From: Escherichia coli
GTDB lineage: Bacteria > Pseudomonadota > Gammaproteobacteria > Enterobacterales > Enterobacteriaceae
DNA length: 64,000 nucleotides
Assembly: GCF_003334355.1 (NCBI RefSeq)
Contig: NZ_QOWP01000008.1
Strand: one strand, 5' to 3'
Shown: positions 1 through 64,000 of the stretch, one piece after another
Layout: each line of letters starts with the position of its first letter
Position numbering within the stretch: position 1 is the first letter of the stretch
The notes under the pieces: generated by a model
Seen by the model: only the letters and a program-made list of their open reading frames with translations
The model's database searches: none
Told to the model about the DNA's origin: nothing
Made by a program: the position numbers and the translations under genes

Positions 1-52
1 CGATCTGCTTTCCGCAGGCATGGAACTGCTGAAAGGGAAACTCTTCCGCTAA
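1..52 (+). CDS. yidB: 3' end of upstream gene (partial; probably yidB, DUF937 protein); frame 2 reads ...DLLSAGMELLKGKLFR-stop
   Basis: Open frame entering the window, stop TAA at 50-52; position upstream of yidA matches K-12 synteny (from memory). Confidence 0.4.
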   Translation, partial: DLLSAGMELLKGKLFR

Positions 53-58
53 GCAAAT

Positions 59-90
59 GGGGAGCATGCAACCCGCGTTGCATCCCCTTT
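59..90 (+). terminator. Rho-independent terminator-like hairpin after yidB
   Basis: GC-rich inverted repeat (ggggagcatgcaac / gttgcatcccc) followed by a T-run. Confidence 0.5.
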
Positions 91-165
91 TCCCTCGGGT
101 GTTGTACTGATTTTTGAGCGGAATCGCGTTAGCATGGGTCAGGAACCAATCTACCTGGGGAACTC

Positions 166-978
166 ATGGCTATCAAACTCATTGCTATCGATATGGATGG
201 CACCCTTCTGCTGCCCGATCACACCATTTCACCCGCCGTTAAAAATGCGATTGCCGCAGCTCGCGCCCGTGGCGTGAATGTCGTGCTAACGACGGGTCGC
301 CCGTATGCAGGTGTGCACAACTACCTGAAAGAGCTGCATATGGAACAGCCGGGCGACTACTGCATTACTTATAACGGCGCGCTAGTACAGAAGGCCGCTG
401 ATGGTAGCACCGTGGCGCAAACTGCTCTCAGCTATGACGACTATCGTTTCCTGGAAAAACTCTCTCGCGAAGTCGGTTCTCATTTCCACGCCCTGGACCG
501 CACCACGCTGTACACCGCCAACCGTGATATCAGCTACTACACGGTGCATGAATCCTTCGTTGCCACCATTCCGCTGGTGTTCTGCGAAGCGGAGAAAATG
601 GACCCCAATACCCAGTTCCTGAAAGTGATGATGATTGATGAACCCGCCATCCTCGACCAGGCTATCGCGCGTATTCCGCAGGAAGTGAAAGAGAAATATA
701 CCGTGCTGAAAAGTGCGCCGTACTTCCTCGAAATCCTCGATAAACGCGTTAACAAAGGTACGGGGGTGAAATCACTGGCCGACGTGTTAGGTATTAAACC
801 GGAAGAAATCATGGCGATTGGCGATCAGGAAAACGATATCGCAATGATTGAATATGCAGGCGTCGGTGTGGCGATGGATAACGCTATTCCTTCAGTGAAA
901 GAAGTGGCGAACTTTGTCACCAAATCTAACCTTGAAGATGGCGTGGCGTTTGCTATTGAGAAGTATGTGCTGAATTAA
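166..978 (+). CDS. yidA: HAD-family sugar phosphatase (Cof-type)
   Basis: 270-aa ORF; N-terminal HAD motif IAIDMDGTLL; C-terminal GDQENDI motif; matches K-12 YidA length. Confidence 0.9.
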   Translation: MAIKLIAIDMDGTLLLPDHTISPAVKNAIAAARARGVNVVLTTGRPYAGVHNYLKELHMEQPGDYCITYNGALVQKAADGSTVAQTALSYDDYRFLEKLSREVGSHFHALDRTTLYTANRDISYYTVHESFVATIPLVFCEAEKMDPNTQFLKVMMIDEPAILDQAIARIPQEVKEKYTVLKSAPYFLEILDKRVNKGTGVKSLADVLGIKPEEIMAIGDQENDIAMIEYAGVGVAMDNAIPSVKEVANFVTKSNLEDGVAFAIEKYVLN

Positions 979-986
979 TCTGTGGG

Positions 987-1016
987 CGGGCAAACAGCAT
1001 AAACGCGTTTGCCCGC
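987..1016. terminator. Perfect 10-bp stem-loop between convergent yidA and yidX (putative bidirectional terminator)
   Basis: gcgggcaaac ... gtttgcccgc inverted repeat immediately after the yidA stop; no strong T-run. Confidence 0.45.
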
Positions 1017-1023
1017 TTACTGA

Positions 1024-1680
1024 TTATTGGTTTACTGCATATACAACCAGAAATTGCAGCGGTGCAGTAATGATGTCCAGCGTAACAGTCACTGGCAGTA
1101 ATGCTGCGGAAACACCATCCGGAATGCCTCTGGGTGAATAGTATTCATAAAATCGCACTTTAAATGGATGGTAGAACGCCATCACCTTTGAGTAATCCAT
1201 GTTTTTATTTTTCTCATGGATTGTGCCTTTTAGGTTTTCCAGTGACCTGGTACAGTGTTGAACACCACAGGCAAAACCATAATGCGTTGCCAGTGCCTTT
1301 TCTTCTTCGTTATTCCAGTAGTAGTAAAGCGATATTGTGCCGGTAAATTTCTTTTTCCCCGCATTTAAAACAAATCTTGCGTCATCGGCAACCTGAATAT
1401 TGTGCCGGTTAAGTGCTGGATCATTGAGCATCTTAACGATGTCATCGGCACCATCAGTGATAAGGTAATCCAGCGATTCCCCTACAAAAACATAGCCTTT
1501 TGTTCCATTACTATCTTTTGCCTGCGATAGCCCAGTGATGGTGTCTGACTGCGATTGATACTTTCCTGAACTACCCTTTGCGGTATGGGAAACCAGAGCA
1601 TACGAGATACAGCCTGAAAGCATCAGCGCCAGTGGGAATAAACCGGCAGCCTTAAAAAATCCCTTAAAATTCAACTTCAT
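1024..1680 (-). CDS. yidX: Putative lipoprotein YidX (218 aa)
   Basis: ORF track 1024..1797; start placed at internal ATG (MKLNFKGFF...) giving a signal peptide with lipobox LSGC and a 218-aa product. Confidence 0.75.
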
Positions 1681-1817
1681 GATTAATCCTTTAAACGAGT
1701 AGCTAAGCCGTTGAAAGCATACTCTTCTTTCCCTCCTGTTTAGCGCCTGATATCCCTTTTCAGATTTCTGCCCGACGCATGTCATTTTTTTATGCATTGT
1801 TCTTTTTGTGATCTAAA

Positions 1818-1893
1818 TTGTAGTACAACAATATAAGTTTGTACTACATTACGCACACGGCAAACGCGAACGTCATCACGCTGGTACTACAAA
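1818..1893. promoter_or_regulatory. dgo promoter region with three TGTA-N-TACA-type GntR/FadR-family operator repeats (putative DgoR sites)
   Basis: tgtagtaca (~1820-1828), tgtactaca (~1840-1848), ggtactaca (~1883-1891) upstream of dgoR. Confidence 0.6.
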
Positions 1894-1957
1894 GTTGCCG
1901 CGTTATGCATCGATCGGGGTAAAGTAGAGAAGAACATACAGAGCACAAGGACTCTCC

Positions 1958-2647
1958 ATGACTCTCAATAAAACCGATCGCATTGTCATTACGCTGGGTA
2001 AACAGATCGTTCACGGCAAATACGTACCTGGCTCGCCACTTCCGGCTGAGGCGGAGCTCTGTGAAGAGTTTGCAACCTCGCGCAACATCATCCGTGAGGT
2101 GTTCCGTTCGTTGATGGCGAAACGGCTGATTGAAATGAAACGTTATCGCGGCGCGTTTGTGGCACCGCGTAACCAGTGGAATTACCTCGACACTGACGTA
2201 CTGCAATGGGTGCTGGAAAACGACTACGACCCACGGCTTATCAGTGCCATGAGCGAAGTGCGAAATCTGGTGGAACCGGCGATTGCCCGTTGGGCAGCAG
2301 AGCGCGCGACCTCCAGCGATCTGGCGCAGATTGAATCGGCGCTGAACGAGATGATTGCCAACAATCAGGACCGCGAAGCGTTTAACGAAGCGGATATTCG
2401 CTACCACGAGGCGGTGCTGCAGTCGGTGCATAACCCGGTGTTACAGCAACTTAGCATTGCGATCAGTTCGCTGCAGCGGGCGGTTTTTGAACGAACCTGG
2501 ATGGGCGATGAGGCCAACATGCCGCAAACGCTCCAGGAACATAAGGCGCTGTTCGATGCGATACGGCATCAGGACGGCGATGCGGCAGAGCAGGCGGCGC
2601 TTACCATGATCGCCAGCTCGACACGAAGGTTAAAGGAAATCACATGA
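1958..2647 (+). CDS. dgoR: GntR/FadR-family repressor of the D-galactonate operon
   Basis: 229-aa ORF; N-terminal winged HTH and FCD-like C-terminal domain; first gene of the dgo cluster. Confidence 0.9.
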   Translation: MTLNKTDRIVITLGKQIVHGKYVPGSPLPAEAELCEEFATSRNIIREVFRSLMAKRLIEMKRYRGAFVAPRNQWNYLDTDVLQWVLENDYDPRLISAMSEVRNLVEPAIARWAAERATSSDLAQIESALNEMIANNQDREAFNEADIRYHEAVLQSVHNPVLQQLSIAISSLQRAVFERTWMGDEANMPQTLQEHKALFDAIRHQDGDAAEQAALTMIASSTRRLKEIT

Positions 2648-3522
2648 CAGCTCGCTACATCGCAATTGACTGGGGATCGACCAATCTGCGCGCCTGGCTT
2701 TATCAGGGCGACCACTGCCTGGAGAGCAGGCAATCAGAAGCAGGCGTCACGCGCCTGAACGGAAAATCTCCGGCTGCGGTGTTAGCAGAAGTCACGACCG
2801 ACTGGCGTGAAGAAAATACGCCAGTGGTGATGGCAGGAATGGTCGGCAGCAATGTCGGCTGGAAAGTTGCTCCGTATTTATCTGTTCCTGCCCGTTTTTC
2901 GTCTATTGGCGAACAATTAACGTCTGTTGGCGACAATATCTGGATTATTCCCGGATTATGCGTCTCTCATGACGATAACCACAATGTGATGCGCGGCGAA
3001 GAAACACAATTGATCGGCGCGCGAGCTCTGGCTCCTTCCTCTCTTTATGTTATGCCCGGTACGCATTGCAAATGGGTGCAGGCCGATAGCCAGCAAATCA
3101 ACGATTTTCGCACCGTGATGACCGGTGAATTACATCATTTACTGTTAAATCACTCATTGATTGGCGCAGGTTTGCCGCCGCAGGAAAACTCTGCCGATGC
3201 CTTCGCGGCTGGCCTTGAGCGCGGCCTTAATGCGCCCGCCATATTGCCGCAGCTTTTTGAAGTTCGCGCCTCGCATGTGCTGGGAACACTTCCCCGCGAA
3301 CAGGTCAGCGAATTTCTCTCTGGTTTGTTGATTGGCGCAGAGGTTGCCAGTATGCGCGACTATGTGACCCATCAACACGCCATCACCCTTGTCGCCGGAA
3401 CATCGCTGACCGCGCGCTACCAGCAAGCCTTTCAGGCGATGGGTTGCGACGTGACGGCGGTGGCGGGCGACACGGCATTTCAGGCTGGTATAAGGAGCAT
3501 CGCACATGCAGTGGCAAACTAA
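2644..3522 (+). CDS. dgoK: 2-dehydro-3-deoxygalactonokinase
   Basis: 292-aa ORF; N-terminal IAIDWGSTNLRAW kinase motif; 4-nt overlap with dgoR stop. Confidence 0.9.
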   Translation: MTARYIAIDWGSTNLRAWLYQGDHCLESRQSEAGVTRLNGKSPAAVLAEVTTDWREENTPVVMAGMVGSNVGWKVAPYLSVPARFSSIGEQLTSVGDNIWIIPGLCVSHDDNHNVMRGEETQLIGARALAPSSLYVMPGTHCKWVQADSQQINDFRTVMTGELHHLLLNHSLIGAGLPPQENSADAFAAGLERGLNAPAILPQLFEVRASHVLGTLPREQVSEFLSGLLIGAEVASMRDYVTHQHAITLVAGTSLTARYQQAFQAMGCDVTAVAGDTAFQAGIRSIAHAVAN

Positions 3523-4123
3523 ACTCCCGCTGATCGCCATTTTGCGCGGCATTAAGCCCGACGAGGCGCTGGCGCATGTTGGCGCGGTGATTGACGCCGG
3601 GTTCGACGCGGTTGAAATCCCGCTGAATTCCCCACAATGGGAGCAAAGCATTCCCGCCATCGTTGATGCGTATGGCGACAAGGCGTTGATTGGCGCAGGT
3701 ACGGTACTGAAACCTGAACAGGTCGATGCGCTCGCCAGGATGGGCTGTCAGCTCATCGTTACGCCCAATATCCATAGTGAAGTGATCCGCCGTGCGGTGG
3801 GCTACGGCATGACCGTCTGCCCCGGCTGCGCGACGGCGACCGAAGCCTTTACCGCGCTCGAAGCGGGCGCGCAGGCGCTGAAAATATTTCCGTCATCGGC
3901 TTTTGGTCCGCAATACATCAAAGCGTTAAAAGCGGTATTGCCATCGGACATCGCAGTCTTTGCCGTTGGCGGCGTGACGCCAGAAAACCTGGCGCAGTGG
4001 ATAGACGCAGGTTGTGCTGGGGCGGGCTTAGGCAGCGATCTCTATCGCGCCGGGCAGTCCGTAGAACGCACCGCGCAGCAGGCAGCAGCATTTGTTAAGG
4101 CGTATCGAGAGGCAGTGCAATGA
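3506..4123 (+). CDS. dgoA: 2-dehydro-3-deoxy-6-phosphogalactonate aldolase
   Basis: 205-aa ORF overlapping the dgoK 3' end by 17 nt; KDPG-aldolase family. Confidence 0.9.
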
Positions 4124-5268
4124 AAATCACCAAAATTACCACGTATCGTTTACCTCCCCGCTGGATGTTCCTGAAAATTGAAACCGATGAAGGCGTGGTC
4201 GGTTGGGGCGAGCCCGTGATCGAAGGCCGCGCCCGTACGGTGGAAGCGGCAGTTCACGAGCTGGGTGACTATTTGATTGGTCAGGATCCATCGCGCATCA
4301 ATGACTTATGGCAAGTGATGTATCGCGCCGGATTCTATCGCGGCGGTCCGATCCTGATGAGCGCCATCGCCGGGATTGACCAGGCGTTATGGGATATCAA
4401 AGGTAAAGTGCTGAATGCGCCGGTCTGGCAACTGATGGGCGGCCTGGTTCGCGACAAAATTAAAGCCTACAGTTGGGTTGGCGGCGATCGTCCGGCGGAT
4501 GTTATCGACGGCATTAAAACGCTACGCGAAATCGGCTTCGATACCTTCAAACTGAACGGTTGTGAAGAACTGGGGCTAATTGATAACTCCCGCGCGGTAG
4601 ATGCGGCGGTTAACACCGTGGCACAAATTCGTGAAGCTTTTGGCAATCAGATTGAGTTTGGTCTTGATTTCCACGGTCGCGTCAGCGCGCCGATGGCGAA
4701 AGTGCTGATTAAAGAACTGGAGCCGTATCGCCCGCTGTTTATTGAGGAGCCGGTGCTGGCGGAACAAGCCGAATACTACCCGAAACTGGCGGCACAAACG
4801 CATATTCCACTGGCGGCGGGTGAACGCATGTTCTCACGCTTCGATTTTAAACGCGTGCTGGAGGCAGGCGGTATTTCGATTCTGCAACCGGATCTCTCCC
4901 ACGCGGGCGGTATTACCGAATGCTACAAAATCGCCGGAATGGCAGAAGCCTATGACGTGACCCTTGCGCCGCACTGTCCGCTCGGACCGATTGCACTGGC
5001 GGCTTGCCTGCATATCGACTTTGTTTCCTATAACGCCGTACTTCAGGAACAAAGTATGGGAATTCATTACAACAAAGGCGCGGAGTTACTCGACTTTGTG
5101 AAAAACAAAGAAGACTTCAGCATGGTCGGCGGCTTCTTTAAACCGTTAACGAAACCGGGCTTAGGCGTGGAAATCGACGAAGCTAAAGTGATTGAGTTCA
5201 GTAAAAATGCCCCGGACTGGCGTAATCCGCTCTGGCGTCATGAAGATAACAGCGTAGCAGAGTGGTAA
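4120..5268 (+). CDS. dgoD: D-galactonate dehydratase (enolase superfamily)
   Basis: 382-aa ORF; 4-nt overlap with dgoA. Confidence 0.9.
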
Positions 5269-5387
5269 TTCCTGCCACGTAAGCCCCTCATCGGGCACTA
5301 AAACAGCAATACAAAAATATAACCCTCTGTAAATTACAGGGCATGGTGAGCGGCTTCGCTATGCCCAAAATCTGGAGAAAGCTCGCT

Positions 5388-6680
5388 ATGGATATTCCCG
5401 TTAATGCAGCAAAGCCGGGGCGTCGGCGTTATCTGACGCTGGTGATGATCTTTATTACGGTAGTCATTTGTTATGTCGACCGCGCCAACCTGGCCGTGGC
5501 TTCCGCCCATATTCAGGAAGAGTTCGGTATTACCAAAGCGCAAATGGGCTATGTATTTTCGGTCTTCGCCTGGCTTTATACGCTATGTCAGATCCCCGGC
5601 GGTTGGTTTTTAGATCGCGTAGGTTCTCGCGTGACTTATTTTATTGCGATATTTGGCTGGTCAGTGGCGACTTTATTCCAGGGCTTTGCCTCGGGATTAA
5701 TGTCATTAATTGGTCTGCGCGCGATAACCGGTATTTTCGAAGCGCCCGCTTTCCCGACCAATAACCGGATGGTGACCAGCTGGTTCCCGGAACATGAACG
5801 CGCTTCTGCCGTTGGTTTTTATACGTCTGGTCAGTTTGTCGGTCTGGCGTTTCTGACTCCGCTGCTGATCTGGATTCAGGAGATGTTGAGCTGGCACTGG
5901 GTGTTCATTGTCACTGGTGGTATCGGCATTATCTGGTCGCTGATTTGGTTTAAGGTTTATCAGCCGCCGCGCCTGACCAAAGGTATCAGCAAAGCTGAAC
6001 TGGATTACATTCGTGATGGCGGCGGTCTGGTGGATGGTGATGCGCCGGTGAAGAAAGAGGCGCGTCAGCCGTTAACAGCCAAAGACTGGAAACTGGTGTT
6101 CCATCGGAAACTGATCGGCGTCTATCTTGGGCAATTTGCGGTGGCTTCTACACTGTGGTTTTTCTTAACCTGGTTCCCGAACTATTTAACCCAGGAAAAA
6201 GGAATCACGGCGCTGAAAGCAGGCTTTATGACCACGGTGCCATTCCTCGCGGCGTTTGTCGGCGTCCTGCTCTCTGGCTGGGTCGCGGATCTGCTGGTAC
6301 GTAAGGGCTTTTCACTGGGCTTTGCGCGTAAAACGCCGATTATCTGCGGCTTGCTGATCTCCACCTGCATTATGGGCGCTAACTACACTAACGATCCGAT
6401 GATGATTATGTGCCTGATGGCGCTGGCATTCTTCGGCAACGGTTTTGCTTCGATTACCTGGTCGCTGGTCTCTTCTCTGGCACCGATGCGCCTGATTGGT
6501 TTAACCGGTGGCGTGTTTAACTTCGCCGGTGGTCTGGGCGGCATCACCGTTCCGCTGGTGGTGGGGTACCTGGCGCAGGGTTACGGTTTCGCACCTGCAC
6601 TGGTTTATATCTCCGCCGTCGCGTTGATTGGCGCGCTCTCTTACATCCTGCTGGTGGGCGATGTGAAGCGCGTTGGCTAA
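5388..6680 (+). CDS. dgoT: D-galactonate:H+ symporter (MFS)
   Basis: ORF track 5343..6680; start placed at [15 protein letters not shown] giving 430 aa; 12-TM MFS profile. Confidence 0.85.
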
Positions 6681-7741
6681 TCTTTCAACTGTGGAATATG
6701 CGCCACACCACTGCGCATAATCCACTTTCTTAAAGCCGGTGCGGTCAGGCATCGGCTTTTTACTATCTTGCCGAAGAGTTTTAAACGCAGTTTGCGGGTG
6801 GCGCGCCAGTAAGCGGTATTGAGCTTCTCTGGCTGCTTCAGTAACACCGAACGCAGAATGTCTGCGCTATCCAGCGCATAGCTAATCCCCTCCAGCGAAC
6901 TGGCGCTGATAAATCCTGCCGCTTCGCCAATCAGAAAGGCGTTGTCCTTACCGCAGACAAAATCCTGCCAGCGTGAGGGAAACAGCACCGTGCATTTTTC
7001 GCTTTTCACCGCCTTACCAAACTGGAACTGAAAGGCGCTCATTTTCTCTTTCAGCGTCGTGAAACGCGTCTGACCGTCTTTCATTGGATAAGCACCGCCA
7101 AAGATAAAATAACCGTCTTTGCTGATACTCCATGAATAACAGTTAGTTATCGAATTATCAAAGATGCAGGAGTAGAACGGCACCGGATGTTTCTCTGCGA
7201 ACCACTGCTGGATAGCGACATATTTACGGATTTGATGATCCGGGTAGAGATGTCGCCGCACCATCGAGTTTGCGCCATCGGCACCGACCAGATAGCGGGC
7301 AGTAATATGTTGCTCCCAGCCGTCTGCACGAAAAATGACATGCCATTTATCATCCTCACGCCAGATTTTTCGACACAGGCTGTCGTGATAAACCTCAACG
7401 CTGGCGGGGATCAGCGATTTCATCCACAAGTCGAAAGCATGGCGATTAATATTGATATAGCTTCGCTGGTAGTTACGCGTGAGCGATGCGGCGACGTCGA
7501 CGGTTTTGACGCTGAAAATCTGCGGATTAGCGATCACATCGACAGGAAGCGTCAGCCCATCGCGAATAAAAGATAGCTGCGCGTCCGGTGCCAGCAGACC
7601 GCCGCAGGGTTTGCTGAAACCTTCAGTACCACACTGGTGCTTTTTATCCAGCGCGATCACCTGCATTTTGCCTGCTAACTTTCGTGCCAACGCCGATCCT
7701 GCCGGGCCGAGGCCAATAATCGCCACGTCGAAATGTTCCAT
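6677..7741 (-). CDS. cbrA: FAD-dependent oxidoreductase CbrA (colicin E2 tolerance)
   Basis: ORF 6677..7762; start at [19 protein letters not shown] (GxGxxG FAD motif) gives 354 aa; stop overlaps dgoT stop (convergent). Confidence 0.85.
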
Positions 7742-7805
7742 CTTTTCACTCACATTCATCACGATGGCAAAAGACTATTGTCTGAAAGTGAAGTCCTTGT
7801 GAAGT

Positions 7806-9056
7806 ATGATGGCGGGAACCGTTTTGTATCAGGACCACGCCATGAAACAGATAACCTTTGCTCCCCGTAATCACCTGCTCACCAATACCAATACCTGGAC
7901 GCCCGACAGCCAGTGGCTGGTATTTGACGTGCGTCCTTCTGGGGCGTCGTTTACCGGCGAGACCATTGAGCGTGTGAATATCCATACCGGCGAGGTCGAG
8001 GTTATCTATCGCGCGTCACAGGGCGCACATGTCGGCGTGGTGACCGTTCATCCGAAGTCAGATAAATATGTCTTTATTCACGGCCCTGAAAATCCTGATG
8101 AAACATGGCATTACGATTTCCATCATCGACGCGGAGTCATTGCTAAAGGCGGCAAGGTGAGCAATCTCGATGCAATGGATATTACTGCACCGTACACCCC
8201 AGGAGCGCTGCGCGGCGGCAGCCATGTACATGTCTTTAGCCCGGACGGTGAAAGGGTGAGCTTTACCTATAACGACCATGTAATGCATCAGCTCGATTCG
8301 GCGCTGGATTTGCGAAACGTCGGTGTTGCCGCACCGTTTGGTCCGGTGAATGTACAAAAGCAGCATCCGCGTGAATACAGCGGGAGCCACTGGTGTGTGC
8401 TGGTGAGCAAAACCACGCCCACGCCGCAGCCGGGCAGCGATGAAATCAATCGTGCTTATGAAGAAGGATGGGTAGGAAATCACGCGCTGGCGTTTATTGG
8501 CGACACACTTTCGCCAAAGGGCGAGAAAGTGCCGGAGCTGTTTATCGTTGAGTTACCGCAAGATGAAGCTGGCTGGAAAGCAGCAGGTGATGCGCCGTTA
8601 AGTGGAACGGAAACAACCCTGCCCGCGCCACCGCGTGGCGTCGTGCAGCGACGTTTAACCTTTACCCACCATCGGGCTTATCCGGGGTTAGTCAACGTCC
8701 CGCGCCACTGGGTGCGCTGTAATCCGCAGGGTACACAAATCGCGTTTTTAATGCGAGATGATAACGGCATTGTGCAACTGTGGCTTATCTCGCCACAGGG
8801 CGGCGAGCCGCGCCAGTTAACCCATAACAAAACGGATATTCAGTCTGCATTTAACTGGCATCCATCAGGAGAATGGTTGGGCTTTGTGCTGGATAATCGA
8901 ATTGCTTGTGCCCATGCGCAAAGCGGCGAGGTTGAGTATTTAACCGAAAACCACGCCAATCCACCTTCTGCGGACGCCGTGGTCTTCTCGCCGGATGGTC
9001 AATGGCTGGCGTGGATGGAAGGCGGCCAGCTGTGGATCACCGAAACTGATCGCTAA
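7806..9056 (+). CDS. yidR: YidR, beta-propeller (DUF3748) protein; start codon uncertain (ATG 7806/7809 or MKQ at 7842)
   Basis: 416-aa ORF; synteny between cbrA and yidQ. Confidence 0.8.
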   Translation: MMAGTVLYQDHAMKQITFAPRNHLLTNTNTWTPDSQWLVFDVRPSGASFTGETIERVNIHTGEVEVIYRASQGAHVGVVTVHPKSDKYVFIHGPENPDETWHYDFHHRRGVIAKGGKVSNLDAMDITAPYTPGALRGGSHVHVFSPDGERVSFTYNDHVMHQLDSALDLRNVGVAAPFGPVNVQKQHPREYSGSHWCVLVSKTTPTPQPGSDEINRAYEEGWVGNHALAFIGDTLSPKGEKVPELFIVELPQDEAGWKAAGDAPLSGTETTLPAPPRGVVQRRLTFTHHRAYPGLVNVPRHWVRCNPQGTQIAFLMRDDNGIVQLWLISPQGGEPRQLTHNKTDIQSAFNWHPSGEWLGFVLDNRIACAHAQSGEVEYLTENHANPPSADAVVFSPDGQWLAWMEGGQLWITETDR

Positions 9057-9057
9057 A

Positions 9058-9390
9058 TCAGTTATCAGGCATTCTGGCCGGTGGAATAACCGCATTGGTG
9101 GCTTGCGCGTTGGCTTCGCTTTTTTCAACGCGTGAGCGCACCGAGCTGTCTTTGCGGAACACATCCCACGGTAATAAAAGCGTGTCCATCACAGCGGTAA
9201 ACGGCATATCGAGAATCGCCAGCGACTTAGTGCCCCAGTTGGTTTCATCATCGCCAATCATGGTGGCGCTGGCGCGGGTGCCGGGATACGTTCCTTCTTT
9301 CCCTCCGGTATGGGACATCACGCTGGAGCATCCTCCGAGTAATGCCATTCCACTGCATATCATGAACGCTAACAACACATTTCTTATCAT
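9058..9390 (-). CDS. yidQ: Outer-membrane lipoprotein YidQ (DUF1375), 110 aa
   Basis: ORF 9058..9492; start placed at MIRNVLLAFMICSGMALLGGCSS (lipobox LGGC). Confidence 0.75.
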   Translation of the reverse strand: MIRNVLLAFMICSGMALLGGCSSVMSHTGGKEGTYPGTRASATMIGDDETNWGTKSLAILDMPFTAVMDTLLLPWDVFRKDSSVRSRVEKSEANAQATNAVIPPARMPDN

Positions 9391-9564
9391 AATAAATTCA
9401 TCTGTTGATCGTGGGTGTTGGCCTGATGAGTTATAGCGATCCCTTGCTGAAAATAACATCATCATTACGTCGCTCTGTGGCGGCAATCGCACTTTAACGT
9501 TTCGTGCTGCCCCCTCAGTCTATGCAATAGACCATAAACTGCAAAAAAAAGTCCGCTGATAAGG

Positions 9565-9594
9565 CTTGAAAAGTTCATTTTCAGACCCATTTTT
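9565..9594 (+). promoter_or_regulatory. sigma32 heat-shock promoter of ibpAB
   Basis: -35 cTTGAAA (~9565-9571) and -10 CCCATtTTT (~9586-9594) with 13-14 bp spacing. Confidence 0.65.
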
Positions 9595-9599
9595 ACATC

Positions 9600-9695
9600 G
9601 TAGCCGATGAGGACGCGCCTGATGGGTGTTCTGGCTACCTGACCTGTCCATTGTGGAAGGTCTTACATTCTCGCTGATTTCAGGAGCTATTGATT
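9600..9695 (+). promoter_or_regulatory. ibpA 5' UTR (RNA-thermometer region masking the SD AGGAG at ~9682-9686)
   Basis: About 95-nt leader between the sigma32 promoter and the ibpA ATG; established ROSE-like thermosensor in ibpA. Confidence 0.45.
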
Positions 9696-10109
9696 ATGCG
9701 TAACTTTGATTTATCCCCGCTTTACCGTTCTGCTATTGGATTTGACCGTTTGTTTAACCACTTAGAAAACAACCAGAGCCAGAGTAATGGCGGCTACCCT
9801 CCGTATAACGTTGAACTGGTAGACGAAAACCATTACCGCATTGCTATCGCTGTGGCTGGTTTTGCTGAGAGCGAACTGGAAATTACCGCCCAGGATAATC
9901 TGCTGGTGGTGAAAGGTGCTCACGCCGACGAACAAAAAGAGCGCACCTATCTGTACCAGGGCATCGCTGAACGCAACTTTGAACGCAAATTCCAGTTAGC
10001 TGAGAACATTCATGTTCGTGGCGCTAACCTGGTAAATGGTTTGCTGTATATCGATCTCGAACGCGTGATTCCGGAAGCGAAAAAACCGCGCCGTATCGAA
10101 ATCAACTAA
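9696..10109 (+). CDS. ibpA: Small heat-shock protein IbpA (alpha-crystallin family)
   Basis: 137-aa product [20 protein letters not shown]...; ORF track starts 6 nt upstream at a TTG. Confidence 0.95.
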
Positions 10110-10220
10110 TTCCCTAAGGCCGCCTGGCGCGGCCTGACATCTCCATGCTCGCCGTCAGGGAGCATATGCGAATCTTCAGATTTGCAGGTACTTACTCGCT
10201 TCTTAGAAGGAGAAATGACT

Positions 10221-10649
10221 ATGCGTAACTTCGATTTATCCCCACTGATGCGTCAATGGATCGGTTTTGACAAACTGGCCAACGCACTGCAAAACGCCGG
10301 TGAAAGTCAGAGCTTCCCGCCGTACAACATTGAGAAAAGCGACGATAACCACTACCGCATTACCCTTGCGCTGGCAGGTTTCCGTCAGGAAGATTTAGAG
10401 ATTCAACTGGAAGGTACGCGCCTGAGCGTAAAAGGCACGCCGGAGCAGCCAAAAGAAGAGAAAAAATGGCTGCATCAAGGGCTTATGAATCAGCCATTTA
10501 GCCTGAGCTTTACGCTGGCTGAAAATATGGAAGTCTCTGGCGCAACCTTCGTAAACGGTTTACTGCATATTGATTTAATTCGTAATGAGCCTGAACCCAT
10601 CGCAGCGCAGCGTATCGCTATCAGCGAACGTCCCGCGTTAAATAGCTAA
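10221..10649 (+). CDS. ibpB: Small heat-shock protein IbpB
   Basis: 142-aa product [19 protein letters not shown]...; paralog of IbpA immediately downstream. Confidence 0.95.
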
Positions 10650-10664
10650 CTAGCTATTCTCTTT

Positions 10665-10692
10665 GCCCCGCCATTCTGGTGGGGCTTTTTTT
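10665..10692 (+). terminator. ibpAB Rho-independent terminator
   Basis: gccccgcc...ggtggggc hairpin followed by T7. Confidence 0.7.
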
Positions 10693-10844
10693 GTCTTTCT
10701 TCTTCAACAATGCGTTAAATTTCGCCTGTTTAAGATATTTCGGCACGTTCTTTCCCGTGATAATGTGCGCTATAAGGCAAATCTGCTTCACCGATTCAGC
10801 CATAATCCGTAGCAATTAAAATGTTATCTCAAGAGAAATGGACG

Positions 10845-12506
10845 ATGAGTGATATAGCATTAACGGTCAGTATTTTGGCTTTGGTGGCAGTCGTCGGTTT
10901 GTTTATCGGCAACGTCAAATTTCGCGGCATAGGATTAGGTATTGGCGGCGTGCTGTTTGGTGGGATCATCGTCGGCCATTTTGTTTCTCAGGCGGGGATG
11001 ACATTAAGTAGCGATATGCTGCATGTTATTCAGGAATTTGGCCTGATTCTGTTCGTTTATACTATCGGGATTCAGGTAGGGCCGGGCTTCTTTGCCTCAT
11101 TGCGCGTCTCCGGATTACGCCTCAACCTGTTTGCTGTTCTGATCGTCATCATCGGTGGTCTGGTTACCGCCATCCTGCATAAACTGTTTGATATTCCACT
11201 GCCGGTAGTGCTGGGGATTTTCTCCGGTGCGGTAACCAATACGCCAGCGCTGGGGGCAGGGCAGCAGATCTTGCGCGACTTGGGTACACCAATGGAAATG
11301 GTCGATCAGATGGGGATGAGTTACGCGATGGCGTATCCATTCGGCATTTGCGGGATATTGTTCACCATGTGGATGTTGCGGGTTATTTTCCGCGTCAATG
11401 TCGAGACAGAAGCCCAGCAGCACGAGTCTTCACGCACCAATGGCGGCGCGCTGATCAAGACTATCAATATTCGCGTTGAGAACCCTAACCTGCATGATTT
11501 AGCCATTAAAGATGTACCGATTCTCAACGGCGACAAAATTATCTGCTCGCGTCTGAAACGAGAAGAAACCCTAAAAGTACCTTCGCCAGATACCATTATC
11601 CAACTGGGCGATTTGCTGCATCTGGTGGGGCAGCCAGCGGATTTACATAATGCGCAACTGGTGATTGGTCAGGAGGTCGATACCTCGCTGTCCACGAAAG
11701 GCACTGATTTGCGCGTCGAGCGTGTGGTGGTCACCAATGAAAACGTGCTTGGTAAGCGTATTCGCGACCTGCATTTTAAAGAACGCTATGACGTTGTTAT
11801 CTCGCGCCTGAACCGTGCCGGGGTCGAACTGGTCGCCAGTGGCGATATCAGCCTGCAGTTCGGCGATATCCTCAATCTGGTGGGGCGTCCGTCCGCAATT
11901 GATGCCGTTGCCAATGTGCTGGGGAATGCGCAGCAAAAACTGCAACAGGTTCAGATGCTGCCAGTGTTTATTGGCATCGGGCTAGGCGTATTGTTAGGTT
12001 CTATTCCCGTCTTTGTGCCAGGATTCCCGGCCGCGTTGAAACTGGGGCTGGCGGGCGGACCGCTGATTATGGCGTTGATCCTCGGGCGTATCGGCAGTAT
12101 CGGCAAGCTGTACTGGTTTATGCCGCCAAGCGCCAACCTCGCGCTGCGGGAGCTGGGGATCGTGCTGTTCCTCTCGGTCGTTGGTCTGAAATCTGGTGGG
12201 GATTTTGTGAATACCCTGGTCAATGGCGAAGGGCTAAGCTGGATTGGTTATGGTGCCCTGATCACCGCCGTTCCGCTGATTACTGTTGGCATTCTGGCGC
12301 GGATGTTAGCCAAAATGAATTACCTGACCATGTGCGGGATGCTGGCAGGTTCCATGACCGATCCTCCGGCGCTGGCGTTTGCTAATAATCTTCATCCAAC
12401 CAGCGGTGCGGCGGCGCTCTCTTACGCCACTGTCTATCCGTTGGTAATGTTCCTGCGCATTATCACCCCCCAATTACTGGCGGTGCTCTTCTGGAGTATC
12501 GGTTAA
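10845..12506 (+). CDS. yidE: Putative AAE-family transporter YidE (two RCK_C/TrkA-C domains)
   Basis: ORF 10821..12506; start at [12 protein letters not shown] gives 553 aa. Confidence 0.85.
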
Positions 12507-13140
12507 CTCTTTTCCGGGTGGAGTCGCCGTAAATGGTACTCCACCTGGTATTCGCTGGCATTTCTGAACATCACTGAATAATTCAAAAACTCCCCGCTCT
12601 CGCTATATGACAACGAGGTTATCCGCAGCAGTGGCGTGTGTTCCGCTACCTTCATTTGCCGCGCCAGCAGTCTATCGGCGAGCACTGGCGTCAGGCTTTC
12701 ATAATTACCGCCAATCAAAATCCCGCACTCTTGTTCAATATATTCAAACTTCGACCCTTCCAGATGTTGCAGCGAAAGATTACGGAACAGTTTTACCGGC
12801 ATATAGCTGTCTTCCAGCATCAGCGGTTTCCCTTCCACAAAACGAACGCGACGGGAGAAGTAGATCTGCTCGTTGATTTGAATCCGTAACTGGCTGGCAA
12901 TGGCCGGAGGCGCAGGCATGATTTCAAAAATCAGCACCTGGCTGGTGACCGTTTTTCCCTGCCGTGGCGGCGGACCACCAATCCCCACGCTACCAGCAGG
13001 TCAATGGCTTTACGGATGGTCATCCGCGATACCGCAAATTCTTCCGCCAACTTTTTTTCACCGGGAAGAAGGCTATTTAGCGTGAAATCTGCGGAATTAA
13101 GTCGAATTCTTAACCGCTCCGCAATGCTTTTGTAGATCAT
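12503..13140 (-). pseudogene. yidP: GntR/HutC-family regulator YidP, apparently frameshifted (HTH part 12931..13140 in one frame, UTRA part 12503..12988 in another)
   Basis: Two overlapping minus-strand ORFs in different frames: N-terminal HTH (MIYKSIAERL...VVRRHG) and C-terminal UTRA effector domain; the frame switch lies near a ggg-aaaaa-cgg run at ~12950-12960. Confidence 0.6.
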
Positions 13141-13435
13141 CTCTAGATCTCTTTTTTGCCTGCAAGCCCGGGTAATGCGCCCACAAGTTCTGCTTAATCG
13201 ATTGAAAAAACATCTTTTTTTTAAACATGTGTTCGATGCTGTGTACCAGTGCTCACAGATGTCTACTTTTTCGCGAAAACGTAGATCTCTACCGCCCAAC
13301 GAAAAGCATGAAAGCGATCACGAATCCCATTGGGTCGTCATGTTCTGCCGATCGCATCTTCCTATCCTCGCTCCAGGCCTGCCGCATAACCAATCAGGCT
13401 TCCTACTTACAGAATTGAGAAAAGAGGATGTGGAA

Positions 13436-17264
<3,829 letters not shown>

Positions 17265-17430
17265 TTTAATATCCCTCCGGCGAATTATGCTCACAACCTG
17301 AACTTAACAGAAAACAATCCGTTCAGGGATACGACGTTTGTATTTTAAGAATCTGACTGCCTGACCCGACGCATTTTACCTCTCCCTATATTCATGCGTC
17401 CGGGACATAAACATAAATAAGGGCTATGAG

Positions 17431-19146
17431 ATGAATTCGTTACAAATCTTGAGTTTTGTCGGTTTTACGCTGCTGGTGGCGGTGATCACCTGGTGGAAGG
17501 TCCGCAAAACAGATACCGGATCGCAACAAGGCTATTTTCTTGCCGGACGTTCACTAAAAGCGCCGGTTATTGCCGCTTCGTTAATGCTAACCAACCTTTC
17601 CACGGAACAACTGGTCGGCCTTTCCGGGCAGGCCTACAAAAGCGGCATGTCGGTGATGGGCTGGGAAGTGACTTCAGCGGTGACGCTGATCTTCCTCGCG
17701 CTAATCTTTTTACCGCGCTATCTGAAGCGCGGCATTGCCACCATCCCCGATTTTCTGGAGGAACGTTATGATAAAACGACGCGTATTATCATCGACTTCT
17801 GCTTCCTAATTGCCACCGGCGTCTGCTTTCTGCCGATTGTTCTCTACTCCGGCGCGTTGGCGCTCAACAGCCTGTTTCACGTCGGGGAATCGCTACAGAT
17901 TTCTCACGGTGCGGCTATCTGGCTACTGGTAATTTTGCTTGGTCTGGCGGGAATTTTGTATGCGGTGATCGGCGGACTGCGCGCAATGGCAGTGGCGGAC
18001 TCCATCAACGGTATTGGGCTGGTTATCGGCGGGTTGATGGTGCCGGTATTTGGCCTGATCGCGATGGGCAAGGGCAGCTTTATGCAGGGCATTGAGCAAC
18101 TCACCACCGTTCACGCCGAGAAATTAAACTCAATCGGTGGCCCGACCGATCCCTTGCCGATTGGCGCGGCATTTACCGGTTTGATTCTGGTGAACACCTT
18201 TTACTGGTGTACAAATCAGGGCATCGTGCAACGCACGCTGGCGTCAAAAAGCCTGGCGGAAGGGCAAAAGGGGGCGCTGTTAACGGCGGTGCTGAAAATG
18301 CTCGACCCGCTGGTACTGGTGCTGCCAGGGTTGATTGCGTTTCATCTGTATCAGGATTTACCGAAAGCCGACATGGCCTACCCGACGCTGGTCAATAACG
18401 TTCTGCCAGTGCCAATGGTGGGTTTCTTCGGCGCGGTGTTATTTGGTGCGGTGATCAGTACCTTCAACGGCTTTCTGAATAGCGCCAGTACGTTATTCAG
18501 TATGGGTATTTACCGTCGCATCATTAACCAGAATGCCGAGCCGCAGCAGCTGGTCACCGTCGGGCGCAAATTTGGTTTCTTTATCGCTATCGTTTCGGTG
18601 CTGGTCGCGCCGTGGATCGCCAACGCGCCGCAGGGGCTGTATAGCTGGATGAAACAGCTCAACGGCATTTACAACGTGCCGCTGGTTACCATCATCATTA
18701 TGGGCTTTTTCTTCCCGCGCATCCCGGCGCTGGCGGCAAAAGTAGCGATGGGGATTGGCATAATCAGCTACATCACCATCAACTATCTGGTGAAGTTCGA
18801 CTTCCATTTCCTCTATGTGCTGGCCTGTACGTTCTGCATCAACGTGGTCGTGATGCTGGTGATCGGTTTTATCAAACCGCGCGCCACGCCGTTCACCTTC
18901 AAAGATGCGTTTGCGGTGGACATGAAACCGTGGAAAAACGTCAAGATCGCGTCAATTGGCATCCTGTTCGCGATGATTGGCGTCTATGCCGGGCTGGCTG
19001 AATTCGGCGGCTACGGTACGCGCTGGTTAGCGATGATCAGTTATTTCATTGCCGCCGTAGTGATTGTCTACCTGATTTTTGACAGCTGGCGGCATCGTCA
19101 CGACCCAGCCGTAACCTTTACTCCCGACGGGAAGGATAGCCTATGA
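17431..19146 (+). CDS. yidK: Sodium:solute symporter (SSS family)
   Basis: 571-aa polytopic membrane protein. Confidence 0.85.
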   Translation: MNSLQILSFVGFTLLVAVITWWKVRKTDTGSQQGYFLAGRSLKAPVIAASLMLTNLSTEQLVGLSGQAYKSGMSVMGWEVTSAVTLIFLALIFLPRYLKRGIATIPDFLEERYDKTTRIIIDFCFLIATGVCFLPIVLYSGALALNSLFHVGESLQISHGAAIWLLVILLGLAGILYAVIGGLRAMAVADSINGIGLVIGGLMVPVFGLIAMGKGSFMQGIEQLTTVHAEKLNSIGGPTDPLPIGAAFTGLILVNTFYWCTNQGIVQRTLASKSLAEGQKGALLTAVLKMLDPLVLVLPGLIAFHLYQDLPKADMAYPTLVNNVLPVPMVGFFGAVLFGAVISTFNGFLNSASTLFSMGIYRRIINQNAEPQQLVTVGRKFGFFIAIVSVLVAPWIANAPQGLYSWMKQLNGIYNVPLVTIIIMGFFFPRIPALAAKVAMGIGIISYITINYLVKFDFHFLYVLACTFCINVVVMLVIGFIKPRATPFTFKDAFAVDMKPWKNVKIASIGILFAMIGVYAGLAEFGGYGTRWLAMISYFIAAVVIVYLIFDSWRHRHDPAVTFTPDGKDSL

Positions 19147-20636
19147 AACGCCCCAATTTTCTGTTCGTCATGACCGATACCCAGGCCACCAATATGGTCG
19201 GTTGCTATAGCGGTAAACCGCTGAATACGCAAAATATTGATAGTCTGGCGGCGGAAGGTATTCGCTTTAATTCCGCCTACACCTGTTCACCGGTTTGTAC
19301 GCCTGCACGGGCCGGACTATTTACCGGTATCTACGCTAACCAGTCCGGCCCGTGGACCAACAACGTCGCGCCAGGCAAAAACATCTCCACTATGGGGCGC
19401 TACTTTAAGGATGCCGGCTATCACACCTGTTACATCGGCAAATGGCATCTCGACGGTCATGACTATTTCGGCACTGGCGAGTGTCCGCCGGAGTGGGACG
19501 CTGATTACTGGTTCGATGGGGCGAACTATCTTAGCGAACTGACGGAAAAAGAGATTAGCCTGTGGCGCAATGGCCTAAACAGCGTCGAAGATTTACAGGC
19601 GAACCATATCGACGAAACCTTCACCTGGGCGCATCGTATCAGCAATCGGGCGGTGGATTTTCTGCAACAGCCTGCGCGCGCAGACGAGCCTTTCCTGATG
19701 GTGGTTTCGTATGATGAGCCGCATCACCCGTTCACCTGTCCGGTGGAGTATTTAGAGAAATACGCTGATTTTTACTACGAGCTGGGCGAGAAAGCACAGG
19801 ATGACCTGGCTAACAAACCGGAACATCACCGCTTATGGGCGCAGGCGATGCCATCGCCAGTCGGTGATGACGGGCTTTATCACCATCCGCTCTATTTTGC
19901 CTGTAATGACTTTGTTGATGACCAAATCGGACGGGTCATCAATGCCTTAACGCCAGAGCAACGTGAAAATACGTGGGTTATTTATACCTCCGATCACGGC
20001 GAAATGATGGGCGCACATAAGCTGATCAGTAAAGGGGCGGCGATGTATGACGACATCACCCGCATTCCGCTGATCATCCGTTCGCCGCAAGGGGAGCGGC
20101 GACAGGTCGATACGCCAGTCAGTCATATCGATTTACTGCCGACAATGATGGCGCTGGCAGATATTGAAAAACCAGAGATTCTGCCGGGGGAAAATATCCT
20201 TGCCGTGAAAGAGCCACGCGGCGTGATGGTGGAATTTAACCGCTACGAGATTGAGCATGACAGCTTTGGCGGTTTTATTCCGGTGCGTTGCTGGGTGACG
20301 GATGACTTTAAACTGGTACTCAACCTCTTCACCAGTGATGAACTTTACGATCGCCGTAATGACCCAAATGAAATGCATAACCTGATCGATGATATCCGTT
20401 TTGCAGACGTTCGCAGCAAAATGCATGACGCCTTATTGGATTACATGGACAAAATTCGCGATCCGTTCCGCAGTTACCAATGGAGTCTGCGTCCGTGGCG
20501 TAAAGATGCACGGCCGCGCTGGATGGGGGCGTTTCGTCCACGTCCACAAGATGGCTATTCGCCAGTTGTACGCGACTATGACACCGGCCTACCGACACAA
20601 GGGGTGAAGGTGGAGGAGAAAAAACAGAAGTTCTGA
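19143..20636 (+). CDS. yidJ: Cys-type sulfatase (arylsulfatase family)
   Basis: 497-aa ORF; sulfatase signature C-T-P-A-R-A-G-L-F-T-G near the N-terminus; 4-nt overlap with yidK. Confidence 0.85.
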   Translation: MKRPNFLFVMTDTQATNMVGCYSGKPLNTQNIDSLAAEGIRFNSAYTCSPVCTPARAGLFTGIYANQSGPWTNNVAPGKNISTMGRYFKDAGYHTCYIGKWHLDGHDYFGTGECPPEWDADYWFDGANYLSELTEKEISLWRNGLNSVEDLQANHIDETFTWAHRISNRAVDFLQQPARADEPFLMVVSYDEPHHPFTCPVEYLEKYADFYYELGEKAQDDLANKPEHHRLWAQAMPSPVGDDGLYHHPLYFACNDFVDDQIGRVINALTPEQRENTWVIYTSDHGEMMGAHKLISKGAAMYDDITRIPLIIRSPQGERRQVDTPVSHIDLLPTMMALADIEKPEILPGENILAVKEPRGVMVEFNRYEIEHDSFGGFIPVRCWVTDDFKLVLNLFTSDELYDRRNDPNEMHNLIDDIRFADVRSKMHDALLDYMDKIRDPFRSYQWSLRPWRKDARPRWMGAFRPRPQDGYSPVVRDYDTGLPTQGVKVEEKKQKF

Positions 20637-20682
20637 CGATAATGCCCGCTGATGATCACCCGGCGGGCATTATTCAGGCTGC

Positions 20683-21132
20683 TTAAACCAGTGAACCGCC
20701 GGTCAGGAAGGAAAAGATAAGGAATATCAGCAAAATGCTGCACACGATGCCGATACCAAAAAGCAAGGTATGGAAAGCCAGCGTCCCGCCGCCAAAAACC
20801 AGCGCGCCGCGAATGCCCCAGCGATTTTCCTTACGCATACCGCCAATAAATGCGCAAAGTAGCGCAGCAATGGCCAGTGCGATACCGCTTTGATTGAGGA
20901 TTTTATCGACATCTACGTCCTCTTTTTTCTCCACGGTGGTAATTTTTTCGCCTTTTATTCCGGCGAGAAGACCTCTTTTAATTTCAGCCGTTTTGTCCGC
21001 CACGATGCTTTCAAACGTTGGCGGTGGTGCGGAGAAAGGGCCGAATGAAAAGTGGATAATCCCCATCATTAAAGCGATGGCACCGAACAGCATGCCCAAT
21101 GAACTGATTTTATTTTGAGCTATGATACCCAT
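20683..21132 (-). CDS. yidI: Inner-membrane protein YidI (149 aa)
   Basis: ORF 20683..21240 (TTG-initiated in track); start placed at ATG MGIIAQNK with upstream GGAGG RBS. Confidence 0.75.
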   Translation of the reverse strand: MGIIAQNKISSLGMLFGAIALMMGIIHFSFGPFSAPPPTFESIVADKTAEIKRGLLAGIKGEKITTVEKKEDVDVDKILNQSGIALAIAALLCAFIGGMRKENRWGIRGALVFGGGTLAFHTLLFGIGIVCSILLIFLIFSFLTGGSLV

Positions 21133-21239
21133 CTGACCTCCTTGTAGCGGATGGCAAAAGCATATCAGGAAACGGGCGGACGAAATTCTTAAAAAAACCG
21201 CTAAAGGTAGAGCGTTAGTGAAATTGCAAAGGAGCAACA

Positions 21240-21587
21240 ATGAAAATTTCCCGCCTCGGAGAAGCGCCTGATTACCGCTTCTCGCTGGCTAATGAGCGTA
21301 CTTTTCTGGCGTGGATCCGTACTGCACTAGGATTTCTGGCGGCGGGGGTTGGGCTTGATCAACTTGCGCCAGATTTCGCCACGCCCGTCATTCGCGAACT
21401 GCTGGCGTTGTTGTTGTGTCTGTTTTCCGGCGGGTTAGCGATGTATGGCTACTTGCGCTGGTTACGCAATGAAAAAGCGATGCGTCTGAAAGAGGACCTG
21501 CCCTACACCAACAGCTTATTAATCATTAGCTTAATATTGATGGTCGTGGCGGTGATCGTTATGGGACTGGTGTTGTATGCCGGATAG
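21240..21587 (+). CDS. yidH: DUF202 inner-membrane protein YidH
   Basis: 115-aa ORF with hydrophobic segments. Confidence 0.85.
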   Translation: MKISRLGEAPDYRFSLANERTFLAWIRTALGFLAAGVGLDQLAPDFATPVIRELLALLLCLFSGGLAMYGYLRWLRNEKAMRLKEDLPYTNSLLIISLILMVVAVIVMGLVLYAG

Positions 21588-21939
21588 CCGCAAAGCCAGA
21601 CGCATTGCCGACCCAGGACTGCAGCCGGAGCGCACATCACTGGCGTGGTTTCGTACCATGCTGGGCTACGGCGCGTTGATGGCGTTGGCTATCAAACACA
21701 ACTGGCACCAGGCGGGCATGTTATTCTGGATTTCGATTGGCATTCTCGCCATCGTGGCGCTGATCCTCTGGCACTACACCCGTAATCGCAATTTAATGGA
21801 TGTCACGAATAGCGATTTTTCCCAATTTCACGTAGTCCGTGACAAATTTTTGATCTCCCTCGCGGTGTTATCTCTCGCAATACTGTTTGCTGTAACGCAT
21901 ATACATCAACTTATCGTATTTATTGAGAGAGTCGCATGA
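21577..21939 (+). CDS. yidG: Inner-membrane protein YidG (DUF202-like)
   Basis: 120-aa ORF overlapping yidH by 11 nt. Confidence 0.85.
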   Translation: MPDSRKARRIADPGLQPERTSLAWFRTMLGYGALMALAIKHNWHQAGMLFWISIGILAIVALILWHYTRNRNLMDVTNSDFSQFHVVRDKFLISLAVLSLAILFAVTHIHQLIVFIERVA

Positions 21940-22433
21940 CAGGAAGTCAGGTCATTGATGCTGAAGAGGACAGGCATAAACTGGTTGTAGAGTACAAGGA
22001 TGCTCTGCAACCTGCCGATTTTTATCACAATTTCAAACAGCGGGGCATCCGCTCCGTACAGCTCATTCCCTATCTTGAATTTGATGACCGGGGCGATCTG
22101 ACGGCCGCTTCGGTGACAGCAGAGCTGTGGGGGAAATTTTTAATTGCCCTGTTCGAGTGTTGGGTGCGGGCAGATATCAGTCGTATCTCGATTGAGCTTT
22201 TTGACGCCACCTTACAAAAATGGTGTGGCAGCGAAAACCCGCAACCGCGCTGTGACTGCCAGGCGTGCGACTGGCATCGCCTGTGCCCGCACGCTCGGCA
22301 GGAGACGCCAGACAGCGTGCTTTGTGCGGGCTATCAGGCGTTTTATTCTTACTCCGCACCGCATATGCGGGTGATGCGTGATCTGATAAAGCAGCATCGT
22401 TCTCCCATGGAGCTGATGACGATGCTGCGGTGA
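21936..22433 (+). CDS. yidF: YidF, Cys-rich protein resembling the C-terminal (SPASM-like) part of anaerobic sulfatase-maturating enzymes
   Basis: 165-aa ORF with CDCQACDWHRLCPHARQ and LCAGYQAF cysteine motifs; no radical-SAM CxxxCxxC N-terminal domain. Confidence 0.75.
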   Translation: MTGSQVIDAEEDRHKLVVEYKDALQPADFYHNFKQRGIRSVQLIPYLEFDDRGDLTAASVTAELWGKFLIALFECWVRADISRISIELFDATLQKWCGSENPQPRCDCQACDWHRLCPHARQETPDSVLCAGYQAFYSYSAPHMRVMRDLIKQHRSPMELMTMLR

Positions 22434-22440
22434 CGTGCGC

Positions 22441-23625
22441 TTAAACGGGCTGCCCCTGATGCGACATCCGCGTCGCCAGCGGCAGCCAGCACAGCACGAT
22501 CAACAATCCCATTAAGGTCATCAACAACCCCAGGCTGCCCTGACCGGTTTGCGGCAACATCGCAGAGAGCGACGCCAGCACGCCGGAACCAATGTTTTGC
22601 AGACCGCCGACCAGCGCGCCAGCCGTGCCCGCCAGGAAGGGGAACGGCTCCATCGCGCCGCTGGTCGCCAGCGGAAACAGCATCCCGGCACCGAAAAAGA
22701 ACAGCGCGGCGGGAACGAGCAGCGTCCAGACATTCATCACGCCAAACCAGTCGGGGATCCACATCAGCAAGCCAGCCAGCAGGCAGCAGATAACCGACTG
22801 CCACATTAACGTGGAGAAGCGTTTATTGGGACGTCCGGCAAACCATGCGCCAAAAAACGCTGCCGGAATCGGCAGAATAAACAAAATACTGACCGTCATA
22901 CTGCTCAGCCCTAACACCGCGCCCATCAGCACGCCGGAGCAGGCTTCAAAGGCGGCAATCCCGGCCAGACCGCCAATCAGCATCAGCAAATAACAGTTAA
23001 AACCGCTGTTACCGAAAAGCGTTTTATAACTGGTAAGCAGGCGCGTGCGCGGTGCATCGACCGGACGCGTTTCCGGCATCCAGCGGGCCATACTGAAGGT
23101 CACACCAGCACAAAGAACCAACAAAAAGAGATAACAGGCGCGCCAGTTCCACATCGTATCCAGCAGACCGCCGATTAGCGGTGCGAGCAACGGACTGACG
23201 AGAATCCCCATGTTTAACAGGCTGTTAGCATGGCGCAACTGTGTCCGTTCATATAAATCTCGCGGCAAAGTACGCGCCATTACGCCGCCAACGCCGGTGC
23301 CCATCCCCTGCATCGCGCTGGCGGCAATCAACACCGTCAAACTGGAGGTCGTGACCGCGACCAGCGTTGCCAGCATAAAAATGGACATTCCGACGAGGAT
23401 CACCGGTCGGCGGCCCACGCGGTCGGAAATCGGGCCATAAAACAGCTGTGAGACACCGTAAGTCAGCAGATAAGCGCCCATTACGCTCTGCACCGCCCCT
23501 TCACGGACGTTGAGATCGCGCGCCATATCGGCAATAGCTGGAATATAAATGGTTTGCGCCATCTGACCGACGGCCACGAGTAATACCAACATCAATAACA
23601 AATTGACGTTTCTTTGCCTTTTCAT
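22441..23625 (-). CDS. emrD: Multidrug efflux MFS transporter EmrD
   Basis: ORF 22441..23631; start at MKRQRNVNLLLMLVLL gives 394 aa. Confidence 0.9.
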   Translation of the reverse strand: MKRQRNVNLLLMLVLLVAVGQMAQTIYIPAIADMARDLNVREGAVQSVMGAYLLTYGVSQLFYGPISDRVGRRPVILVGMSIFMLATLVAVTTSSLTVLIAASAMQGMGTGVGGVMARTLPRDLYERTQLRHANSLLNMGILVSPLLAPLIGGLLDTMWNWRACYLFLLVLCAGVTFSMARWMPETRPVDAPRTRLLTSYKTLFGNSGFNCYLLMLIGGLAGIAAFEACSGVLMGAVLGLSSMTVSILFILPIPAAFFGAWFAGRPNKRFSTLMWQSVICCLLAGLLMWIPDWFGVMNVWTLLVPAALFFFGAGMLFPLATSGAMEPFPFLAGTAGALVGGLQNIGSGVLASLSAMLPQTGQGSLGLLMTLMGLLIVLCWLPLATRMSHQGQPV

Positions 23626-23799
23626 TATCACGGATGCTTTTATAAAAATAATTAGAATAAGTCACTACGCATTCCCATAAATGCGGGAGAGGAATCTATC
23701 ACATTGATGAATGTTAGCCAGATATACGCCAGGAATGGGGAATTGTTTAGCGGCAGAATATGTAAACAAAAGCGGCAATAAATGTTGCCGGGAGAGATG

Positions 23800-23837
23800 G
23801 TAGGGCGGATAAGATGCGTCAGCATCGCATCCGACAC
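23800..23837. repeat. REP (repetitive extragenic palindromic) element
   Basis: gtagggcggataagatgcgtcagcatcgcatccgacac matches the REP architecture GTAGG-CGGATAAG...GCATCCG. Confidence 0.6.
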
Positions 23838-23856
23838 CAACCCGCACGCTAAATAT

Positions 23857-23885
23857 AAAAGGGGAGCGGTTTCCCGCTCCCCTTT
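23857..23885 (-). terminator. tisAB Rho-independent terminator (palindromic, T-runs on both strands)
   Basis: aaaa-ggggagcgg-ttt-cccgctcccc-ttt just downstream of the tisB stop. Confidence 0.7.
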
Positions 23886-23904
23886 GGTGCGACTTGAATC
23901 TGAA

Positions 23905-23994
23905 TTACTTCAGGTATTTCAGAACAGCATCAAGCAGTTGCAGTGCTGCAACAATGAGTTTGAGGATAAGAATGGCGATATCCACCAGGCTCAT
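23905..23994 (-). CDS. tisB: Type I toxin TisB (29 aa, SOS-induced membrane peptide)
   Basis: Hand translation of the minus strand gives MSLVDIAILILKLIVAALQLLDAVLKYLK-stop; too short for the ORF track; LexA box about 240 bp upstream. Confidence 0.85.
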   Translation of the reverse strand: MSLVDIAILILKLIVAALQLLDAVLKYLK

Positions 23995-24230
23995 ACGCGT
24001 CTCCTGTGGTTCAGGAGCACTGCCAGCTGACGTACCTTTCCGCTGCCTGTTGCCAGCTGTTGTGCACGCGGTATCTCAAGGAGAAACGTTGTGCTTGTTG
24101 ACATAACACAGTGTGCTCACGCGGGGTTAAGGCGCTGACGGCACCACCCGTTTCAGCCAGGACTTAGTGCGCCGGGTAACGATGCGGCCCCCGCATAACA
24201 CATTGCGTACAGTGATATTATAGAAGTTTA

Positions 24231-24246
24231 CTGTATAAATAAACAG
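24231..24246. promoter_or_regulatory. LexA box (SOS operator) of the tisAB/istR-2 divergent promoter region
   Basis: CTGTATAAATAAACAG fits CTG-N10-CAG. Confidence 0.8.
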
Positions 24247-24355
24247 TAATATTTGGACAAAACGCAAACTGTGATCGATACTCAACTATGCACTAAATAC
24301 GTCAAAATTCGTGCCGAAATTGCGCGTTCTGCGCGGAACACGTATACTTTCAGTG

Positions 24356-24433
24356 TTGACATAATACAGTGTGCTTTGCGGTTACCAGCCGCAGGCGACT
24401 GACGAAACCTCGCTCCGGCGGGGTTTTTTGTTA
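24356..24433 (+). ncRNA. istR: IstR-1 antisense sRNA (approximate boundaries); longer IstR-2 would start upstream
   Basis: -10 TATACT at ~24343-24348; body contains gttgacataatacagtgtgct (24355-24375), matching a segment at 24097-24117 inside the tisAB 5' region; ends at a G/C-rich segment plus T6 (~24405-24430). Confidence 0.6.
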
Positions 24434-24558
24434 TCTGCAATTCAGTACAAAACGTGATCAACCCCTCAATTTTCCCTTGCTGAAAAATTTTCCATTGTCT
24501 CCCCTGTAAAGCTGTGCTTGTATAAATATTGTTAAACACAAAACCAACAAGGTCCCCA

Positions 24559-24657
24559 ATGACTACTTCCATGTTCAACGCAAAACTACTACCAACTGCG
24601 CCATCCGCCGCAGTGGTCGTCGTGCGTGTGGTGGTGGTCGTCGGCAATGCGCCGTAG
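24559..24657 (+). CDS. ivbL: ilvB operon leader peptide (Val/Leu-rich, 32 aa)
   Basis: Hand translation MTTSMFNAKLLPTAPSAAVVVVRVVVVVGNAP-stop, followed by the attenuator hairpin. Confidence 0.85.
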   Translation: MTTSMFNAKLLPTAPSAAVVVVRVVVVVGNAP

Positions 24658-24684
24658 GGACTGGAACAACACACGATTCCAAAA

Positions 24685-24716
24685 CCCCGCCGGCGCAAAC
24701 CGGGCGGGGTTTTTCG
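24685..24716 (+). terminator. ilvBN transcription attenuator
   Basis: ccccgccggcgcaaaccgggcgggg hairpin followed by TTTTT between ivbL and ilvB. Confidence 0.8.
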
Positions 24717-24762
24717 TTTAAGCACCTCCCGGAAAGTCGGCCCAGAAGAAAAGGACTGGAGC

Positions 24763-26451
24763 ATGGCAAGTTCGGGCACAACATCGACGCGTAAGCGCTT
24801 TACCGGCGCAGAATTTATCGTTCATTTCCTGGAACAGCAGGGCATTAAGATTGTGACGGGCATTCCGGGCGGTTCTATCCTGCCTGTTTACGATGCCTTA
24901 AGCCAAAGTACGCAAATCCGCCATATTCTGGCTCGCCATGAACAGGGCGCGGGATTTATCGCTCAGGGAATGGCGCGCACCGACGGTAAACCGGCGGTCT
25001 GTATGGCCTGTAGCGGACCGGGTGCGACTAACCTGGTGACCGCCATTGCCGATGCGCGGCTGGACTCCATCCCGCTGATTTGCATCACTGGTCAGGTTCC
25101 CGCCTCGATGATCGGCACCGACGCCTTCCAGGAAGTCGACACCTACGGCATCTCTATCCCCATCACCAAACACAACTATCTGGTCAGACATATCGAAGAA
25201 CTCCCGCAGGTCATGAGCGATGCCTTCCGCATTGCGCAATCAGGCCGCCCAGGCCCGGTGTGGATAGACATTCCTAAGGATGTGCAAACGGCGGTTTTTG
25301 AGATTGAAGCTCAGCCCGCGGTGGCAGAAAAAGCCGCTGCACCCGCCTTTAGCGAAGAAAGCATTCGTGACGCAGCTACAATGATTAACGCTGCCAAACG
25401 CCCGGTGCTTTATCTGGGTGGTGGTGTGATCAATGCGCCTGCGCGGGTGCGTGAACTGGCGGAGAAAGCGCAACTGCCTACCACCATGACTTTAATGGCG
25501 CTGGGCATGCTGCCAAAAGCGCATCCGTTGTCGCTGGGTATGCTGGGGATGCACGGCGTGCGCAGCACTAACTATATCTTGCAGGAGGCGGATTTACTGA
25601 TTGTGCTCGGTGCGCGTTTTGATGACCGGGCGATTGGCAAAACCGAGCAGTTCTGTCCGAATGCCAAAATCATTCATGTCGATATCGACCGTGCAGAGCT
25701 GGGTAAAATCAAGCAGCCGCATGTGGCGATTCAGGCGGATGTTGATGACGTGCTGGCGCAGTTGATCCCGCTGGTGGAAGCGCAACCGCGTGCAGAGTGG
25801 CACCAGTTGGTAGCGGATTTGCAGCGTGAGTTTCCGTGTCCAATCCCGAAAGCGTGCGATCCATTAAGCCATTACGGCCTGATCAACGCCGTTGCCGCCT
25901 GTGTCGATGACAATGCGATTATCACCACCGATGTGGGGCAGCATCAGATGTGGACCGCGCAAGCTTATCCGCTCAATCGCCCACGCCAGTGGCTGACCTC
26001 CGGTGGGCTGGGCACGATGGGTTTTGGCCTGCCTGCGGCGATTGGCGCGGCGCTGGCGAACCCGGATCGCAAAGTGTTGTGTTTCTCCGGCGACGGCAGC
26101 CTGATGATGAATATTCAGGAGATGGCGACCGCCAGTGAAAATCAGCTGGATGTCAAAATCATTCTGATGAACAACGAAGCGCTGGGGCTGGTGCATCAGC
26201 AACAGAGTCTGTTCTACGAGCAAGGCGTTTTTGCCGCCACCTATCCGGGCAAAATCAACTTTATGCAGATTGCCGCCGGATTCGGCCTCGAAACCTGTGA
26301 TTTGAATAACGAAGCCGATCCGCAGGCTGCATTGCAGGAAATCATCAATCGCCCTGGCCCGGCGCTGATCCATGTGCGCATTGATGCCGAAGAAAAAGTT
26401 TACCCGATGGTGCCGCTAGGTGCGGCGAATACTGAAATGGTGGGGGAATAA
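24763..26451 (+). CDS. ilvB: Acetolactate synthase I, large subunit (TPP-dependent)
   Basis: 562-aa ORF; TPP-binding motif GDGSLMMNIQE. Confidence 0.95.
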   Translation: MASSGTTSTRKRFTGAEFIVHFLEQQGIKIVTGIPGGSILPVYDALSQSTQIRHILARHEQGAGFIAQGMARTDGKPAVCMACSGPGATNLVTAIADARLDSIPLICITGQVPASMIGTDAFQEVDTYGISIPITKHNYLVRHIEELPQVMSDAFRIAQSGRPGPVWIDIPKDVQTAVFEIEAQPAVAEKAAAPAFSEESIRDAATMINAAKRPVLYLGGGVINAPARVRELAEKAQLPTTMTLMALGMLPKAHPLSLGMLGMHGVRSTNYILQEADLLIVLGARFDDRAIGKTEQFCPNAKIIHVDIDRAELGKIKQPHVAIQADVDDVLAQLIPLVEAQPRAEWHQLVADLQREFPCPIPKACDPLSHYGLINAVAACVDDNAIITTDVGQHQMWTAQAYPLNRPRQWLTSGGLGTMGFGLPAAIGAALANPDRKVLCFSGDGSLMMNIQEMATASENQLDVKIILMNNEALGLVHQQQSLFYEQGVFAATYPGKINFMQIAAGFGLETCDLNNEADPQAALQEIINRPGPALIHVRIDAEEKVYPMVPLGAANTEMVGE

Positions 26452-26454
26452 GCC

Positions 26455-26745
26455 ATGCAAAACACAACTCATGACAACGTAATTCTGGAGCTCACCGTTC
26501 GCAACCATCCGGGCGTAATGACCCACGTTTGTGGCCTTTTTGCCCGCCGCGCTTTTAACGTTGAAGGCATTCTTTGTCTGCCGATTCAGGACAGCGACAA
26601 AAGCCATATCTGGCTACTGGTCAATGACGACCAGCGTCTGGAGCAGATGATAAGCCAAATCGATAAGCTGGAAGATGTCGTGAAAGTGCAGCGTAATCAG
26701 TCCGATCCGACGATGTTTAACAAGATCGCGGTGTTTTTTCAGTAA
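26455..26745 (+). CDS. ilvN: Acetolactate synthase I, small (regulatory) subunit
   Basis: 96-aa ORF immediately downstream of ilvB. Confidence 0.95.
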
Positions 26746-26767
26746 CCGCTCAAGGCTTGAACAACAT

Positions 26768-26800
26768 CGCGCTTATCGTTAAGGTAAGCGCGTTTTTTTT
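26768..26800 (+). terminator. ilvBN Rho-independent terminator
   Basis: cgcgctta...taagcgcg hairpin followed by T8. Confidence 0.8.
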
Positions 26801-26818
26801 ACCCGCCAGGACAAGACC

Positions 26819-27409
26819 ATGATCACCGTTGCCCTTATAGACGATCACCTCATCGTCCGCTCCGGCTTTGCGCAGCTGCTGGGGCTGGAACCTGATTTGC
26901 AGGTAGTTGCCGAGTTTGGTTCGGGGCGCGAGGCGCTGGCGGGGCTGCCGGGGCGCGGTGTGCAGGTGTGTATTTGCGATATCTCCATGCCCGATATCTC
27001 CGGTCTGGAGCTGCTAAGCCAGCTGCCGAAAGGTATGGCGACGATTATGCTCTCCGTTCACGACAGTCCTGCGCTGGTTGAGCAGGCGCTTAACGCGGGG
27101 GCACGCGGCTTTCTTTCCAAACGCTGTAGCCCGGATGAACTCATTGCTGCGGTGCATACGGTTGCCACGGGCGGCTGTTATCTGACGCCGGATATTGCCA
27201 TTAAACTGGCATCCGGTCGTCAGGACCCGCTAACCAAACGTGAACGCCAGGTGGCGGAAAAACTGGCGCAAGGAATGGCGGTGAAAGAGATTGCCGCCGA
27301 ACTGGGCTTGTCACCGAAAACGGTACACGTCCATCGCGCCAATCTGATGGAAAAACTGGGCGTCAGTAACGACGTAGAGCTGGCGCGCCGCATGTTTGAT
27401 GGCTGGTGA
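26819..27409 (+). CDS. uhpA: Response regulator UhpA (NarL/LuxR family)
   Basis: 196-aa ORF; receiver domain plus C-terminal LuxR HTH. Confidence 0.95.
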
Positions 27410-28911
27410 TGAAGACGTTGTTCTCCCGCTTAATTACCGTTATTGCCTGCTTTTTTATCTTCTCTGCCGCATGGTTTTGCCTGTGGAGTATCAGCCTGCA
27501 TCTGGTTGAGCGCCCTGATATGGCGGTGCTGTTATTTCCGTTTGGTCTGCGTCTGGGGCTAATGCTGCAATGCCCGCGCGGATACTGGCCGGTGCTGCTG
27601 GGCGCGGAGTGGCTGCTGATTTACTGGCTAACGCAGGCGGTCGGTTTAACCCATTTTCCGTTATTGATGATCGGTAGTTTACTGACGTTACTGCCCGTAG
27701 CGCTGATCTCGCGCTATCGCCATCAGCGTGACTGGCGCACCTTGCTGTTACAGGGGGCGGCGTTAACGGCGGCGGCGTTGTTGCAGTCGCTGCCCTGGCT
27801 TTGGCACGGCAAAGAGTCGTGGAATGCGCTGTTGCTGACTTTAACTGGCGGCCTGACGCTGGCCCCGATATGTCTGGTGTTCTGGCACTATCTCGCCAAT
27901 AACACCTGGCTGCCGCTCGGCCCGTCACTGGTTTCTCAGCCAATCAACTGGCGCGGGCGACATCTGGTCTGGTACTTGCTGCTGTTTGTTATCAGTCTCT
28001 GGCTCCAGTTGGGATTGCCGGACGAACTGTCGCGCTTTACGCCATTCTGTCTGGCGCTGCCGATTATCGCGCTGGCCTGGCACTATGGTTGGCAAGGGGC
28101 GCTGATTGCGACGTTGATGAACGCCATCGCGCTGATCGCCAGTCAAACCTGGCGCGATCATCCGGTGGATTTATTGCTCTCGCTGCTGGTGCAAAGTCTG
28201 ACAGGGTTGTTGCTTGGCGCTGGCATCCAGCGGTTGCGTGAACTTAACCAGTCGCTGCAAAAGGAACTGGCGCGCAATCAGCATCTGGCTGAACGGTTGC
28301 TGGAAACCGAAGAGAGTGTGCGCCGTGATGTGGCGCGTGAGCTGCATGATGATATCGGTCAGACCATCACTGCTATTCGTACTCAGGCGGGCATTGTTCA
28401 GCGGCTGGCGGCAGATAACGCCAGCGTGAAGCAGAGCGGGCAGCTCATCGAACAACTATCGCTGGGCGTTTACGACGCGGTGCGCCGTTTGTTGGGTCGG
28501 TTACGTCCGCGCCAGTTGGATGATCTCACCCTGGAGCAGGCCATCCGCTCACTGATGCGGGAAATGGAGCTGGAAGGGCGCGGTATTGTCAGCCATCTCG
28601 AATGGCGAATCGATGAATCAGCGTTAAGCGAAAACCAGCGCGTGACGCTGTTTCGTGTCTGCCAGGAAGGGCTGAACAACATTGTGAAACATGCTGATGC
28701 CAGCGCGGTCACCCTGCAAGGCTGGCAGCAGGATGAACGGTTGATGCTGGTTATTGAAGACGATGGCAGCGGTTTGCCGCCGGGTTCCGGGCAACAAGGT
28801 TTTGGCCTCACCGGAATGCGCGAGCGCGTAACGGCGCTGGGTGGCACATTACACATTTCCTGTCTGCACGGCACGCGTGTCAGCGTTTCTCTACCTCAAC
28901 GTTATGTCTAA
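27409..28911 (+). CDS. uhpB: Sensor histidine kinase UhpB
   Basis: ORF 27406..28911; ATGATGA overlap with uhpA; membrane N-terminal domain; H-box LHDDIGQ. Confidence 0.9.
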
Positions 28912-28920
28912 GGTTCGATG

Positions 28921-30240
28921 ATGTTGCCGTTTCTGAAAGCGCCTGCCGATGCGCCATTAATGACTGATAAACATGAAATTGATGCCCGTTATCGCTACTG
29001 GCGTCGGCATATTCTGCTGACCATCTGGCTGGGTTACGCGCTGTTTTACTTCACGCGTAAAAGTTTTAACGCCGCCGTACCAGAAATCCTTGCTAACGGC
29101 GTGCTCAGCCGTAGCGATATCGGCCTATTAGCGACCCTGTTTTACATTACTTACGGCGTGTCGAAGTTTGTCTCCGGCATTGTCAGCGATCGCTCAAATG
29201 CCCGTTATTTTATGGGGATAGGGCTTATCGCCACTGGCATCATCAACATTCTGTTTGGCTTCTCGACGTCGCTATGGGCGTTTGCCGTGCTCTGGGTGCT
29301 GAACGCCTTTTTCCAGGGCTGGGGTTCACCGGTGTGTGCGCGTCTGTTAACCGCCTGGTATTCTCGTACCGAGCGCGGCGGTTGGTGGGCATTATGGAAC
29401 ACGGCGCATAACGTCGGCGGCGCACTCATTCCCATTGTGATGGCAGCGGCTGCACTACATTACGGCTGGCGTGCCGGGATGATGATTGCTGGTTGTATGG
29501 CGATCGTCGTGGGAATTTTTCTCTGCTGGCGGCTGCGCGATCGCCCGCAGGCGTTAGGTTTACCGGCGGTCGGTGAATGGCGACACGACGCGCTGGAGAT
29601 AGCTCAACAACAAGAAGGGGCAGGGCTGACGCGTAAAGAGATCCTCACCAAATATGTGTTGCTGAATCCGTATATCTGGCTGCTTTCGTTTTGCTATGTG
29701 CTGGTCTATGTGGTCCGGGCGGCGATCAACGACTGGGGCAATTTGTATATGTCCGAGACGCTGGGCGTCGATCTGGTCACGGCGAATACGGCAGTGACGA
29801 TGTTTGAACTGGGTGGATTTATCGGTGCGCTGGTAGCGGGTTGGGGCTCGGACAAATTGTTTAACGGCAACCGAGGGCCGATGAATTTGATTTTCGCCGC
29901 CGGAATTTTGCTTTCAGTCGGCTCCCTGTGGCTGATGCCATTTGCCAGCTACGTGATGCAGGCAACCTGCTTCTTCACCATTGGTTTTTTTGTCTTTGGC
30001 CCGCAGATGTTAATTGGTATGGCGGCGGCAGAGTGTTCCCACAAAGAGGCGGCAGGGGCGGCGACGGGGTTTGTCGGCTTGTTTGCTTATCTGGGGGCGT
30101 CGCTTGCTGGTTGGCCGCTGGCGAAAGTGCTCGATACCTGGCACTGGAGCGGATTTTTTGTGGTTATCTCTATCGCCGCCGGGATTTCCGCACTGCTGTT
30201 ACTGCCCTTTTTGAACGCCCAGACACCGCGTGAAGCGTGA
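28921..30240 (+). CDS. uhpC: Membrane sensor/regulator UhpC (MFS, OPA family)
   Basis: ORF 28918..30240; about 439 aa; homologous to UhpT. Confidence 0.9.
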   Translation: MLPFLKAPADAPLMTDKHEIDARYRYWRRHILLTIWLGYALFYFTRKSFNAAVPEILANGVLSRSDIGLLATLFYITYGVSKFVSGIVSDRSNARYFMGIGLIATGIINILFGFSTSLWAFAVLWVLNAFFQGWGSPVCARLLTAWYSRTERGGWWALWNTAHNVGGALIPIVMAAAALHYGWRAGMMIAGCMAIVVGIFLCWRLRDRPQALGLPAVGEWRHDALEIAQQQEGAGLTRKEILTKYVLLNPYIWLLSFCYVLVYVVRAAINDWGNLYMSETLGVDLVTANTAVTMFELGGFIGALVAGWGSDKLFNGNRGPMNLIFAAGILLSVGSLWLMPFASYVMQATCFFTIGFFVFGPQMLIGMAAAECSHKEAAGAATGFVGLFAYLGASLAGWPLAKVLDTWHWSGFFVVISIAAGISALLLLPFLNAQTPREA

Positions 30241-30377
30241 TGCATCTCACCTTTTCACTTCATATCCGGCAAAACTAAGAAATTTTCCAGGTTTTTCCTG
30301 GACGCTATCTCAGGCCTGATTTGCTGCTGATTTTTACAATGCATGCCTCACGCAGGTATTCATTTCAGGAGTAACCC
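30241..30377 (+). promoter_or_regulatory. uhpT promoter region (UhpA- and CRP-dependent in K-12)
   Basis: Intergenic region between uhpC and uhpT; assignment by position and established knowledge, individual sites not resolved. Confidence 0.4.
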
Positions 30378-31769
30378 ATGCTGGCTTTCCTAAACCAGGT
30401 TCGCAAGCCGACCCTGGACCTTCCGCTCGAAGTGCGGCGCAAAATGTGGTTCAAACCGTTCATGCAATCCTACCTGGTGGTCTTTATCGGCTACCTGACG
30501 ATGTACCTGATTCGCAAGAACTTTAACATCGCGCAGAACGATATGATTTCGACCTACGGGTTGAGCATGACGCAGCTGGGGATGATCGGCCTGGGTTTCT
30601 CCATCACTTATGGCGTGGGTAAAACGTTGGTTTCATACTACGCCGACGGCAAAAACACCAAACAATTCCTGCCGTTCATGCTTATCCTCTCTGCTATTTG
30701 TATGCTGGGCTTCAGTGCCAGTATGGGCAGCGGCTCGGTTAGCCTGTTCCTGATGATTGCCTTCTACGCCTTAAGCGGCTTTTTCCAGAGTACCGGCGGT
30801 TCGTGCAGTTACTCCACCATCACCAAATGGACGCCGCGTCGTAAACGCGGGACATTCCTCGGTTTCTGGAATATTTCTCACAACCTTGGCGGTGCAGGCG
30901 CAGCAGGTGTGGCGCTGTTCGGGGCAAATTACCTGTTCGATGGCCATGTCATCGGCATGTTTATCTTCCCGTCGATTATCGCGCTGATTGTCGGTTTTAT
31001 CGGCCTGCGTTACGGTAGCGACTCCCCGGAATCTTATGGCCTCGGCAAAGCTGAAGAACTGTTCGGCGAGGAGATCAGCGAAGAGGACAAAGAGACAGAA
31101 TCTACCGATATGACCAAGTGGCAGATCTTTGTTGAGTATGTGCTGAAAAACAAAGTGATCTGGCTGCTGTGCTTCGCCAACATTTTCCTCTATGTGGTAC
31201 GTATTGGTATCGACCAGTGGTCAACCGTATACGCGTTCCAGGAACTGAAACTCTCTAAAGCGGTGGCGATTCAGGGCTTTACGCTGTTTGAAGCTGGTGC
31301 GCTGGTCGGTACGCTGCTGTGGGGCTGGCTCTCTGACCTGGCGAACGGTCGCCGTGGCCTGGTGGCCTGCATCGCGCTGGCGCTGATTATCGCCACGCTC
31401 GGTGTGTATCAACATGCCAGCAACGAATATATCTATCTGGCTTCTCTCTTTGCGTTGGGTTTCCTGGTCTTTGGCCCGCAATTGTTGATTGGTGTGGCTG
31501 CTGTTGGCTTTGTACCTAAAAAAGCGATTGGCGCTGCCGATGGTATTAAAGGCACCTTTGCTTACCTGATTGGTGACAGCTTTGCCAAGTTAGGTCTGGG
31601 AATGATTGCCGATGGGACGCCGGTATTCGGCCTTACCGGCTGGGCAGGCACCTTCGCCGCACTTGATATCGCCGCGATTGGTTGTATCTGCCTGATGGCG
31701 ATAGTGGCGGTGATGGAAGAACGCAAAATCCGCCGCGAGAAAAAAATTCAGCAGTTGACAGTGGCATAA
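30378..31769 (+). CDS. uhpT: Hexose-6-phosphate:phosphate antiporter UhpT
   Basis: 463-aa MFS/OPA ORF. Confidence 0.95.
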
Positions 31770-31787
31770 ACGTAACTGGTGACTTTT

Positions 31788-31812
31788 GCCCGGCATGACG
31801 CCGGGCTTTTTT
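31788..31812. terminator. Terminator hairpin between convergent uhpT and ade
   Basis: gcccggc-atgac-gccgggc followed by T6. Confidence 0.8.
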
Positions 31813-31813
31813 A

Positions 31814-33580
31814 TTATTCCGTGACTTCCAGCGTAGTGAAGGCAAACTTCTCGCCATCAAATAGCCCCTGACTGGTTAGTTTTAGCGCGGGGATCACTGG
31901 CAGAGAAAGAAACGCCATCTGAATAAACGGCTCATCGGGTAACGGACCGCATTCACGGGCGGCGGCTTTCAAGGCGTCAATCTGTTCCGCCAGCGACTGC
32001 GCCGTGTCGGTGCTCATCAGGCCGGCAATGGGCAACGGCAGATGACTTTGGACCTGGCCGTTACGTACCACGCACAGCCCGCCGCCATCCTGAATCACCT
32101 GATTGACCGCCAGCGCCATCTCTTCGGCACTGCGACCGATCACCACAATATTATGGCTGTCATGGCTGACCGTCGCAGCCAGCGCACCTTCATTCAGTCC
32201 AAAGCCGCCAAGCAAACCACAAGCCGGAGCCAGCCGTTGCCCGTAACGCTCAAGTACGGCAATAAAGCTCACATCATCGCGATCAAAACCATTTTCGCTG
32301 TAGACGCTGGAGTGGGAGTGCGTAATCAATTCGTTATGGATGACGTCAATGACCCGATAGCGTTTTCCGGGCGTAAATTGCAGGGCAAAGTCGCTGGCGG
32401 AAACTGGCTGGCGGGCAATGGTGTTGCCATATGGCGGAGCGGATTGTGCCAGTCTCGCCGACTCTTCCGCCTGTAAGGTTTGCGCATCAATCGGCTCGCC
32501 TTTCACCAGTACCTGCTGCACCGTGACCTTACGCGCATCGCTCAACAGGACGATATCGGCCTGCTTGCCGGGTGCCAGTAAGCCGAGGTGATTCAGACCA
32601 AAGTGGCGCGCCGTCGACCAGCTGGCGACGCGATATGCCACATGCAGCGGCACATTGTGTTGTTCGATCAGGCGGCGAATTAAGGCATCGATGTGTCCTT
32701 CATGGGCGATCTCCCACGGGTTACGGTCATCGGTACAGAGCATGCATTGCGGGCTGTTAAATTCGTTGATCAACGGTGCCAGCGCGTTGAGATTGCGGGC
32801 AGCGGACCCTTCGCGGATCATCAACGACATGCCGAGTTGTAATTTCCGGCGTCCTTCTTCCAGCTGATAACTTTCGTGGCAGTTTTCAATACCCGCAGTA
32901 ATATAGGCGTTAAGTTCTTTACCACCCAAACCCGGGCAGTGACCGTCCAGCGTCAGGTGGCGAAATGCATCCAGTTTATCGAGCAGCGCATTCTGCCCGC
33001 TAATTACGCCAGGGTAGTCCATCATTTCTGCAAGGCCGGTAACCTGCGGATGGTCCCGCCAGGCGAGCATCTGTTCAAGGGTAAAACTGGCACCGTTAAC
33101 ATCGCAGCCTTCCAGGGCGGGTACGCAAGAGCTGACCTGTAAGTACTGGTTTTGCCTTGCCTGTTCGGCACAGCGGGCAAACCAGGCGAATCCGGCTTCT
33201 CCCATCACGTTGACGATTTCATGAGGGTCGCAAATAACGGTCGTCAGGCCGCGCGGCAGGGTAGCGGTTTCAAAAGTGACCGGCGTCATCATGCTGGATT
33301 CAATATGCAGGTGAGCATCAATAAACCCTGGCACCGCCGTTGCGCCGCGAGCATCAATCCGCTGCAAAGCCGGAGCATCAGCGTATTCTGCGCCAACACC
33401 GGCAATGTAACGTCCTTTAATCACAATTGGGCCGGAAATTTCTCCGCCATTGATCAGGTCGAGAATAGAGACATTATCAATAATATAATCGGCAACAGCG
33501 TCGCCACGGGAAACGGCTAACAATTCCTGGTATTCAGCCCGGCTAATGTGATGAAATTTATGGTTAATAGAATTATTCAT
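31814..33580 (-). CDS. ade: Adenine deaminase (amidohydrolase superfamily)
   Basis: 588-aa ORF; metal-binding motif [12 protein letters not shown]. Confidence 0.9.
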
Positions 33581-33672
33581 ATTTTTCTCATTTTGATTTT
33601 ATCAATTTGATTATTATTTATCATAAAGAAACGTCGCGAGATTATTAAAGAATATCCATTAATGTGCAATTG

Positions 33673-33693
33673 AAATGTGATAATTATCACTGA
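33673..33693. promoter_or_regulatory. Candidate CRP-binding site in the ade/adeQ divergent intergenic region
   Basis: aaaTGTGAtaattaTCACtga fits TGTGA-N6-TCACA with one mismatch. Confidence 0.45.
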
Positions 33694-33754
33694 ACCGTTG
33701 TTGTCATTTGTTTTACAAAAGCAAGGGATTAAATCTCCTCCAATGGACAAAAAA

Positions 33755-35089
33755 ATGAATAATGACAATACCGATTACGTGAGTAATGAATCAGGGACGC
33801 TTTCGCGATTATTTAAACTACCTCAGCATGGGACCACCGTCCGCACAGAATTGATTGCGGGGATGACCACTTTTTTAACCATGGTGTACATCGTTTTTGT
33901 GAACCCGCAAATCCTCGGCGCGGCACAAATGGACCCGAAAGTGGTGTTTGTTACCACCTGTTTGATTGCCGGTATCGGCAGTATTGCGATGGGGATATTT
34001 GCTAACTTACCCGTGGCGCTGGCTCCGGCAATGGGGCTGAACGCCTTCTTTGCCTTCGTGGTCGTGGGGGCGATGGGCATCTCCTGGCAGACCGGGATGG
34101 GCGCAATATTCTGGGGCGCAGTTGGACTATTTTTGCTCACGCTGTTTCGTATCCGGTACTGGATGATCTCCAACATTCCCTTAAGTTTACGTATTGGTAT
34201 CACCAGCGGAATTGGATTATTTATCGCCTTAATGGGATTAAAAAATACTGGCGTTATTGTCGCCAATAAAGACACGCTGGTGATGATTGGCGATTTAAGT
34301 TCTCACGGCGTGTTGTTAGGTATTTTAGGGTTTTTTATTATAACCGTGTTGTCATCACGTCATTTTCATGCCGCGGTGCTGGTTTCTATTGTGGTGATGT
34401 CTTGCTGTGGATTATTTTTCGGTGATGTTCATTTTAGCGGCGTCTATTCCATCCCGCCTGATATTAGCGGCGTCATTGGTGAAGTAGATTTGAGCGGCGC
34501 GTTAACACTTGAACTCGCCGGTATCATTTTCTCCTTTATGCTGATCAACCTATTTGATTCATCAGGAACATTAATTGGTGTAACTGATAAAGCGGGCTTA
34601 ATAGATGGTAACGGTAAATTCCCCAATATGAATAAGGCGCTGTATGTTGATAGCGTCAGTTCGGTGGCGGGTGCGTTTATCGGTACCTCGTCTGTTACTG
34701 CCTATATTGAAAGTACTTCTGGTGTGGCAGTCGGTGGCCGCACGGGGCTGACTGCGGTTGTGGTTGGCGTTATGTTCCTGTTGGTTATGTTCTTCTCACC
34801 GCTGGTGGCGATAGTTCCTCCTTACGCAACCGCCGGAGCGTTAATCTTTGTTGGCGTGCTGATGACTTCGAGCCTGGCGCGCGTTAACTGGGATGATTTT
34901 ACCGAATCGGTGCCTGCGTTTATTACCACGGTGATGATGCCCTTTACTTTCTCGATCACCGAAGGGATTGCACTCGGCTTTATGTCGTACTGCATCATGA
35001 AAGTATGCACCGGGCGCTGGCGCGATCTGAACCTGTGTGTGGTGGTGGTCGCAGCTCTGTTTGCACTGAAGATTATTCTGGTGGATTAG
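33755..35089 (+). CDS. adeQ: Adenine permease (NCS2/AzgA family)
   Basis: ORF 33677..35089 (GTG in track); start at MNNDNTDYVSN gives 444 aa. Confidence 0.85.
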   Translation: MNNDNTDYVSNESGTLSRLFKLPQHGTTVRTELIAGMTTFLTMVYIVFVNPQILGAAQMDPKVVFVTTCLIAGIGSIAMGIFANLPVALAPAMGLNAFFAFVVVGAMGISWQTGMGAIFWGAVGLFLLTLFRIRYWMISNIPLSLRIGITSGIGLFIALMGLKNTGVIVANKDTLVMIGDLSSHGVLLGILGFFIITVLSSRHFHAAVLVSIVVMSCCGLFFGDVHFSGVYSIPPDISGVIGEVDLSGALTLELAGIIFSFMLINLFDSSGTLIGVTDKAGLIDGNGKFPNMNKALYVDSVSSVAGAFIGTSSVTAYIESTSGVAVGGRTGLTAVVVGVMFLLVMFFSPLVAIVPPYATAGALIFVGVLMTSSLARVNWDDFTESVPAFITTVMMPFTFSITEGIALGFMSYCIMKVCTGRWRDLNLCVVVVAALFALKIILVD

Positions 35090-35141
35090 TAACTGGCGAG
35101 GGTTTCCAGATATCATGAGTTCTGATTACGCAGGAGAACTC

Positions 35142-35594
35142 ATGATCTGGATAATGCTCGCCACGCTGGCGGTAGTGTTTGTGGTTGGTTTTCGGGTGCT
35201 GACATCCGGGGCCAGAAAAGCGATTCGCCGTCTCAGCGATCGGCTGAACATCGATGTCGTACCCGTGGAGTCGATGGTCGATCAAATGGGAAAGTCAGCT
35301 GGTGACGAATTTTTACGTTATTTGCATCGTCCGGATGAGTCGCACCTGCAAAACGCCGCGCAGGTGTTGCTCATCTGGCAAATTGTCATTGTCGATGGTA
35401 GCGAACAGAACCTGCTGCAATGGCATCGGATTTTACAAAAAGCTCGCCTCGCCGCGCCGATTACCGACGCTCAGGTCAGGCTGGCGCTAGGTTTTCTGCG
35501 CGAAACCGAACCTGAAATGCAGGATATTAATGCTTTTCAGATGCGCTATAACGCGTTCTTTCAGCCTGCCGAGGGCGTTCACTGGTTGCATTGA
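35142..35594 (+). CDS. yicN: DUF1198 protein YicN
   Basis: ORF 35115..35594; start at MIWIMLATLAVVFVV gives 150 aa. Confidence 0.8.
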   Translation: MIWIMLATLAVVFVVGFRVLTSGARKAIRRLSDRLNIDVVPVESMVDQMGKSAGDEFLRYLHRPDESHLQNAAQVLLIWQIVIVDGSEQNLLQWHRILQKARLAAPITDAQVRLALGFLRETEPEMQDINAFQMRYNAFFQPAEGVHWLH

Positions 35595-35804
35595 AACCGT
35601 TTCGTCTTATCAGCCTACAGACCGCGCCTGACCTGTCGGGTGGATAAGACGTTCACGCCGCATCCGGTAATCTTTGCCCTGTTCCGTTTCGATCTTAACT
35701 CCAGCTCAAGCAACACCGTAAAAGTTGCAAAAACGTTAAATGCGTCACACATTTCAATGTTAAAGTGGTCGGCTTTTCCCCTGAAACATGCCACGGGTAA
35801 CACC

Positions 35805-36995
35805 ATGAGTGAATTTATTGCCGAAAACCGCGGCGCGGATGCCATCACCCGACCGAACTGGTCAGCCGTTTTCTCGGTGGCGTTTTGTGTCGCCTGTCTG
35901 ATTATCGTTGAGTTTTTGCCCGTCAGTTTGTTGACGCCAATGGCCCAGGATTTAGGCATTTCGGAAGGGGTTGCCGGGCAATCGGTGACCGTGACCGCCT
36001 TTGTGGCAATGTTTGCCAGTTTGTTTATTACCCAGACAATTCAGGCTACTGACCGCCGCTACGTTGTTATTTTGTTTGCCGTTTTGCTGACGCTCTCCTG
36101 CTTGCTGGTTTCCTTTGCTAACTCATTCAGTTTGCTTTTAATCGGTCGTGCCTGTCTGGGGCTGGCGCTGGGCGGGTTCTGGGCGATGTCGGCGTCGCTG
36201 ACCATGCGTCTGGTGCCGCCGCGTACGGTGCCGAAGGCGCTGTCGGTGATCTTCGGCGCGGTTTCTATTGCGCTGGTGATTGCCGCGCCGTTGGGCAGTT
36301 TTTTAGGCGAGCTTATCGGTTGGCGCAATGTCTTTAATGCGGCGGCGGTGATGGGCGTGCTGTGTATTTTCTGGATTATCAAATCATTGCCTTCACTGCC
36401 AGGCGAACCCTCGCATCAGAAACAAAATACTTTCCGCTTATTACAACGTCCGGGTGTGATGGCAGGGATGATCGCCATCTTCATGTCTTTCGCCGGGCAG
36501 TTTGCTTTCTTCACGTATATTCGCCCGGTGTATATGAACCTGGCGGGATTCGGCGTGGATGGCTTAACGCTGGTGCTGTTGAGTTTTGGTATCGCCAGCT
36601 TTATTGGTACGTCGCTTTCGTCGTTCATTCTTAAACGTTCGGTAAAACTGGCCTTAGCAGGCGCGCCGTTAATACTGGCTGTGAGTGCGTTGGTACTGAC
36701 GTTGTGGGGAAGCGATAAAATCGTTGCTACCGGCGTGGCGATTATCTGGGGGCTAACTTTTGCATTGGTTCCTGTCGGCTGGTCAACGTGGATCACCCGC
36801 TCGCTGGCCGATCAGGCAGAAAAAGCCGGGTCTATTCAGGTGGCGGTTATTCAGCTTGCTAATACCTGTGGCGCGGCAATCGGCGGTTATGCGCTGGATA
36901 ATATTGGTCTGACTTCGCCGTTGATGTTGTCCGGCACATTGATGTTGCTGACTGCATTGTTGGTTACTGCAAAGGTGAAAATGAAGAAATCCTGA
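35805..36995 (+). CDS. nepI: Purine ribonucleoside efflux pump NepI (MFS)
   Basis: ORF 35640..36995; start at [10 protein letters not shown] gives 396 aa. Confidence 0.85.
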
Positions 36996-37035
36996 TATCA
37001 GGTAAAGAAGCGTTGGTCAGTAGTTGTTGCTGTTC

Positions 37036-37329
37036 TTACATATCCGGGCATTCTACCTTACCCAACGCTTCCCAATAATTGCTCTGATTATTACGTTCCA
37101 TCGCCACGATGGCCTCGCGTATATGTTGTTTATTGTTTTCATCTGACAACATTAACTTTTCCCACGCTTCATCTGATAATGACGCCTGTGGCGTGCAAAT
37201 TTTACGTAAATCTTGTAATACCGTGGTTTTCTCTTTTGCGGACTGCAGTGAGCTAAAAGGCGACTCGGCGTATACGATGCCTGGCATAGCGAAAAAAGTG
37301 AAAATAAGCAGTAGTGTCGTTGGTTTCAT
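37036..37329 (-). CDS. yicS: Small secreted protein YicS
   Basis: 97-aa ORF with N-terminal signal peptide. Confidence 0.8.
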   Translation of the reverse strand: MKPTTLLLIFTFFAMPGIVYAESPFSSLQSAKEKTTVLQDLRKICTPQASLSDEAWEKLMLSDENNKQHIREAIVAMERNNQSNYWEALGKVECPDM

Positions 37330-37550
37330 GGATTCAACCTTTTACAAATGTGTATCGAATGAAGCATAAGTGTAGTTTGCTTTCATCGCTCTCATCATGC
37401 TGTACGAAACGCGCTTGCGTGGTCAGTAAGAAGTGCCAGACTTTATATTCCACTTTTATTCCTTTTTATTCTTATCGATAGCGTTTCGTTTTTTAAACCG
37501 CAGCGACCTTACCGCTATAGTCAGGTAATCATTAATAAAAGGATAAAAAA

Positions 37551-38369
37551 ATGAAACTGACAACACATCATCTACGGACAGGGGCCGCATTATTGCTGGC
37601 CGGAATTCTGCTGGCAGGTTGCGACCAGAGTAGCAGCGATGCAAAACACATTAAAGTTGGCGTTATAAATGGCGCAGAACAAGATGTCGCGGAAGTCGCT
37701 AAAAAGGTGGCAAAAGAGAAATATGGCCTCGATGTTGAACTGGTAGGATTTAGCGGTTCGTTGCTACCGAACGATGCGACAAATCATGGCGAACTTGATG
37801 CGAATGTCTTCCAGCATCGACCCTTTCTTGAACAAGATAATCAGGCGCATGGTTATAAACTGGTAGCGGTGGGAAATACGTTTGTCTTCCCTATGGCGGG
37901 TTATTCCAAAAAAATCAAAACCGTGGCGCAAATAAAAGAAGGCGCGACAGTGGCGATCCCCAACGACCCGACCAACCTTGGTCGCGCACTTTTACTGTTG
38001 CAAAAAGAGAAGCTAATTACTCTGAAAGAGGGAAAAGGGTTATTACCTACCGCGCTGGATATAACCGATAATCCTCGTCATTTGCAGATTATGGAACTCG
38101 AGGGGGCGCAGCTCCCGCGCGTACTGGATGATCCCAAAGTTGATGTGGCGATTATCAGCACCACTTACATTCAGCAGACCGGGCTTTCTCCGGTGCACGA
38201 CAGCGTATTTATTGAAGATAAAAATTCGCCGTATGTGAATATTTTGGTGGCACGGGAAGATAATAAGAATGCAGAAAACGTGAAGGAATTTCTGCAATCT
38301 TATCAATCATCCGAAGTCGCTAAAGCGGCAGAAACCATCTTTAACGGTGGCGCGGTGCCTGGCTGGTAA
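37551..38369 (+). CDS. nlpA: Lipoprotein-28 NlpA (MetQ-like methionine-binding lipoprotein)
   Basis: 272-aa ORF; lipobox LLAGC. Confidence 0.9.
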   Translation: MKLTTHHLRTGAALLLAGILLAGCDQSSSDAKHIKVGVINGAEQDVAEVAKKVAKEKYGLDVELVGFSGSLLPNDATNHGELDANVFQHRPFLEQDNQAHGYKLVAVGNTFVFPMAGYSKKIKTVAQIKEGATVAIPNDPTNLGRALLLLQKEKLITLKEGKGLLPTALDITDNPRHLQIMELEGAQLPRVLDDPKVDVAIISTTYIQQTGLSPVHDSVFIEDKNSPYVNILVAREDNKNAENVKEFLQSYQSSEVAKAAETIFNGGAVPGW

Positions 38370-38372
38370 TTC

Positions 38373-39296
38373 TCACTCATCCCGCGCCGGACGATTTATT
38401 TTTCTGGCGCGGCGACGGGAATCCATTGAAATCAAAATTACCGATGACAGAATCAGCAGCGTTCCCAGCCAGTCCGGTAATGTGAACGTGATCCCCAGCA
38501 ACAGCAAAGAGAGTAGCGCGCTACTTAATGGTTCTGCACAGCTCAAAATGCTGGCTTTTGGACCGCCAATTAATTGTGCTCCTTTCAGGTACAGACTAAA
38601 TGTCAGGGACGTACCAATGACGATCAAATAAAAAAACGCCAAAATCAAACTGCCGTTAACGACAAAGTTTGTCCCTTGTCTGGCATAAAAAGGCAACAGA
38701 ATCAGACCGCCGATCAGCATACTCCAGCCGACGACAGACAACGTGCCATAGCGGGCAATTAGCGTTGAGGGATAGGTGGTATAGAATGCAGCAGCAAATG
38801 CCGAGGCAATGCCCCAGAACAACGCGGCAGGAGAGATCGATAATGACGTCGGATTACCGTGTGTCACCAATAAAAAAGTCCCGACCAGCGATGTCAAAAT
38901 AGCGCAGAAAACCAGAATGCCCGGGCGCGATTTACGCACCAGTGAGAACCAGGCGACGATAATCGTCGGTGAGAGGAATTGCAGCACCGTTGCCGTGGCT
39001 GCGTTCGATTTTTCGATGGTTAGCAAAAAAGTGAGCTGTACAGTTAGCGCGCCAACCACGGAAAAAATCAGCAGGCTAATGGCATCTTTATGATTGTTAA
39101 TAATAGAAAAGATTTTATCGCCATGAACAAATGACAGCGTCAGTAGAATCAAACCGGCGAATATCAAACGCGTCATAGTCAAAAACTGCGACGACATCTG
39201 GCTTTGCTCCATGATGTATTGCGCGCAGACCCCTGAACTTCCCCACAACACGGCGGCAATCAGAACGTTCAGCATCCCCTTTCTGGTGGAACCCAT
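38373..39296 (-). CDS. yicL: EamA/DMT-family transporter YicL
   Basis: 307-aa ORF with 10-TM profile. Confidence 0.85.
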
Positions 39297-39406
39297 TTTT
39301 CCCTCTGCATACTGTTTTGTCGTTTATGTATGCAGGCATGATAGCAAAAATGGCGAGGATGGCTCTGTTTGCGCCACGCCGATTTTTCTTAGCCCAGACT
39401 GGTGAG

Positions 39407-40591
39407 CTAAATATCTTTAATAAACAGCAGGCAAATTATCGCAATACCCAACATCCCTATCGCCAGCCAGAACAACGCATGGTAGCTCCAGATTTCAACC
39501 ATAATTCCGTCAACAGAGCCGGCGATAATCCAGCCGACGCGTGAAGTATTTGCATATAACGTTGTCGCAGAGCCTATTTTTTCAGGCATCAGGTCCTGAA
39601 ATTAAAGCATGCCGATACCACAGAGAATACCAAGGAAGATGGCATTAAGAATTTGCAATTCCAGCTCAACCGCCGGAGTCGTCGCCATGAGTACGCTGGC
39701 GTAAAAACACATTCCACTCACGATAGCAATGAGCATTAATAGTCGCTTGCCAATACGTTTCATGTAATAGCCTGCGATTAACATCATCGGAATTTCCAGA
39801 CCGGCAGCGATACCAATCATTTCTCCAGCCAGTTTATCGGTTAGATGCAGTTCATCAATAATAAATAGCGGCATATTTATCATGTAGAGATTATTCGCCG
39901 CCCACATCATTGAACAGACCACAAAAAGTAGCCGCGTATCCCGCTTCCTGTGGGTGGAGGGTAAAATTTCTACGGGTTGGGTAACGACAGGAATATTTCT
40001 TTGTATTGATGGCAAAAACAACCAGACTATCAGCCCGCAAACAACAAATGCGATGGCAGCGGTGAGATACATCACTTTAAAACTAAATCCCATTGCCAGT
40101 TCATAAGCGAGCGGTGGCCCGATAACCCAGGCAAGCGAGATCTGAGCACGTAAAAATGTACTGAACATGACCGTCTCACGGCCTGTTCTGTCGGCGTGTT
40201 CACGGGCGAGGGCGAACATTTGCGGGTTTGCGGTGGAAGCAAAACTACTCAGAAGTACGCCCGTTGAGAGGAGAATGAAGTAGTTGCGATTCCACGCAAA
40301 AAGCGTGCAGGCCAGCACTCCAAATAAGCAACATAGCAGAATCAGTAATTTACGGTCGCCTTGTTTATCGGAGTGCCTTGCCAGAAATTGACTGACCAGA
40401 ATTCCCATAATAGCGCTACCGGTGAAGAAAAAACCTACCATTATAGGACGGGCTTTCAGTTCATCTGCGAGGAATATACTTAGGGTAGGAGTCTGAAGAG
40501 CGCCCGCAATACCCGTCAGAAAGGCGACAAGTAAAAATGCCGCGGCAGTGAGATCAAGTATTTTTGATGGAGTGGTAGCCGTTTTTTGCAT
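39407..40591 (-). pseudogene. setC: MFS sugar efflux transporter SetC with an in-frame TAA at 39602-39604 (fragments of 329 aa and 60+ aa)
   Basis: ORFs 39602..40591 and 39407..39589 are in the same frame, separated only by a TAA and 4 sense codons; 329+1+4+60 = 394 codons, the length recalled for intact SetC. Confidence 0.7.
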
Positions 40592-41227
40592 TCTTCTGAA
40601 TCACCGGGCGAAAAAATATAACTGAGTTACAAATAAGTACCAGTCGAATGAGTATTGTATTAAGAATTTTTGAGTATCGCTGATACAACCAGAAAGCAAT
40701 GCTAGCGCAATATTATAGGGCCAGCAATTGAGATTATTAGCAAAAGCATGTTAAGAATTAATTACTGAATTTATATATTAATTATAGTAAGGCAATGAGC
40801 TATTTTTGATAGTAAAAATAAAACAAGTTGATTTGATATATTAAATGAACAAATTAATCTTGATGGCAGTCTGATTATTGGTGAAGTTTATAGTCAGTTT
40901 TTTTCGCCAGCGGTTAAAGAAATAGAATAGTCGTATAAAAAAGGGTGTTCTGGGGCGAGTAAAACAACATCTTCACCTTAATGGCGATACAGTTGGCTGA
41001 GAGTCAGCAGGGGGGCAAATCACCTGCAAATAAACACGGCGCATACTGGCGTGAATATCGCGGATGCGTTCGAGGACAGAAGAACCGACAGGCGGATTCT
41101 TCAGCCGCTCATCGTCCATCACAAAACCTTAGACCAGGTATTCCTGAAGCCGATTGAATATTGAGCAGTAGAAAATATCTGGATTGACAGTATTACAAGG
41201 GGTTGGAGAACGTCAGGAGAGGCATTT

Positions 41228-41322
41228 TGGCGGAAGATCACAGGAGTCGAACCTGCCCGGGACCGCTGGCGGCCCCAACTGGATTTGAAGTCCAGCCGCC
41301 TCACCGGAGACGACGATCTTCC
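41228..41322 (-). tRNA. selC: tRNA-Sec (selenocysteine tRNA)
   Basis: 95-nt sequence whose reverse complement reads GGAAGATCGTCGTCTCCGGTGAGGCGGCTGGACTTCAAATCCAGTTGGGGCCGCCAGCGGTCCCGGGCAGGTTCGACTCCTGTGATCTTCCGCCA, with anticodon TCA and encoded CCA end. Confidence 0.95.
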
Positions 41323-41614
41323 GCGCCTCGATTGCTACATGGAGGCGGGGCGCATTATAGCTACTTCCTTGAGTTTCTACATCCCCCAGATCAGTTTTTT
41401 CCGCCTAATACACGCAGCGTATTATCACGAAAGCATTATAGTTCATATAAAACCCATATTTTACAATGATATATGAGCGGAATTAACGCTACCACGATCA
41501 CATAAAACAAGAATCATAAATTAATAACCAGATATCGGAATATTCGCTCTCACAGGGATGGTTTACAAAATGCGTTATCGGTCTCAGCACCCCTATAGCA
41601 TCAAGGAAAAGCAG

Positions 41615-42997
41615 ATGAAGAGTGAAGTGTTGTCCGTTAAAGAGAAAATTGGTTATGGCATGGGAGACGCCGCCAGCCACATTATTTTCGATAACGTAAT
41701 GTTATATATGATGTTCTTTTATACCGATATTTTTGGCATTCCTGCCGGTTTTGTCGGAACCATGTTTTTGGTCGCTCGTGCACTGGATGCGATTTCCGAT
41801 CCTTGCATGGGGTTGTTGGCCGATCGAACGCGCTCTCGCTGGGGTAAATTTCGTCCGTGGGTACTGTTTGGCGCACTGCCATTCGGGATCGTCTGTGTAC
41901 TGGCCTATAGCACGCCAGATCTCAGTATGAACGGCAAAATGATCTATGCAGCAATTACTTACACCCTACTTACCTTACTTTATACCGTCGTCAATATCCC
42001 TTACTGCGCATTGGGTGGTGTAATCACCAATGACCCGACTCAGCGTATCTCGCTGCAATCCTGGCGTTTTGTGCTGGCGACCGCGGGAGGCATGCTTTCT
42101 ACTGTTCTGATGATGCCACTGGTTAATTTAATTGGCGGTGATAATAAACCACTCGGTTTCCAGGGCGGTATCGCGGTCCTTTCCGTGGTGGCATTCATGA
42201 TGCTGGCATTTTGTTTCTTCACCACTAAAGAACGCGTTGAAGCACCACCTACAACAACGTCTATGCGGGAAGATTTACGTGATATCTGGCAAAACGACCA
42301 GTGGCGGATTGTCGGTTTACTAACCATTTTCAATATCCTGGCGGTGTGCGTACGCGGTGGGGCGATGATGTATTACGTCACATGGATTTTGGGCACGCCG
42401 GAAGTGTTTGTCGCTTTTCTCACCACTTATTGCGTGGGTAACCTGATTGGTTCCGCACTGGCAAAACCTCTGACCGACTGGAAATGTAAAGTCACTATCT
42501 TCTGGTGGACGAACGCCCTGCTGGCAGTGATTAGCCTCGCGATGTTCTTTGTTCCCATGCAGGCCAGCATCACTATGTTTGTCTTCATCTTCGTGATTGG
42601 TGTGTTGCATCAACTGGTGACACCTATCCAGTGGGTAATGATGTCCGATACCGTCGACTACGGCGAGTGGTGCAATGGTAAACGCCTGACCGGGATCAGT
42701 TTTGCTGGCACGCTGTTTGTGCTCAAACTGGGGTTGGCCTTCGGCGGCGCTCTTATCGGCTGGATGCTGGCTTATGGCGGATATGATGCGGCAGAAAAAG
42801 CGCAGAACAGCGCCACGATTAGCATCATTATTGCGCTATTCACGATTGTTCCGGCGATCTGTTATTTGCTGAGCGCGATTATCGCTAAACGCTACTACTC
42901 ACTCACGACGCACAATCTGAAAACCGTTATGGAACAGCTGGCTCAGGGTAAACGCCGTTGCCAGCAACAATTCACCTCTCAAGAAGTGCAGAACTAA
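41615..42997 (+). CDS. yicJ: GPH-family (glycoside-pentoside-hexuronide) cation symporter YicJ
   Basis: ORF 41558..42997; start at MKSEVLSVKEKIGYG gives 460 aa. Confidence 0.85.
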   Translation: MKSEVLSVKEKIGYGMGDAASHIIFDNVMLYMMFFYTDIFGIPAGFVGTMFLVARALDAISDPCMGLLADRTRSRWGKFRPWVLFGALPFGIVCVLAYSTPDLSMNGKMIYAAITYTLLTLLYTVVNIPYCALGGVITNDPTQRISLQSWRFVLATAGGMLSTVLMMPLVNLIGGDNKPLGFQGGIAVLSVVAFMMLAFCFFTTKERVEAPPTTTSMREDLRDIWQNDQWRIVGLLTIFNILAVCVRGGAMMYYVTWILGTPEVFVAFLTTYCVGNLIGSALAKPLTDWKCKVTIFWWTNALLAVISLAMFFVPMQASITMFVFIFVIGVLHQLVTPIQWVMMSDTVDYGEWCNGKRLTGISFAGTLFVLKLGLAFGGALIGWMLAYGGYDAAEKAQNSATISIIIALFTIVPAICYLLSAIIAKRYYSLTTHNLKTVMEQLAQGKRRCQQQFTSQEVQN

Positions 42998-43006
42998 GGA
43001 ACGGCA

Positions 43007-45325
43007 ATGAAAATTAGCGATGGAAACTGGTTGATTCAACCTGGCCTCAATTTGATTCACCCGCTTCAGGTGTTCGAGGTTGAACAGCAGGATAATGAAA
43101 TGGTGGTCTATGCTGCCCCCCGTGATGTGCGTGAACGTACCTGGCAGCTTGATACGCCTTTATTTACGCTGCGCTTTTTCTCCCCACAGGAAGGTATTGT
43201 CGGTGTGCGGATTGAGCATTTTCAGGGGGCGCTGAATAACGGTCCTCATTATCCGCTCAATATTTTGCAGGACGTGAAGGTCACAATCGAAAACACAGAA
43301 CGTTATGCTGAGTTTAAAAGTGGCAACTTAAGCGCGCGTGTCAGCAAAGGTGAGTTCTGGTCACTGGATTTTCTGCGCAACGGCGAACGTATTACCGGTA
43401 GTCAGGTGAAAAATAATGGCTACGTGCAGGACACGAATAATCAACGCAATTATATGTTTGAGCGGCTTGATCTTGGCGTTGGCGAAACAGTTTACGGTCT
43501 GGGAGAGCGCTTTACTGCCCTGGTGCGCAATGGCCAGACGGTAGAGACCTGGAACCGGGACGGCGGCACAAGTACTGAACAGGCGTATAAAAATATCCCG
43601 TTCTACATGACTAACCGTGGTTATGGGGTACTGGTCAATCATCCCCAGTGTGTCTCTTTTGAAGTGGGATCGGAGAAAGTCTCCAAAGTGCAGTTCAGCG
43701 TTGAGAGTGAATATCTCGAATACTTTGTTATCGACGGCCCGACGCCGAAAGCGGTACTTGATCGTTATACCCGCTTTACTGGTCGTCCGGCGCTGCCGCC
43801 CGCGTGGTCCTTCGGCCTGTGGCTAACCACTTCATTTACCACCAACTACGACGAAGCGACGGTAAACAGCTTTATCGATGGTATGGCGGAACGCAATCTG
43901 CCGCTGCATGTTTTCCACTTTGACTGTTTCTGGATGAAAGCCTTCCAGTGGTGCGATTTTGAGTGGGACCCGCTGACTTTCCCTGACCCGGAAGGGATGA
44001 TCCGCCGCCTGAAAGCGAAAGGGCTGAAAATCTGCGTCTGGATTAACCCCTATATCGGTCAAAAATCCCCCGTCTTTAAAGAGTTACAAGAGAAAGGCTA
44101 TTTACTCAAACGCCCGGACGGTTCGCTATGGCAGTGGGATAAATGGCAGCCAGGTCTGGCGATTTATGACTTTACCAATCCGGATGCCTGCAAATGGTAC
44201 GCCGACAAACTGAAAGGTCTGGTCGCGATGGGCGTTGATTGCTTTAAGACCGACTTTGGCGAACGTATCCCAACTGATGTTCAGTGGTTTGACGGTTCCG
44301 ATCCGCAGAAAATGCATAACCATTATGCGTACATCTACAACGAACTGGTGTGGAACGTGCTCAAGGACACCGTTGGTGAGGAAGAAGCTGTCTTGTTTGC
44401 CCGCTCGGCCTCCGTCGGTGCGCAGAAATTCCCGGTACACTGGGGTGGCGATTGTTACGCTAACTACGAATCAATGGCGGAAAGCCTGCGCGGTGGTTTG
44501 TCTATTGGCCTTTCAGGTTTTGGCTTCTGGAGCCACGATATCGGCGGCTTTGAAAATACCGCTCCGGCGCACGTTTACAAACGCTGGTGCGCGTTTGGTT
44601 TGCTCTCCAGCCATAGCCGTTTACACGGTAGCAAATCTTATCGTGTGCCGTGGGCCTACGATGATGAGTCCTGTGATGTGGTGCGCTTCTTCACGCAACT
44701 GAAATGCCGCATGATGCCGTATCTGTATCGTGAAGCTGCGCGTGCGAACGCGCGGGGTACGCCGATGATGCGGGCCATGATGATGGAGTTCCCGGACGAT
44801 CCGGCTTGTGATTACCTTGACCGTCAATACATGTTAGGCGACAACGTGATGGTTGCGCCGGTGTTCACTGAAGCGGGCGATGTGCAGTTCTACCTGCCGG
44901 AAGGTCGCTGGACACACCTGTGGCACAACGATGAACTCGACGGTAGTCGCTGGCATAAACAGCAGCACGGCTTCCTGAGTCTGCCCGTTTATGTGCGTGA
45001 TAACACTCTACTGGCGCTGGGCAACAACGATCAACGTCCCGATTACGTGTGGCACGAAGGCACGGCATTCCACCTCTTTAATCTGCAAGACGGGCATGAA
45101 GCCGTCTGTGAAGTGCCCGCTGCTGACGGATCGGTGATCTTTACTTTAAAAGCAGCACGTACTGGCAACACGATTACTGTGACTGGTGCGGGCGAGGCGA
45201 AGAACTGGACACTGTGCCTGCGCAATGTTGTGAAAGTAAATGGTCTGCAAGACGGTTCGCAGGCTGAAAGTGAGCAGGGGCTGGTGGTGAAGCCTCAAGG
45301 GAATGCGCTGACAATTACGTTGTAA
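43007..45325 (+). CDS. yicI: Alpha-xylosidase (GH31)
   Basis: 772-aa ORF with GH31 catalytic region (WINPYI ... KTDFGE). Confidence 0.9.
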
Positions 45326-45339
45326 TCTATTGATGGAAT

Positions 45340-45366
45340 GCCGGGTACGTCTGAGTCGTACCCGGC
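45340..45366. terminator. Hairpin between convergent yicI and yicH
   Basis: gccgggtacg-tctgagt-cgtacccggc perfect 10-bp stem. Confidence 0.65.
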
Positions 45367-45377
45367 GAGATTGATGT

Positions 45378-47087
45378 TTACCGCACCGGCTCCGTCGATG
45401 TAACTTCACCGCTGGAAACGATGCCAGCATTCATGGTTTGAGTCACTTGCTGCTTTGCGGCGTTCACGGCATGCAATTGCCCGCTAACCGTAGGTTTCAG
45501 CGGGGCATTGGCCTGAATATCTCCACTGGCGGTAAGCTGAATATTGCCGTCGCCAGTCAACGGTAATTCAGGCCATCCCCATTGTTGCAAAATATTCACC
45601 GGCACACCGCGTCCATTCAGGCTGATATGGGTCTGACGTTGTGGCGTTTGTGAAACACTGGCAGTGGCTTCCAGAATGCCTTTTTCAGTAAATGCACTCA
45701 GTTCGCTGATATTCACCGTGCTGCTGTTGGCGGTCAGCGCCAGCGACGGGCGACGAACATCAACACGATTGAATGTCGCGGCGGCGGCATTCAGATTCGC
45801 CGAGCCACTCCAGACGCCCCATTTATGATCGGTAACCAGCGTCAGGTTGGCACCGTAACCATCGAGCGTGGTGAGCTGCCACGGGAAGTCAGGGTCGATA
45901 TCAATGATCAGATTGCGGCTGGCGCTAAATCTCTTCAGTTGCAGGCTGTTTAACCAACCGGGTGTCGTTTCCATCCACAACTGTTGCCAGTTTTTCGGCA
46001 AGGTATATTCCAGCCCGGCAATTGCCGCATCATCAAGGATCAACGTTTTCCCGTCACGCAGCCAGTTCCCTGACGTTCTGACCATACCCCCTTCCCAGCG
46101 GCTGGTGAACTGGCGCAGCGCTACGCCCTGCGGGGAAAATTCCGCGTTTATAATCGGGTCAAATAAATGCAGCGAACCATAAATGAACTCGCTAGCGTTC
46201 ATCGACAGTTTGCCTTCTTGTGTCTGCCAGTCATCTTTACTGAAGGTCATGTTGCGCAAGCTGAGATCGAGGTCGGTCACCGCCCAGTCCGGACCTTGCA
46301 AACGAGCATCGATCACTTCCAGGCGACCAATCTGCAACGACGGGACAGAGCGTAATGGCGCAAAGAAGTCGGTTAGCGATTTTTCGCTTTGTAGACGGAT
46401 ATCCGCCATGCGCAGGTTTTCCACTTGCCAGCTGCCGTCGGCGTTACGCTGCGCGTTTCCGGTTAATGTCCCGCGCGCGATGTCGGCACCCAGGTTAGTC
46501 AGCGTAACGCGATCGTTATCAATACTGCCTTCAATCAGTACATTGGTGGCAGGAACATCATTGAGCGAAAGCGATCCGGCACTAAACTGAATCTGCGCCT
46601 TCGTACCCAGCACTTTACCGGCTTTTGGTGACCACGGAACTACGCCGCCATTTACCCGCTGCGCGCTCAGTTTCCATTCGCTATTCGGGCTATTAAACGC
46701 CATATCACGCAGTTGCAGACGATCGGCTTTGAACGGTAGCGGCGCGGTCTGGTCGGTGAGATTCAGCGTCCCGTTTTCCAGCAGGATGGTATCGACATGG
46801 CGTGGTTCGGTCAGTTGCCGACTGCTTAGCGCAATGTCGACACTTTTGGCCACCAGGGTCGCGGGCTGGCCATCACGACCAAACGTGACGTTCTCCAGCA
46901 CGATATGAGATGGCGCGGAAAAACGGTGATCCATCGCCCCGAAGGCCAGATGATAGTCGCTATTCTCGGAAACCCATGCGCTGATATGTTCTGCTCCCCA
47001 GCGGGTTTGCAGAAGAAAATAGAGGCCAGCGATCGCCACTAACAGAGCGATGAGAATGTAGAGAAGCAGCTTCCCAATAAATTTCAT
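45378..47087 (-). CDS. yicH: AsmA-family protein YicH
   Basis: ORF 45378..47111; start at MKFIGKLLLYILIALL gives 569 aa; N-terminal TM anchor. Confidence 0.85.
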   Translation of the reverse strand: MKFIGKLLLYILIALLVAIAGLYFLLQTRWGAEHISAWVSENSDYHLAFGAMDHRFSAPSHIVLENVTFGRDGQPATLVAKSVDIALSSRQLTEPRHVDTILLENGTLNLTDQTAPLPFKADRLQLRDMAFNSPNSEWKLSAQRVNGGVVPWSPKAGKVLGTKAQIQFSAGSLSLNDVPATNVLIEGSIDNDRVTLTNLGADIARGTLTGNAQRNADGSWQVENLRMADIRLQSEKSLTDFFAPLRSVPSLQIGRLEVIDARLQGPDWAVTDLDLSLRNMTFSKDDWQTQEGKLSMNASEFIYGSLHLFDPIINAEFSPQGVALRQFTSRWEGGMVRTSGNWLRDGKTLILDDAAIAGLEYTLPKNWQQLWMETTPGWLNSLQLKRFSASRNLIIDIDPDFPWQLTTLDGYGANLTLVTDHKWGVWSGSANLNAAAATFNRVDVRRPSLALTANSSTVNISELSAFTEKGILEATASVSQTPQRQTHISLNGRGVPVNILQQWGWPELPLTGDGNIQLTASGDIQANAPLKPTVSGQLHAVNAAKQQVTQTMNAGIVSSGEVTSTEPVR

Positions 47088-47207
47088 GGTCTTCCATCCC
47101 GTGAAATGCACATAAGGGAGTTATGCACGATTTACGCGCAATCCTCAAGGCGGGAATGGTTAAAGAGGTGAGACTGCGGCGGTAATTATCTTACCGCCGC
47201 CAGTGAA

Positions 47208-48599
47208 TTACTGTTTTTCTGGTGGGAAAATCAGATTCAGCACGATGGCAGTAATACCGCCCGCGGCGATCCCGGAGGAGAGCAGGTTTTTCAGCCATTC
47301 AGGGGCAAACTGCAAAATCAGCGGCTGCTGAGACACGCCCAGACCAACCGCCAGCGACAGCGCGATAATCAGAATCGCCCGACGGTTCAGCGGCTCACGA
47401 GAAACGATACGCACACCGGAGGCGGCGATGGTGCCAAACATTACAAGCGTTGCGCCGCCCAGAACCGGTTCTGGAATGTGTTGTACAAAACCGCTCACTG
47501 CCGGGAACAGACCCAGCACGATCAACATCAGCGCGACGACAAAACCGACATAGCGGCTGGCAACACCAGTCAACTGGATCACTCCGTTGTTTTGCCCGAA
47601 GCAGGAGTTCGGGAAGGTGTTAAACACCGCCGAAACAAACGAGTTCAGGCCGTTTGCCAGCACGCCACCTTTCAGGCGTTTCATGTACAGCGGACCGGAC
47701 ACTGGCTGTTCGGAAACGTCAGAGGTCGCCGTGATATCGCCAATGGTTTCCAGCGAAGTGATCATAAAGACCAGCATCAGCGGCAGCAGCAGACTCCATT
47801 CAATGCCAAGACCGTAATAGAGCGGCGTTGGCACCATAATCAGTTCTTGCGTCATCGGTTCGTTGCTTTCTGGCAACATGCCCATAAACCACGCCAGCGC
47901 ATATCCGGCCGCCATCGCAATCACCAGTGAGGCCACGCGTAAGTAAGGGTTACGTTGACGGTTAAGCAGGATAATTAAGGCTAAGACCACGCCTGCCAGC
48001 AGCAGATTTTTCGGTGCGCCGAAGGTGTTATCGCTCATGGCTGCGTAACCGCCGCCAATGGACGTTAACCCAACCTGAATTAGCGACAGGCCGATAATCA
48101 TCACCACAACGCCAGAAACCAGCGGCGTAATAATGCGGCGCGCCAGATGCAGAACGCGGGAGATCACCATCTCGGTGCAACTTGCCAGCATCAACGTGCC
48201 GAACAAAGCCGCCATCATGGTAGGAACATCAGCACCACCGGTTTTCAGCGCGGTACCGCCCATAATCAGCGGGGCAACAAAGTTGAAGCTGGTGCCCTGA
48301 ATAGACAACAGCCCGGAGCCAACCGGACCCCAGGCCTTAATTTGAATAATCGATGCCACACCGGAGGCAAACAGCGACATACTAATAATGTGTTGCGTGT
48401 CTTGTGCCGGTAAACCCAGCGCCTGGCAGATTAATAGCGCTGGCGTGATCACCGCAACGAACATCGCCAGCAGATGCTGACAGGCGGCAAACAGGGTTTG
48501 AGGAAGCGGCGGACGATCTTCAAGACGGTAAATCAGTTCGCTGTTTTGAGTCTGCGCAACCGGTTGCGCATTTTCTGACTCGAGGGTGGAAACAGACAT
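47208..48599 (-). CDS. xanP: Xanthine permease XanP (NCS2 family)
   Basis: ORF 47208..48608; start at [12 protein letters not shown] gives 463 aa. Confidence 0.9.
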
Positions 48600-48651
48600 C
48601 GAAAACAATCCCGTGGTAGCAAAGCGGGCATTTTAGCTGACCGAAAGAGAA

Positions 48652-48667
48652 AAGCAAACGTTTGCCA
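48652..48667. promoter_or_regulatory. PurR-box-like palindrome upstream of xanP
   Basis: aaGCAAACGTTTGCca contains the perfect palindrome GCAAACGTTTGC, about 55 bp upstream of the xanP start. Confidence 0.5.
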
Positions 48668-48878
48668 CATCCTCATCTAAATATTTAAATGAGATAAATG
48701 CACTTTTTTATATAACTTTTGGTATTTTTCTGCTTAAAATCCATGCCATTTGTTCATTAACAGCTGAGAATTTGACCCAGGAAAGCATAACTCGATACCC
48801 GTCATAGTTCATGAAGTTGCCACTGCGCGATGAAGTATGACGAGTATGAAAGAGTGATGCGGATACAAAGGAGTAACT

Positions 48879-50084
48879 ATGTTTCATCTCGATACTTTAG
48901 CAACGCTTGTTGCCGCAACGCTGACGTTGCTGCTCGGGCGTAAGTTGGTCCATTCCGTCTCCTTTTTGAAGAAATACACCATACCGGAACCTGTTGCGGG
49001 TGGTTTGTTGGTGGCGCTGGCGCTACTAGTACTGAAAAAAAGCATGGGCTGGGAAGTCAACTTTGATATGTCCCTGCGCGATCCGTTAATGCTGGCTTTC
49101 TTCGCCACCATTGGCCTGAACGCCAACATTGCCAGTTTGCGTGCCGGTGGGCGTGTGGTTGGCATCTTCTTGATTGTGGTTGTTGGTCTGTTGGTGATGC
49201 AAAATGCCATTGGCATTGGTATGGCTAGCTTGTTAGGGCTTGATCCGCTGATGGGGCTGTTGGCCGGTTCTATTACGCTTTCCGGCGGTCACGGTACGGG
49301 CGCTGCGTGGAGTAAATTGTTCATTGAACGTTATGGCTTCACCAATGCGACGGAAGTGGCGATGGCCTGTGCAACGTTCGGTCTGGTGCTGGGCGGCTTG
49401 ATTGGCGGTCCGGTGGCGCGCTATCTGGTGAAACACTCCACCACGCCGAACGGTATTCCGGATGACCAGGAAGTCCCGACGGCGTTTGAAAAGCCGGATG
49501 TGGGACGCATGATCACCTCGTTGGTGCTGATTGAAACTATCGCGCTGATTGCTATCTGCCTGACGGTGGGGAAAATTGTTGCGCAACTTTTGGCTGGCAC
49601 TGCTTTTGAACTGCCGACCTTCGTCTGTGTACTGTTTGTTGGCGTGATTCTGAGCAACGGTCTGTCAATAATGGGCTTTTACCGCGTCTTTGAGCGTGCG
49701 GTATCCGTGCTGGGTAACGTAAGCTTGTCGTTGTTCCTGGCGATGGCGTTGATGGGGCTGAAACTGTGGGAGCTGGCTTCGCTGGCGCTGCCGATGCTGG
49801 CGATTCTGGTGGTACAGACCATCTTCATGGCGTTGTATGCCATCTTCGTTACCTGGCGCATGATGGGCAAAAACTACGATGCGGCAGTGCTGGCTGCGGG
49901 TCACTGTGGTTTTGGCCTCGGTGCAACGCCAACGGCAATCGCCAACATGCAGGCGATCACTGAACGCTTTGGCCCGTCGCACATGGCGTTTTTGGTGGTG
50001 CCGATGGTCGGTGCGTTCTTTATCGATATCGTCAATGCGCTGGTAATTAAGTTGTATTTGATGTTGCCGATTTTTGCCGGTTAA
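48879..50084 (+). CDS. gltS: Sodium/glutamate symporter GltS
   Basis: 401-aa ORF. Confidence 0.9.
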   Translation: MFHLDTLATLVAATLTLLLGRKLVHSVSFLKKYTIPEPVAGGLLVALALLVLKKSMGWEVNFDMSLRDPLMLAFFATIGLNANIASLRAGGRVVGIFLIVVVGLLVMQNAIGIGMASLLGLDPLMGLLAGSITLSGGHGTGAAWSKLFIERYGFTNATEVAMACATFGLVLGGLIGGPVARYLVKHSTTPNGIPDDQEVPTAFEKPDVGRMITSLVLIETIALIAICLTVGKIVAQLLAGTAFELPTFVCVLFVGVILSNGLSIMGFYRVFERAVSVLGNVSLSLFLAMALMGLKLWELASLALPMLAILVVQTIFMALYAIFVTWRMMGKNYDAAVLAAGHCGFGLGATPTAIANMQAITERFGPSHMAFLVVPMVGAFFIDIVNALVIKLYLMLPIFAG

Positions 50085-50127
50085 CCGATGAAGCGGCGGT
50101 AGAAGTGCCGCCGCAACAAAGACAAAT

Positions 50128-50209
50128 GCCTGATACGCTTCGCTTATCAAGCCTGCGTATTGATTCATAATTTATTGAATTTGTAGGGTGATGAATCGCA
50201 TCCGGCAGG
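50128..50209. repeat. Pair of degenerate REP-like palindromic units (BIME-like) between gltS and recG
   Basis: gcctgatacgcttcgcttatcaagcctgcgta and gtagggtgatgaatcgcatccggcagg resemble REP consensus halves. Confidence 0.45.
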
Positions 50210-50252
50210 AAGGTAGGGTAACCTGAAATGGCGGTCTTCTCACTGCCGCCTT

Positions 50253-52334
50253 TTACGCATTCGAGTAACGTTCCGTCTCCGGCATCCAGCGTTCTATCAG
50301 GGCTTTTGCCTGTTGTGGGTAACGTTCGTGAATATGGCGTGCCAGGCGCTGAACTTCCGGGATCATCGCCTGATCGCGCAGTAAATCCGCCACTTTAAAT
50401 TCAGCATTACCCGTCTGACGCGTGCCTAACAATTCGCCAGGGCCGCGAATCTCCAGATCTTTTTGCGCAATCACAAAACCGTCGTTACTGTCGCGCAGCA
50501 CTTGCAGGCGAATTTGCGCCGTTTTAGAAAGCGGCGTTTTGTAGAGCAGCACGCAGTGAGAAGCCACCGCGCCACGACCTACGCGCCCGCGCAGCTGGTG
50601 TAACTGCGCCAGACCCAGACGCTCCGGGTTTTCGATAATCATCAGACTGGCGTTAGGCACATCAACGCCGACTTCAATAACGGTTGTGGCAACCAGCAGG
50701 TGTAGCTCACCTTGTTTAAACGACGCCATCACCGCCTGTTTCTCGGCAGGTTTCATCCGCCCGTGTACCAGGCCAACGTTCAACTCTGGTAGCGCCAGTT
50801 TCAACTCTTCCCAGGTAGCTTCCGCCGCCTGCGCTTCCAGCAATTCCGACTCTTCAATCAACGTACAAACCCAGTATGCCTGACGACCTTCAGTTATGCA
50901 GGCGTGGCGCACGCGGTCAATAATGTCGGTACGGCGGGTATCAGGAATAGCGACCGTAGTCACTGGCGTGCGGCCTGGCGGCAGCTCATCTATCACCGAG
51001 GTATCGAGATCAGCATACGCAGTCATTGCCAGCGTTCGGGGGATCGGCGTGGCGGTCATGATCAACTGATGAGGATGGAAGCCTTGCTGCTGGCCTTTCT
51101 CCCATAACGCCAGACGCTGATGCACGCCAAAACGATGCTGTTCGTCGATAATCACCAGCGCCAGGCCGTTAAACAGCACCTGTTCCTGGAAGATGGCGTG
51201 TGTACCGACAATCATCTGCACCTGACCGCTGGCGATAGCTTCCTGCTGTGCCAGCCGCGCTTTACCTTTCTGCTTACCGGCGAGCCAGCCCACTTCGATA
51301 CCAAGCGGTGCAAACCAGTTACGGAAGTTATTGGCGTGCTGTTCGGCGAGTAATTCGGTTGGTGCCATCAATGCCACCTGTTTGCCGTGGGCAATCGCAC
51401 GCAGCGCGGCGAGGGCAGCGACCAGCGTTTTACCGGAACCTACATCGCCCTGTACCAGGCGCATCATCGGCACATCCAGCGCCAAATCGCGCTCGATCTC
51501 CGCCACCACGCGAGCCTGAGCGCCCGTTGGCTTGAACGGTAAGGCGGCAAGAAGTTTATTTTTCAGCGTGTCATTGGCGCTCAGCGGCTGGGCATGGAAA
51601 CGTTGCGCTCCGGCGCGTAAGGCTAACATGCTGAGGTTATGCGCCAGCAGTTCTTCCAGAATCAGACGACGTTGCGCCGGATGCTGTCCGGTTTCCAGAT
51701 CGCTAAGCTGCAAAGTCGGTGGCGGGCGATGCAAAGTGCGCAACGCTTCTGGCAGCGTCATCATTCCTTGTGACAGTTCCGGCGGCAGGAGTTCTTCAAT
51801 GGCGCAGGTGTCGAGCAGATCCAGCGCCTGGTCGGTTAATTTACGCAGCGTGGCCTGCTTTACGCCTTCCGTAGTTGGGTAAACCGGCGTGAGCGTTTCC
51901 TGTAACTCTGGCGTGCTGAGATCGCCTTGCACGCGGTATTCCGGGTGGATCATCTCCGCACCATATTTACCGCGCTTTGCTTCTCCATAAGCCAGTACAC
52001 GGCGGCCCGCCGCCAGGCTATTTTTCATTGCCGCGCTGAAATTGAAAAAGCGCATGGTGAGGATGCCGGAACCGTCGCTGATCTGGCAGGTCATCATCCG
52101 TCGACCGCCGAAGGAGATATTGCAGTTCAGCACTTCGCCTTCCACCGTGGCATAAACGCCCGGCAGTAGTTCTCCGATGGGGTAGAGATGGGTGCGATCT
52201 TCGTAGCGCAGGGGAAGGTGTAAGAGTAGATCCTGCACGGTATGCAGGTTGATTTTCGCCAGTTTGTTACTAAGTGCTGCGCCAACGCCCGTTAGGGAAC
52301 TGAGTGGGACAGCATCTAACAGGCGACCTTTCAT
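50253..52334 (-). CDS. recG: ATP-dependent DNA helicase RecG
   Basis: ORF 50253..52367; start at MKGRLLDAVPL gives 693 aa; Walker A GDVGSGKT and DEQH motifs. Confidence 0.95.
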   Translation of the reverse strand: MKGRLLDAVPLSSLTGVGAALSNKLAKINLHTVQDLLLHLPLRYEDRTHLYPIGELLPGVYATVEGEVLNCNISFGGRRMMTCQISDGSGILTMRFFNFSAAMKNSLAAGRRVLAYGEAKRGKYGAEMIHPEYRVQGDLSTPELQETLTPVYPTTEGVKQATLRKLTDQALDLLDTCAIEELLPPELSQGMMTLPEALRTLHRPPPTLQLSDLETGQHPAQRRLILEELLAHNLSMLALRAGAQRFHAQPLSANDTLKNKLLAALPFKPTGAQARVVAEIERDLALDVPMMRLVQGDVGSGKTLVAALAALRAIAHGKQVALMAPTELLAEQHANNFRNWFAPLGIEVGWLAGKQKGKARLAQQEAIASGQVQMIVGTHAIFQEQVLFNGLALVIIDEQHRFGVHQRLALWEKGQQQGFHPHQLIMTATPIPRTLAMTAYADLDTSVIDELPPGRTPVTTVAIPDTRRTDIIDRVRHACITEGRQAYWVCTLIEESELLEAQAAEATWEELKLALPELNVGLVHGRMKPAEKQAVMASFKQGELHLLVATTVIEVGVDVPNASLMIIENPERLGLAQLHQLRGRVGRGAVASHCVLLYKTPLSKTAQIRLQVLRDSNDGFVIAQKDLEIRGPGELLGTRQTGNAEFKVADLLRDQAMIPEVQRLARHIHERYPQQAKALIERWMPETERYSNA

Positions 52335-52339
52335 GGCAC

Positions 52340-53029
52340 TTACCCTGCAGCCTGCATAGTAGCCCACCAGTCGGCATCAGCTTCGATCTCGCCTTGCTGA
52401 TTGACGTGGGGATAAGGCAGGCCTTTGCGTTTTGCGACTTTCGCCAGCACCGGATAGCCGCCTTCAAACAACAGGCGTTGTTGCTCTGCTTCCGGCAACA
52501 TGCTGTTTTCACGCAGGTACATGCCTGCATTTTGCCGCTGACGCTGGGCTTCGTAAAGAATGAGGGCTGAGGCAACGGAAACATTCAGCGACTGCACCAT
52601 GCCGATCATCGGAATGATGATGTCCTGATCCGCCAGGGCCAATGCTTCCTGCGTGATGCCCGTTTTCTCCTGTCCCATCAAAATGCAGGTCGGGCGAGTG
52701 TAATCAATTTCGCGGAAATCGACAGCGTTATCAGAAAGATGGGTTGCCAGAATCTGCATGCCCTGGCCTTTGAGATGAGCGACGGCATCGCCAATGGTGC
52801 GGTGTGTTTTCACCTGTACCCAGCTGTTACTACCCGCCGCTGCCGAAGCCATGGTGCGCATGCGGCTACCAGGCCAGACGGCGTGAACTTCATGTACGCC
52901 AACGGCATCTGCGGTACGAATAATCGCAGAAACGTTATGAGGTTTGTGGACCTGCTCCATGCAGACGGTCAGATCAGGCTGCCGCCTGGCGAGCATTTCG
53001 CAGATGCGTGCATAACGTGTTGGGTTCAT
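52340..53029 (-). CDS. trmH: tRNA (Gm18) 2'-O-methyltransferase TrmH (SpoU)
   Basis: 229-aa ORF between spoT and recG. Confidence 0.9.
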   Translation of the reverse strand: MNPTRYARICEMLARRQPDLTVCMEQVHKPHNVSAIIRTADAVGVHEVHAVWPGSRMRTMASAAAGSNSWVQVKTHRTIGDAVAHLKGQGMQILATHLSDNAVDFREIDYTRPTCILMGQEKTGITQEALALADQDIIIPMIGMVQSLNVSVASALILYEAQRQRQNAGMYLRENSMLPEAEQQRLLFEGGYPVLAKVAKRKGLPYPHVNQQGEIEADADWWATMQAAG

Positions 53030-53035
53030 AAAACA

Positions 53036-55144
53036 TTAATTTCGGTTTCGGGTGACTTTAATCACGTCTGGCATCACGCGGATTTTGCGCATGATATTCG
53101 CCAGATGCACACGGTCACGAGCGGTCAGACGAATAAAGGCGCTGTAGACGCGACCATCTTTCTCTTCCGTATTCAAACTTTGAATATTCGAAGTCGTGGT
53201 GTTAATTGCCGCCGTCAGGTTTGCCAGCGCACCCTGATGATTGAACATCTCCACCTTGATTTCGGTGATGAACTCCTGCGCCGTCTCTTTATCCCATTCC
53301 ACAGCCATAAACTTCTCTGGCTCTTTCTGGTAGCCACGGATATTACGGCAGGATTCATGGTGGATCACCAGACCTTTACCGGGGCTGACGTGGGCGATAA
53401 TCGGGTCGCCAGGAATAGGGCGGCAGCATTTCGCAAAGGTGATCAGCACGCCATCGGCACCTTTAATGGGCAGATGTCCGTGGCTTTGGGTTGCCGGTGG
53501 AATGGAGGCGTCCCCATGTTGCAGATTTTTCGCGACCACCACGCTCATTGCGTTACCAAGTCCGATTTCTGCCAGCAGATCGTCAAGCGTTGCCAGCTTC
53601 ATGCGATCCAGCTCGCGCTGAATATTTTCCTGCGGGATTTCATTCAGCTTACGGCTACCACCCAAAGCATGGTTGAGCAGACGACGGCCCAGGCTTACAG
53701 AATCATCACGCTTGAGGTTTTTCAGCAACTGACGAATTTTGGCGCGCGCTTTCGAGCTAACGACAAAGTTCAGCCAAGCGGCATTCGGGCGAGCGCCCGG
53801 AGCGGTAATGATTTCAACGGTTTGACCGCTGGTAAGCGGCTGCGACAGCGGGTAAGGCTGGCGGTCAACGCGTGCGCCCACGCAGGCATGACCGATATCG
53901 GTATGCACTGCATAAGCGAAGTCGACGGGCGTTGCACCGGCAGGCAGCTCGACAATGCGCCCTTCCGGTGTGAAAACGTAAATCTCATCCGGGAAGAGAT
54001 CGGATTTAACGCTCTCGATAAATTCAAACGAACTACCGGCGCTCTGTTGCAGCTCCAGCAGGCTTTGCATCCAGCGCTGGGCGCGGATTTGTGCGGTAGT
54101 ACTGGTTTCGCCGTGCTCTTTATAAGCCCAGTGCGCGGCAACACCCATCTCCGCCATCTGATCCATATCTTCGGTACGGATCTGGACCTCAACCGGCACG
54201 CCGTGCGGGCCAATCATCGAGGTGTGCAACGACTGATAGCCGTTCGCTTTTGGAATGGCGATATAGTCTTTCACGCGGCCCGGACGCGGCTTGTACAGGC
54301 TGTGCATCTGGCCCAGCACGCGATAACAGGTGTCAGAATCATTGACGATCACGCGGAAAGCGTAGATGTCCATGATTGAGTGAAAACGCTGCTCTTTGAG
54401 CACCATTTTGCAGTAAATCGAATAAAGATGCTTTTCGCGACCACTGACGCGGCACGGTATTCCCGCTTCCTGCAAACGCCCTTCGATTTCAGAGAGGATT
54501 TTTTGGATCATCTCTTTACGGTTGCCGCGCGCGGCTTTCACCACTTCTTTAATTACGCGGTAACGATTGGGATACAGCGCCTCAAAACCCAGCTCTTCGA
54601 GTTCGGTTTTAATGTGGTGGATACCTAAACGGTGCGCCAGCGGGCTATAAATTTCGAGAGTTTCACGGGCGATGCGGCGACGTTTGTCCGGGCGAAGTGA
54701 GCCCAGCGTGCGCATGTTGTGGGTACGGTCGGCAAGTTTGATGAGGATGACGCGGATATCCTGCACCATCGCCATAATCATCTTGCGAAAGTTTTCGGCC
54801 TGCGCCTCTTTCTTATCGCGGAACTTGAGTTTATCAAGTTTCGACACCCCCTCTACCAGCTCGGCGACGCTTTTACCAAAAAGCTGTTCCATATCCTGGT
54901 AGGTGGCGGGAGTATCTTCAATCACGTCATGCAGCAGCGCCGCCATCAGCGTTTCATAGTCGAGTTTCATCTCGGCCAGAATGCAGGCAACCGCTACCGG
55001 GTGCGTGATATAGGGTTCACCGCTTGAACGTGTTTGCCCCTCGTGAGCATCACGTGCAACGAGATACGCCTGCCGCAGACGCTTGATTTGGTCTTCCGGC
55101 AGGTAGGTTTGAATCAGTTGATTCAGGCTTTCAAACAGATACAA
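53036..55144 (-). CDS. spoT: Bifunctional (p)ppGpp synthetase/hydrolase SpoT
   Basis: 702-aa ORF initiating at TTG; HD hydrolase and RelA/SpoT synthetase domains. Confidence 0.95.
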   Translation of the reverse strand: MYLFESLNQLIQTYLPEDQIKRLRQAYLVARDAHEGQTRSSGEPYITHPVAVACILAEMKLDYETLMAALLHDVIEDTPATYQDMEQLFGKSVAELVEGVSKLDKLKFRDKKEAQAENFRKMIMAMVQDIRVILIKLADRTHNMRTLGSLRPDKRRRIARETLEIYSPLAHRLGIHHIKTELEELGFEALYPNRYRVIKEVVKAARGNRKEMIQKILSEIEGRLQEAGIPCRVSGREKHLYSIYCKMVLKEQRFHSIMDIYAFRVIVNDSDTCYRVLGQMHSLYKPRPGRVKDYIAIPKANGYQSLHTSMIGPHGVPVEVQIRTEDMDQMAEMGVAAHWAYKEHGETSTTAQIRAQRWMQSLLELQQSAGSSFEFIESVKSDLFPDEIYVFTPEGRIVELPAGATPVDFAYAVHTDIGHACVGARVDRQPYPLSQPLTSGQTVEIITAPGARPNAAWLNFVVSSKARAKIRQLLKNLKRDDSVSLGRRLLNHALGGSRKLNEIPQENIQRELDRMKLATLDDLLAEIGLGNAMSVVVAKNLQHGDASIPPATQSHGHLPIKGADGVLITFAKCCRPIPGDPIIAHVSPGKGLVIHHESCRNIRGYQKEPEKFMAVEWDKETAQEFITEIKVEMFNHQGALANLTAAINTTTSNIQSLNTEEKDGRVYSAFIRLTARDRVHLANIMRKIRVMPDVIKVTRNRN

Positions 55145-55162
55145 GGGCGACCCGCTTTGTGA

Positions 55163-55438
55163 TTAACGACGACCTTCAGCAATAGCGGTAACGGCTTGTA
55201 ATTCAGCGGCTTCCTGCTCTTGCTGTTCCTGGCGTTCGCGAACGTCGAGGATCTGGTTGTTGATCAGACCTTCTTCGATTTCGCGCAGCGCGATTACAGT
55301 GGTTTTATCGTTTTCTTCCGGTACCAGCGGATCCTTTCCGCCTACCTGCATCTGACGAGCGCGACGCGCGGCGACCAGTACCAGGTCAAAACGGTTACCA
55401 ATTTTCTCTACAGCGTCCTGAACAGTTACGCGTGCCAT
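55163..55438 (-). CDS. rpoZ: RNA polymerase omega subunit
   Basis: 91-aa [32 protein letters not shown]. Confidence 0.95.
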
Positions 55439-55492
55439 ACTTAAAAAGCTCCACAGGTGAAGAAATGACTGGGCATGATACTGAAATCAGGT

Positions 55493-56257
<765 letters not shown>

Positions 56258-56281
56258 TATTCACTGCAATAAAGACGATTC

Positions 56282-56334
<53 letters not shown>

Positions 56335-56335
56335 T

Positions 56336-58670
<2,335 letters not shown>

Positions 58671-58961
58671 GGTTCTCTCCCTAAAAATCTGTCTGGCAGG
58701 GTAGCGATTTGTGCGTATTGTCACGATTGAGATTTTTTAAGGTGAGAGGAAATTGATAACTTGTAGTTATGTGAAATCGCTATTTTCTGTAGCGTAGATG
58801 CATTCTTCTGACTTCTTGTCTGAGAAAATGCATAAGAAAAAATAGGTTAAAATTGAGGGGGGGAAAAGAAAGGTGCAATGTTTAGCCATTGTGTTCACCG
58901 CACCTGGACTTTGGCTTACGCATCGGGTATCTCAATCAACAAAAAGAGTTTTTAGTTTCTG

Positions 58962-59786
58962 CTATTTCTTCTCTGTAATTTTTACACTGTTTTCCAACTG
59001 CTTGATGCTGACCTGCGGGGTCGGCAACTCCTCAGGCATGGTTCCGCCAAGTTCCTGAATGGTTTGCCTCACCTTGCGACCCACGTCAAAGTGTGTGGTG
59101 TTTGCTTGCTGTTTTGAATTCACGCCATCCCGCTTGAGTTTTTCTTCTGTTTGGGTAGCTCGAAAGAGATTAGCCGCCAGTTCTGTTGAACCCATATGAT
59201 CCAGGATCTTCTGACTCTTTTTCAGCCCCTTCCGCTGATGGATGGCTTTCTGATCTAATCCACCATACAGCCCCCGGTAACCATGATTCTGAAATATGGC
59301 GAAATCGATAGCTGTCGCTACCCCAGCTTGCTGCGCTGCCTCAACTAATTGTTTGTTATGTTCTTTCAATTCATTTCTCAGAAAAAGACGCTTTTCGTCT
59401 TCACGAAGTTGCCTGAAAGCTTCATCGTCAGCCAGCTCCTGCCGTCGGGTCTGGATAGCAAAATAAGTTTGCCCTGCCGCAATAACCGGTTTCGCAGGGT
59501 CGCCGTTTTGTACTACCAGGTAACAGGCATAGCGGGAGAGATGAACATCTTCAAGTTCTCGTTGAGCCCCTGAACCTAATACAACCATTTTGGTGGTTTC
59601 AACGAAATGGTCAGATGCAGCTTGATTGCTGGCTTCGCACGCTTGAGTCGCGCGGGCAAGTACCTTTTGAAAATTGCGCCAGTCCCGATAATCCAGTAAC
59701 GGTGCCAATTCTCTCGCTGACCAAAATTCTTGCCCTTCAGTGCCATAATGCCGTATTTCTTCAAAAGGTTGATGATGTTCGTTCAT
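58962..59786 (-). CDS. dinD: DNA-damage-inducible protein DinD
   Basis: ORF 58962..59798; start at MNEHHQPFEE gives 274 aa; LexA box 46 bp upstream. Confidence 0.85.
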   Translation of the reverse strand: MNEHHQPFEEIRHYGTEGQEFWSARELAPLLDYRDWRNFQKVLARATQACEASNQAASDHFVETTKMVVLGSGAQRELEDVHLSRYACYLVVQNGDPAKPVIAAGQTYFAIQTRRQELADDEAFRQLREDEKRLFLRNELKEHNKQLVEAAQQAGVATAIDFAIFQNHGYRGLYGGLDQKAIHQRKGLKKSQKILDHMGSTELAANLFRATQTEEKLKRDGVNSKQQANTTHFDVGRKVRQTIQELGGTMPEELPTPQVSIKQLENSVKITEKK

Positions 59787-59831
59787 TGCCCACTCCATGT
59801 GATATCGATTGCAAAGAAAGTAAATCTGTAA

Positions 59832-59847
59832 CTGTATTTATATACAG
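59832..59847. promoter_or_regulatory. LexA box of the dinD promoter
   Basis: CTGTATTTATATACAG fits CTG-N10-CAG. Confidence 0.8.
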
Positions 59848-60007
59848 TTGTGAGTATCTCACGTTCTCAGTGTGCTGGGCAAAAAGACATCGCAAAATCT
59901 GGAACAGGCACGCAAAACAGAATTGAAAGTTGCGGAGAAGAAAAATGCCGCTCTGTTTGAGTGGGCGGCATTTGTGAAGGCTGAAAAGTAAGAATTGGCG
60001 TTACGAG

Positions 60008-60871
60008 TTATTCAATGTTCTGAATCTGTTCGCGCATCTGCTCAATCAACACTTTCAGCTCAATCGCGGAGTTTGTCACTTCGGCATTGATAGACTTCGA
60101 AGCAAGAGTGTTCGACTCGCGGTTGAACTCCTGCATCATAAAGTCCAGACGACGACCAACGGCTTCTTTTTTCTTCAGAATGTTGTACGTCTCATTAACA
60201 TGCGCTTCGAGGCGGTCCAGTTCTTCGGCAACGTCAATTCGTTGTGCCAGCAGAACCAACTCCTGCTCCAGACGGTTGTTTTCCAACTGCACCTGAGCAT
60301 CTTCCAGCTTCGCGACCAAGCGTTCACGCTGCCATTGCAGGATTTCCGGCATATGGGAGCGGACTTTGACCACTTCGGCGGTGACGCCTTCCAGACGCTG
60401 CTCAATCAACGCTTTCAGCGCCTGACCTTCGGTTTCGCGAGCGATGATAAAGTCATCCAGGGTGCCATCCAACGCCGCGAGAATTTCAGCGGCAATCGCG
60501 TCGAGATCCTGCTCCTGGGCTGCCATCACGCCCGGCCAGCGTAGAATATCAACCGGGTTGATTTCCCCTTCGTCACTCTGCATTTTTACCCAGTTCGCGG
60601 CAGTTACCAGCTGTTTAGCCAGTTTTTCATTGAGGATCAGCTCACCTTGTGCGCTAACATCTGGCTCATAGCGCAGGGTACATTCCACTTTACCGCGCGT
60701 CAGGCGAGAACGAATACGCTCACGAACGACAGGTTCAAGGCTACGGAACTGCTCCGGCAGACGAAAGTAAGTTTCCAGATAACGCTGGTTTACCGAGCGC
60801 ATTTCCCAGGTTGCGCTCCCCCATTCACCCTTGATTTCACGCCGGGCGTAGGCGGTCATACTGCGGATCAT
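60008..60871 (-). CDS. yicC: YicC-family stress-induced protein
   Basis: 287-aa ORF; divergent from rph. Confidence 0.9.
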   Translation of the reverse strand: MIRSMTAYARREIKGEWGSATWEMRSVNQRYLETYFRLPEQFRSLEPVVRERIRSRLTRGKVECTLRYEPDVSAQGELILNEKLAKQLVTAANWVKMQSDEGEINPVDILRWPGVMAAQEQDLDAIAAEILAALDGTLDDFIIARETEGQALKALIEQRLEGVTAEVVKVRSHMPEILQWQRERLVAKLEDAQVQLENNRLEQELVLLAQRIDVAEELDRLEAHVNETYNILKKKEAVGRRLDFMMQEFNRESNTLASKSINAEVTNSAIELKVLIEQMREQIQNIE

Positions 60872-60997
60872 AGACGTTCCTGTTTATAAAAGGAGAGGTG
60901 GAAGGATTATAGCCATCGATGCCTTGTCAGGATAGGAATAACCGCCGGAAGTCCGTATAATGCGCAGCCACATTTGTTTCAAGCCGGAGATTTCAAT

Positions 60998-61714
60998 ATG
61001 CGTCCAGCAGGCCGTAGCAATAATCAGGTGCGTCCCGTTACCCTGACTCGTAACTATACAAAACATGCAGAAGGCTCGGTGCTGGTCGAATTTGGCGATA
61101 CCAAAGTGTTGTGTACCGCCTCTATTGAAGAAGGCGTGCCGCGCTTCCTGAAAGGTCAGGGCCAGGGCTGGATCACCGCAGAGTACGGCATGCTGCCACG
61201 TTCTACCCACACCCGTAACGCTCGTGAAGCGGCGAAAGGTAAGCAGGGTGGACGCACAATGGAAATCCAGCGTCTGATCGCCCGTGCTCTTCGCGCGGCA
61301 GTAGATTTGAAAGCGCTGGGTGAGTTCACCATTACGCTGGACTGCGACGTGCTTCAGGCTGATGGTGGCACGCGTACCGCGTCGATTACGGGTGCCTGCG
61401 TGGCGCTGGCAGATGCGCTACAGAAGCTGGTGGAAAACGGCAAGCTGAAAACCAACCCGATGAAAGGGATGGTAGCCGCAGTTTCTGTCGGAATTGTGAA
61501 CGGCGAAGCGGTTTGCGATCTGGAATACGTTGAAGACTCAGCCGCAGAGACCGACATGAACGTAGTGATGACCGAAGACGGGCGCATCATTGAAGTGCAG
61601 GGGACGGCAGAAGGCGAGCCGTTCACCCATGAAGAGTTACTCACCTTGTTGGCGCTGGCCCGAGGGGGAATCGAATCCATTGTAGCGACGCAGAAGGCGG
61701 CGCTGGCAAACTGA
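60998..61714 (+). CDS. rph: RNase PH, apparently wild-type full-length (238 aa)
   Basis: ORF 60974..61714; start at [14 protein letters not shown]; C-terminus ...[18 protein letters not shown] with an intact G5 run. Confidence 0.9.
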
Positions 61715-61720
61715 TTTTTA

Positions 61721-61748
61721 AGGCGACTGATGAGTCGCCTTTTTTTTG
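61721..61748 (+). terminator. pyrE attenuator (UTP-sensitive intrinsic terminator)
   Basis: aggcgact-gatg-agtcgcct hairpin followed by T8, 7 nt after the rph stop and about 30 nt before the pyrE ATG. Confidence 0.85.
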
Positions 61749-61779
61749 TCTGTAGAAAAGTAAGATGAGGAGCGAAGGC

Positions 61780-62421
61780 ATGAAACCATATCAGCGCCAG
61801 TTTATTGAATTTGCGCTTAGCAAGCAGGTGTTAAAGTTTGGCGAGTTTACGCTGAAATCCGGGCGTAAAAGCCCCTATTTCTTCAACGCCGGGCTGTTTA
61901 ATACCGGGCGCGATCTGGCACTGTTAGGCCGTTTTTACGCTGAAGCATTGGTGGATTCCGGCATTGAGTTCGATCTGCTGTTTGGCCCTGCTTACAAAGG
62001 GATCCCGATTGCTACCACAACCGCCGTGGCGCTGGCGGAGCATCATGACCTGGACCTGCCGTACTGCTTTAACCGCAAAGAGGCAAAAGACCACGGTGAA
62101 GGCGGCAATCTGGTCGGTAGCGCGTTACAAGGACGCGTAATGCTGGTGGATGATGTGATCACCGCCGGAACGGCGATTCGCGAGTCGATGGAAATTATTC
62201 AGGCCAATGGCGCGACGCTTGCTGGCGTATTGATTTCGCTTGATCGTCAGGAACGCGGGCGCGGCGAGATTTCGGCGATTCAGGAAGTTGAGCGTGATTA
62301 CAACTGCAAAGTGATCTCTATCATCACCCTGAAAGATCTGATTGCCTACCTGGAAGAGAAGCCAGAAATGGCGGAACATCTGGCGGCGGTTAAAGCCTAT
62401 CGCGAAGAGTTTGGCGTTTAA
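61780..62421 (+). CDS. pyrE: Orotate phosphoribosyltransferase
   Basis: ORF 61765..62421; start at [11 protein letters not shown] gives 213 aa. Confidence 0.95.
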
Positions 62422-62429
62422 AGAAACTC

Positions 62430-62451
62430 GCCGGATGAAAAGTCATCCGGC
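62430..62451. terminator. Hairpin terminator between convergent pyrE and slmA
   Basis: gccggatga-aaag-tcatccggc inverted repeat. Confidence 0.7.
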
Positions 62452-62457
62452 GTCATA

Positions 62458-63054
62458 TTACTGCAACTGCGCGGCAATTAGCGGCCAGCGGGCGTCAAAA
62501 TCATCCGTCGGGCGGTATTTAAATTCGCTGCGGACAAAGCGTGACAGCATACCTTCACAGAAGGCCAGGATCTGGCTTGCCAGCAGGGTTTCATCGGTGG
62601 TGTAACCTTCACCCTCACGCATTCTCTTTTCACGCAATACCTGGCGCAGCTGCGCTTCAATACGCTCGAACAGCTGGTTGATGCGCCCTTGCAGGCGATC
62701 CTGTTCAAACATTAGCGCATGACCAGTGAGGATGCGGGTCAGGCCAGGATTACGCTCACCAAAACCGAGAAGCAGCAACACAATCAGACGCAGGCGCGCT
62801 GTGGTGTCTTTCTCATCTTTCAGAATCAGGTTGATGCGAGTAATCAGGCTATCTTCGATAAACTCAATCAGGCTATCGAACATGCGGGTCTTACTGGGGA
62901 AGTGGCGATACAGTGCCGCTTCGGAAACGCCGACAGAGGCGGCCAGTTTTGCCGTCGTGATACGTTGGCTTCCATCGCTGGATTCCAGCATCAGCGCCAG
63001 AGACTGAAGTATTTCCTCGCGACGGTTCCTTTTCGCAGTTTGTTTTTCTGCCAT
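62458..63054 (-). CDS. slmA: Nucleoid occlusion factor SlmA (TetR family)
   Basis: ORF 62458..63096; start at [20 protein letters not shown] gives 198 aa. Confidence 0.9.
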
Positions 63055-63160
63055 GTTACAAAATACCCCTGAAAATAAGCACTTGCCAGGCGGCACCCAC
63101 GCTATGACCGCAAACGAAATGTTTGCGGCTATGTTATGACGTTATTCGGATGCGTATGTG

Positions 63161-63619
63161 TTACTGACGACCAGAGTGACCAAAGCCGCCTTCACCGCGG
63201 TCGGTGGCGTCGAAATCTTCCACCAGATTAAATTCAGCCTGTACTACCGGAACAAAAATCATCTGGGCGATGCGTTCGCCAGGTTGAATGGTGAAGCTGT
63301 CCTGACCACGGTTCCACACGGAAATCATCAACTGGCCCTGATAGTCGGAATCGATCAATCCTACCAGGTTACCAAGCACGATACCGTGCTTATGTCCCAA
63401 TCCGGAGCGCGGCAGCATCATTGCCGCCAGTGAAGGATCGGCAATATGAATCGCCAGCCCGGTCGGAACCAGCGTAGTGTCACCCGGAGCCAGTTCTACG
63501 GCGTCGTCGAGACAGGCACGCAGGTCAAGTCCGGCAGAGCCAGAGGTGGCATAAGTCGGGAGCGGAAATTCCTTCCCAACGCGCGGGTCCAGAATCTTAA
63601 CGTCGATTTTTTTCATCAT
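63161..63619 (-). CDS. dut: dUTP diphosphatase (dUTPase); start may be the second ATG (63616)
   Basis: 152-aa [38 protein letters not shown]; 5' end overlaps the dfp 3' end in another frame. Confidence 0.95.
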
Positions 63620-64000
63620 AACGGGTCACGATCTCGTCGAGTAATAATTGGCCAAGGAGCTCTTTGCGCTCAAGCGGTAAGACTTTATCTCCGTCCTGCC
63701 AGAAAAGGTGTAATGCGTTGTTGTCGCTGTTAAACCCTTGAGTTGGCTGGGAAACATCGTTCGCGCAGATCAGATCAAGGTTTTTACGGATACGTTTTTG
63801 CCGGGCGTATTCTTCCACATTATTTGTTTCGGCGGCAAATCCAACGACGTAGGGTCGATGGTCTTTTAGTGCGGCAACGCCTGCGACGATATCGGGGTTT
63901 TTAACCATTTTTATTGTTAATTCATCACCCTGCGTGGCCTGCTTTTTGATTTTCTCTGGGGCCACGGTAGCTGCGCGATAATCAGCCACGGCGGCGCAAC
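63597..64000 (-). CDS. dfp: Phosphopantothenoylcysteine decarboxylase/synthetase CoaBC, C-terminal part (5' end beyond the window)
   Basis: ORF 63597..63989 ends ...[15 protein letters not shown]; reading frame stays open to the window edge. Confidence 0.9.

Follow-up and report, generated by a model that had tools for sequence, protein, structure and literature searches.

How many operators does DgoR use to control the dgo operon of Escherichia coli? In PMC11705089 and PMC12288454, which draw on the work of Singh et al. (2019 J Bacteriol), the DgoR operator is described as two inverted repeats, IR1 and IR2, the second of which carries one mismatch. A first-pass annotation of the DNA considered here marked three related repeats upstream of dgoR, and two of them prove to be the published pair. 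The question raised by this locus is what the third repeat is for, and whether it too is an operator for DgoR.

The stretch of DNA that was analyzed, hereafter called the window, is 64 kb long and corresponds to the E. coli chromosome at yidX/dgoRKADT. In a K-12-like genome, the gene order at this locus is recF-gyrB-yidB-yidA-yidX (minus strand) and then dgoR-dgoK-dgoA-dgoD-dgoT (plus strand). Bases 1400-2700 match 5,425 of 5,426 complete E. coli genomes, and the annotation over this segment is yidX, dgoR and dgoK. The yidX coding region ends at about position 1681 on the minus strand, and the three repeats all lie in the 276-bp intergenic region between yidX and the following gene.

1958 to 2647, plus strand: dgoR, encoding a GntR/FadR-family repressor; first gene of dgoRKADT; RefSeq annotation DgoR at 100% identity.

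The translated reading frame carries a Pfam GntR winged helix-turn-helix domain at its N terminus (7e-14) and an FCD domain at its C terminus (3e-27), a combination that places the protein in the FadR subfamily. A regulator with both domains is encoded beside the repeats.

The dgoR region is not intact in every strain. Bases 1400-2700 are covered to at least 80% in 5,006 of the 5,426 complete E. coli genomes and a 171-bp promoter segment is matched in 5,022, leaving approximately 400 genomes without an intact match to the dgoR region. This pattern suggests that the region may have been deleted or disrupted recurrently in E. coli. Eleven matches to the dgoR region reside on plasmids.

Each of the 9-mers reported by the first-pass annotation is where it was said to be: tgtagtaca at 1819-1827, tgtactaca at 1840-1848 and ggtactaca at 1883-1891. 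Their separations, given as roughly 20 bp and 43 bp, measure 21 bp and 43 bp from start to start. The first two had also been called inverted; since each 9-mer is itself a palindrome, this amounts to no more than a central G in one and a central C in the other. Around its central base, every 9-mer can be lengthened to 11 bp, giving the pattern TTGTA-N-TACAA.

1818 to 1828, no strand: site 1, the published IR1 and first DgoR operator; TTGTAGTACAA, palindromic throughout with 0 mismatches, starting at -140 from the ATG.
1839 to 1849, no strand: site 2, DgoR operator 2, the published IR2; TTGTACTACAT, 1 mismatch, starting at -119 from the ATG.
1882 to 1892, no strand: site 3, predicted third DgoR operator; TGGTACTACAA, 1 mismatch, at -76 to -66 from the ATG.

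Five 11-mers in the 64-kb window match this form with at most one mismatch, and three of these fall within a single 75-bp stretch upstream of dgoR. When the sequence was shuffled locally 2000 times, the mean number of matches was 1.6, and none of the 2000 shuffles placed three of them within 80 bp. A chance origin of the three-site cluster is excluded. The only other matches to TTGTANTACAA with at most one mismatch in the window are found at 33708-33718 (TTGTTTTACAA), isolated in an AT-rich region adjoining the adenine deaminase gene ade, and at 59508-59518 (TTGTACTACCA), isolated within the dinD coding sequence. Both are probably fortuitous.

The repeats had been proposed to match the operator pattern of the FadR subfamily of GntR regulators, and this holds. 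Operators of this subfamily consist of TKGT and ACMA boxes with a 3-nt gap between GT and AC, and DgoR is named explicitly among the regulators concerned (Suvorova, Korostelev and Gelfand 2015, PMC4494728). Site 1 (TTGT-AGT-ACAA) and site 3 (TGGT-ACT-ACAA) fit these boxes fully, and site 2 (TTGT-ACT-ACAT) fits them save for its last base. The looser, generic FadR pattern TNGTNNNACNA shows no enrichment over the 64 kb of the window, with 8 instances found versus 10.7 expected. This means that only the specific 11-mer is informative, and the generic pattern was dropped as evidence.

For sites 1 and 2, the identification does not depend on pattern matching. The published IR1 oligonucleotide, CTAAATTGTAGTACAACAATAT (PMC11705089), is identical to window positions 1813-1834. 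A combination of Sort-Seq and DNA-affinity mass spectrometry located a DgoR-dependent repressor site at -140 to -110 from the ATG (Belliveau et al. 2018, PMC6003448), which in window coordinates is 1818-1848. Sites 1 and 2 together span -140 to -109 and coincide with this interval in the comparison with the published footprint that had been suggested beforehand; site 3, at -76, lies outside it. DgoR was pulled down with DNA covering -145 to -110, and the signal disappeared both in a dgoR deletion and in the presence of galactonate (PMC6003448). In electrophoretic mobility shift assays, DgoR bound a 55-nt probe carrying IR1 and IR2 in a galactonate-sensitive manner with a KD of about 0.5 uM (PMC11705089). 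DgoR is reported to be a dimer, and no contact between DgoR dimers is known. The established main operator of DgoR consists of sites 1 and 2. The earlier claim that the repeats are autoregulatory operators for DgoR is therefore secure for these two, and for site 3 it stands as a prediction, made by comparative genomics in 2015 and joined here by conservation. With sites 1 and 2 known by experiment and site 3 by published prediction, the finding as a whole is known biology.

In Shigella flexneri (the DgoR_SFL rows of the S1 File of Suvorova et al. 2015), IR1, the strongest operator, is mutated to TTGTAGCGCAA, in which the right half is broken; sites 2 and 3 are intact in the same rows.

The meaning of site 3 depends on where it sits relative to the promoters of the operon. 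A class II CRP site with TGTGA has been reported at -160 to -140 from the ATG, overlapping the -35 region, together with a sub-optimal wild-type -10 element, TACATT, in the -120 to -100 region and a second RNA polymerase site at -70 to -30 that is active in glucose (PMC6003448). The last of these corresponds to window positions 1888-1928. In the window, these elements can be placed as follows.

1804 to 1825, plus strand: class II CRP site, its 22-bp extent inferred; the left half TGTGA is at 1807-1811, and its right half shares bases with the left half of operator 1.
1845 to 1850, plus strand: -10 hexamer TACATT of P1, the CRP-dependent, galactonate-inducible promoter; lies within IR2.
1895 to 1925, plus strand: P2, the downstream promoter, with a weak putative -35 (TTGCCG, 1895-1900) and a putative -10 (TAAAGT, 1920-1925).

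From the position of the -10 and from the center of the CRP site (1814.5) plus 41.5, the P1 start would be near 1856-1858. Scanning 1650-2000 for sigma-70 consensus promoters gave no hit, so the promoter positions rest on the data of Belliveau et al. (2018) and on conservation. Among the 79 Enterobacterales promoters described below, GGTAAAGTAG at 1917-1927 is almost invariant, and it probably carries the P2 -10; the presumed -35 is poorly conserved (nTGnGG). The first-pass annotation had the repeats overlapping the dgo promoter. This is correct for sites 1 and 2, which lie on the galactonate-inducible promoter, and does not extend to site 3, which lies about 30 bp downstream of the inferred start of that promoter and adjoins the second RNA polymerase site.

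A GATC at 1810-1813 is located inside the CRP left half-site (TGTGATC) and is nearly invariant in the 79 species. It precedes IR1 by 5 bp, has its A at -147 from the ATG, and matches the single hemimethylated GATC (-147) reported for dgoR of Salmonella, whose ON/OFF heterogeneity is influenced by Dam (PMC7708049). A second GATC is present at 1913-1916 in the P2 spacer. At 1852-1856, the window reads TTACGCACACG versus TTACACGCACG in K-12-like strains, and other E. coli carry further SNPs there; this variable patch coincides with the inferred P1 start and lies between two invariant operators. The pentamer TCACG at 1876-1880, a little upstream of site 3, was considered as a CRP-like class I half-site for P2 and rejected, since the left half that would pair with it neither resembles the consensus nor is conserved. 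E. coli ECCTRSRTH03 carries an IS66-family element (ISEc23-like tnpA/tnpB/transposase) at about position 1656 of its locus, equivalent to about 1946 in the window, which places it downstream of the dgo promoter and upstream of the Shine-Dalgarno sequence of dgoR. The operon is thereby cut off from the three operators and from P1 and P2 alike.

Conservation of the repeats in orthologous dgo promoters had been set beforehand as a test of their function. We fetched 80 dgoR loci, one per species, from across the Enterobacterales and aligned the 230 bp preceding the ATG in 78 of these and in the window, giving 79 promoters. All three sites are kept. The mean column majority is 0.98 for the CRP half-site, 0.99 for site 1, 0.59 for the spacer between sites 1 and 2, 0.95 for site 2, 0.54 for the stretch after site 2, 0.91 for site 3, 0.70 for the 24 bp past site 3, and 0.93 for GGTAAAGTAG with the P2 -10. 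Site 3 is thus a conserved island in these 79 promoters, flanked by sequence at 0.54 and 0.70. Both TTTTGTGATC and GGTAAAGTA are nearly invariant as well, with TGTGA found 11 bp before site 1 in 79 of 79 promoters and GGTAAAGTA starting 38 bp past site 3 in 77 of 79. Within E. coli, the divergent strains sampled carried no SNPs inside the sites; their SNPs fall between them.

The three sites are not conserved in the same form. Site 1 is perfect in 73 of the 79 promoters, and site 2 has exactly one mismatch in 72 and at most one in 73. For site 3, 67 promoters show one mismatch and 10 show two, so that 77 have at most two, and in none of the 79 is it perfect. In Escherichia, Salmonella and several Citrobacter and Klebsiella, position 2 of site 3 is defective (TgGTA or TaGTA); most other genera have the defect at position 8 (TgCAA or TtCAA). 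Citrobacter and Raoultella each include both states, and in each case the opposite half-site is intact. If the two positions varied independently, about 12 perfect copies would be expected rather than 0, in a count that ignores phylogeny. In most species, the change converts the core AC of one half-site to GC or TC.

Distances between the sites are also maintained. Site 1 and site 2 are 21 bp apart in all 79 promoters, and site 2 and site 3 are 43 bp apart in 70, with 42-44 bp in the rest. The 32-bp stretch separating IR2 from site 3 is variable in sequence and nearly fixed in length. From site 3 to TAAAGT the distance is 38 bp in 77 of 79, and from TAAAGT to the Shine-Dalgarno sequence it varies between 27 and 32 bp. 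At 10.5 bp per turn, the conserved spacings of 21, 43 and 64 bp come to 2.0, 4.1 and 6.1 turns.

These data bear directly on whether site 3 might be a functionless chance match in an AT-rich intergenic region. Some support for this explanation comes from shuffling the 276-bp intergenic region, where a single match with at most one mismatch arises often enough (p of about 0.016) not to count as extremely rare, and the two other matches in the window, at 59508 in dinD and 33708 beside ade, look fortuitous. Against it, a copy with at most two mismatches occupies the same position in 77 of 79 species while the flanks have diverged to a column majority of about 54%. The chance reading, which we regard as very improbable, is effectively refuted by this conservation.

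A more serious alternative is that site 3 is conserved for some other reason, for example as an element of P2 (upstream or close to the -35), as the site of another regulator, or as a 5'-UTR element of the P1 transcript. Its likeness to a DgoR operator would then be vestigial or coincidental, and sites 1 and 2 would still be DgoR operators. The spacing of site 3 is indeed held most tightly relative to the P2 -10 box, at 38 bp in 77 of 79, and less tightly relative to IR2. Moreover, site 3 is never a perfect palindrome, and its AC core is broken in most species; this altered core in one half-site may be enough to abolish DgoR binding. By mutational scanning, a derepression shift was reported only at -140 to -110, with none at -76 to -66, and the RNA polymerase site at -70 to -30 was active in glucose (PMC6003448). 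Reg-Seq reported no extra sites at dgoR, and the two-repeat model was still in use through 2025. Yet across 79 species the two halves of site 3 still read as TTGTA/TACAA half-sites of the DgoR type, and the defect shifts between halves with the other half perfect, which RNA polymerase or a factor that does not read palindromes would not require. Site 3 also resembles IR2 in its central base and its 11-bp length, and it was independently assigned to DgoR by comparative genomics (PMC4494728). As for the screens, Reg-Seq also missed a known DgoR ‘right site’, and assays of this kind, Sort-Seq included, are too insensitive to exclude a weak site; the 55-nt EMSA probes are too short for the 75-bp span from IR1 to site 3. 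On balance, a role for site 3 apart from DgoR seems unlikely, although it carries more weight than chance.

A strong repressive role for site 3 is likewise unlikely because P2 is active in glucose with DgoR bound and no derepression signal was reported at -76 to -66, so any effect would be modest. Suvorova et al. (2015) list three predicted DgoR sites for E. coli b4479 (PMC4494728, S1 File, FadR sheet), including CACGCTGGTACTACAAAGTTG, which is site 3, and all three sites in the window equal the listed E. coli sites verbatim save for one flanking SNP. The same triplet is also predicted in E. fergusonii, Enterobacter 638, Cronobacter, Klebsiella, Shigella, Salmonella and Serratia (PMC4494728). 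Site 3 is most simply read as a weak third DgoR operator because both of its halves keep the form of a DgoR half-site, it appears as a footprint-like island of conservation, and it stays at a set distance from both IR2 and the P2 -10. Overall, we think it quite probable that the three palindromes are DgoR operators in the control region of the autoregulated dgoRKADT operon, with site 3 as a predicted weak auxiliary one.

The persistence of a single defect further suggests that site 3 may be under selection for low affinity. This would fit a promoter whose leakiness has to supply sufficient DgoR and DgoT for autoregulation and induction. By extension, the two-repeat model would be incomplete: a predicted third operator would be kept sub-optimal by selection, its defect switching half-sites among genera and its position fixed 43 bp (about 4 turns) from IR2 and 38 bp from the P2 -10, and it would either set basal autoregulated DgoR and DgoT expression from P2 or stabilize a complex of three dimers. 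We regard this fuller proposal as one that could equally well prove right or wrong.

How such an arrangement would operate can be sketched. In the literature, DgoR dimers on IR1 and IR2 block RNA polymerase, and D-galactonate releases DgoR. At P1, IR1 and IR2 overlap the right half of the CRP site together with the -35, and also the -10 (TACATT); because of this overlap, bound DgoR excludes RNA polymerase. Site 3 would lie at about +30 from the P1 start and end 2 bp before the assigned P2 -35 (TTGCCG), where a DgoR dimer could dampen P2, the weaker of the two promoters. Positioned about 4 turns from IR2 and about 6 from IR1, site 3 might also stabilize the repression complex on the same face of the DNA, a possibility raised by its helical phasing with the other two sites. 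As a weak site, it could tune the basal dgoR and dgoT expression needed for induction.

The result confirms that a real, published operator set can be recovered by reading the sequence alone. If site 3 is bound by DgoR, this would be a minor refinement of our understanding of how the dgo operon maintains its repressor and transporter at a sufficient basal level. It would also add one more FadR-family repressor with a weak auxiliary operator, leaving the picture of the family unchanged. The dgo operon has been mutated repeatedly in gut colonization and is a target of phage P22 Pid; the P22 Pid paper (Cenens 2013) holds no operator information.

The first system for comparison is the published E. 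coli DgoR operator itself. IR1 and IR2 are the same as sites 1 and 2, with identical sequence, the same location at -140 to -110, and the same overlap with the class II CRP site and TACATT. The published model comprises these two repeats only, whereas site 3 at -76 is outside both that model and the 55-nt EMSA probes. The DgoR sites of Suvorova et al. (2015, PMC4494728) form the same triplet and are purely computational; the list comes without promoter positions, an analysis of spacing, or a remark that the third site is always imperfect.

Among other FadR-subfamily repressors, LldR is the closest mechanistic analog. At E. coli lldPRD, separate palindromic operators O1 and O2 flank the core promoter, and repression is proposed to require that they share the same angular orientation and that the DNA loops (PMC8689689). 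Site 3, located downstream of P1 and phased with IR1 and IR2, resembles this layout, but DgoR would have two adjacent operators on the promoter and one predicted operator downstream, unlike the flanking pair of LldR. The LldR operators are reportedly more than 100 bp apart, compared with the 43-64 bp that separate the DgoR sites here. A second parallel is offered by NanR at E. coli nanA, where three dimers of this GntR-family protein occupy a (GGTATA)3 operator whose closely spaced repeats overlap the promoter (PMC8012715). The DgoR triplet is like the NanR operator in its number of repeats. The two systems differ in what is read, since NanR recognizes contiguous direct hexamer repeats, whereas the DgoR sites are 11-bp palindromes placed 21 and 43 bp apart.

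Follow-up and report, generated by a model that had tools for sequence, protein, structure and literature searches.

Tail-to-tail gene pairs with 4-nt overlaps in a 64-kb Escherichia coli segment, and the signals that may end their transcripts

When two convergent genes share the last four nucleotides of their coding regions, is the arrangement a regulatory device, and where do the two transcripts end? The question is raised by four such pairs in the window, by which we mean the whole 64,000-nt stretch of DNA that was analysed. The window is a segment of the E. coli chromosome running from yidB to dut. Test stretches of it were 100% identical to several sequenced strains, and it is colinear with K-12 MG1655 positions 3,814,001–3,880,000, in the opposite orientation, with 98.2–99.3% identity. 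Gene coordinates were taken from the RefSeq annotation of near-identical E. coli genomes and cross-checked against the list of open reading frames (ORFs).

Four overlaps and the genes that form them

The first-pass annotation had listed four convergent pairs sharing 4 nt at their 3' ends, and all four were confirmed, with agreement between the ORF ends and RefSeq at each. The first joins dgoT (5343–6680, plus strand), which encodes a D-galactonate:H+ symporter of the MFS family and is the last gene of dgoRKADT, to cbrA (6677–7741, minus strand), which encodes the FAD-binding colicin M resistance lipid reductase. The shared tetramer is CTAA (6677–6680), containing the dgoT stop TAA at 6678–6680 and, on the minus strand, the cbrA stop TAG at 6677–6679. 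The second is formed by yidE (10845–12506, plus strand), a putative transporter gene, and yidP (12503–13140, minus strand), a GntR-family regulator gene that is a pseudogene in this strain; the stops of both lie in TTAA at 12503–12506. The tetramer TTAA also holds the stops of the third pair (16371–16374), which consists of glvG (15052–16374, plus strand), encoding 6-phospho-alpha-glucosidase, and yidL (16371–17264, minus strand), encoding an AraC-family regulator. The fourth pair is ligB (56374–58056, plus strand), encoding the NAD-dependent DNA ligase B, and yicG (58053–58670, minus strand), encoding a membrane protein of the trimeric intracellular cation channel family. Here the tetramer is TTAG (58053–58056), with TAG as the stop of ligB and TAA as that of yicG, and a TGA follows directly after the ligB stop.

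The same four overlaps are present in the K-12 MG1655 annotation. Tetramers of the form [CT]TA[AG] occur 461 times in the window, and only these four close ORFs of at least 80 codons stop-to-stop on both strands. An annotation artefact was considered and rejected, given that the reading frame fixes the stop codons and that both partners belong to known families. Derivation of the junctions from a common repeat or mobile element was likewise rejected, the flanks having only chance 8–12-mers in common; because the junctions lack a common sequence, they are independent and do not represent one repeated element. An Rfam search returned no match at the four overlap junctions (matches elsewhere in the window were istR, ROSE and tRNA-Sec).

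Some of the genes in the region are damaged in one strain or another. In this strain yidP carries a deletion of 76–79 nt as compared to K-12 and is annotated as frameshifted, so that it is in frame only at 12503–12988 (the last 161 codons), and a premature TAG occurs at 13943 in the PTS gene that precedes glvG. The glvG gene is intact here (440 aa), whereas in K-12 it is a truncated pseudogene with a 493-nt deletion.

The window contains 15 convergent junctions, seven of which have a gap of 7 nt or less when the overlaps are included. Three tight convergent junctions that the first-pass annotation did not mention are yidR/yidQ (9056–9058, 1-nt gap), nlpA/yicL (38369–38373, 3-nt gap) and yidF/emrD (22433–22441, 7-nt gap).

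Origin and frequency of the 4-nt offset

Very probably the four overlaps are independent instances of an ordinary type, the 4-nt convergent overlap of bacterial genes, which results from compaction of the genome together with the complementarity of stop codons and is no dedicated device. Where the last bases of a gene are a pyrimidine plus TAA or TAG, the opposite strand automatically reads TAG or TAA, shifted by one position. In the proposed mechanism, an ORF facing such a gene in that frame would, on losing the spacer or its own stop, be closed exactly at this point, with an overlap of 4 nt. Because a YTAR end supplies stops to both strands, it is the known modal class of convergent overlaps. 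Gene ends of this form, each holding a latent antisense stop, were found in 22 of the 54 genes in the window.

The class is well described. Lillo and Krakauer 2007 (PMC2174442) give CTAA, TTAA, CTAG and TTAG as the possible tetramers and 4 bp as the modal overlap, with 58 convergent overlaps in E. coli and 1890 across 58 genomes, 672 of them no longer than 4 nt. The pairs in the window agree with the 4-bp convergent overlaps of that study and of the PairWise Neighbours database (PMC2716372) in their tetramers, their 4-nt length and their membership of the modal class. The same origin has been proposed in those sources, namely extension of the 3' end after loss of a stop (PMC2174442, PMC2716372). 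There is no essential difference between the two sets, the window pairs being already annotated E. coli examples.

To place the four pairs against a background, eight 50-kb blocks of K-12 (400 kb, about 58 convergent junctions between coding sequences) were counted from annotation tables. The tables were used because a count from sequence alone, in which a tetramer must close an ORF of 80 codons or more on each strand, overcalled in the same sample, giving 14 matches of which five were annotated gene pairs. The K-12 sample held five exact 4-nt convergent overlaps (nei/abrB, purR/punR, zapC/ycbX, yccX/tusE and yfiM/kgtP) and three longer ones (offsets of -16, -20 and -38). When window and sample were taken together, -4 was the modal offset, found at 9 of 73 convergent junctions, and any other single offset near zero was found at no more than two.

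The background rate of 5 events per 400 kb has a 95% interval of 1.6–11.7, and it predicts 0.8 pairs in 64 kb as compared to the four observed (Poisson p = 0.009 per window; a genome would be expected to contain approximately 0.66 such windows). A conditional binomial test gave p = 0.026. When junctions were compared by Fisher's test (4/15 in the window, 5/58 in the sample), p was 0.08. One of the sampled 50-kb stretches elsewhere in K-12 held two 4-nt pairs. The four pairs are a mild local excess, measured against a small background count and not compelling given the number of windows in a genome.

The junctions were also compared across genera. Among 80 Enterobacteriaceae genomes the ligB/yicG junction was always tight, with an offset that depended on lineage and ranged from -7 to +5: -4 in 29 genomes, +2 in 12, +5 in 10, -7 in 6, and 0 or +1 in 4. 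The offset of -4 was found in Escherichia, Citrobacter, Salmonella and Kluyvera, that of +2, +1 or 0 in most Enterobacter and related genera, that of +5 in Klebsiella and Raoultella, and that of -7 (TCACTGA) mainly in Kosakonia. At the other end of the window, cbrA of Enterobacter soli faces yidA across a 37-nt spacer containing a hairpin, and in Kluyvera the gene opposite cbrA is a DUF4056 gene, 1 nt away. The yidQ/yidR junction, with its +1 offset in E. coli, is a 4-nt overlap in E. soli. CbrA of Citrobacter amalonaticus has 14 extra, non-conserved C-terminal residues, and its gene still overlaps dgoT by 4 nt at the dgoT stop; this fits what is expected if the ORF runs on until it is closed by the stop of its partner. 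Taken as a sequence comparison, the offsets fit gene ends that drift. A search for YidE homologues returned near-identical E. coli proteins, with no other species among the matches.

Probable transcript ends within the partner coding sequence

An mRNA must contain its own stop codon, and each transcript of an overlapping pair therefore enters the antisense strand of its partner. The first-pass annotation had gone further, stating that the overlaps leave no room for a terminator and imply read-through into the partner's antisense. The former holds for intergenic terminators and fails as a general statement, since Rho termination regions and terminator-like hairpins lie within the partner coding sequences. 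The latter has been demonstrated in K-12 for two of the eight directions, and is not peculiar to overlapping pairs. Transcript ends mapping upstream of the overlaps had been named as the refuting observation; because a translatable mRNA spans its own stop, such 3' ends would belong to mRNAs lacking stop codons, and this is unrealistic as a refutation. The K-12 Term-seq data of Adams et al. 2021 list no 3' end at or just before the ligB/yicG and yidE/yidP overlaps.

With no spacer, each transcript would end inside the partner gene, and there are precedents for signals located there: among the convergent overlaps of E. coli, Rho-independent terminators were reported in 20% of 116 genes, necessarily within partner coding sequence (PMC2174442). 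For Rho, C-rich untranslated antisense RNA past the stop codon would be the substrate; K-12 data demonstrate this past yicG and yidE, and it may hold for the other directions. The antisense RNA past the stop codons was C-rich in six of eight directions (C/G ratio of 1.13–1.32, versus 0.885 for the sense strands), a measure of composition only and one that antisense of coding sequence would be expected to show. The exceptions were glvG (0.89) and ligB (0.96), and the two directions with Rho data, yicG (1.32) and yidE (1.24), were among the highest.

Rho termination regions in K-12 were mapped by Adams et al. 2021 (PMC7815308) in bicyclomycin experiments. Past yicG, in the antisense of ligB, a region at K-12 position 3,819,922 (plus strand) lies 431 nt beyond the yicG stop and has a Rho score of 18.3; reads upstream and downstream of it numbered 423 and 24 in untreated cells and 210 and 218 with bicyclomycin (PMC7815308). 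It maps to about position 57,622 of the window (57600–57640, minus strand; approximate). Past yidE, in the antisense of yidP, a region at K-12 position 3,864,468 (minus strand) has a score of 3.97 and lies 144 nt beyond the stop of yidE (PMC7815308); it maps, at low resolution, to about position 12,650 (12640–12660, plus strand).

Antisense Rho regions were also reported downstream of slmA, recG, yicH, yicL, yidQ, yidF and yidA, which belong to seven non-overlapping convergent pairs (PMC7815308). Four of these pairs (slmA/pyrE, recG/gltS, yicH/yicI and yidA/yidX) have spacers of 36–168 nt, and the three others are the tight junctions described above: yidR/yidQ has a Term-seq 3' end and a Rho region antisense to yidR, nlpA/yicL a Rho region antisense to nlpA, and yidF/emrD one antisense to emrD (PMC7815308). 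As the non-overlapping pairs share antisense Rho regions, entry into the partner that is stopped by Rho is a regional rule, whether or not the genes overlap. Peters et al. in 2012, as cited by Adams et al., reportedly described Rho suppression of antisense read-through at E. coli convergent genes. That Rho-dependent termination has this role at such genes is documented by Adams et al. and by Magan et al. 2019 (PMC7815308, PMC6847712); the bicyclomycin-sensitive regions antisense to ligB and yidP, past the overlaps, are of the same kind, with the difference that at the overlapping pairs they have been seen in two of eight directions only.

The published LB and M63 datasets hold no entries for dgoT, cbrA, glvG, yidL, ligB and yidP, and the TERMITe supplement has none for these genes. 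The genes at dgoT/cbrA and glvG/yidL are most likely silent in LB and glucose media, which would account for nothing being listed near these two junctions; the absence of a Term-seq 3' end near dgoT is uninformative. All eight genes of the overlapping pairs are taken to be weakly or conditionally expressed, and from what is established about them collisions between polymerases would probably be rare.

Hairpins were sought with our own ViennaRNA scan for compact hairpins of -14 kcal/mol or lower with T tails; a threshold of -9 kcal/mol gave mostly noise. A standard terminator scan had returned about as many matches as in shuffled sequence, and it missed the dgoT hairpin. The window contained 11 compact, strong, T-tailed hairpins, eight of them at known 3' ends or attenuators (yidB, ibpB, istR, ivbL, ilvN, uhpT, rph and tisB). 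The remaining three comprised one internal to xanP and two at the dgoT and yicG junctions, where a hairpin written in partner codons may either terminate transcription intrinsically or protect the 3' end as a stem-loop. In the other six directions the scan found no intrinsic-terminator hairpin with a U tract.

The predicted intrinsic-terminator-like element of dgoT (6733–6765, plus strand) lies 53–78 nt past the dgoT stop, within cbrA codons. It consists of AAGCCGGTGCGGTCAGGCATCGGCTT followed by TTTACTAT, with a dG of about -17 to -18 kcal/mol and the U tract UUUUUAC, and so combines a stem-loop with a U tract, a combination present only in part at yicG. A second predicted hairpin, also in cbrA codons, lies at 6691–6725 (plus strand), 11–45 nt past the stop (dG of -16.2, tail TTTCTTAA). 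The hairpin at 6733–6765 occurs unchanged in K-12; in Citrobacter, Salmonella salamae, Enterobacter soli and Kluyvera, the orthologous codons of cbrA lack it. Because it is missing in these four other genera, it could be recent or fortuitous.

The hairpin past yicG (57998–58033, minus strand) lies 20–45 nt beyond the yicG stop, in the last codons of ligB (KLGSWLAAQ). It has the form GCTGGGCAGCCAGCCAACTGCCCAGC (dG of -17.4), followed by the imperfect, interrupted U tract TTCTTGATTT. The hairpin is kept in Escherichia, Citrobacter and Salmonella, with 98.9% of the cells of the alignment paired. Two compensatory pairs were observed (G-C to A-U, and A-U to C-G), and the covariation score was reached by none of 500 shuffles. 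This is suggestive of a structure maintained by compensatory changes, yet it represents only two evolutionary events within coding sequence. Term-seq (Adams et al. 2021) shows no 3' end at the hairpin. Because Rho-sensitive read-through passes it and its U tract is interrupted, of the two roles predicted for the hairpin, that of a protective 3' stem-loop is more likely than that of a weak terminator.

Protective stem-loops of this kind have been described by Dar and Sorek 2018 (PMC6061677), who found stable stem-loops at the ends of Rho-dependent transcripts and rut sites a short way downstream of them. The yicG stem-loop resembles these in lacking a good U tract, in following soon after the stop, and in having C-rich sequence and a Rho region downstream; it differs in being written in the coding sequence of the partner and in having no 3' end mapped to it (PMC6061677).

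Competing explanations and what the overlaps mean

Four other readings of these junctions were weighed. According to one, the architecture is excludon-like and selected, the absence of a spacer being kept for its effect: when one gene is transcribed, its partner is repressed, either through collision of polymerases or through antisense RNA pairing and cleavage by RNase III. Convergent genes lacking an intervening terminator are one recognised excludon layout, and the pairs have the arrangement of figure 3b in the review, with overlapping 3' UTRs (PMC7154746). In addition, transcripts reach 144–431 nt into the partner in two directions in K-12, the tight apposition of ligB and yicG (-7 to +5) has been held across Enterobacteriaceae, and 4-nt pairs are mildly in excess locally. 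An excludon is, however, defined functionally by reciprocal regulation (PMC7154746), whereas the match here is one of layout, and Rho limits the length of the overlap. The first-pass annotation had raised transcriptional interference as a possibility. In published reporter work, a weakly transcribed gene could be repressed by strong transcription from a convergent partner, an interference that Rho-dependent termination is reported to relieve at closely spaced convergent genes (PMC6847712). Antisense transcripts shortened by Rho, and the like behaviour of pairs separated by spacers, speak against a selected excludon. So do the drift of the exact offset between genera, the exchange of the cbrA partner (dgoT, yidA or a DUF4056 gene), and the persistence of the overlaps despite the loss of an intact yidP in this strain and of an intact glvG in K-12. 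No functional link between the partners of any pair is evident, and we regard this reading as highly unlikely. Another reading is a model in which converging polymerases pause at a hairpin element in the overlap region and terminate each other independently of Rho, which we consider the least probable of the readings. Ju et al. in 2019 are said to have described overlapping bidirectional terminators with collision-driven termination. A preprint that summarises this work (bioRxiv 10.1101/2022.10.23.513370) sets out the model, which has been proposed for many E. coli convergent pairs, together with single-molecule evidence. A palindromic hairpin element is present at the ligB/yicG junction, which resembles the pairs in the preprint in being convergent with a hairpin element nearby. 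The sites described there are Rho-independent, whereas the read-through past yicG and yidE is bicyclomycin-sensitive, and thus Rho-dependent, and the hairpin lies inside the ligB ORF, upstream of its own stop, where termination would truncate the ligB mRNA. Moreover, both genes must be actively transcribed under this model and these are weakly expressed, no hairpin is present at the other junctions, and the published K-12 Term-seq lists no 3' ends on either strand at the junctions.

A regional effect, in which the yid/yic segment is unusually compact at its gene tails through a history of cassette insertion and deletion among poorly expressed accessory genes that would account for the recurrence in place of the general genome-wide rate, was judged to have a very low probability, between those of the two preceding readings. 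Pairs are about fivefold denser in the 64 kb than in the background sample (p about 0.01–0.03, uncorrected for multiple windows), with 4 of 15 junctions overlapping as compared to 5 of 58 and three more having gaps of 1–7 nt; gene content beside cbrA varies between genera, and strain-specific deletions or pseudogenes affect yidP, glvC, glvG and setC. The statistics are weak (Fisher p = 0.08, about 0.7 such windows expected per genome), another sampled 50-kb stretch also holds two such pairs, and the effect is compatible with the explanation by standard overlaps without supplying an alternative mechanism. It is very unlikely, although slightly less so than the readings above, that signals in partner codons are kept by selection to insulate the overlaps, the balance of hairpin and Rho past yicG setting the invasion of ligB from the dinD/yicG side. 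The candidates for such selected insulation might be the yicG hairpin in ligB codons and the E. coli-specific dgoT terminator in cbrA codons. If this were true, expression of ligase B would be coupled to its neighbour by the yicG hairpin/Rho balance, in an excludon-like manner.

Under the standard-overlap reading, which we prefer, much of what the locus displays is familiar: the overlap class, described statistically since the 2000s, these four examples (in the K-12 annotation), and the clean-up by Rho, including that at two of these junctions, are already known. The analysis brings a correction, in that a missing intergenic spacer is not the same as missing termination signals, which the coding sequence of the partner can carry. 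Mildly new are the two embedded hairpins, after dgoT and yicG, the latter with compensatory evolution. These embedded hairpins could be small test cases of sequence that is both protein-coding and transcript-ending.

Gene lesions near the yidE/yidP and glvG/yidL overlaps

Relative to K-12 (MG1655), yidP is frameshifted by a deletion of 76-79 nt, with the deletion point at window positions 12962-12965. The same lesion is present in E. coli strains PSS-12 and H6, where yidP is annotated as 'frameshifted'. The glvC-like PTS IIBC gene (13436-15052, + strand) carries an internal TAG at 13943-13945, where strain H6 reads CAG. Because of this stop codon the strain probably lacks a working glv operon, despite its intact glvG. 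The glvG lesion of K-12 is a different one, a 493-nt deletion.

Other differences from reference strains

The setC gene (39602-40591, - strand) ends at a premature stop in this strain, a TAG at about 39602-39604 that falls at codon 330 of 394; full-length setC is annotated in PSS-12 and K-12. The tRNA-Sec gene, selC (41228-41322, - strand), is a site without an inserted island here. At this site strain H6 has a heat-resistance island exceeding 20 kb, with a rhuM fragment close by. Within the 5' portion of dinD, approximately 213 nt (59541-59753) gave no K-12 alignment at BLAST stringency, and the flanks of this stretch are 98-99% identical to K-12; judged from these alignments, the stretch may be a recombination patch. 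The rph gene (60998-61714, + strand) is full-length at 238 codons, and that of MG1655 is truncated.

Convergent ends at uhpT/adeD and ligB/yicG

A further convergent junction in the window is uhpT/adeD (about 31769-31814), at which one gene's 3' RNA meets the partner: at the corresponding K-12 site (3845730-3845995), the annotated sRNA UhpU, from the 3' end of uhpT, adjoins the adeD stop.

The end of ligB (58054-58059) is a tandem stop, TAG followed directly by TGA. Loss of the shared TAG would leave the LigB protein unextended. In the cross-genome comparison of ligB/yicG loci, the YicG encoded on contig L035 (CACSKA010000004.1) is enterobacterial (89% identity), and the contig bears the label Chryseobacterium sp. 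18061; this assembly is probably mislabelled or contaminated. Five Enterobacter-group genomes (L017, L020, L025, L028 and L039) carry a hairpin within ligB different from that of E. coli, located ~60-93 nt past the yicG stop (GGCGC...GCGCC, tail TTCTCTTC, dG about -12 to -16). The spacing of the facing gene ends in these hairpin-bearing genomes is mostly +2, a 2-nt gap, with -7 in L017. Post-yicG hairpins therefore recur at non-homologous positions.

Follow-up and report, generated by a model that had tools for sequence, protein, structure and literature searches.

The DNA analysed here, a stretch of 64 kb from Escherichia coli to which we refer in its full length as the window, carries the ibpAB operon, whose features all lie on the plus strand. 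The ibpA coding sequence (9696-10109; 137 aa; RefSeq WP_001243437.1, small heat shock chaperone IbpA) opens with ATG 9696 and encodes a protein identical to E. coli IbpA; ibpB (10221-10649; 142 aa; WP_001243431.1) opens with ATG 10221, and a terminator scan returned a strong intrinsic terminator for the operon at 10665-10692, formed by a 9-bp GC-rich stem and a following run of T residues. Several complete E. coli chromosomes are 100% identical to the window over 9400-10720, and the locus (at least 80% of 9400-10720) is present in 5418 of 5426 complete E. coli genomes, as a single copy in each and chromosomal each time. At the best-matching chromosome, RefSeq annotates yidR and yidQ, a sequence feature labelled ROSE, and the genes ibpA, ibpB and yidE; on the numbering of the window, ROSE spans 9630-9702, and ibpA and ibpB start at 9696 and 10221. 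Relative to K-12 MG1655, a single difference is found from the promoter into the coding sequence, at 9581, which is T here and C in K-12; a second difference sits farther upstream of the promoter region. By alignment, the transcribed leader, from 9600 to the start codon, is base-for-base that of K-12 (the letters of 9540-9700 are ...GGCTTGAAAAGTTCATTTTCAGACCCATTTTTACATCGTAGCC...TTCTCGCTGATTTCAGGAGCTATTGATTATG).

A preliminary description of the region, made from the sequence, had proposed that the open reading frames listed mechanically for ibpA and ibpB extend upstream of the true ATGs, and comparison with the RefSeq starts bears this out. The list begins ibpA at TTG 9690 (MIMRNF...), two codons too early, and ibpB at TTG 10182, 13 codons too early; for ibpB, an additional in-frame ATG is found at 10215. 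IbpA and IbpB share the N-terminus MRNFDLSP, and MRNFD(L/F)SP is common to the paralogs and to all recovered orthologues, the conservation of MRNF being partly built in because the pattern used for the orthologue scan itself required this N-terminus. The spacing from the Shine-Dalgarno (SD) sequence to the start codon is 9 nt for ATG 9696 and 8 nt for ATG 10221, as against 3 nt for TTG 9690 and 2 nt for ATG 10215. In view of the RefSeq starts, the shared N-terminus and the SD spacing, we consider ATG 9696 and ATG 10221 to be the true start codons. Two antisense frames in the same list (9465-9590 and 9520-9651) were set aside, as they came without supporting evidence. Elsewhere in the window, a check for a selC-adjacent island identified the 41330-45300 side as core yicI/yicJ DNA.

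Promoter elements and the 5' end of the ibpA leader

Upstream of ibpA, positions 9565-9592 read CTTGAAA-N13-ACCCATTT, matching the sigma-32 consensus at seven of seven positions in the -35 element and at five of six in CCCCAT. This consensus has been described as CTTGAAA-13/15 bp-CCCCAT (PMC3168786), with C-CCCCATCT also given as the sigma-32 -10 element (PMC2681174), and bacterial small heat-shock proteins are induced by sigma-32 (PMC10474464). The -35 element, CTTGAAA (9565-9571), is an exact match; it is followed by a 13-nt spacer (9572-9584) and by the -10 element ACCCATTT (9585-9592; consensus CCCCATNT), which was assigned by pattern match and conservation. Among 58 Enterobacterales leaders (see below), conservation reaches at least 90% for TTGAAA, C9588 and T9590-9592, and A9589 does not vary; at the orthologous loci a median of 132 nt separates the -35 element from the ATG. 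The pattern CTTGAAA-N13-15-CCCAT occurs once in the 64 kb, with 0.04 occurrences expected (4 of 100 shuffles contained a match), and TTGAAA-N12-16-CCCATNT likewise occurs once, at the same ibpA site. A promoter scan of 9300-10900 returned no sigma-70-type site. A search with a sigma-54 pattern, allowing three mismatches, was uninformative (343 matches, 348 expected); the best sigma-54-type site near ibpB is TGGTAAATGGTTTGCT at 10030-10045.

The T at 9581 is a minority allele of the spacer: the exact 45-nt promoter stretch that includes it is found in 116 of the 5426 complete E. coli genomes. The allele is part of neither promoter element nor of the RNA, and it could tune promoter strength.

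The transcription start was predicted in two ways. If the A of CAT is set at -11, promoter geometry puts +1 at about 9600. In a later report, the critical bulged guanine of the thermometer is numbered G71, after Waldminghaus 2009 (PMC2896394), which would put +1 at 9603 if G71 corresponds to G9673. A length of 102 nt, given for the published thermometer RNA in another report (PMC3981793), is compatible with a start at 9600 or 9603 plus two or three codons. Counted from a +1 predicted at 9600-9603, the leader would be 93-97 nt long, and an SD, AGGAG, is read directly at 9682-9686. The preliminary description had proposed a close match to the sigma-32 consensus, a leader of about 95 nt and an SD AGGAG at its end; the first is unique in the 64 kb and conserved in the Enterobacterales leaders, the second agrees with the length predicted from either start, and the third lies 9 nt before ATG 9696.

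The ROSE element and the conservation of its hairpins

A search with Rfam models matched ROSE_2 (RF01832) to 9630-9702 on the plus strand, over the full length of the model (positions 1-73 of 73), with a score of 100.4 bits (gathering score 65; E = 3e-23); repeating the search over the whole window gave the same match, and RefSeq annotates the same feature. The model matched is ROSE_2 and not the rhizobial ROSE model. The element lies in the 5' UTR, directly upstream of a gene for a small heat-shock protein of the alpha-crystallin type, ibpA. By definition, a ROSE element folds into between two and four hairpins, spans from 60 to over 100 nt and carries the SD in the hairpin nearest its 3' end (PMC3669281, PMC10474464); the motif U(U/C)GCU is likewise part of the definition (PMC3669281). 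In the ibpA leader, three hairpins are found over a predicted 93-97 nt, the SD is part of the 3'-proximal one, UCGCU (9671-9675) stands opposite AGGAG (9682-9686), and a guanine, G9673, is unpaired both in the Rfam structure and in the minimum free energy (MFE) structure. Of 62 Enterobacterales leaders, 60 have the motif U(U/C)GCU ahead of the SD, as do 47 of 52 IbpA leaders from more distant alpha- and gamma-proteobacteria. That the leader corresponds to the known ibpA RNA thermometer, as the preliminary description had proposed, is supported by the full-length ROSE_2 match, by the RefSeq ROSE feature and by the identity of the leader with that of K-12; the comparison with the published ibpA 5' UTR that had been proposed as a check likewise gave 100% identity.

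Folded at 37 °C, the leader to the AUG (9600-9698) adopts the same three-hairpin structure as MFE and as centroid, at -34.1 kcal/mol; shuffled sequences average -25.6 kcal/mol (z = -2.76), and only 1 of 200 folds as well. Hairpin I (9600-9638; -18.5 kcal/mol at 37 °C) is a stable 5' hairpin with the apex GCC-N4-GGG (9617-9619 and 9624-9626), and lies outside the Rfam model. Hairpin II (9641-9662; -9.0 kcal/mol at 37 °C) belongs to the ROSE_2 consensus, in which 9641-9645 and 9647-9649 pair with 9655-9662 to form a CCU-G-UCC/GGA-AGG core with a bulged G at 9646. Hairpin III (9670-9686; -4.1 to -4.6 kcal/mol at 37 °C; Rfam structure) sequesters the SD: CUC (9670-9672), the bulged G9673 and CUG (9674-9676) are followed by an AUUU loop and by CAG (9681-9683) and GAG (9684-9686), which leaves none of the five SD bases unpaired. 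The Rfam consensus adds a lower stem of two pairs, 9666-9667 with 9691-9692. The order of predicted stability, I over II over III, emerges robustly from these model energies.

For a comparative test of this structure, leaders were recovered by one scan of genome contigs with a degenerate N-terminal coding pattern, and 58 distinct Enterobacterales ibpA upstream regions were aligned with MAFFT; the genera include Escherichia, Salmonella, Citrobacter, Enterobacter, Klebsiella-like organisms, Kluyvera, Pantoea, Serratia, Rahnella-like organisms, Budvicia and others. Over the full three-hairpin structure, 86.1% of the cells of the alignment are paired, and compensatory double changes occur in 19 of 31 pairs, in 186 cells as compared with 67 in shuffles. 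None of 500 shuffles reached any of the five measures, and in a control in which the 3' partners were slid by 1-3 columns pairing dropped to 40-55%. The inner stem of hairpin I shows double changes in six of nine pairs, with 92% of cells paired, and hairpin II in four of eight, with 93%. The core of hairpin III is nearly invariant (98.9% of cells paired; double changes in one of six pairs), and its variation is confined to C-G to U-G and G-C to G-U. Double changes are also seen in all six pairs of the hairpin I outer stem, where 55-72% of cells are paired, and in both pairs of the hairpin III lower stem, with 61%. The low value for the outer stem of hairpin I is attributable in part to misalignment in a region of variable length, and a common within-species variant at 9666 (G in many E. 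coli; E. albertii has T) disrupts the lower stem of hairpin III. Judged by the alignment, these two stems, the lower one being of 2 bp, are poorly supported. An independent run of RNAalifold recovered the inner stem of hairpin I and hairpin III. Cross-species covariation is in this way documented for hairpin I, which the Rfam model leaves uncovered.

Sequence conservation in the 5' hairpins is also pronounced: the GCC-N4-GGG apex of hairpin I is invariant in all 58 aligned Enterobacterales leaders, and the CCUGUCC/GGAAGG core of hairpin II, with its bulged G, is also present in leaders of Rhodobacterales and Aeromonas. The role of the 5' hairpins of ROSE elements has been described as not fully understood (PMC3669281). 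A speculative suggestion, to which we attach a low probability, is that the parts of the leader dispensable for masking of the SD are determinants for sequence-specific recognition, binding of IbpA oligomers during self-repression being one candidate role.

A second ROSE-like SD hairpin of the operon is predicted in the ibpB leader. The MFE fold of 10110-10229 contains the hairpin CUC-G-CUUC UUA GAAG-GAG at 10195-10212, and a UCGCU motif precedes ibpB at the E. coli and Pluralibacter loci. An RNA thermometer for ibpB has been reported (PMC10410725).

Folding at different temperatures and alternative readings of the leader

The preliminary description had suggested folding the leader at 30 and 42 °C as a check on sequestration of the SD, an SD left unpaired at the low temperature being held to speak against a thermometer. 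In hairpin III folded in isolation (9664-9695), the SD is paired throughout, the mean unpaired probability rising from 0.009 at 30 °C to 0.035 at 42 °C; full opening of the SD, at all five bases, becomes 16 times more probable between the same temperatures (from 0.0001 to 0.0016), and at 42 °C the model still keeps over 99% of the hairpin folded. In the leader to the AUG (9600-9698), the SD is 98.9% paired at 30 °C, and its unpaired fraction increases about 3-fold, from 0.011 to 0.035, at 42 °C. In the model, hairpin III has to be brought to 75-80 °C before half of the population is open chain, well beyond the physiological range, so that nearest-neighbour energies miss the published behaviour. 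The nearest-neighbour model leaves out non-canonical pairs, which NMR of ROSE by Chowdhury et al. in 2006 reportedly revealed. Moreover, in a Vienna-based melting analysis, the predicted melting of the ibpA ribosome-binding site did not differ significantly from what is predicted for ordinary mRNAs (PMC2896394). Deletion of G9673 in silico lowered the energy of hairpin III from -4.6 to -8.4 kcal/mol, nearly doubling its stability, in agreement with the repressed phenotype and abolished thermosensing described for the deletion of G71 in the same report (PMC2896394).

That hairpin III opens little in absolute terms at 42 °C in the model is one of the observations that would fit a leader working mainly as a protein-binding operator, repressed by IbpA oligomers and relieved by their titration onto aggregates, with this titration dominant over melting of the RNA. 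IbpA does bind the ibpA 5' UTR and repress its translation, both in vivo and in the PURE system, and mutations in the stem-loops abolish the repression (PMC10410725, PMC10474464); in addition, the invariance of the hairpin I apex goes beyond what stability alone requires. However, in a study that cites Waldminghaus 2009, the isolated leader, read from a temperature-independent promoter, gave 14 MU at 25 °C and an induction of about 4-fold at 42 °C (PMC3669281), deletion of the bulged G eliminates thermosensing, as cited above, and the helix that pairs the SD and bears the ROSE hallmarks is the most conserved of all. Operator function complements the thermometer, and as the main function of the leader we regard it as possible but doubtful.

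The outcome of folding changed when the RNA was extended by 3-12 nt into the coding sequence. For leaders ending at 9701, 9704 or 9710, a competing fold is the MFE at or below 37 °C, by about 0.5-1 kcal/mol, and between about 45 and 50% of the SD is unpaired at 30 °C, a little less at 42 °C; with the 3' end moved on to 9725 or 9755, most of the SD pairing returns (0.11-0.22 unpaired). The expectation of the preliminary description was therefore borne out for RNAs that end at the AUG and failed for 3' ends at 9701-9710, in which about 45% of the SD is unpaired at 30 °C; since the outcome varies with the choice of 3' end, folding at the two temperatures is indecisive. More generally, folding of a single sequence at two temperatures is an unreliable test for a thermometer.

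The competing fold pairs CGC (9672-9674) with GCG (9698-9700) and UCAG (9680-9683) with UUGA (9690-9693), which would occlude the start codon and leave GAG of the SD free. Its status as MFE for 9600-9701 to 9600-9710 would favour it as the functional structure at low temperature, and is countered by the alignment: the 4-bp helix is paired in 63% of cells in the 58 species and shows no covariation, 9681 and 9692 can pair in 19 of 57 sequences, 138 of 500 shuffles reach as high a percentage of pairing, and slid registers score higher. The 3-bp helix is uninformative, as the UCGCU motif and the ATGCG that the search required hold its bases constant in any case. In contrast, the canonical helix is the Rfam consensus and is paired in nearly all cells, as given above. 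We have accordingly rejected the competing fold, a functional role for which is very improbable; the folds with an open SD were not counted as a refutation of the thermometer, because the competitor is unconserved, the energies of the two folds differ by no more than the model's error and non-canonical pairs are ignored. Still less probable is that an ATG-initiated frame of 11 codons inside hairpin I (ATG 9607 to TGA 9642) acts as a short upstream open reading frame, by attenuation or translational coupling, and it was rejected: its ATG would lie 4-7 nt from the predicted 5' end and has no SD, neither ATG nor frame is conserved in the other Enterobacterales of the 58-leader alignment, and substitutions track base-pairing rather than codon constraints.

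Layered control of ibpAB and its relation to known systems

The thermometer reading remains the preferred one: the region is almost certainly the native control region of E. coli ibpAB, made up of a sigma-32 promoter and a leader that is a ROSE-type RNA thermometer. Our analysis addresses the identity of the locus, the promoter match and its conservation, the RNA family, the three hairpins with their covariation, the pairing of the SD and the relative stabilities of the hairpins; dependence on sigma-32, temperature-dependent translation and binding of IbpA are expected from published work on the identical K-12 sequence. RNA polymerase with sigma-32 (RpoH) would recognise CTTGAAA-N13-ACCCATTT and start transcription at about 9600-9603, and accumulation of sigma-32 upon heat shock would raise transcription of ibpAB. 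In the cold, hairpin III is predicted to sequester the SD through pairing of UCGCU with AGGAG, interrupted by the bulged G9673; on warming, it would open progressively and allow 30S subunits to bind. As a third layer, described in the literature, IbpA would bind its own 5' UTR and repress translation until titrated by aggregated proteins. The arrangement is a textbook case of heat-shock control in layers, with a promoter for sigma-32, a thermometer in the RNA and autoregulation by the chaperone. Both the element and its sequence are known from the literature, so that the finding is correct but ordinary; its value lies mainly in correct annotation, with ibpA and ibpB read from their ATG codons at 9696 and 10221 and not from the starts of the mechanical list.

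The promoter resembles the sigma-32 promoters of dnaK, groES, htpG and hslVU, which also have CTTGAAA and CCCCATNT-type elements at a spacing of 13-15 bp (PMC3168786, PMC2681174); the sole difference noted is that the -10 element of ibpA, ACCCATTT, opens with A, whereas the consensus of the dnaK/groES/htpG/hslVU type opens with C. Among RNA thermometers, those of rpoH and of the fourU type (agsA) are zipper-type heat-shock thermometers that mask the translation-initiation region, as is expected of the ibpA leader, and the rpoH mRNA, like the ibpA leader, is bound by IbpA (PMC10410725). Their architecture and motifs are, however, different, and they have no sequence or Rfam relationship to the ibpA element: unlike the ibpA leader, the rpoH thermometer reaches into the open reading frame, where it covers the start codon, and in fourU the SD is paired with UUUU. 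The short ROSE-like thermometers of Pseudomonas ibpA control the same gene through a thermolabile SD hairpin with U(U/C)GCU and have a 5' hairpin that is stable and unresponsive to temperature, as is expected of the E. coli element; they are much shorter and consist of two hairpins, the E. coli element having one more (PMC3669281).

The founding member of the family, ROSE1 of Bradyrhizobium japonicum hspA (RF00435), also resides in the 5' UTR of a small heat-shock gene and shares with the ibpA leader a 3' hairpin in which the SD pairs with U(U/C)GCU, the bulged G and stable 5' hairpins (PMC3669281). It differs in sequence and in having four hairpins where the ibpA leader has three, and transcriptional control in rhizobia is not known to be exerted via a sigma-32 promoter of the E. 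coli type, as found at ibpA. The E. coli K-12 ibpA thermometer (RF01832; Waldminghaus et al. 2009) is the nearest of the known systems, with the same leader, the same three hairpins, the UCGCU anti-SD and the bulged G, and differs from the region analysed here only at position 9581 of the promoter spacer, T in the window and C in K-12.

Invariant apex of hairpin I in the ibpA leader

The apex of hairpin I (9617-9626), which reads GCC-N4-GGG, showed no variation in any of the 58 distinct Enterobacterales ibpA leaders aligned, and free covariation was found in the stem beneath it. A regular-expression search recovered the apex pattern in 61 of 62 Enterobacterales leaders, as opposed to 3% in shuffled sequences. 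This element is not covered by the Rfam ROSE_2 model. Because its conservation exceeds what a stabilising hairpin would need, the apex may be a recognition site. Hairpin I also contains an 11-codon ATG frame (9607-9642; MRTRLMGVLAT*). Neither the ATG nor the reading frame is kept in the aligned leaders of other Enterobacterales, and this frame is thus probably not a translated upstream ORF.

Hairpins II and III across ibpA leaders

The core of hairpin II (9643-9660; CCUGUCC...GGAAGG) has its own bulged G, at 9646, and resembles a Shine-Dalgarno (SD) hairpin. The same core is present in 11 of 52 more distant IbpA leaders, from the Rhodobacterales and Aeromonas, where it precedes the ATG by about 51-58 nt; the loci listed with this core are L004, L037, L044, L047, L062, L102 and L117. 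Four ibpA leaders from Rahnella and Budvicia (L046, L065, L068 and L099) have about 20-60 nt inserted either upstream of hairpin II, after hairpin I, or downstream of it, before hairpin III; all four retain the UCGCU/SD hairpin, and they were excluded from the covariation alignment. The lower stem of hairpin III is 61% paired across the species aligned. Position 9666, in this stem, varies within the species, being C in the window and in K-12 and G in other E. coli strains (T in E. albertii); the variant, which is common in E. coli, leaves 9666 unable to pair with 9692 in the lower stem of the Rfam structure.

Promoter allele and other RNA genes of the window

Of the 5426 complete E. coli genomes, 4232 have an ibpA leader with at least 99% identity, while only 116 match the 45-nt promoter stretch at 9560-9604 exactly. 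Alignment to K-12 revealed a difference in the promoter spacer, at position 9581, where K-12 has C and the window T; T9581 is a minority allele and lies outside both the -35 and the -10 elements. Two other RNA genes were detected with Rfam: istR (24300-24429, plus strand; 150 bits), the sRNA that acts as the antitoxin at the tisB/istR locus, and selC, encoding tRNA-Sec (41232-41322, minus strand; 83.8 bits). selC is a known insertion site for islands. Its flank at 41330-45300 is core yicI/yicJ DNA, found in 5425 of the 5426 genomes, and the opposite flank, at 38-41 kb, has a GC content of 0.44-0.47.

The ibpA-ibpB intergenic region and the ibpB leader

A σ54 promoter for ibpB has been reported. 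Within the 3' end of ibpA, TGGTAAATGGTTTGCT (10030-10045) has two mismatches to the σ54 consensus TGGCAC-N5-TTGCW and preserves its GG and GC dinucleotides; overall, the σ54 pattern gave no more matches than chance would, 343 against 348 expected. Directly 3' of the ibpA stop codon, a GC-rich hairpin (10117-10135; GGCCGCC...GGCGGCC-like) is predicted, with no run of T residues, and may affect how the ibpAB transcript is processed or how stable it is. Two further predicted hairpins (10145-10165 and 10167-10186) occupy the intergenic region alongside it. In the ibpB leader, a second ROSE-like hairpin (10195-10212; CUC-G-CUUC UUA GAAG-GAG) is predicted, which would mask the ibpB SD and has both the UCGCU motif and a G bulge (10198); an Rfam search at this hairpin returned no match with E values of up to 1. 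An RNA thermometer of ibpB distinct from that of ibpA is mentioned in the literature (PMC10410725).

Follow-up and report, generated by a model that had tools for sequence, protein, structure and literature searches.

In the 64,000-nt stretch of Escherichia coli DNA analysed here (the window), yidP is a pseudogene. The gene encodes a regulator of the GntR family and HutC subfamily, and it has suffered a clean deletion of 79 nt between two copies of the 7-bp direct repeat ACGGCAG, without any homopolymer indel. We regard it as highly probable that this is a true inherited null allele, and this is our best overall explanation of the locus, including the regulatory role proposed below for the intact protein.

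Reading frames of yidP and the 79-nt deletion

The pseudogene occupies positions 12503..13140 on the minus strand, a span of 638 nt, and it is read in two frames. The first one goes from the yidP ATG at 13140 to a TGA at 12933..12931 (12931..13140, minus strand) and encodes 69 amino acids, namely native residues 1-60, with the helix-turn-helix and the first wing strand, followed by nine out-of-frame residues, REKRSPARC. The second one, the UTRA frame, goes from 12988 to a stop codon at 12505..12503 on the same strand and encodes 161 amino acids. Inside it, the alignment and the Pfam UTRA match place the native-frame remnant, Arg86-Ser238 plus the stop codon, at 12503..12964; this remnant carries the UTRA effector/dimerisation domain and no longer shares the frame of the start codon. 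The two frames are out of phase, as 13140-12988 = 152 is not a multiple of 3, and they overlap by 58 nt (12931..12988). The split is thus a direct property of the sequence and does not depend on any statistical signal. A first-pass annotation made from the letters alone had already described this overlapping pair on the minus strand and read it as a disrupted yidP of GntR/HutC type, with HTH and UTRA domains; the open reading frames agree with the former, and the Pfam and NCBIfam domains together with the locus match agree with the latter.

Regarding the domains, intact yidP has 717 nt and encodes 238 amino acids, where PF00392 (GntR, winged helix-turn-helix) covers residues 3-64 (E 7e-21) and PF07702 (UTRA) covers residues 87-224 (E 2e-30). 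In the window allele these two domains are no longer on one continuous polypeptide, because they are in different frames after the 79-nt deletion. The 69-aa fragment matched the GntR-family NCBIfam models only in their N-terminal HTH (profile positions ~2-61), and the 161-aa fragment only in the C-terminal effector region (profile positions ~87-232).

The nature of the lesion became clear by comparison with other genomes. A megablast of window positions 12450..13350 against 5426 complete E. coli genomes matched the locus in 5417 of them, and the matches were of two sizes: a single piece of 901 nt, or two pieces spanning 980 nt and annotated as 'yidP'. We aligned the window and a second broken allele (strain 720632) with two intact alleles (AR_0069 and a K-12-like strain), and both broken alleles were without exactly 79 nt that are found in the two intact ones. 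In AR_0069 the missing stretch has the structure ACGGCAG, 72 nt, ACGGCAG, so that one copy of the repeat and the sequence between the copies (72+7 nt) account for the 79 nt lost. The single copy that remains in the window, at 12965..12959 on the minus strand, marks the deletion junction. On either side of the deletion, the yidP flanks of the window are 100% and 99.8% identical in nucleotides to those of AR_0069. Since the intact alleles show the two ACGGCAG copies bounding the missing 79 nt, the lesion is a deletion with the footprint of slippage between short direct repeats: two copies in the ancestral sequence, one copy kept and the interval gone.

We infer from this repeat architecture that replication slippage, or other short-homology recombination, occurred between the ACGGCAG copies 79 nt apart. 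Such an event would remove one repeat copy with the intervening sequence and put the UTRA domain out of frame. The residues lost are Ser61-Lys85, plus one extra base, which correspond to the second wing beta-strand and to all of the linker that leads to the UTRA domain. Translation from the normal start codon would give a 69-aa HTH stub without dimerisation/effector domain as the sole product, and no functional YidP would be made. Some residual activity may persist in this stub, or in a UTRA fragment re-initiated at an ATG located at 12919..12917, 11 nt past the stop codon of the stub.

Frequency of the allele and other readings of the split

In order to count both alleles in the same 5426 complete genomes, we used two probes: a junction probe of 45 nt, centred on the junction and with neither half alone able to seed a megablast hit, and an intact-allele probe of 75 nt taken from within the deleted segment. 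The junction 45-mer was found in 252 genomes (~5%), always chromosomal and in one place in each. The deleted segment, which means an intact yidP, was found in 4020. Both groups add up to 4272 genomes, that is, all but one of the 4273 genomes holding the region. Among the carriers of the deletion there are E. coli B REL606, BL21(DE3) and many of its derivatives, strain C, ATCC 11303, ST361, and animal and environmental isolates. In the 12 carriers whose annotation we inspected, PGAP had labelled the gene as a 'frameshifted' GntR-family pseudogene in all 12 (ECB_RS18860 in REL606). The pseudogenes of REL606, BL21(DE3) and C have the identical junction and the same 638-nt span as the window, although REL606 and C differ from it in having the other flanking haplotype, described below, and an intact EIICB gene. 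The intact E. coli yidP (b3684) is in the same locus, between yidE and glvC, and the difference is that the window is without the 79 nt and therefore has a pseudogene allele instead of a 238-aa gene. The allele is a segregating natural polymorphism and an ordinary pseudogene already flagged in public annotation. Its direct importance is small, as it is a common allele of an uncharacterised regulator.

These data also decide between the deletion and a one-base indel at the G3-A5 homopolymer, possibly a sequencing error, as the first-pass annotation had proposed. The frame does change within a few bases of the GGGAAAAA run (12952..12959, minus strand), and a net one-base frameshift is what a reader without reference sequences sees. 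However, the alignment columns of this run are identical in all four sequences compared, intact and broken, and what differs between them is a 79-nt gap, with locus matches of 901 versus 980 nt. The alignment of positions 12450-13350 to intact yidP, which had been proposed in order to locate the indel, located the 79-nt deletion instead. Furthermore, a sequencing or assembly artefact should not be reproducible in independent assemblies, and the same junction occurs in 252 independently sequenced complete genomes that were produced in many laboratories and on many platforms, REL606 and several BL21 assemblies among them. A sequencing artefact is therefore excluded, and an indel at the homopolymer is hardly credible at all. 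As 252 genomes share the identical junction, resequencing would not give a single open reading frame, and the corrected type of lesion means that no effort needs to be wasted on resequencing the homopolymer.

A different reading would be a functional split, in which programmed -1 frameshifting on GAA-AAA-C, or termination-reinitiation, gives a working or two-piece regulator. If tRNA-Lys slipped by -1 on A-AAA-A, the HTH would be fused to the protein from Thr90 on, the ATG at 12919..12917 is in frame for reinitiation, and a 212-aa variant of YidP with an in-frame deletion, to which we return below, is annotated as a normal protein in Shigella boydii. Nevertheless, the two-frame layout is a derived one, because 4020 E. 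coli genomes and the homologues of other genera have a continuous gene of 238-255 aa, whereas orthologues of a programmed frameshift gene should keep the two frames and have a slippery site where these overlap. In 12931..12988 there is no heptamer of the canonical slippery form X-XXY-YYZ, and no Shine-Dalgarno precedes the internal ATG. Moreover, a fused product would still lack all of the linker as well as the second wing strand. We consider a functional split very improbable.

YidP as the putative local regulator of the glv operon

YidP appears in a list of K-12 GntR regulators that are uncharacterised (PMC4797297). Our search of the literature on yidP function, on the glv phenotype of B strains and on the regulator of the Klebsiella agl genes returned only the description as 'uncharacterised GntR regulator' and the cryptic glv genes of K-12, and an experimental paper on YidP binding or control of the glv promoter was not found in it.

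The first-pass annotation had noted that yidP sits next to the glv PTS locus and might regulate it, and the neighbourhood is as it said, with yidP in divergent orientation. The next gene, at 13436..15052 on the plus strand, is a glvC-type PTS EIICB gene of 538 codons, and it is followed by a 6-phospho-alpha-glucosidase gene (GH4, 440 aa) at 15052..16374 on the plus strand. YidP homologues with 73-81% identity were found in Raoultella, Klebsiella, Kosakonia, Cronobacter, Pantoea and Serratia, and JGI gives some of the homologues the name 'GntR family glv operon transcriptional regulator', which E. coli yidP has in KEGG/JGI. In Raoultella the yidP-type gene is divergent from EIICB and GH4 genes within the same yidE/ibpAB flanks. 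In Serratia aquatilis the same three-gene arrangement is found amid unrelated flanking genes. Thus, the order of a yidP orthologue divergent from EIICB and then GH4 holds in E. coli, Raoultella and Serratia aquatilis, and its presence amid unrelated flanks in the last of these is good comparative evidence that the yidP, EIICB and GH4 genes form one unit. Likewise, this conserved divergent synteny supports YidP as a putative local regulator of the glv operon.

The intergenic region between yidP and glvC has several candidate sites. The first is a 17+17-nt palindrome, AGATGTCTACTTTTTCG/CGAAAACGTAGATCTCT, at 13257..13290, of the form TCTAC-N14-GTAGA, which is a candidate YidP operator. The half-sites TCTAC and GTAGA are conserved in E. 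coli, Raoultella and Serratia, and the spacer between them varies. The pattern TCTAC-N14-20-GTAGA has one match in the 64-kb window, versus 0.06 expected by chance. A related sequence, AGATCTAGAG, is found at 13141..13150, directly upstream of the yidP start codon, and is a candidate site as well. There is also a conserved block, ATTCGTGATCGC(A/T)TTCATG(C/G)TTTT, at ~13302..13325, which is essentially invariant in E. coli, Raoultella and Serratia aquatilis, while the rest of the intergenic region has diverged. This block loosely resembles a CRP-type site (GTGA-N6-TCA) and may be a candidate operator/activator site. A scan of the yidP-glvC intergenic region for promoters and terminators found nothing.

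The closest solved structure is that of NagR/YvoA of Bacillus subtilis (PDB 2WV0, 4U0V, 4WWC), which aligns to YidP in its full length (phmmer E 3e-24, 89 bits), and the isolated 78-aa DNA-binding construct of YvoA aligns to YidP residues 2-65. Both proteins share the HutC-subfamily architecture of a winged HTH plus UTRA, and their sequence similarity runs over the full length, although it is distant and the operon is a different one. NagR/YvoA is a local repressor of a PTS sugar operon that is released by a phosphorylated sugar. By analogy, YidP would repress the divergent glvC-glvA alpha-glucoside PTS operon, and the repression would be relieved by a phosphorylated alpha-glucoside. Repression of glvC-glvA is the most likely role of YidP in view of the synteny, this HutC-family precedent and the intergenic palindrome.

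As the carriers of the deletion lack YidP, those which keep intact structural genes probably express glvC-glvA without YidP control. In REL606, BL21 and strain C, yidP is naturally null and the EIICB and phospho-alpha-glucosidase genes are intact. B strains and C are consequently ready-made test strains for the targets of YidP and for the use of isomaltulose-type sugars.

Erosion of the module and origins of the yidP deletions

The window has a second lesion. The amber in the EIICB gene reported by the first-pass annotation was found again at codon 170 of glvC, where Gln170 is changed from CAG to TAG (13943..13945) by a C to T substitution at 13943; strain 720632 has CAG. The glucosidase gene of the window is intact as an open reading frame, and the same protein is annotated as intact in REL606 and strain C. 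Because of the amber, the pathway of the window is predicted to be non-functional whatever the state of yidP, with EIICB knocked out independently of the regulator.

With a probe able to seed on the T allele only, we found the amber in 15 of the 5426 complete E. coli genomes. The amber and the yidP deletion occur together in at least six of these (AH04, CX12, CX08, AH02, CT01 and PSS-12), and TW11681, 504239 and 7784 have the amber with an intact yidP. We considered whether the amber arose inside the deletion lineage, and these last three genomes rule it out. Since the amber occurs both with and without the yidP deletion, the two lesions are not nested, which implies that recombination or recurrent C-to-T mutation shuffled them. 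The amber was seen on at least three haplotype backgrounds, and all four combinations of amber and yidP deletion are expected or seen.

Other genomes combine the lesions differently. The window has the 79-nt deletion in yidP, the amber at codon 170 of glvC and an intact glucosidase gene. K-12-like genomes have an intact yidP, a stop at codon 369 of glvC, and in glvG a 489-nt deletion plus a 1-nt deletion. AR_0069 has intact yidP and glvC, and its glucosidase gene has the 489-nt and 1-nt deletions and a stop at codon 407. TW11681 and 504239 have an intact yidP, the glvC amber at codon 170 and a 1-nt insertion in the glucosidase gene. Finally, in ST131-type genomes (~1144) yidP, glvC and the glucosidase gene are all absent. 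In these genomes yidL abuts yidE, ~90 nt apart (4957..5047 of the fetched locus), and ~46 nt of the 3' end of yidP are left, which suggests that the module was deleted there instead of never having been present.

The glv genes of K-12 have been described as cryptic/truncated (PMC5309279, citing Reizer 1994, Thompson 1995, 2001). Both the cryptic K-12 glvCBG and the functional aglA/aglB of Klebsiella pneumoniae correspond to the same EIICB and GH4 pair adjoining yidP; the K-12 module has an intact yidP with glvC and glvG broken, whereas in the window yidP is broken, glvC stops at codon 170 and the glucosidase gene is intact. About 489 nt of the glucosidase gene (window 15653..16144) are absent from K-12-like and AR_0069-like genomes. 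As K-12-like genomes are without a stretch that is kept in the window, the K-12 'glvG' is, judging by this comparison, a deletion remnant of the gene that is full length in the window. The full-length glucosidase segment was found in 1653 of the ~4273 module-bearing genomes, including O157:H7 with an intact yidP. A strict link between the loss of yidP and an intact operon was also considered, and it is ruled out by these 1653 genomes.

Both structural genes were intact in nine of the 12 RefSeq carriers that we inspected; of the other three, two had the K-12-type glucosidase deletion and one had both genes broken. Therefore, in most of the carriers inspected the regulator alone has been lost, and the window is in a minority subgroup which is also without EIICB. 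The first-pass annotation had suggested that the whole module is decaying. This stands for the species, where lesions of many independent kinds and outright absence were found, and it agrees with the EIICB amber of the window, but it does not extend to the glucosidase gene of the window, which is intact, nor to the nine of 12 other carriers that keep both structural genes. Across E. coli the module is dispensable and is eroding in many independent ways; as a mosaic of independent lesions, yidP-glvC-glvA is a tidy example of the erosion of an accessory pathway.

Regarding the origin of the 79-nt deletion, we compared 21 loci by their SNPs in the 1.2 kb and 2.8 kb surrounding yidP, and the deletion was found on two clearly different groups of flanking haplotypes. 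Group 1 comprises the window, 720632, NCTC10444, 3502, 98197 and A29; group 2 comprises REL606, C, D2, HCM-25C-3, PS2C, 600029 and PEC408. Many sites on both sides of the deletion distinguish them, and one of these markers, +159 (A versus G), is as close as 17 nt to the junction. An intact allele whose flanks are nearly identical to those of group 1 exists in TW11681 and 504239. For group 2, a probe requiring G-T at +159/+160 matched 268 genomes, of which we sampled 60 at even spacing: yidP was intact in 31 and deleted in 29. Three of the intact G-T genomes were compared with group 2, and their match to it did not extend over the whole flank. These patterns would fit either two slippage events or a single one moved by a short recombination tract.

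A further deletion affects the same part of the gene. In S. boydii and some E. coli, YidP has 212 aa as the result of an in-frame deletion of 78 nt, which removes residues 56-81 (wing and linker). This deletion lies between two copies of a 10-bp repeat, GGGCTGGTGG, and overlaps the segment of the 79-nt deletion. Both are deletions between short direct repeats in the same wing-plus-linker segment, but the S. boydii one used another repeat, is in frame and arose on a K-12-like haplotype, where GGGCTGGTGG is a perfect repeat and the ACGGCAG repeat is imperfect (ACGGTAG). In S. boydii CP026836 (5001..5639 of the fetched locus) the variant is annotated as an ordinary protein; probably the regulator does not function and was missed when pseudogenes were flagged. 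This overlapping and independent deletion supports a slippage-prone segment, and the part of yidP coding for the wing and linker appears to be deletion-prone. Four more YidP sequences, from metagenome or draft assemblies, have different in-frame internal deletions of 16-33 residues, and they may be real alleles or assembly artefacts.

A selective explanation would be that the loss of the repressor was favoured because an intact alpha-glucoside PTS operon becomes constitutive without it, and that this loss occurred repeatedly at a site prone to slippage. It would agree with the EIICB and phospho-alpha-glucosidase genes being both intact in nine of the 12 sampled carriers, with the presence of the deletion on two flanking haplotypes and of intact counterparts for both local haplotypes, and with the independent, overlapping 78-nt deletion of S. 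boydii and the other in-frame deletions in metagenome-derived sequences. However, the two haplotypes are explained just as well by a single origin and later short-tract recombination, and the counts of carriers are inflated by laboratory derivatives of B and by clonal sampling. Besides, the S. boydii allele adjoins an already broken EIICB gene, which fits plain decay, and the window itself then lost EIICB. Weighing these points, we think that selected loss of the repressor is unlikely, at about one chance among five. The fuller version, in which YidP loss is both recurrent and selected, the direct repeats of the wing/linker segment are a mutational hot spot for the 79-nt, the 78-nt and the further in-frame deletions, and E. 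coli B and C would thereby have a constitutive and intact isomaltulose-type PTS, a pathway that K-12 lacks, seems somewhat less likely still. An adaptive loss of the repressor in general is possible, with a likelihood between those of these two versions.

At the other end of the gene, yidP (minus strand, end at 12503) meets the convergent yidE (plus strand, end at 12506), and the stop codons of the two genes overlap by 4 nt.

Follow-up and report, generated by a model that had tools for sequence, protein, structure and literature searches.

[quoted passage not shown] Expression of tisB is repressed by LexA and induced during the SOS response, and the antitoxin RNA IstR-1 is made constitutively (PMC5668327, PMC2826370). 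The primary (+1) tisAB mRNA, which is inert, becomes the +42 form when 41 nt are removed. In this form a single-stranded region some 100 nt upstream of the ribosome-binding site (RBS) acts as a standby site for the ribosome, dependent on S1; IstR-1 pairs at this standby site, blocks binding of the 30S subunit and leads to an inert +106 form (PMC6690012). The complementarity between IstR-1 and the tisB 5′ UTR covers 21 nt, and RNase III cuts the resulting duplex (PMC4147584). TisB itself causes depolarisation of the inner membrane and promotes persisters that tolerate ciprofloxacin (PMC2826370).

The stretch of E. coli DNA analysed here (the window, 64,000 nucleotides) contains at positions 23857-24433 what is almost certainly this known SOS-induced type I toxin-antitoxin locus, chromosomal, intact and functional. 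The defining features of tisB/istR-1 that can be tested in a sequence are present or, for the sequestered tisB RBS, predicted. The region is flanked by emrD and by ivbL-ilvB, genes that are annotated in RefSeq, and the alignment of window positions 22300-25547 with the K-12 MG1655 chromosome runs without gaps, which gives the orthologous context emrD ... ivbL-ilvB. Within the emrD-ivbL interval a single base differs from K-12 MG1655, at position 23990 (C here, T in K-12). A 921-nt query over the region was 100% identical to many complete E. coli chromosomes, including those of E. coli C and ATCC 8739, and the identical RefSeq records annotate tisB, ysdE and ivbL beneath the match. The preliminary description of this DNA had named the locus tisB/istR-1 and proposed a comparison with the published tisAB/istR locus. 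That comparison, with its single SNP between emrD and ivbL, upholds the name, as do the TisB equivalog models, the Rfam istR model and the conserved pairing described below. The system lies in its usual chromosomal place and is an ordinary find, already fully described. The features of the locus and its neighbours are listed in Table 1.

Table 1. Mapped and predicted features of the tisB/istR-1 locus and adjacent genes, in window coordinates.
Feature	Position	Strand	Evidence
emrD	22441-23625	minus	K-12 RefSeq feature mapped onto the window
ysdE, 24-aa small protein gene	23707-23781	plus	K-12 RefSeq mapping; annotated in RefSeq
tisAB intrinsic terminator hairpin, 12-bp perfect stem, 4-nt loop	23858-23885	minus	Repeat and terminator scans
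tisB CDS, 29-aa hydrophobic toxin MSLVDIAILILKLIVAALQLLDAVLKYLK, N2S relative to K-12	23905-23994	minus	ORF listing, HMMs, K-12 mapping
tisA, 37-codon upstream frame overlapping the tisB ATG, part of the leader	23991-24104	minus	ORF listing
Hairpin sequestering the tisB Shine-Dalgarno sequence; AGGAGA (24000-24005) pairs with CUCCUG (24012-24017)	23997-24022	minus	Predicted
IstR-1 target within the tisAB leader (ribosome standby site); the tisB AUG (23994) follows 102-123 nt downstream	24096-24117	minus	Repeat, duplex, comparative; standby role from the literature
5′ part of the tisAB leader, including the 41 nt lost in processing and the nearly invariant block GUCCUGGCUGAAACGGGUGGUGCCGUCAGCGCC	24118-24210	minus	-10 position, alignment
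tisAB -10 hexamer TATAAT	24217-24222	minus	Sequence reading; hexamer given in Table 1 of PMC11264685
LexA box TACTGTATAAATAAACAGTA, flanked by the divergent promoters of tisAB and istR-2	24229-24248		Sequence reading
istR-2 promoter TGGACA, 17 nt, GATACT	24254-24282	plus	Promoter scan; PMC11264685 Table 1
IstR-2, 140 nt, LexA-controlled, contains IstR-1	24290-24429	plus	K-12 RefSeq coordinates mapped
istR-1 promoter TTGCGC (24320-24325), 17 nt, TATACT (24343-24348)	24320-24348	plus	Sequence reading
IstR-1 5′ tail, complementary to the tisAB leader	24354-24375	plus	Repeat search, duplex calculation
IstR-1 antitoxin sRNA, about 73-75 nt: 5′ tail, internal stem-loop, terminator hairpin	24355-24429	plus	Rfam, K-12 mapping, fold
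istR intrinsic terminator, 10-bp stem (hairpin 24404-24427) and T-run	24404-24433	plus	Terminator scan; Rfam match
ivbL	24559-24657	plus	K-12 RefSeq feature mapped onto the window

All ORFs of at least 20 aa were listed, and positions 23500-24800 were read on both strands. The 29-codon minus-strand ORF reported previously is present, with the translation given in Table 1, and matches both curated TisB equivalog models over residues 1-29 of 29: NCBIfam NF011340 with 69.9 bits (cut-off 53) and TIGR04459 with 61.5 bits (cut-off 38). The only weak point of the preliminary description was its framing of the toxin gene as missing. RefSeq records with the identical sequence annotate tisB. At 29 aa the protein falls below ordinary ORF-length cut-offs, such as a 60-aa default, and the apparent absence reflects this threshold effect and not an annotation gap. 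Very short toxin genes escape such thresholds, and regulatory signatures, here a LexA box together with an antisense repeat, can recover them.

The toxin and RNA genes are divergent and do not overlap, with tisB on the minus and istR on the plus strand. Between the tisAB -10 hexamer and the istR-2 -35 hexamer (24254-24259) sits the LexA box, which had been noted as a consensus site about 240 bp upstream of the small ORF. Its CTGT-N8-ACAG core (24231-24246) is indeed found 237 bp upstream of the tisB ATG, and TACTGTATAAATAAACAGTA fits the consensus TACTGTATATATATACAGTA at 18 of 20 positions. The 64-kb window holds two CTGT-N8-ACAG sites, the tisB box and a dinD box. The latter, CTGTATTTATATACAG (59832-59847), lies just upstream of the minus-strand ORF (58962-59798) that corresponds to dinD, a known SOS gene. 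For the tisB LexA box a heterology index of 1.81 has been given (PMC5668327).

The consensus promoter scan flagged neither the tisAB nor the istR-1 promoter. Their hexamers were located by reading the sequence and matching it to Table 1 of PMC11264685, which gives TTGCGC/TATACT for istR-1, GATACT preceded by TGGACA for istR-2, TATAAT for tisAB and AGGAGA as the RBS. The TATACT -10 element already seen upstream of the plus-strand repeat is thus in place, 17 nt after TTGCGC. Both transcription units end in intrinsic terminators. The istR terminator (24412-24432) resembles the ivbL attenuator terminator (24681-24718) over 16 nt that are 94% identical, both as a direct and as an inverted match. 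Other places in E. coli genomes also contain short stretches matching the 3′ end of istR, and these have been treated as common terminator sequence (PMC11264685). Sub-threshold Rfam matches to naRNA4, STnc310 and P6 near the locus were rejected as additional sRNAs; they correspond to a REP-like element and to the ivbL attenuator terminator. The REP-like palindromic element, a partial naRNA4 match, occupies 23804-23836, between ysdE and the tisB terminator. Two further RNA elements lie outside the locus, colinear with K-12: a ROSE_2 RNA thermometer (9630-9702, plus strand, 100 bits), which by its K-12 position belongs to the ibpA 5′ UTR, and tRNA-Sec (selC; 41232-41322, minus strand, 84 bits).

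The Rfam istR family (RF01400) matches positions 24300-24429 of the plus strand over its full length (model 1-130 of 130) with 150.1 bits against a gathering threshold of 45. The IstR-1 gene annotated for K-12 in RefSeq maps to 24357-24429, plus strand (73 nt). The two segments expected to pair had been described as a 21-nt repeat with one mismatch (24097-24117 and 24355-24375). Such a repeat is present, with its single mismatch, but its true length is 22 nt (24096-24117 and 24354-24375, 95% identity). Both copies read on the plus strand; therefore the tail of IstR-1 is complementary to the minus-strand tisAB transcript. The refutation named beforehand, failure of the two segments to form an antisense duplex in their transcribed orientations, did not occur: in the calculation they form an unbroken 22-bp duplex in which the DNA mismatch becomes a G·U wobble at 24365. 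The energy of this duplex was -36.3 kcal/mol, compared to -14.2 ± 2.3 kcal/mol for 1000 shuffled tails, none of which did as well (z = -9.8), and to -13.3 kcal/mol for a control in the wrong orientation. Moreover, once the antisense strand of the RNA itself is set aside, no other site in the whole window suits the tail as well as the tisAB target. These energies were computed from the tail alone; the calculation with full-length IstR and the mRNA ignores intramolecular structure and returns an unrealistically long duplex. Starting from the RefSeq 5′ end (24357), 19 of the 22 repeat bases fall within the annotated IstR-1 and the duplex shortens to 19 bp and -31.1 kcal/mol. The 21 nt of complementarity in the literature would require an IstR-1 5′ end at about 24355.

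It is very unlikely that the antitoxin is the longer, LexA-controlled IstR-2 rather than IstR-1, or that tisA is a translated partner of tisB. IstR-2 does hold the entire IstR-1 sequence, pairing tail included, and deleting the promoter region of istR-2 reduced persister levels (PMC2826370); the tisA frame, for its part, shows more than 99% conservation among E. coli sequences, described as unexplained (PMC11264685). Against this, IstR-2 was reported not to repress tisB translation and tisA not to be translated (PMC2826370), and in the predicted fold of IstR-2 the first part of the tail is paired to upstream sequence. The tisA frame gave no NCBIfam match. Among 15 enterobacterial tisB loci it is intact only in E. 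coli, and 12 of the 14 other loci, from species that keep tisB, the target and istR, contain no ATG-initiated ORF of at least 11 aa in the corresponding stretch. The frame found at this position in Salmonella codes for a different peptide.

The tisA frame arises from 34 nt of leader sequence (about 24062-24095) that follow the target closely on its 3′ side. Among the aligned loci, this segment is restricted to Escherichia, Salmonella and Citrobacter sp. Awk 4. The creation of the frame by this segment, and its absence from 12 of the 14 other loci, argue that tisA is probably not a gene but a by-product of the leader sequence; the idea that it is a genuine coding gene was rejected on this cross-genus absence. 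A second lineage-specific feature is the G·U pair of the duplex (24365 in IstR-1, 24107 in the target): E. coli has U at this position, and all 14 other species sampled have C, giving a C:G pair. That the 34-nt segment and this G·U pair together constitute a lineage-specific tuning element is a speculative and rather unlikely proposal. If it were true, the element would alter the relocation of the standby ribosome to the tisB RBS, or the tightness of repression by IstR-1, and it would explain why tisA is so highly conserved in E. coli despite being untranslated and missing from most genera.

Base 23990 changes Asn2 of TisB to Ser2, a nonsynonymous difference from the K-12 reference, and might on that account be read as the mark of a decayed locus in which this or another change has inactivated the toxin and left a remnant. 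Such decay is highly improbable. Ser2 is also residue 2 of the Citrobacter and Salmonella proteins, and in a 2024 survey of more than 2,000 E. coli genomes it was the consensus variant, found in 85% of TisB sequences; the N2S protein is toxic, at least as much as that of K-12 (PMC11264685). In addition, the promoter, LexA, Shine-Dalgarno, standby-site and terminator sequences are all identical to those of K-12. The reading of N2S as a sign of a decayed or unusual allele was rejected because Ser2 is the state shared across genera and held by the E. coli majority. Asn2 of K-12 is the minority form, and the finding confirms that the window is a stretch of ordinary E. coli chromosome, with TisB in its majority (Ser2) allele.

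The conservation of the locus was assessed in other Enterobacteriaceae. The pattern used to scan one genome per species came from the structured 3′ portion of IstR, so that the pairing test was kept unbiased. The pattern is GC-rich, and most matches were chance occurrences in high-GC genomes; at least 17 Enterobacteriaceae loci were among the matches listed, and 15 of them were scanned with the Rfam library. A full-length istR scored above the Rfam threshold in all 15. The Siccibacter locus stops short of the tisB leader and was left out of the pairing and toxin analyses. A 29-aa TisB ORF occupies the same relative position in each of the 14 loci that can be read through to the toxin. The window and 14 of the 15 fetched loci carry the exact CTGT-N8-ACAG core upstream of istR, at a distance that does not vary; in Lelliottia the motif at this position reads CTGG-N8-ACAG. 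The istR-1 -35 and -10 blocks are conserved in 15/15 istR sequences, the tisAB -10 is kept as TATAAT or TATACT in all 15 loci of the leader alignment, and the tisAB terminator hairpin is conserved in 14 orthologous loci. Besides this -10 element, the leader alignment shows conservation of the LexA box, of the block GUCCUGGCUGAAACGGGUGGUGCCGUCAGCGCC upstream of the target, of the target and of the Shine-Dalgarno sequence.

In 14/14 loci the tail-target duplex occupies the same relative position, with 95.5% of positions paired, a figure biased upward because the target of each species was taken as the best-pairing segment. Two positions of the duplex change on both sides, between GC and AU in six and four distinct sequences at one (6:4) and between AU and GC in nine and two at the other (9:2). 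The covariation score of the duplex exceeded all 500 shuffles and all slid controls. The repeat underlying it is not expected by chance: pairs of 21-mers with at most one mismatch and within 400 nt of each other have an expectation of about 0.00035 in 64 kb, and none occurred in 20 shuffled windows. The idea that an intergenic region contains the repeat and the small ORF by chance, without antisense function, is already refuted: the 29-codon ORF is by itself weak evidence, many spurious ORFs of 20-80 codons overlapping the region, but the repeat expectation, the passing of both the toxin and the RNA family models (TisB HMM and Rfam), and the conserved position with compensatory substitutions across genera all speak against it. 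Elsewhere in the window, the yicC CDS (60008-60871, minus strand) holds another direct repeat of 21-22 nt with one mismatch (60038-60059 and 60398-60419, 360 nt apart), which probably reflects a duplication within the protein. The tisB/istR motif itself occurs a third time as a partial copy, CATAACACATTG (24194-24205), which falls in roughly the first 17 nt of the tisAB mRNA as its 5′ end is placed below.

We infer that tisAB transcription starts at about 24210, 7 nt downstream of the -10 hexamer, because of the position of that hexamer and because +106 then falls inside the duplex. The +1, +42 and +106 forms of the mRNA were folded by partition function. In the minimum free energy fold of the +1 mRNA, the 5′ end pairs across the standby/target region, and this predicted pairing fits the published inert structure of the +1 form. 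The mean unpaired probability of the Shine-Dalgarno/AUG region was about 0.27 in all mRNA forms. The tisB RBS is predicted to be sequestered by an anti-Shine-Dalgarno hairpin, found in the window and in 12 other species, with GGAG paired throughout. This hairpin was checked species by species; the consensus leader fold missed it owing to misalignment by MAFFT, and shows a downstream stem with four compensatory pairs. The predicted unpaired probability of the target rises from 0.39 in the +1 form to 0.47-0.50 after processing, a small difference obtained from folding alone. Since this gain in accessibility in silico is modest, the processing switch rests on published experiments and not on folding; they were performed on the K-12 sequence, which is identical to that of the window (PMC6690012). 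The mapped anatomy fits the published steps, with +106 inside the duplex and the target at its mapped distance from the AUG.

These elements can be assembled into a mechanism. Gene identities, arrangement, complementarity, conservation and covariation come from the present analysis; transcription, processing, standby, RNase III cleavage, toxicity and persistence are taken from the literature on the identical leader and antitoxin. LexA bound to its box would repress the minus-strand tisAB promoter, and upon DNA damage a tisAB mRNA of about 350 nt would be made. This primary mRNA would remain untranslated, with the tisB Shine-Dalgarno sequence held in a hairpin and the 5′ end paired across the upstream single-stranded region. 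Loss of the first 41 nt would expose the target segment as a ribosome standby site, from which 30S subunits, through protein S1, would move some 100 nt downstream to the start of tisB. Constitutive plus-strand transcription from about 24355-24357 would supply IstR-1, whose 5′ tail would pair with the standby site and so block 30S loading. The resulting duplex would be a substrate for RNase III, and its cleavage would leave the inert +106 mRNA. The outcome may favour dormant, antibiotic-tolerant persister cells.

Compared to the reference locus of K-12 MG1655 (b4618 and b4616), the gene order emrD-ysdE-tisB-istR-ivbL-ilvB is the same. Identity extends to the LexA box and all three promoters, to the leader with its standby/target site and tisA, to IstR-1 and IstR-2 and to the terminators; the loci differ by the single base at 23990 and hence by Ser2 here for Asn2 in K-12. 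The loci of Salmonella, Citrobacter, Enterobacter, Kosakonia, Trabulsiella and other Enterobacteriaceae share the 29-aa TisB, the position of the LexA box, the istR-1 promoter blocks, the tail-target duplex, the anti-Shine-Dalgarno hairpin and the terminators; in the more distant genera the IstR-2-specific 5′ part has strongly diverged from that of E. coli. Three other E. coli systems, dinQ/agrB, zorO/orzO and shoB/ohsC, likewise consist of divergent, non-overlapping toxin and sRNA genes. As in the present locus, their sRNA pairs inside a long 5′ UTR and an inert primary mRNA is activated by 5′ processing, and dinQ, as tisB, is under LexA control (PMC4147584, PMC5668327). However, these systems belong to other toxin and RNA families. 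Because it matches the TisB and istR models specifically, the present locus is not a member of any of the three but of tisB/istR-1.

Follow-up and report, generated by a model that had tools for sequence, protein, structure and literature searches.

A conserved cAMP-CRP site in the divergent control region of the adenine deaminase and adenine permease genes of Escherichia coli

The control region between the divergent Escherichia coli genes adeD, for adenine deaminase, and adeQ, for an adenine permease, contains a real, conserved and single binding site for cAMP-CRP. We analyzed this site in a stretch of 64,000 nucleotides of E. coli DNA, referred to here as the window. The site is already known as a CRP binding site from work of 2011, and Crp activation of adeD and adeQ is known from work of 2021. 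Since both EMSA data and expression data from a crp mutant background have been published for these two genes, the finding is not new. The present analysis adds a footprint of the site across genera, the rank of its score within the window and a check of the start codon of adeQ.

Results

Of 5426 complete E. coli genomes, 5411 match the 501 bases around the site, and there the two genes are annotated as adeD, adenine deaminase, and adeQ, adenine permease AdeQ. Locally, the gene order is uhpC, uhpT, adeD (minus strand), adeQ (plus strand), yicN and nepI. The first-pass annotation had placed the site in an AT-rich region between adeD and adeQ, and this placement holds: the spacer measures 174 bp and has 27% G+C, with base fractions of 0.36 for A, 0.13 for C, 0.14 for G and 0.37 for T. 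Most E. coli genomes, among them that of the K-12 derivative NEB Turbo, share it at 100% identity, and an exact 30-mer around the CRP site is present in 5355 of the 5426 complete genomes. An RNA element in the spacer was ruled out by an Rfam search, which gave no match at E <= 1. E. coli E2863 (NZ_AP018802.1, locus 2699-4181) has the same 501 bp around the spacer as the window, but its adeD is annotated as a pseudogene with a frameshift. The coordinates of all features are given in Table 1.

Table 1. Genes, CRP site and candidate promoter elements at the adeD-adeQ locus, in window coordinates
Feature	Position	Strand	Basis and remarks
adeD (ade, yicP), adenine deaminase, 588 aa, intact in the window	31814..33580	-	ORF and RefSeq
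Divergent adeD-adeQ control region, 174 bp, 27% G+C	33581..33754	.	Composition; H-NS silencing reported in passages of PMC2753651 and PMC13274399
Alternative adeD extended -10, TGaTAAAAT	33596..33604	-	Putative; in the invariant adeD-proximal block; would place CRP at about -94.5
Candidate adeD -10 hexamer, TATGAT	33620..33625	-	Putative; would place CRP at about -70.5
Candidate adeD -10, AATAAT	33646-33641	-	Putative; in a poorly conserved stretch; would place CRP at -49.5
Full 22-bp CRP footprint, AAATGTGATAATTATCACTGAA	33673..33694	.	Matches the classical 22-mer AAATGTGATCTAGATCACATTT at 14 of 22 positions; flanks AATG and TGAA largely conserved
cAMP-CRP binding site, 16-bp core TGTGATAATTATCACT, centre 33683.5	33676..33691	.	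Weight-matrix score; conservation; Shimada 2011 Table S3
Candidate adeQ -10 hexamer, TACAAA	33714..33719	+	Putative, from spacing; would place CRP at about -41.5/-42.5 (class II)
adeQ (yicO), adenine permease, 444 aa, start ATG 33755	33755..35089	+	RefSeq; upstream extension not conserved

The sequence aaaTGTGAtaattaTCACtga at 33673-33693 had been proposed as a near-consensus CRP site with one mismatch to TGTGA-N6-TCACA. We found it at that position, and nine of the ten core positions agree with the consensus. Within the core, GTGATAATTATCAC forms a perfect 14-bp palindrome. Taken by itself, the consensus pattern carries little weight. With at most one mismatch, TGTGA-N6-TCACA occurs once in the 64-kb window, as against 1.83 occurrences expected, and 83 of 100 shuffles contained at least one such match; the count is not significant and does not exceed chance. 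Because counting the bare consensus is uninformative, we built a weight matrix for CRP. The matrix was symmetrised and was derived from 45 16-mers of RegulonDB-listed CRP targets in Table S3 of Shimada et al. (2011), with the site under study left out.

Scoring with a CRP weight matrix had been suggested as a check on the initial proposal. With our matrix, the site scores 15.53 bits and ranks first among the approximately 64,000 positions of the window. The exact tail probability of this score is 2.0e-6 per position, corresponding to 0.13 expected occurrences per 64 kb, and at the base composition of the spacer itself 4e-4 occurrences are expected within its 174 bp. In 4.6 Mb, chance alone would yield about 9 positions with at least 15.5 bits under the same matrix. 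The score is thus significant, and 73% of the known sites used to train the matrix score below the adeD/adeQ site. The second-best score in the spacer is 4.4 bits, so that there is only one CRP-like site between the two genes.

Two CRP sites known elsewhere in the window score lower than the adeD/adeQ site: the uhpT site CGTGATGCATCTCACC, at 30236-30251 at the end of uhpC, reaches 12.03 bits, and the ivbL site CGTGATCAACCCCTCA, at 24453-24468, reaches 8.65 bits. Both 16-mers are RegulonDB-known CRP targets in Table S3 of Shimada et al. (2011), and both belong to the training set of the matrix. Apart from these, just three further matches exceed 12 bits, with scores of 12.4-13.5 bits, namely GGTGACTTTAATCACG at 53051-53066, GGTGAGATACATCACT at 40061-40076 and TGTGATTTGAATAACG at 26296-26311. 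They appear to lie inside the coding regions of trmH, setC and ilvB, respectively, as judged by mapping onto a related locus under the assumption of collinearity.

For a comparison across genera we scanned for adenine deaminase proteins, taking one genome per species, and obtained 15 enterobacterial loci. The adeQ gene is divergent from adeD in Escherichia spp., four Citrobacter, one Cedecea and two Kluyvera. At these loci the best match to the CRP matrix scores 15.5-17.1 bits, or less in the type strain of E. albertii, and is found 103.5-104.5 bp away from the start codon of adeD. When the E. coli spacer was aligned with seven non-Escherichia sequences from Citrobacter, Cedecea and Kluyvera, all 12 columns of the half-sites TGTGAT and ATCACT were invariant. 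None of the four centre columns was, the variants being AATT, AACT, TGCA and TGTA. Among the background columns of the spacer (33631-33741), 22 of 95 (23%) were invariant, and the longest invariant run was 4. The only departure from the consensus, TCACt, is itself invariant across the aligned genera. This pattern indicates that the half-sites are under purifying selection and that the centre of the 6-bp spacer is not, and the combination of invariant half-sites with a variable centre fits a dimer that reads two half-sites.

The half-site TGTGAT is kept in all Escherichia, Citrobacter, Cedecea and Kluyvera sequences other than that of the E. albertii type strain NBRC 107761 (locus 2890-2905). 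In this one genome a G-to-T change gives TGTTAT and lowers the score from 15.5 to 9.7 bits; the site is therefore not universally maintained. In Morganella, the adeD and adeQ pair is present and the matrix scan found no such CRP site upstream. Serratia sp. DD3 has an adenine deaminase gene without an adjacent adeQ. Just 5' of the CRP site (33668-33675), Citrobacter and Kluyvera have TTGCAATG where E. coli has TTGAAATG. The TTGCAA at this place in Citrobacter and Kluyvera resembles a CytR half-site, and it is accompanied neither by a second CRP site nor by a CytR octamer.

In the mechanically derived ORF, adeQ begins at GTG 33677, and this GTG had been noted to overlap the site; it falls inside the TGTGA half-site. 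The downstream ATG 33755, favoured as the real start in the first-pass annotation, is the start given in RefSeq, and both this ATG and a GGA 7-9 nt upstream of it are conserved across genera. Upstream of the ATG, the frame stays open for 4 codons in Citrobacter R56 and the two Kluyvera and for 12 codons in Cedecea before it meets an in-frame stop, and indels of 1-2 nt occur between the CRP site and the adeQ ATG across genera. That the E. coli frame extends to GTG 33677 is therefore accidental. We also considered the in-frame ATG 33743 as an alternative start and rejected it: the conserved AATGGA at this place is out of frame in Citrobacter and is therefore more likely a ribosome-binding site.

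In class II CRP promoters the site is centred near -41.5 and overlaps the -35 region. At adeQ, the centre of the CRP site lies 71.5 bp from the ATG and 30.5 bp from the hexamer TACAAA in the adeQ direction. The latter is part of a TTTTA(C/A)AAA block whose sequence and distance from the CRP site are both conserved. A promoter scan found no -35-like hexamer downstream of the CRP site towards adeQ; it returned 4 matches as compared with 1.9 expected, consensus-like hexamers being common in AT-rich DNA. With TACAAA as the -10 hexamer, adeQ would have the geometry of a class II promoter, with CRP at about -41.5/-42.5.

In class I promoters, CRP is centred near -61.5, -71.5, -82.5 or -92.5. The distance between the adeD ATG and the centre of the site is 103.5 bp, and the predicted position of the site relative to the adeD promoter varies with the candidate -10 that is used. 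TATGAT and the extended -10 would each place CRP at an upstream, class I-like position, at about -70.5 and -94.5, respectively. The third candidate, AATAAT, would place it at a distance that is not a known activating position for CRP.

Directly upstream of the adeD ATG lies a block of 50 bp (33581-33630) with approximately 90% identity among Escherichia, Citrobacter, Cedecea and Kluyvera, part of which Morganella also retains. Conservation is far lower in the rest of the spacer, and the block has no Rfam match. It holds the near-palindrome TTGATTTTATCAA (33593-33605), which reads TTGAT-N3-ATCAA, a spacing that is not that of FNR, and which on the adeD strand reads TGaTAAAAT, like an extended -10. 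The block may be the core promoter of adeD, a 5' UTR or an operator for another regulator.

Discussion

The identity of the site as a CRP site, proposed from the sequence at the outset, is now upheld by the top matrix score in the window, by a footprint in four genera and by the occurrence of the same 16-mer in a published list. Shimada, Fujita, Yamamoto and Ishihama (2011; PLoS One 6:e20081, Table S3) give AGTGATAATTATCACA as a genomic-SELEX target of cAMP-CRP in the yicO<>ade spacer at 3.84188 Mb, and this sequence corresponds to 33676-33691 read as the reverse complement. As the yicO<>ade row of that table has no RegulonDB entry, the target was new at the time. A later study (PMC8085971; Microb Biotechnol 2021) set RNA-seq data from seven carbon sources against those of a crp deletion strain and examined 52 genes by EMSA. 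Its Table 1 gives "Crp activation" for both adeD and adeQ, which are among 20 promoters (13 polycistrons and 7 monocistrons) that were affected by the crp deletion in RNA-seq and were bound by Crp in EMSA. Catabolite control of this gene pair, which the first-pass annotation had been unable to confirm, is therefore a matter of record. The target named in 2011 and the promoters described in 2021 involve the same site, with no difference in sequence. Because TGTGATAATTATCACT is the sole strong site in the spacer, it would be the cause of the EMSA shift reported in PMC8085971. Neither adeQ nor ade is among the 699 promoters of the list in the CRP ChIP-exo supplement of Latif (2018), to the extent that this supplement was available; the CRPBSFinder paper does not mention the locus; and a search of main texts for yicO together with cAMP receptor protein gave no match, the site being found only in a supplementary table.

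According to Petersen et al. (2002), as cited in passages of PMC2753651 and PMC13274399, adeD is a cryptic gene that H-NS silences and IS elements activate. Taking these reports together with our results, we consider it very probable that a CRP dimer at the single site activates adeD and adeQ at high cAMP, on top of silencing by H-NS. In this model, a single cAMP-CRP dimer would bind the palindrome midway in the divergent control region (centre 33683.5) and, at the high cAMP levels of cells that are limited for carbon or growing on a poor carbon source, would activate transcription to either side. At adeQ, CRP bound at about -41.5 would replace the -35 contact in a class II manner, and at adeD it would act from upstream in a class I-like manner, from about -70.5 or -94.5. 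The near-cryptic state of adeD in laboratory strains would be explained by H-NS silencing of the whole AT-rich region, and activation by CRP would therefore be superimposed on silencing. H-NS might occlude the CRP site in wild-type cells, and CRP may in turn partly counteract silencing by H-NS.

A stronger version of this model is possible, and we put it forward tentatively, as one that we would not favour at present. It holds that one CRP dimer activates both promoters, adeQ as a class II promoter and adeD from upstream, and is in addition an anti-silencer that counters H-NS; the "cryptic" adeD would then be a catabolite-controlled gene that is expressed in nature under carbon limitation. If CRP were such an anti-silencer, the conserved TCACt mismatch and the weakened site of E. 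albertii would tune the balance between CRP and H-NS.

Among the alternatives, the one that survives best is that CRP binds the site but controls adeQ alone, from -41.5, the effect on adeD being indirect or a read-out of a change in local DNA structure. The class II geometry fits adeQ well and the geometry at adeD is ambiguous between -70.5 and -94.5; moreover, Shimada et al. (2011) initially assume that just one of two divergent promoters is controlled. In PMC8085971, however, both genes are Crp-activated and EMSA-positive, which argues against control of adeQ alone, although a single fragment of the spacer would serve as the probe for both. On balance, we regard this alternative as unlikely.

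We consider it far less probable still that another regulator with a similar palindromic target, such as FNR, Fur or PlaR (YiaJ), is the main user of the site. The palindrome GTGATAATTATCAC does match the FNR core TTGAT-N4-ATCAA at eight of ten positions, and it contains GATAAT/ATTATC, the Fur recognition sequence consisting of GATAAT repeats. In addition, PlaR gSELEX gave AdeQ and adeD among 28 possible targets, with a peak in the spacer. Against FNR, both discriminating positions are G, as in the CRP-type GTGA, and not T, and they are invariant in all genera: the site reads GTGAT-N4-ATCAC, and the spacer contains no TTGAT-N4-ATCAA. The 19-bp Fur box GATAATGATAATCATTATC is matched at best at 11 of 19 positions, and 110 positions in the window reach at least 12. 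Despite the reported gSELEX peak, the PlaR box ATnTGAAACnnnGTTCAnTT has no match in the spacer with up to three mismatches. That the site is a chance palindrome in an AT-rich, H-NS-bound spacer without a regulatory role of its own is hardly credible and effectively refuted: the bare one-mismatch pattern is expected 1.83 times per window, the spacer has 27% G+C, and adeD is described as cryptic and H-NS-silenced in the sources cited above, but the weight-matrix probability is 2e-6 per position and 4e-4 for the spacer when its own base composition is used, the half-sites are invariant at 12 of 12 columns across four genera as against 23% of background columns while the centre varies, and published SELEX, EMSA and crp-deletion expression results all agree on CRP.

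Activation of both divergent genes by CRP has parallels in other systems. CRP sites shared by divergent pairs of promoters are found at malE/malK, araBAD/araC and glpT/glpA, and the adeD/adeQ locus resembles these pairs in having a short spacer and reported activation in both directions; it differs from them in having just one CRP site. We know of no specific co-activator for the adeD/adeQ locus. Several divergent spacers with CRP sites are included in Table S3 of Shimada et al. (2011).

The genes of the CytR/CRP nucleoside regulon (deo, cdd, udp, tsx, nupC and nupG) share with adeD/adeQ the activation by cAMP-CRP of functions that scavenge nucleosides or bases. Unlike in that regulon, the adeD-adeQ spacer has no tandem CRP sites and no CytR-like motif. 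We examined whether the spacer could be a CytR-CRP nucleoprotein promoter, which combines tandem CRP sites with a CytR operator, and rejected this possibility on the second-best CRP score of 4.4 bits and the lack of a CytR octamer. Motif searches of the spacer for CytR and PurR found neither. The site ties the salvage of purine bases, through uptake and deamination of adenine, to the cAMP-CRP response to carbon limitation, beside nucleoside transporters and catabolic genes that are controlled by CRP. Its practical value is that it helps to fix the start codon of adeQ at ATG 33755, and otherwise lies mostly in a tidier annotation.

Of some interest is the coexistence of CRP activation with H-NS silencing of a cryptic gene, as is also the case at bgl. 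The bgl operon of E. coli is cryptic, silenced by H-NS and activated by insertion of IS1 or IS5, and it has a CRP-dependent promoter (in part according to passages of PMC2753651). The adeD/adeQ locus is like bgl in its AT-rich control region, H-NS silencing, activation by IS elements and CRP site. Unlike bgl, adeD/adeQ is a divergent purine-salvage pair and not a sugar operon, and it has no antiterminator. E. coli A30, a horse isolate (NZ_CP092500.1, locus 3501-4604), carries an IS5-family element 51 bp upstream of the start codon of adeD. This strain lacks the remaining spacer sequence, with the CRP site in it, as well as the 5' end of adeQ, which is annotated as partial. Its insertion is the counterpart in nature of those IS insertions that have been reported, in the laboratory, to activate the cryptic adeD.

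Follow-up and report, generated by a model that had tools for sequence, protein, structure and literature searches.

A premature ochre stop at codon 330 of setC, probably a clone-specific nonsense mutation in Escherichia coli

SetA and SetB are experimentally characterised efflux pumps for lactose, glucose and IPTG, and setC (yicK, b3659) encodes the third paralogue of this SET family of MFS sugar-efflux pumps. The only evidence on the substrate of SetC that we found in the literature was an indirect arabinose-reporter result obtained with K-12 SetC (PMC3429515). Deletion of setC from K-12 is viable and raises the output of an arabinose-responsive reporter with a modest phenotype (Koita and Rao, 2012; PMC3429515), and over-expression of setC lowers the arabinose reporter and is toxic at high induction (PMC3429515).

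The closest counterparts of the allele described here are other natural setC pseudogenes of E. coli and Shigella. As in the present case, the broken setC leaves a 60-codon ORF at the 3' end which is called as a separate small gene; those pseudogenes carry other lesions in other lineages and belong to the M385/TTG334 haplotype, whereas the copy studied here has I385 and CTG334. One of them, the Q332 allele of GCA_000352605.1, is altered two codons away and is truncated at the same TM10/TM11 boundary. The locus described below was found in a stretch of 64,000 nt of E. coli DNA (hereafter the window). Its setC shares the locus, neighbours, start and natural stop of the intact setC that K-12 and most commensal strains carry, and differs from the K-12 copy by TAA instead of TAT at codon 330 (329 vs. 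394 aa), and also by T255A and M385I. We consider it probable (about 0.87) that the TAA is genuine, a nonsense mutation specific to one small clone, in which it makes setC a pseudogene.

The setC locus and its codon 330

In the window setC occupies the minus strand at 39407-40591 (1185 nt span; 395 codons in one frame, both stops included). The features of the locus are as follows.

39407..39601, minus strand: setC codons 331-394 and the natural TAG (39409-39407), the stranded 3' part (from the ORF list and translation)
39407-39589, minus strand: 60-codon ORF inside the 3' part of setC, opening at the internal codon for Met335 (ATG 39589)
39602..39604, minus strand: premature ochre stop TAA at setC codon 330 (Tyr TAT in intact alleles)
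39605..40591, minus strand: setC codons 1-329, the 5' part (from the ORF list and translation; matches 13P484A setC throughout)
40766..40766, minus strand: private SNP linked to the stop (G to A, read on the setC strand), in AT-rich intergenic DNA 175 nt upstream of the setC ATG
about 40988-41149: rhuM/yicT gene fragment between selC and setC (annotated as a pseudogene in K-12 and other strains)
41228-41322, minus strand: tRNA-Sec (selC)

From the ATG at 40591 the series of ORFs runs through 329 codons, TAA, the four codons TTT CAG GAC CTG, the 60-codon ORF from ATG 39589, and TAG. The sum 329 + 1 + 4 + 60 gives 394 sense positions, which is the annotated length of setC (K-12 b3659, 1185 nt, and other strains), and translation of 39407-40591 in one frame reads CGIGML, stop, FQDLMPEKIG across the break. 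Judged from the reading frames, this layout of a 329-codon and a 60-codon ORF is not a chance arrangement. An earlier note on this DNA had described the two ORFs as lying in one frame, separated only by the TAA at 39602-39604 and four codons; its coordinates, stop and arithmetic were all exact.

The identity of the gene was examined by homology and gene order. A megablast search of 39350-40700 against 5,426 complete RefSeq E. coli genomes returned loci named "setC: sugar efflux transporter", with a best identity of 99.9%. In 13P484A, E. coli C, PSS-12 and K-12 MG1655 the setC CDS is 1185 nt long (394 codons plus stop), and the gene order selC - rhuM/yicT fragment - setC - yicL - nlpA is common to the window and these four genomes. 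The rhuM/yicT fragment is probably the remnant of an element that was formerly integrated at selC. As expected of an orthologue of b3659, the window sequence is nearly identical to setC at the syntenic place between selC and yicL; the uninterrupted frame of 394 codons is lacking, with TAA in frame at codon 330. On these comparisons the locus is a setC pseudogene allele and not a functional-length member.

We then restored Tyr330 in the translated protein and compared it with family profiles. The reconstructed protein matched the SET family profile TIGR00899 ("sugar efflux transporter"; TC 2.A.1.20) over its full length (positions 1-375/375) at 646.3 bits, above the cut-off of 522.3. It aligned end to end with the SetB equivalog NF011587 (residues 3-394 vs. 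profile positions 4-393), but the score of 670.6 bits was below the cut-off of 693. The protein thus resembles SetA and SetB in its above-cut-off match to the SET family profile and in its predicted 12-TM MFS architecture, and it differs from SetB in falling below the SetB equivalog cut-off. By profile score, the setC product is a paralogue of SetB and not SetB itself. The earlier note had named the gene setC and given intact SetC as 394 codons. Both identifications held: RefSeq uses that name at the syntenic place and the TIGR00899 score is above the cut-off, and SetC is annotated with 394 aa in K-12 and other strains, not with about 329 aa, the length that the note had said would count against it.

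The altered base is position 39602 of the window, which reads A rather than T on the coding strand. This is the sole difference in 1351 nt (99.9% identity) from 13P484A, which has an intact annotated setC of 394 aa. An alignment with the 1185 nt of K-12 setC showed five differences (99.6% identity): a synonymous change at G186, T255A, Y330 (TAT to TAA), a synonymous change at L334 (TTG/CTG) and M385I. Only the change at codon 330 is disruptive, and M385I is also present in 13P484A, a strain with an intact annotated setC. All 10 comparison loci that cover codon 330 and do not carry TAA read TAT there (K-12, 13P484A, E. coli C, PSS-12, L020, L022, L024, L026, L027 and L028); among the loci compared, TAA occurs only in the contigs L005, L006 and L015-L017. 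The base after TAA is T, which gives the tetranucleotide TAAT. The event is a single T-to-A transversion in the third base of codon 330 that turned a TAT Tyr codon of setC into TAA. A single substitution, for example TAT to TAA, had been suggested in the earlier note, along with an alignment to K-12 setC and a comparison of codon 39602-39604 across strains. Exactly this change was seen against both 13P484A and K-12, the K-12 alignment had its one disruptive difference at codon 330, and across strains the codon was TAT in the 10 loci and TAA in L005/L006/L015-L017 only.

Rarity and authenticity of the stop allele

The frequency of the stop allele was estimated with a 31-mer centred on the variant, for which a match demands an exact 28-nt word containing the variant base. 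The TAA 31-mer gave 0 matches in the 5,426 complete RefSeq E. coli genomes. A control 31-mer with TAT matched 807 of the 5,426 genomes, and the remaining setC-bearing genomes differ at the nearby synonymous site in codon 334. The 31-mer test with its wild-type control was added because the records returned for a 79-mer were ambiguous. There was no perfect full-length match to the 79-mer in complete genomes, the best full-length match being 98.7% identical (one mismatch). Three 79-mer records with ≥99% identity were considered as carriers and rejected; they were absent from the full-coverage matches and were taken as partial alignments. The I385/CTG334 haplotype of the window was paired only with TAT at codon 330 in the complete-genome collection. 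By these word matches, the stop allele belongs to a small clone outside the complete RefSeq genomes.

In a collection of 15 billion proteins, the exact 329-aa and 60-aa products were both present. The 24 contigs that matched the 329-aa product could not be taken as stop carriers, since 8 of the 10 that were inspected (L007-L014) end inside codon 330. When a truncated product is looked up by exact match, contigs that break off within the codon after it are retrieved as well, and these mimic stop carriers. The TAA itself is contained in L005 and L006 (329-aa look-up) and in L015-L017 (60-aa look-up). Assembly GCA_012531255.1 (contig DABAWU010000006.1, 178 kb) is 100% identical to the window over 5,183 nt, TAA included. 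The same is true of a Logan contig of ERR4578542 that is common to 6 samples (100% identical with TAA, 6,990 nt) and of Logan SRR3823860 (100% identical with TAA, 5,924 nt), so that at least seven read sets assembled by Logan, with accessions under both the ERR and the SRR prefix, contain the allele. These carrier assemblies may stem from one isolate or outbreak clone, and their agreement speaks for a reproducible call rather than for independent origin. A literature search on the run and assembly accessions of the carriers returned nothing useful.

A second change accompanies the stop. The intergenic SNP at 40766 is present in every stop-carrying contig (L005, L006, L015-L017) and in 0/16 other loci, including K-12; the TAA at codon 330 together with this linked SNP could mark the clone. 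Over about 63 kb the window differs from the closest complete genome, PSS-12, by 20 SNPs and one 1-bp indel, and has one IS1 fewer. A low-quality or mutator source was also considered for the window and rejected, as only about 20 SNPs and 1 indel separate it from PSS-12 in 63 kb and no other new disruption was found.

If the TAA were a sequencing or assembly error, the strain would truly have TAT and an intact setC, and a single-base difference that is seen in no complete RefSeq genome would be readily accounted for. The error would, however, have had to recur at the identical base in an NCBI assembly and in at least 7 read sets assembled by Logan, within flanks of 5-7 kb that match the window at 100%. 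The change is a substitution and does not lie in a homopolymer; the 31-nt context occurs with T in 807 genomes and with A in none, which makes a context-driven systematic error unlikely; and the rest of the window has no excess of disruptions relative to its closest relative. Because the same allele occurs in other public assemblies, we take the TAA as real rather than as an assembly error, which on these assemblies is very unlikely. The earlier note had given absence of the stop on resequencing as grounds for abandoning its reading; at the level of assemblies, not of raw reads, the TAA recurs in public data.

Predicted product and possible rescue

To locate the truncation in the protein, we combined hydropathy prediction with profile coverage. 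The reconstructed protein has 12 hydrophobic segments (Kyte-Doolittle, 17-residue window), in keeping with the twelve predicted TM helices of a SET-family member, and the 329-aa product keeps the first 10. Hydropathy places segment 10 at residues 314-330, segment 11 at about 352-368 and segment 12 at about 375-391. This puts the stop at the end of predicted TM10, and the 65/394 residues that are lost include TM11 and TM12. The 329-aa ORF covers positions 4-328/393 of NF011587 and 1-311/375 of TIGR00899, and the 60-aa ORF covers 334-393/393 and 317-375/375, respectively; the predicted loss of TM11/TM12 agrees with this coverage of the long and short ORFs. The truncated product still scores 530.9 bits on TIGR00899, but over positions 1-311/375 only. 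A truncated product without the last two TM helices, as proposed in the earlier note, is what both approaches indicate: segments 11 and 12 are missing and NF011587 coverage stops at 328/393. A sequence search detected no solved structure of a SET-family protein.

An MFS transporter requires its two six-helix bundles to be complete, and UAA with a U after it ranks among the most efficient terminators of translation in E. coli. Translation of setC would stop at UAA-U with residue 329 as the last, where TM10 ends. Without TM11 and TM12 the C-terminal six-helix bundle would be incomplete, giving an inactive and probably unstable fragment. The 329-aa product is most likely inactive and probably unstable, from which we infer loss of function. 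A serious fitness cost of the allele would not be expected, which fits the dispensability of setC. A consensus scan found no terminator between setC and yicL, and because none was found, co-transcription of setC with yicL and some polarity of the stop on yicL are possible.

We considered two ways in which the interrupted gene might still be useful. First, the ribosome could re-initiate at AUG335 after UAA330, and TM1-10 and TM11-12 (60 aa) could assemble in the membrane as a working two-piece SetC. Bibi and Kaback are said to have found in 1990 that lactose permease expressed in two fragments works. Split LacY is likewise an MFS transporter cut at a loop into two polypeptides, and it is a precedent for the two-piece reading only. 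The geometry of the setC break is suitable, in that the stop lies at a helix-loop boundary and a complete ORF opens in the same frame 12 nt further downstream. The motif AGGA, 4 nt upstream of ATG335, pairs with the anti-Shine-Dalgarno (anti-SD) sequence at -4.0 kcal/mol, an SD score stronger than that of 82% of 487 internal in-frame ATGs in the same region but weaker than that of 69% of 52 true gene starts. The engineered LacY fragments each had their own expression signals, whereas the second setC piece has a weak SD, and five residues are lost, residues 330-334 (YFQDL) being missing from both pieces. Moreover, the two-ORF arrangement is found in one small clone only and without sign of maintenance, and other lineages destroy the gene outright. 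We regard a functional two-piece SetC as very improbable. If it were true, it would be a natural split MFS transporter made by a single nonsense mutation.

Second, an ochre suppressor tRNA or natural readthrough might still yield enough full-length SetC to be useful. Ochre suppressors are typical of laboratory strains. The window offers no support for suppression, although most tRNA genes lie beyond its 64 kb; tRNA-Sec, the sole tRNA gene close to setC, decodes UGA, and UAA-U is generally known as a very efficient terminator. The probability of this explanation is close to negligible, and simple truncation of SetC after residue 329 is preferred to either form of rescue.

At least one public assembly, GCA_012531255.1, lists the 60-aa piece as a gene of its own, "sugar transporter". 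On the preferred reading of a nonsense mutation, the correct annotation for setC of this clone would be a single pseudogene containing an internal stop. If the loss alters intracellular arabinose handling as in the reporter assay of the K-12 deletion, the clone would have a subtle phenotype.

Loss of setC in other E. coli and other features of the window

Loss of setC is common in the species. No setC match was found in 1,131/5,426 complete genomes, and a further 630 cover <80% of the region, so that about a third lack setC or have only part of it. Among the top megablast matches, H7-H10 have IS1 inside setC. Loci found through the K-12-type 60-aa ORF provide further examples: in L021, L022, L024 and L027 an IS1 insertion is accompanied by loss of the 5' part of setC, L023 has an IS3-family insertion in setC, and in L025 (EspG) and L026 (integrase, CbtA/CbeA) the 5' part has been replaced by island DNA beside selC. 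The IS1 copies in setC differ in position and orientation among lineages. An independent nonsense mutation was found in L028 (GCA_000352605.1), in which CAG is changed to TAG at codon 332 (L028 position 2492, equivalent to window position 39598) on the K-12-type haplotype. Taken across these loci, setC, which lies beside the island hot spot at selC, is a dispensable gene that has decayed time and again in E. coli.

The disruptions are numerous and independent (IS1 insertions that vary in site and orientation, IS3, deletions, and stops created at codons 330 and 332). They could also be convergent and adaptive, loss of setC being favoured, for example, because it keeps sugar inside the cell or spares the cost of a membrane protein. 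The toxicity of over-expressed setC and the raised intracellular arabinose signal of the deletion (PMC3429515) would be in line with such selection, as would the second private SNP of the stop clone, which lies 175 nt ahead of setC. The same pattern, however, is predicted by relaxed selection where a dispensable gene adjoins the integration hot spot at selC, and the TAA allele is confined to a tiny clone without sign of spread; an adaptive loss is rather unlikely. We concluded that the nonsense allele is ordinary strain-specific decay of a known, annotated and dispensable gene, and that the allele is already in public assemblies.

Several other genes of the window were compared with PSS-12. 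At 12503-13299 a GntR-type regulator gene is split into ORFs of 161 aa and 122 aa, and at 13175-15052 a PTS IIBC gene (glv-type) is split into ORFs of 256 aa and 364 aa. These two breaks are older and shared between strains, because both genes are annotated as pseudogenes in PSS-12 ("frameshifted" and "internal stop"). A regulator gene at 16371-17294 is intact in the window (307 codons), whereas the PSS-12 copy is split by IS1 into two halves, which the annotation gives as a helix-turn-helix fragment and an AraC-family fragment; this IS1 accounts for the offset of about 777 nt between the window and PSS-12. Apart from the IS1, the only indel over about 63 kb is a one-base deletion in the window relative to PSS-12 at 26793, between ilvN and uhpA.
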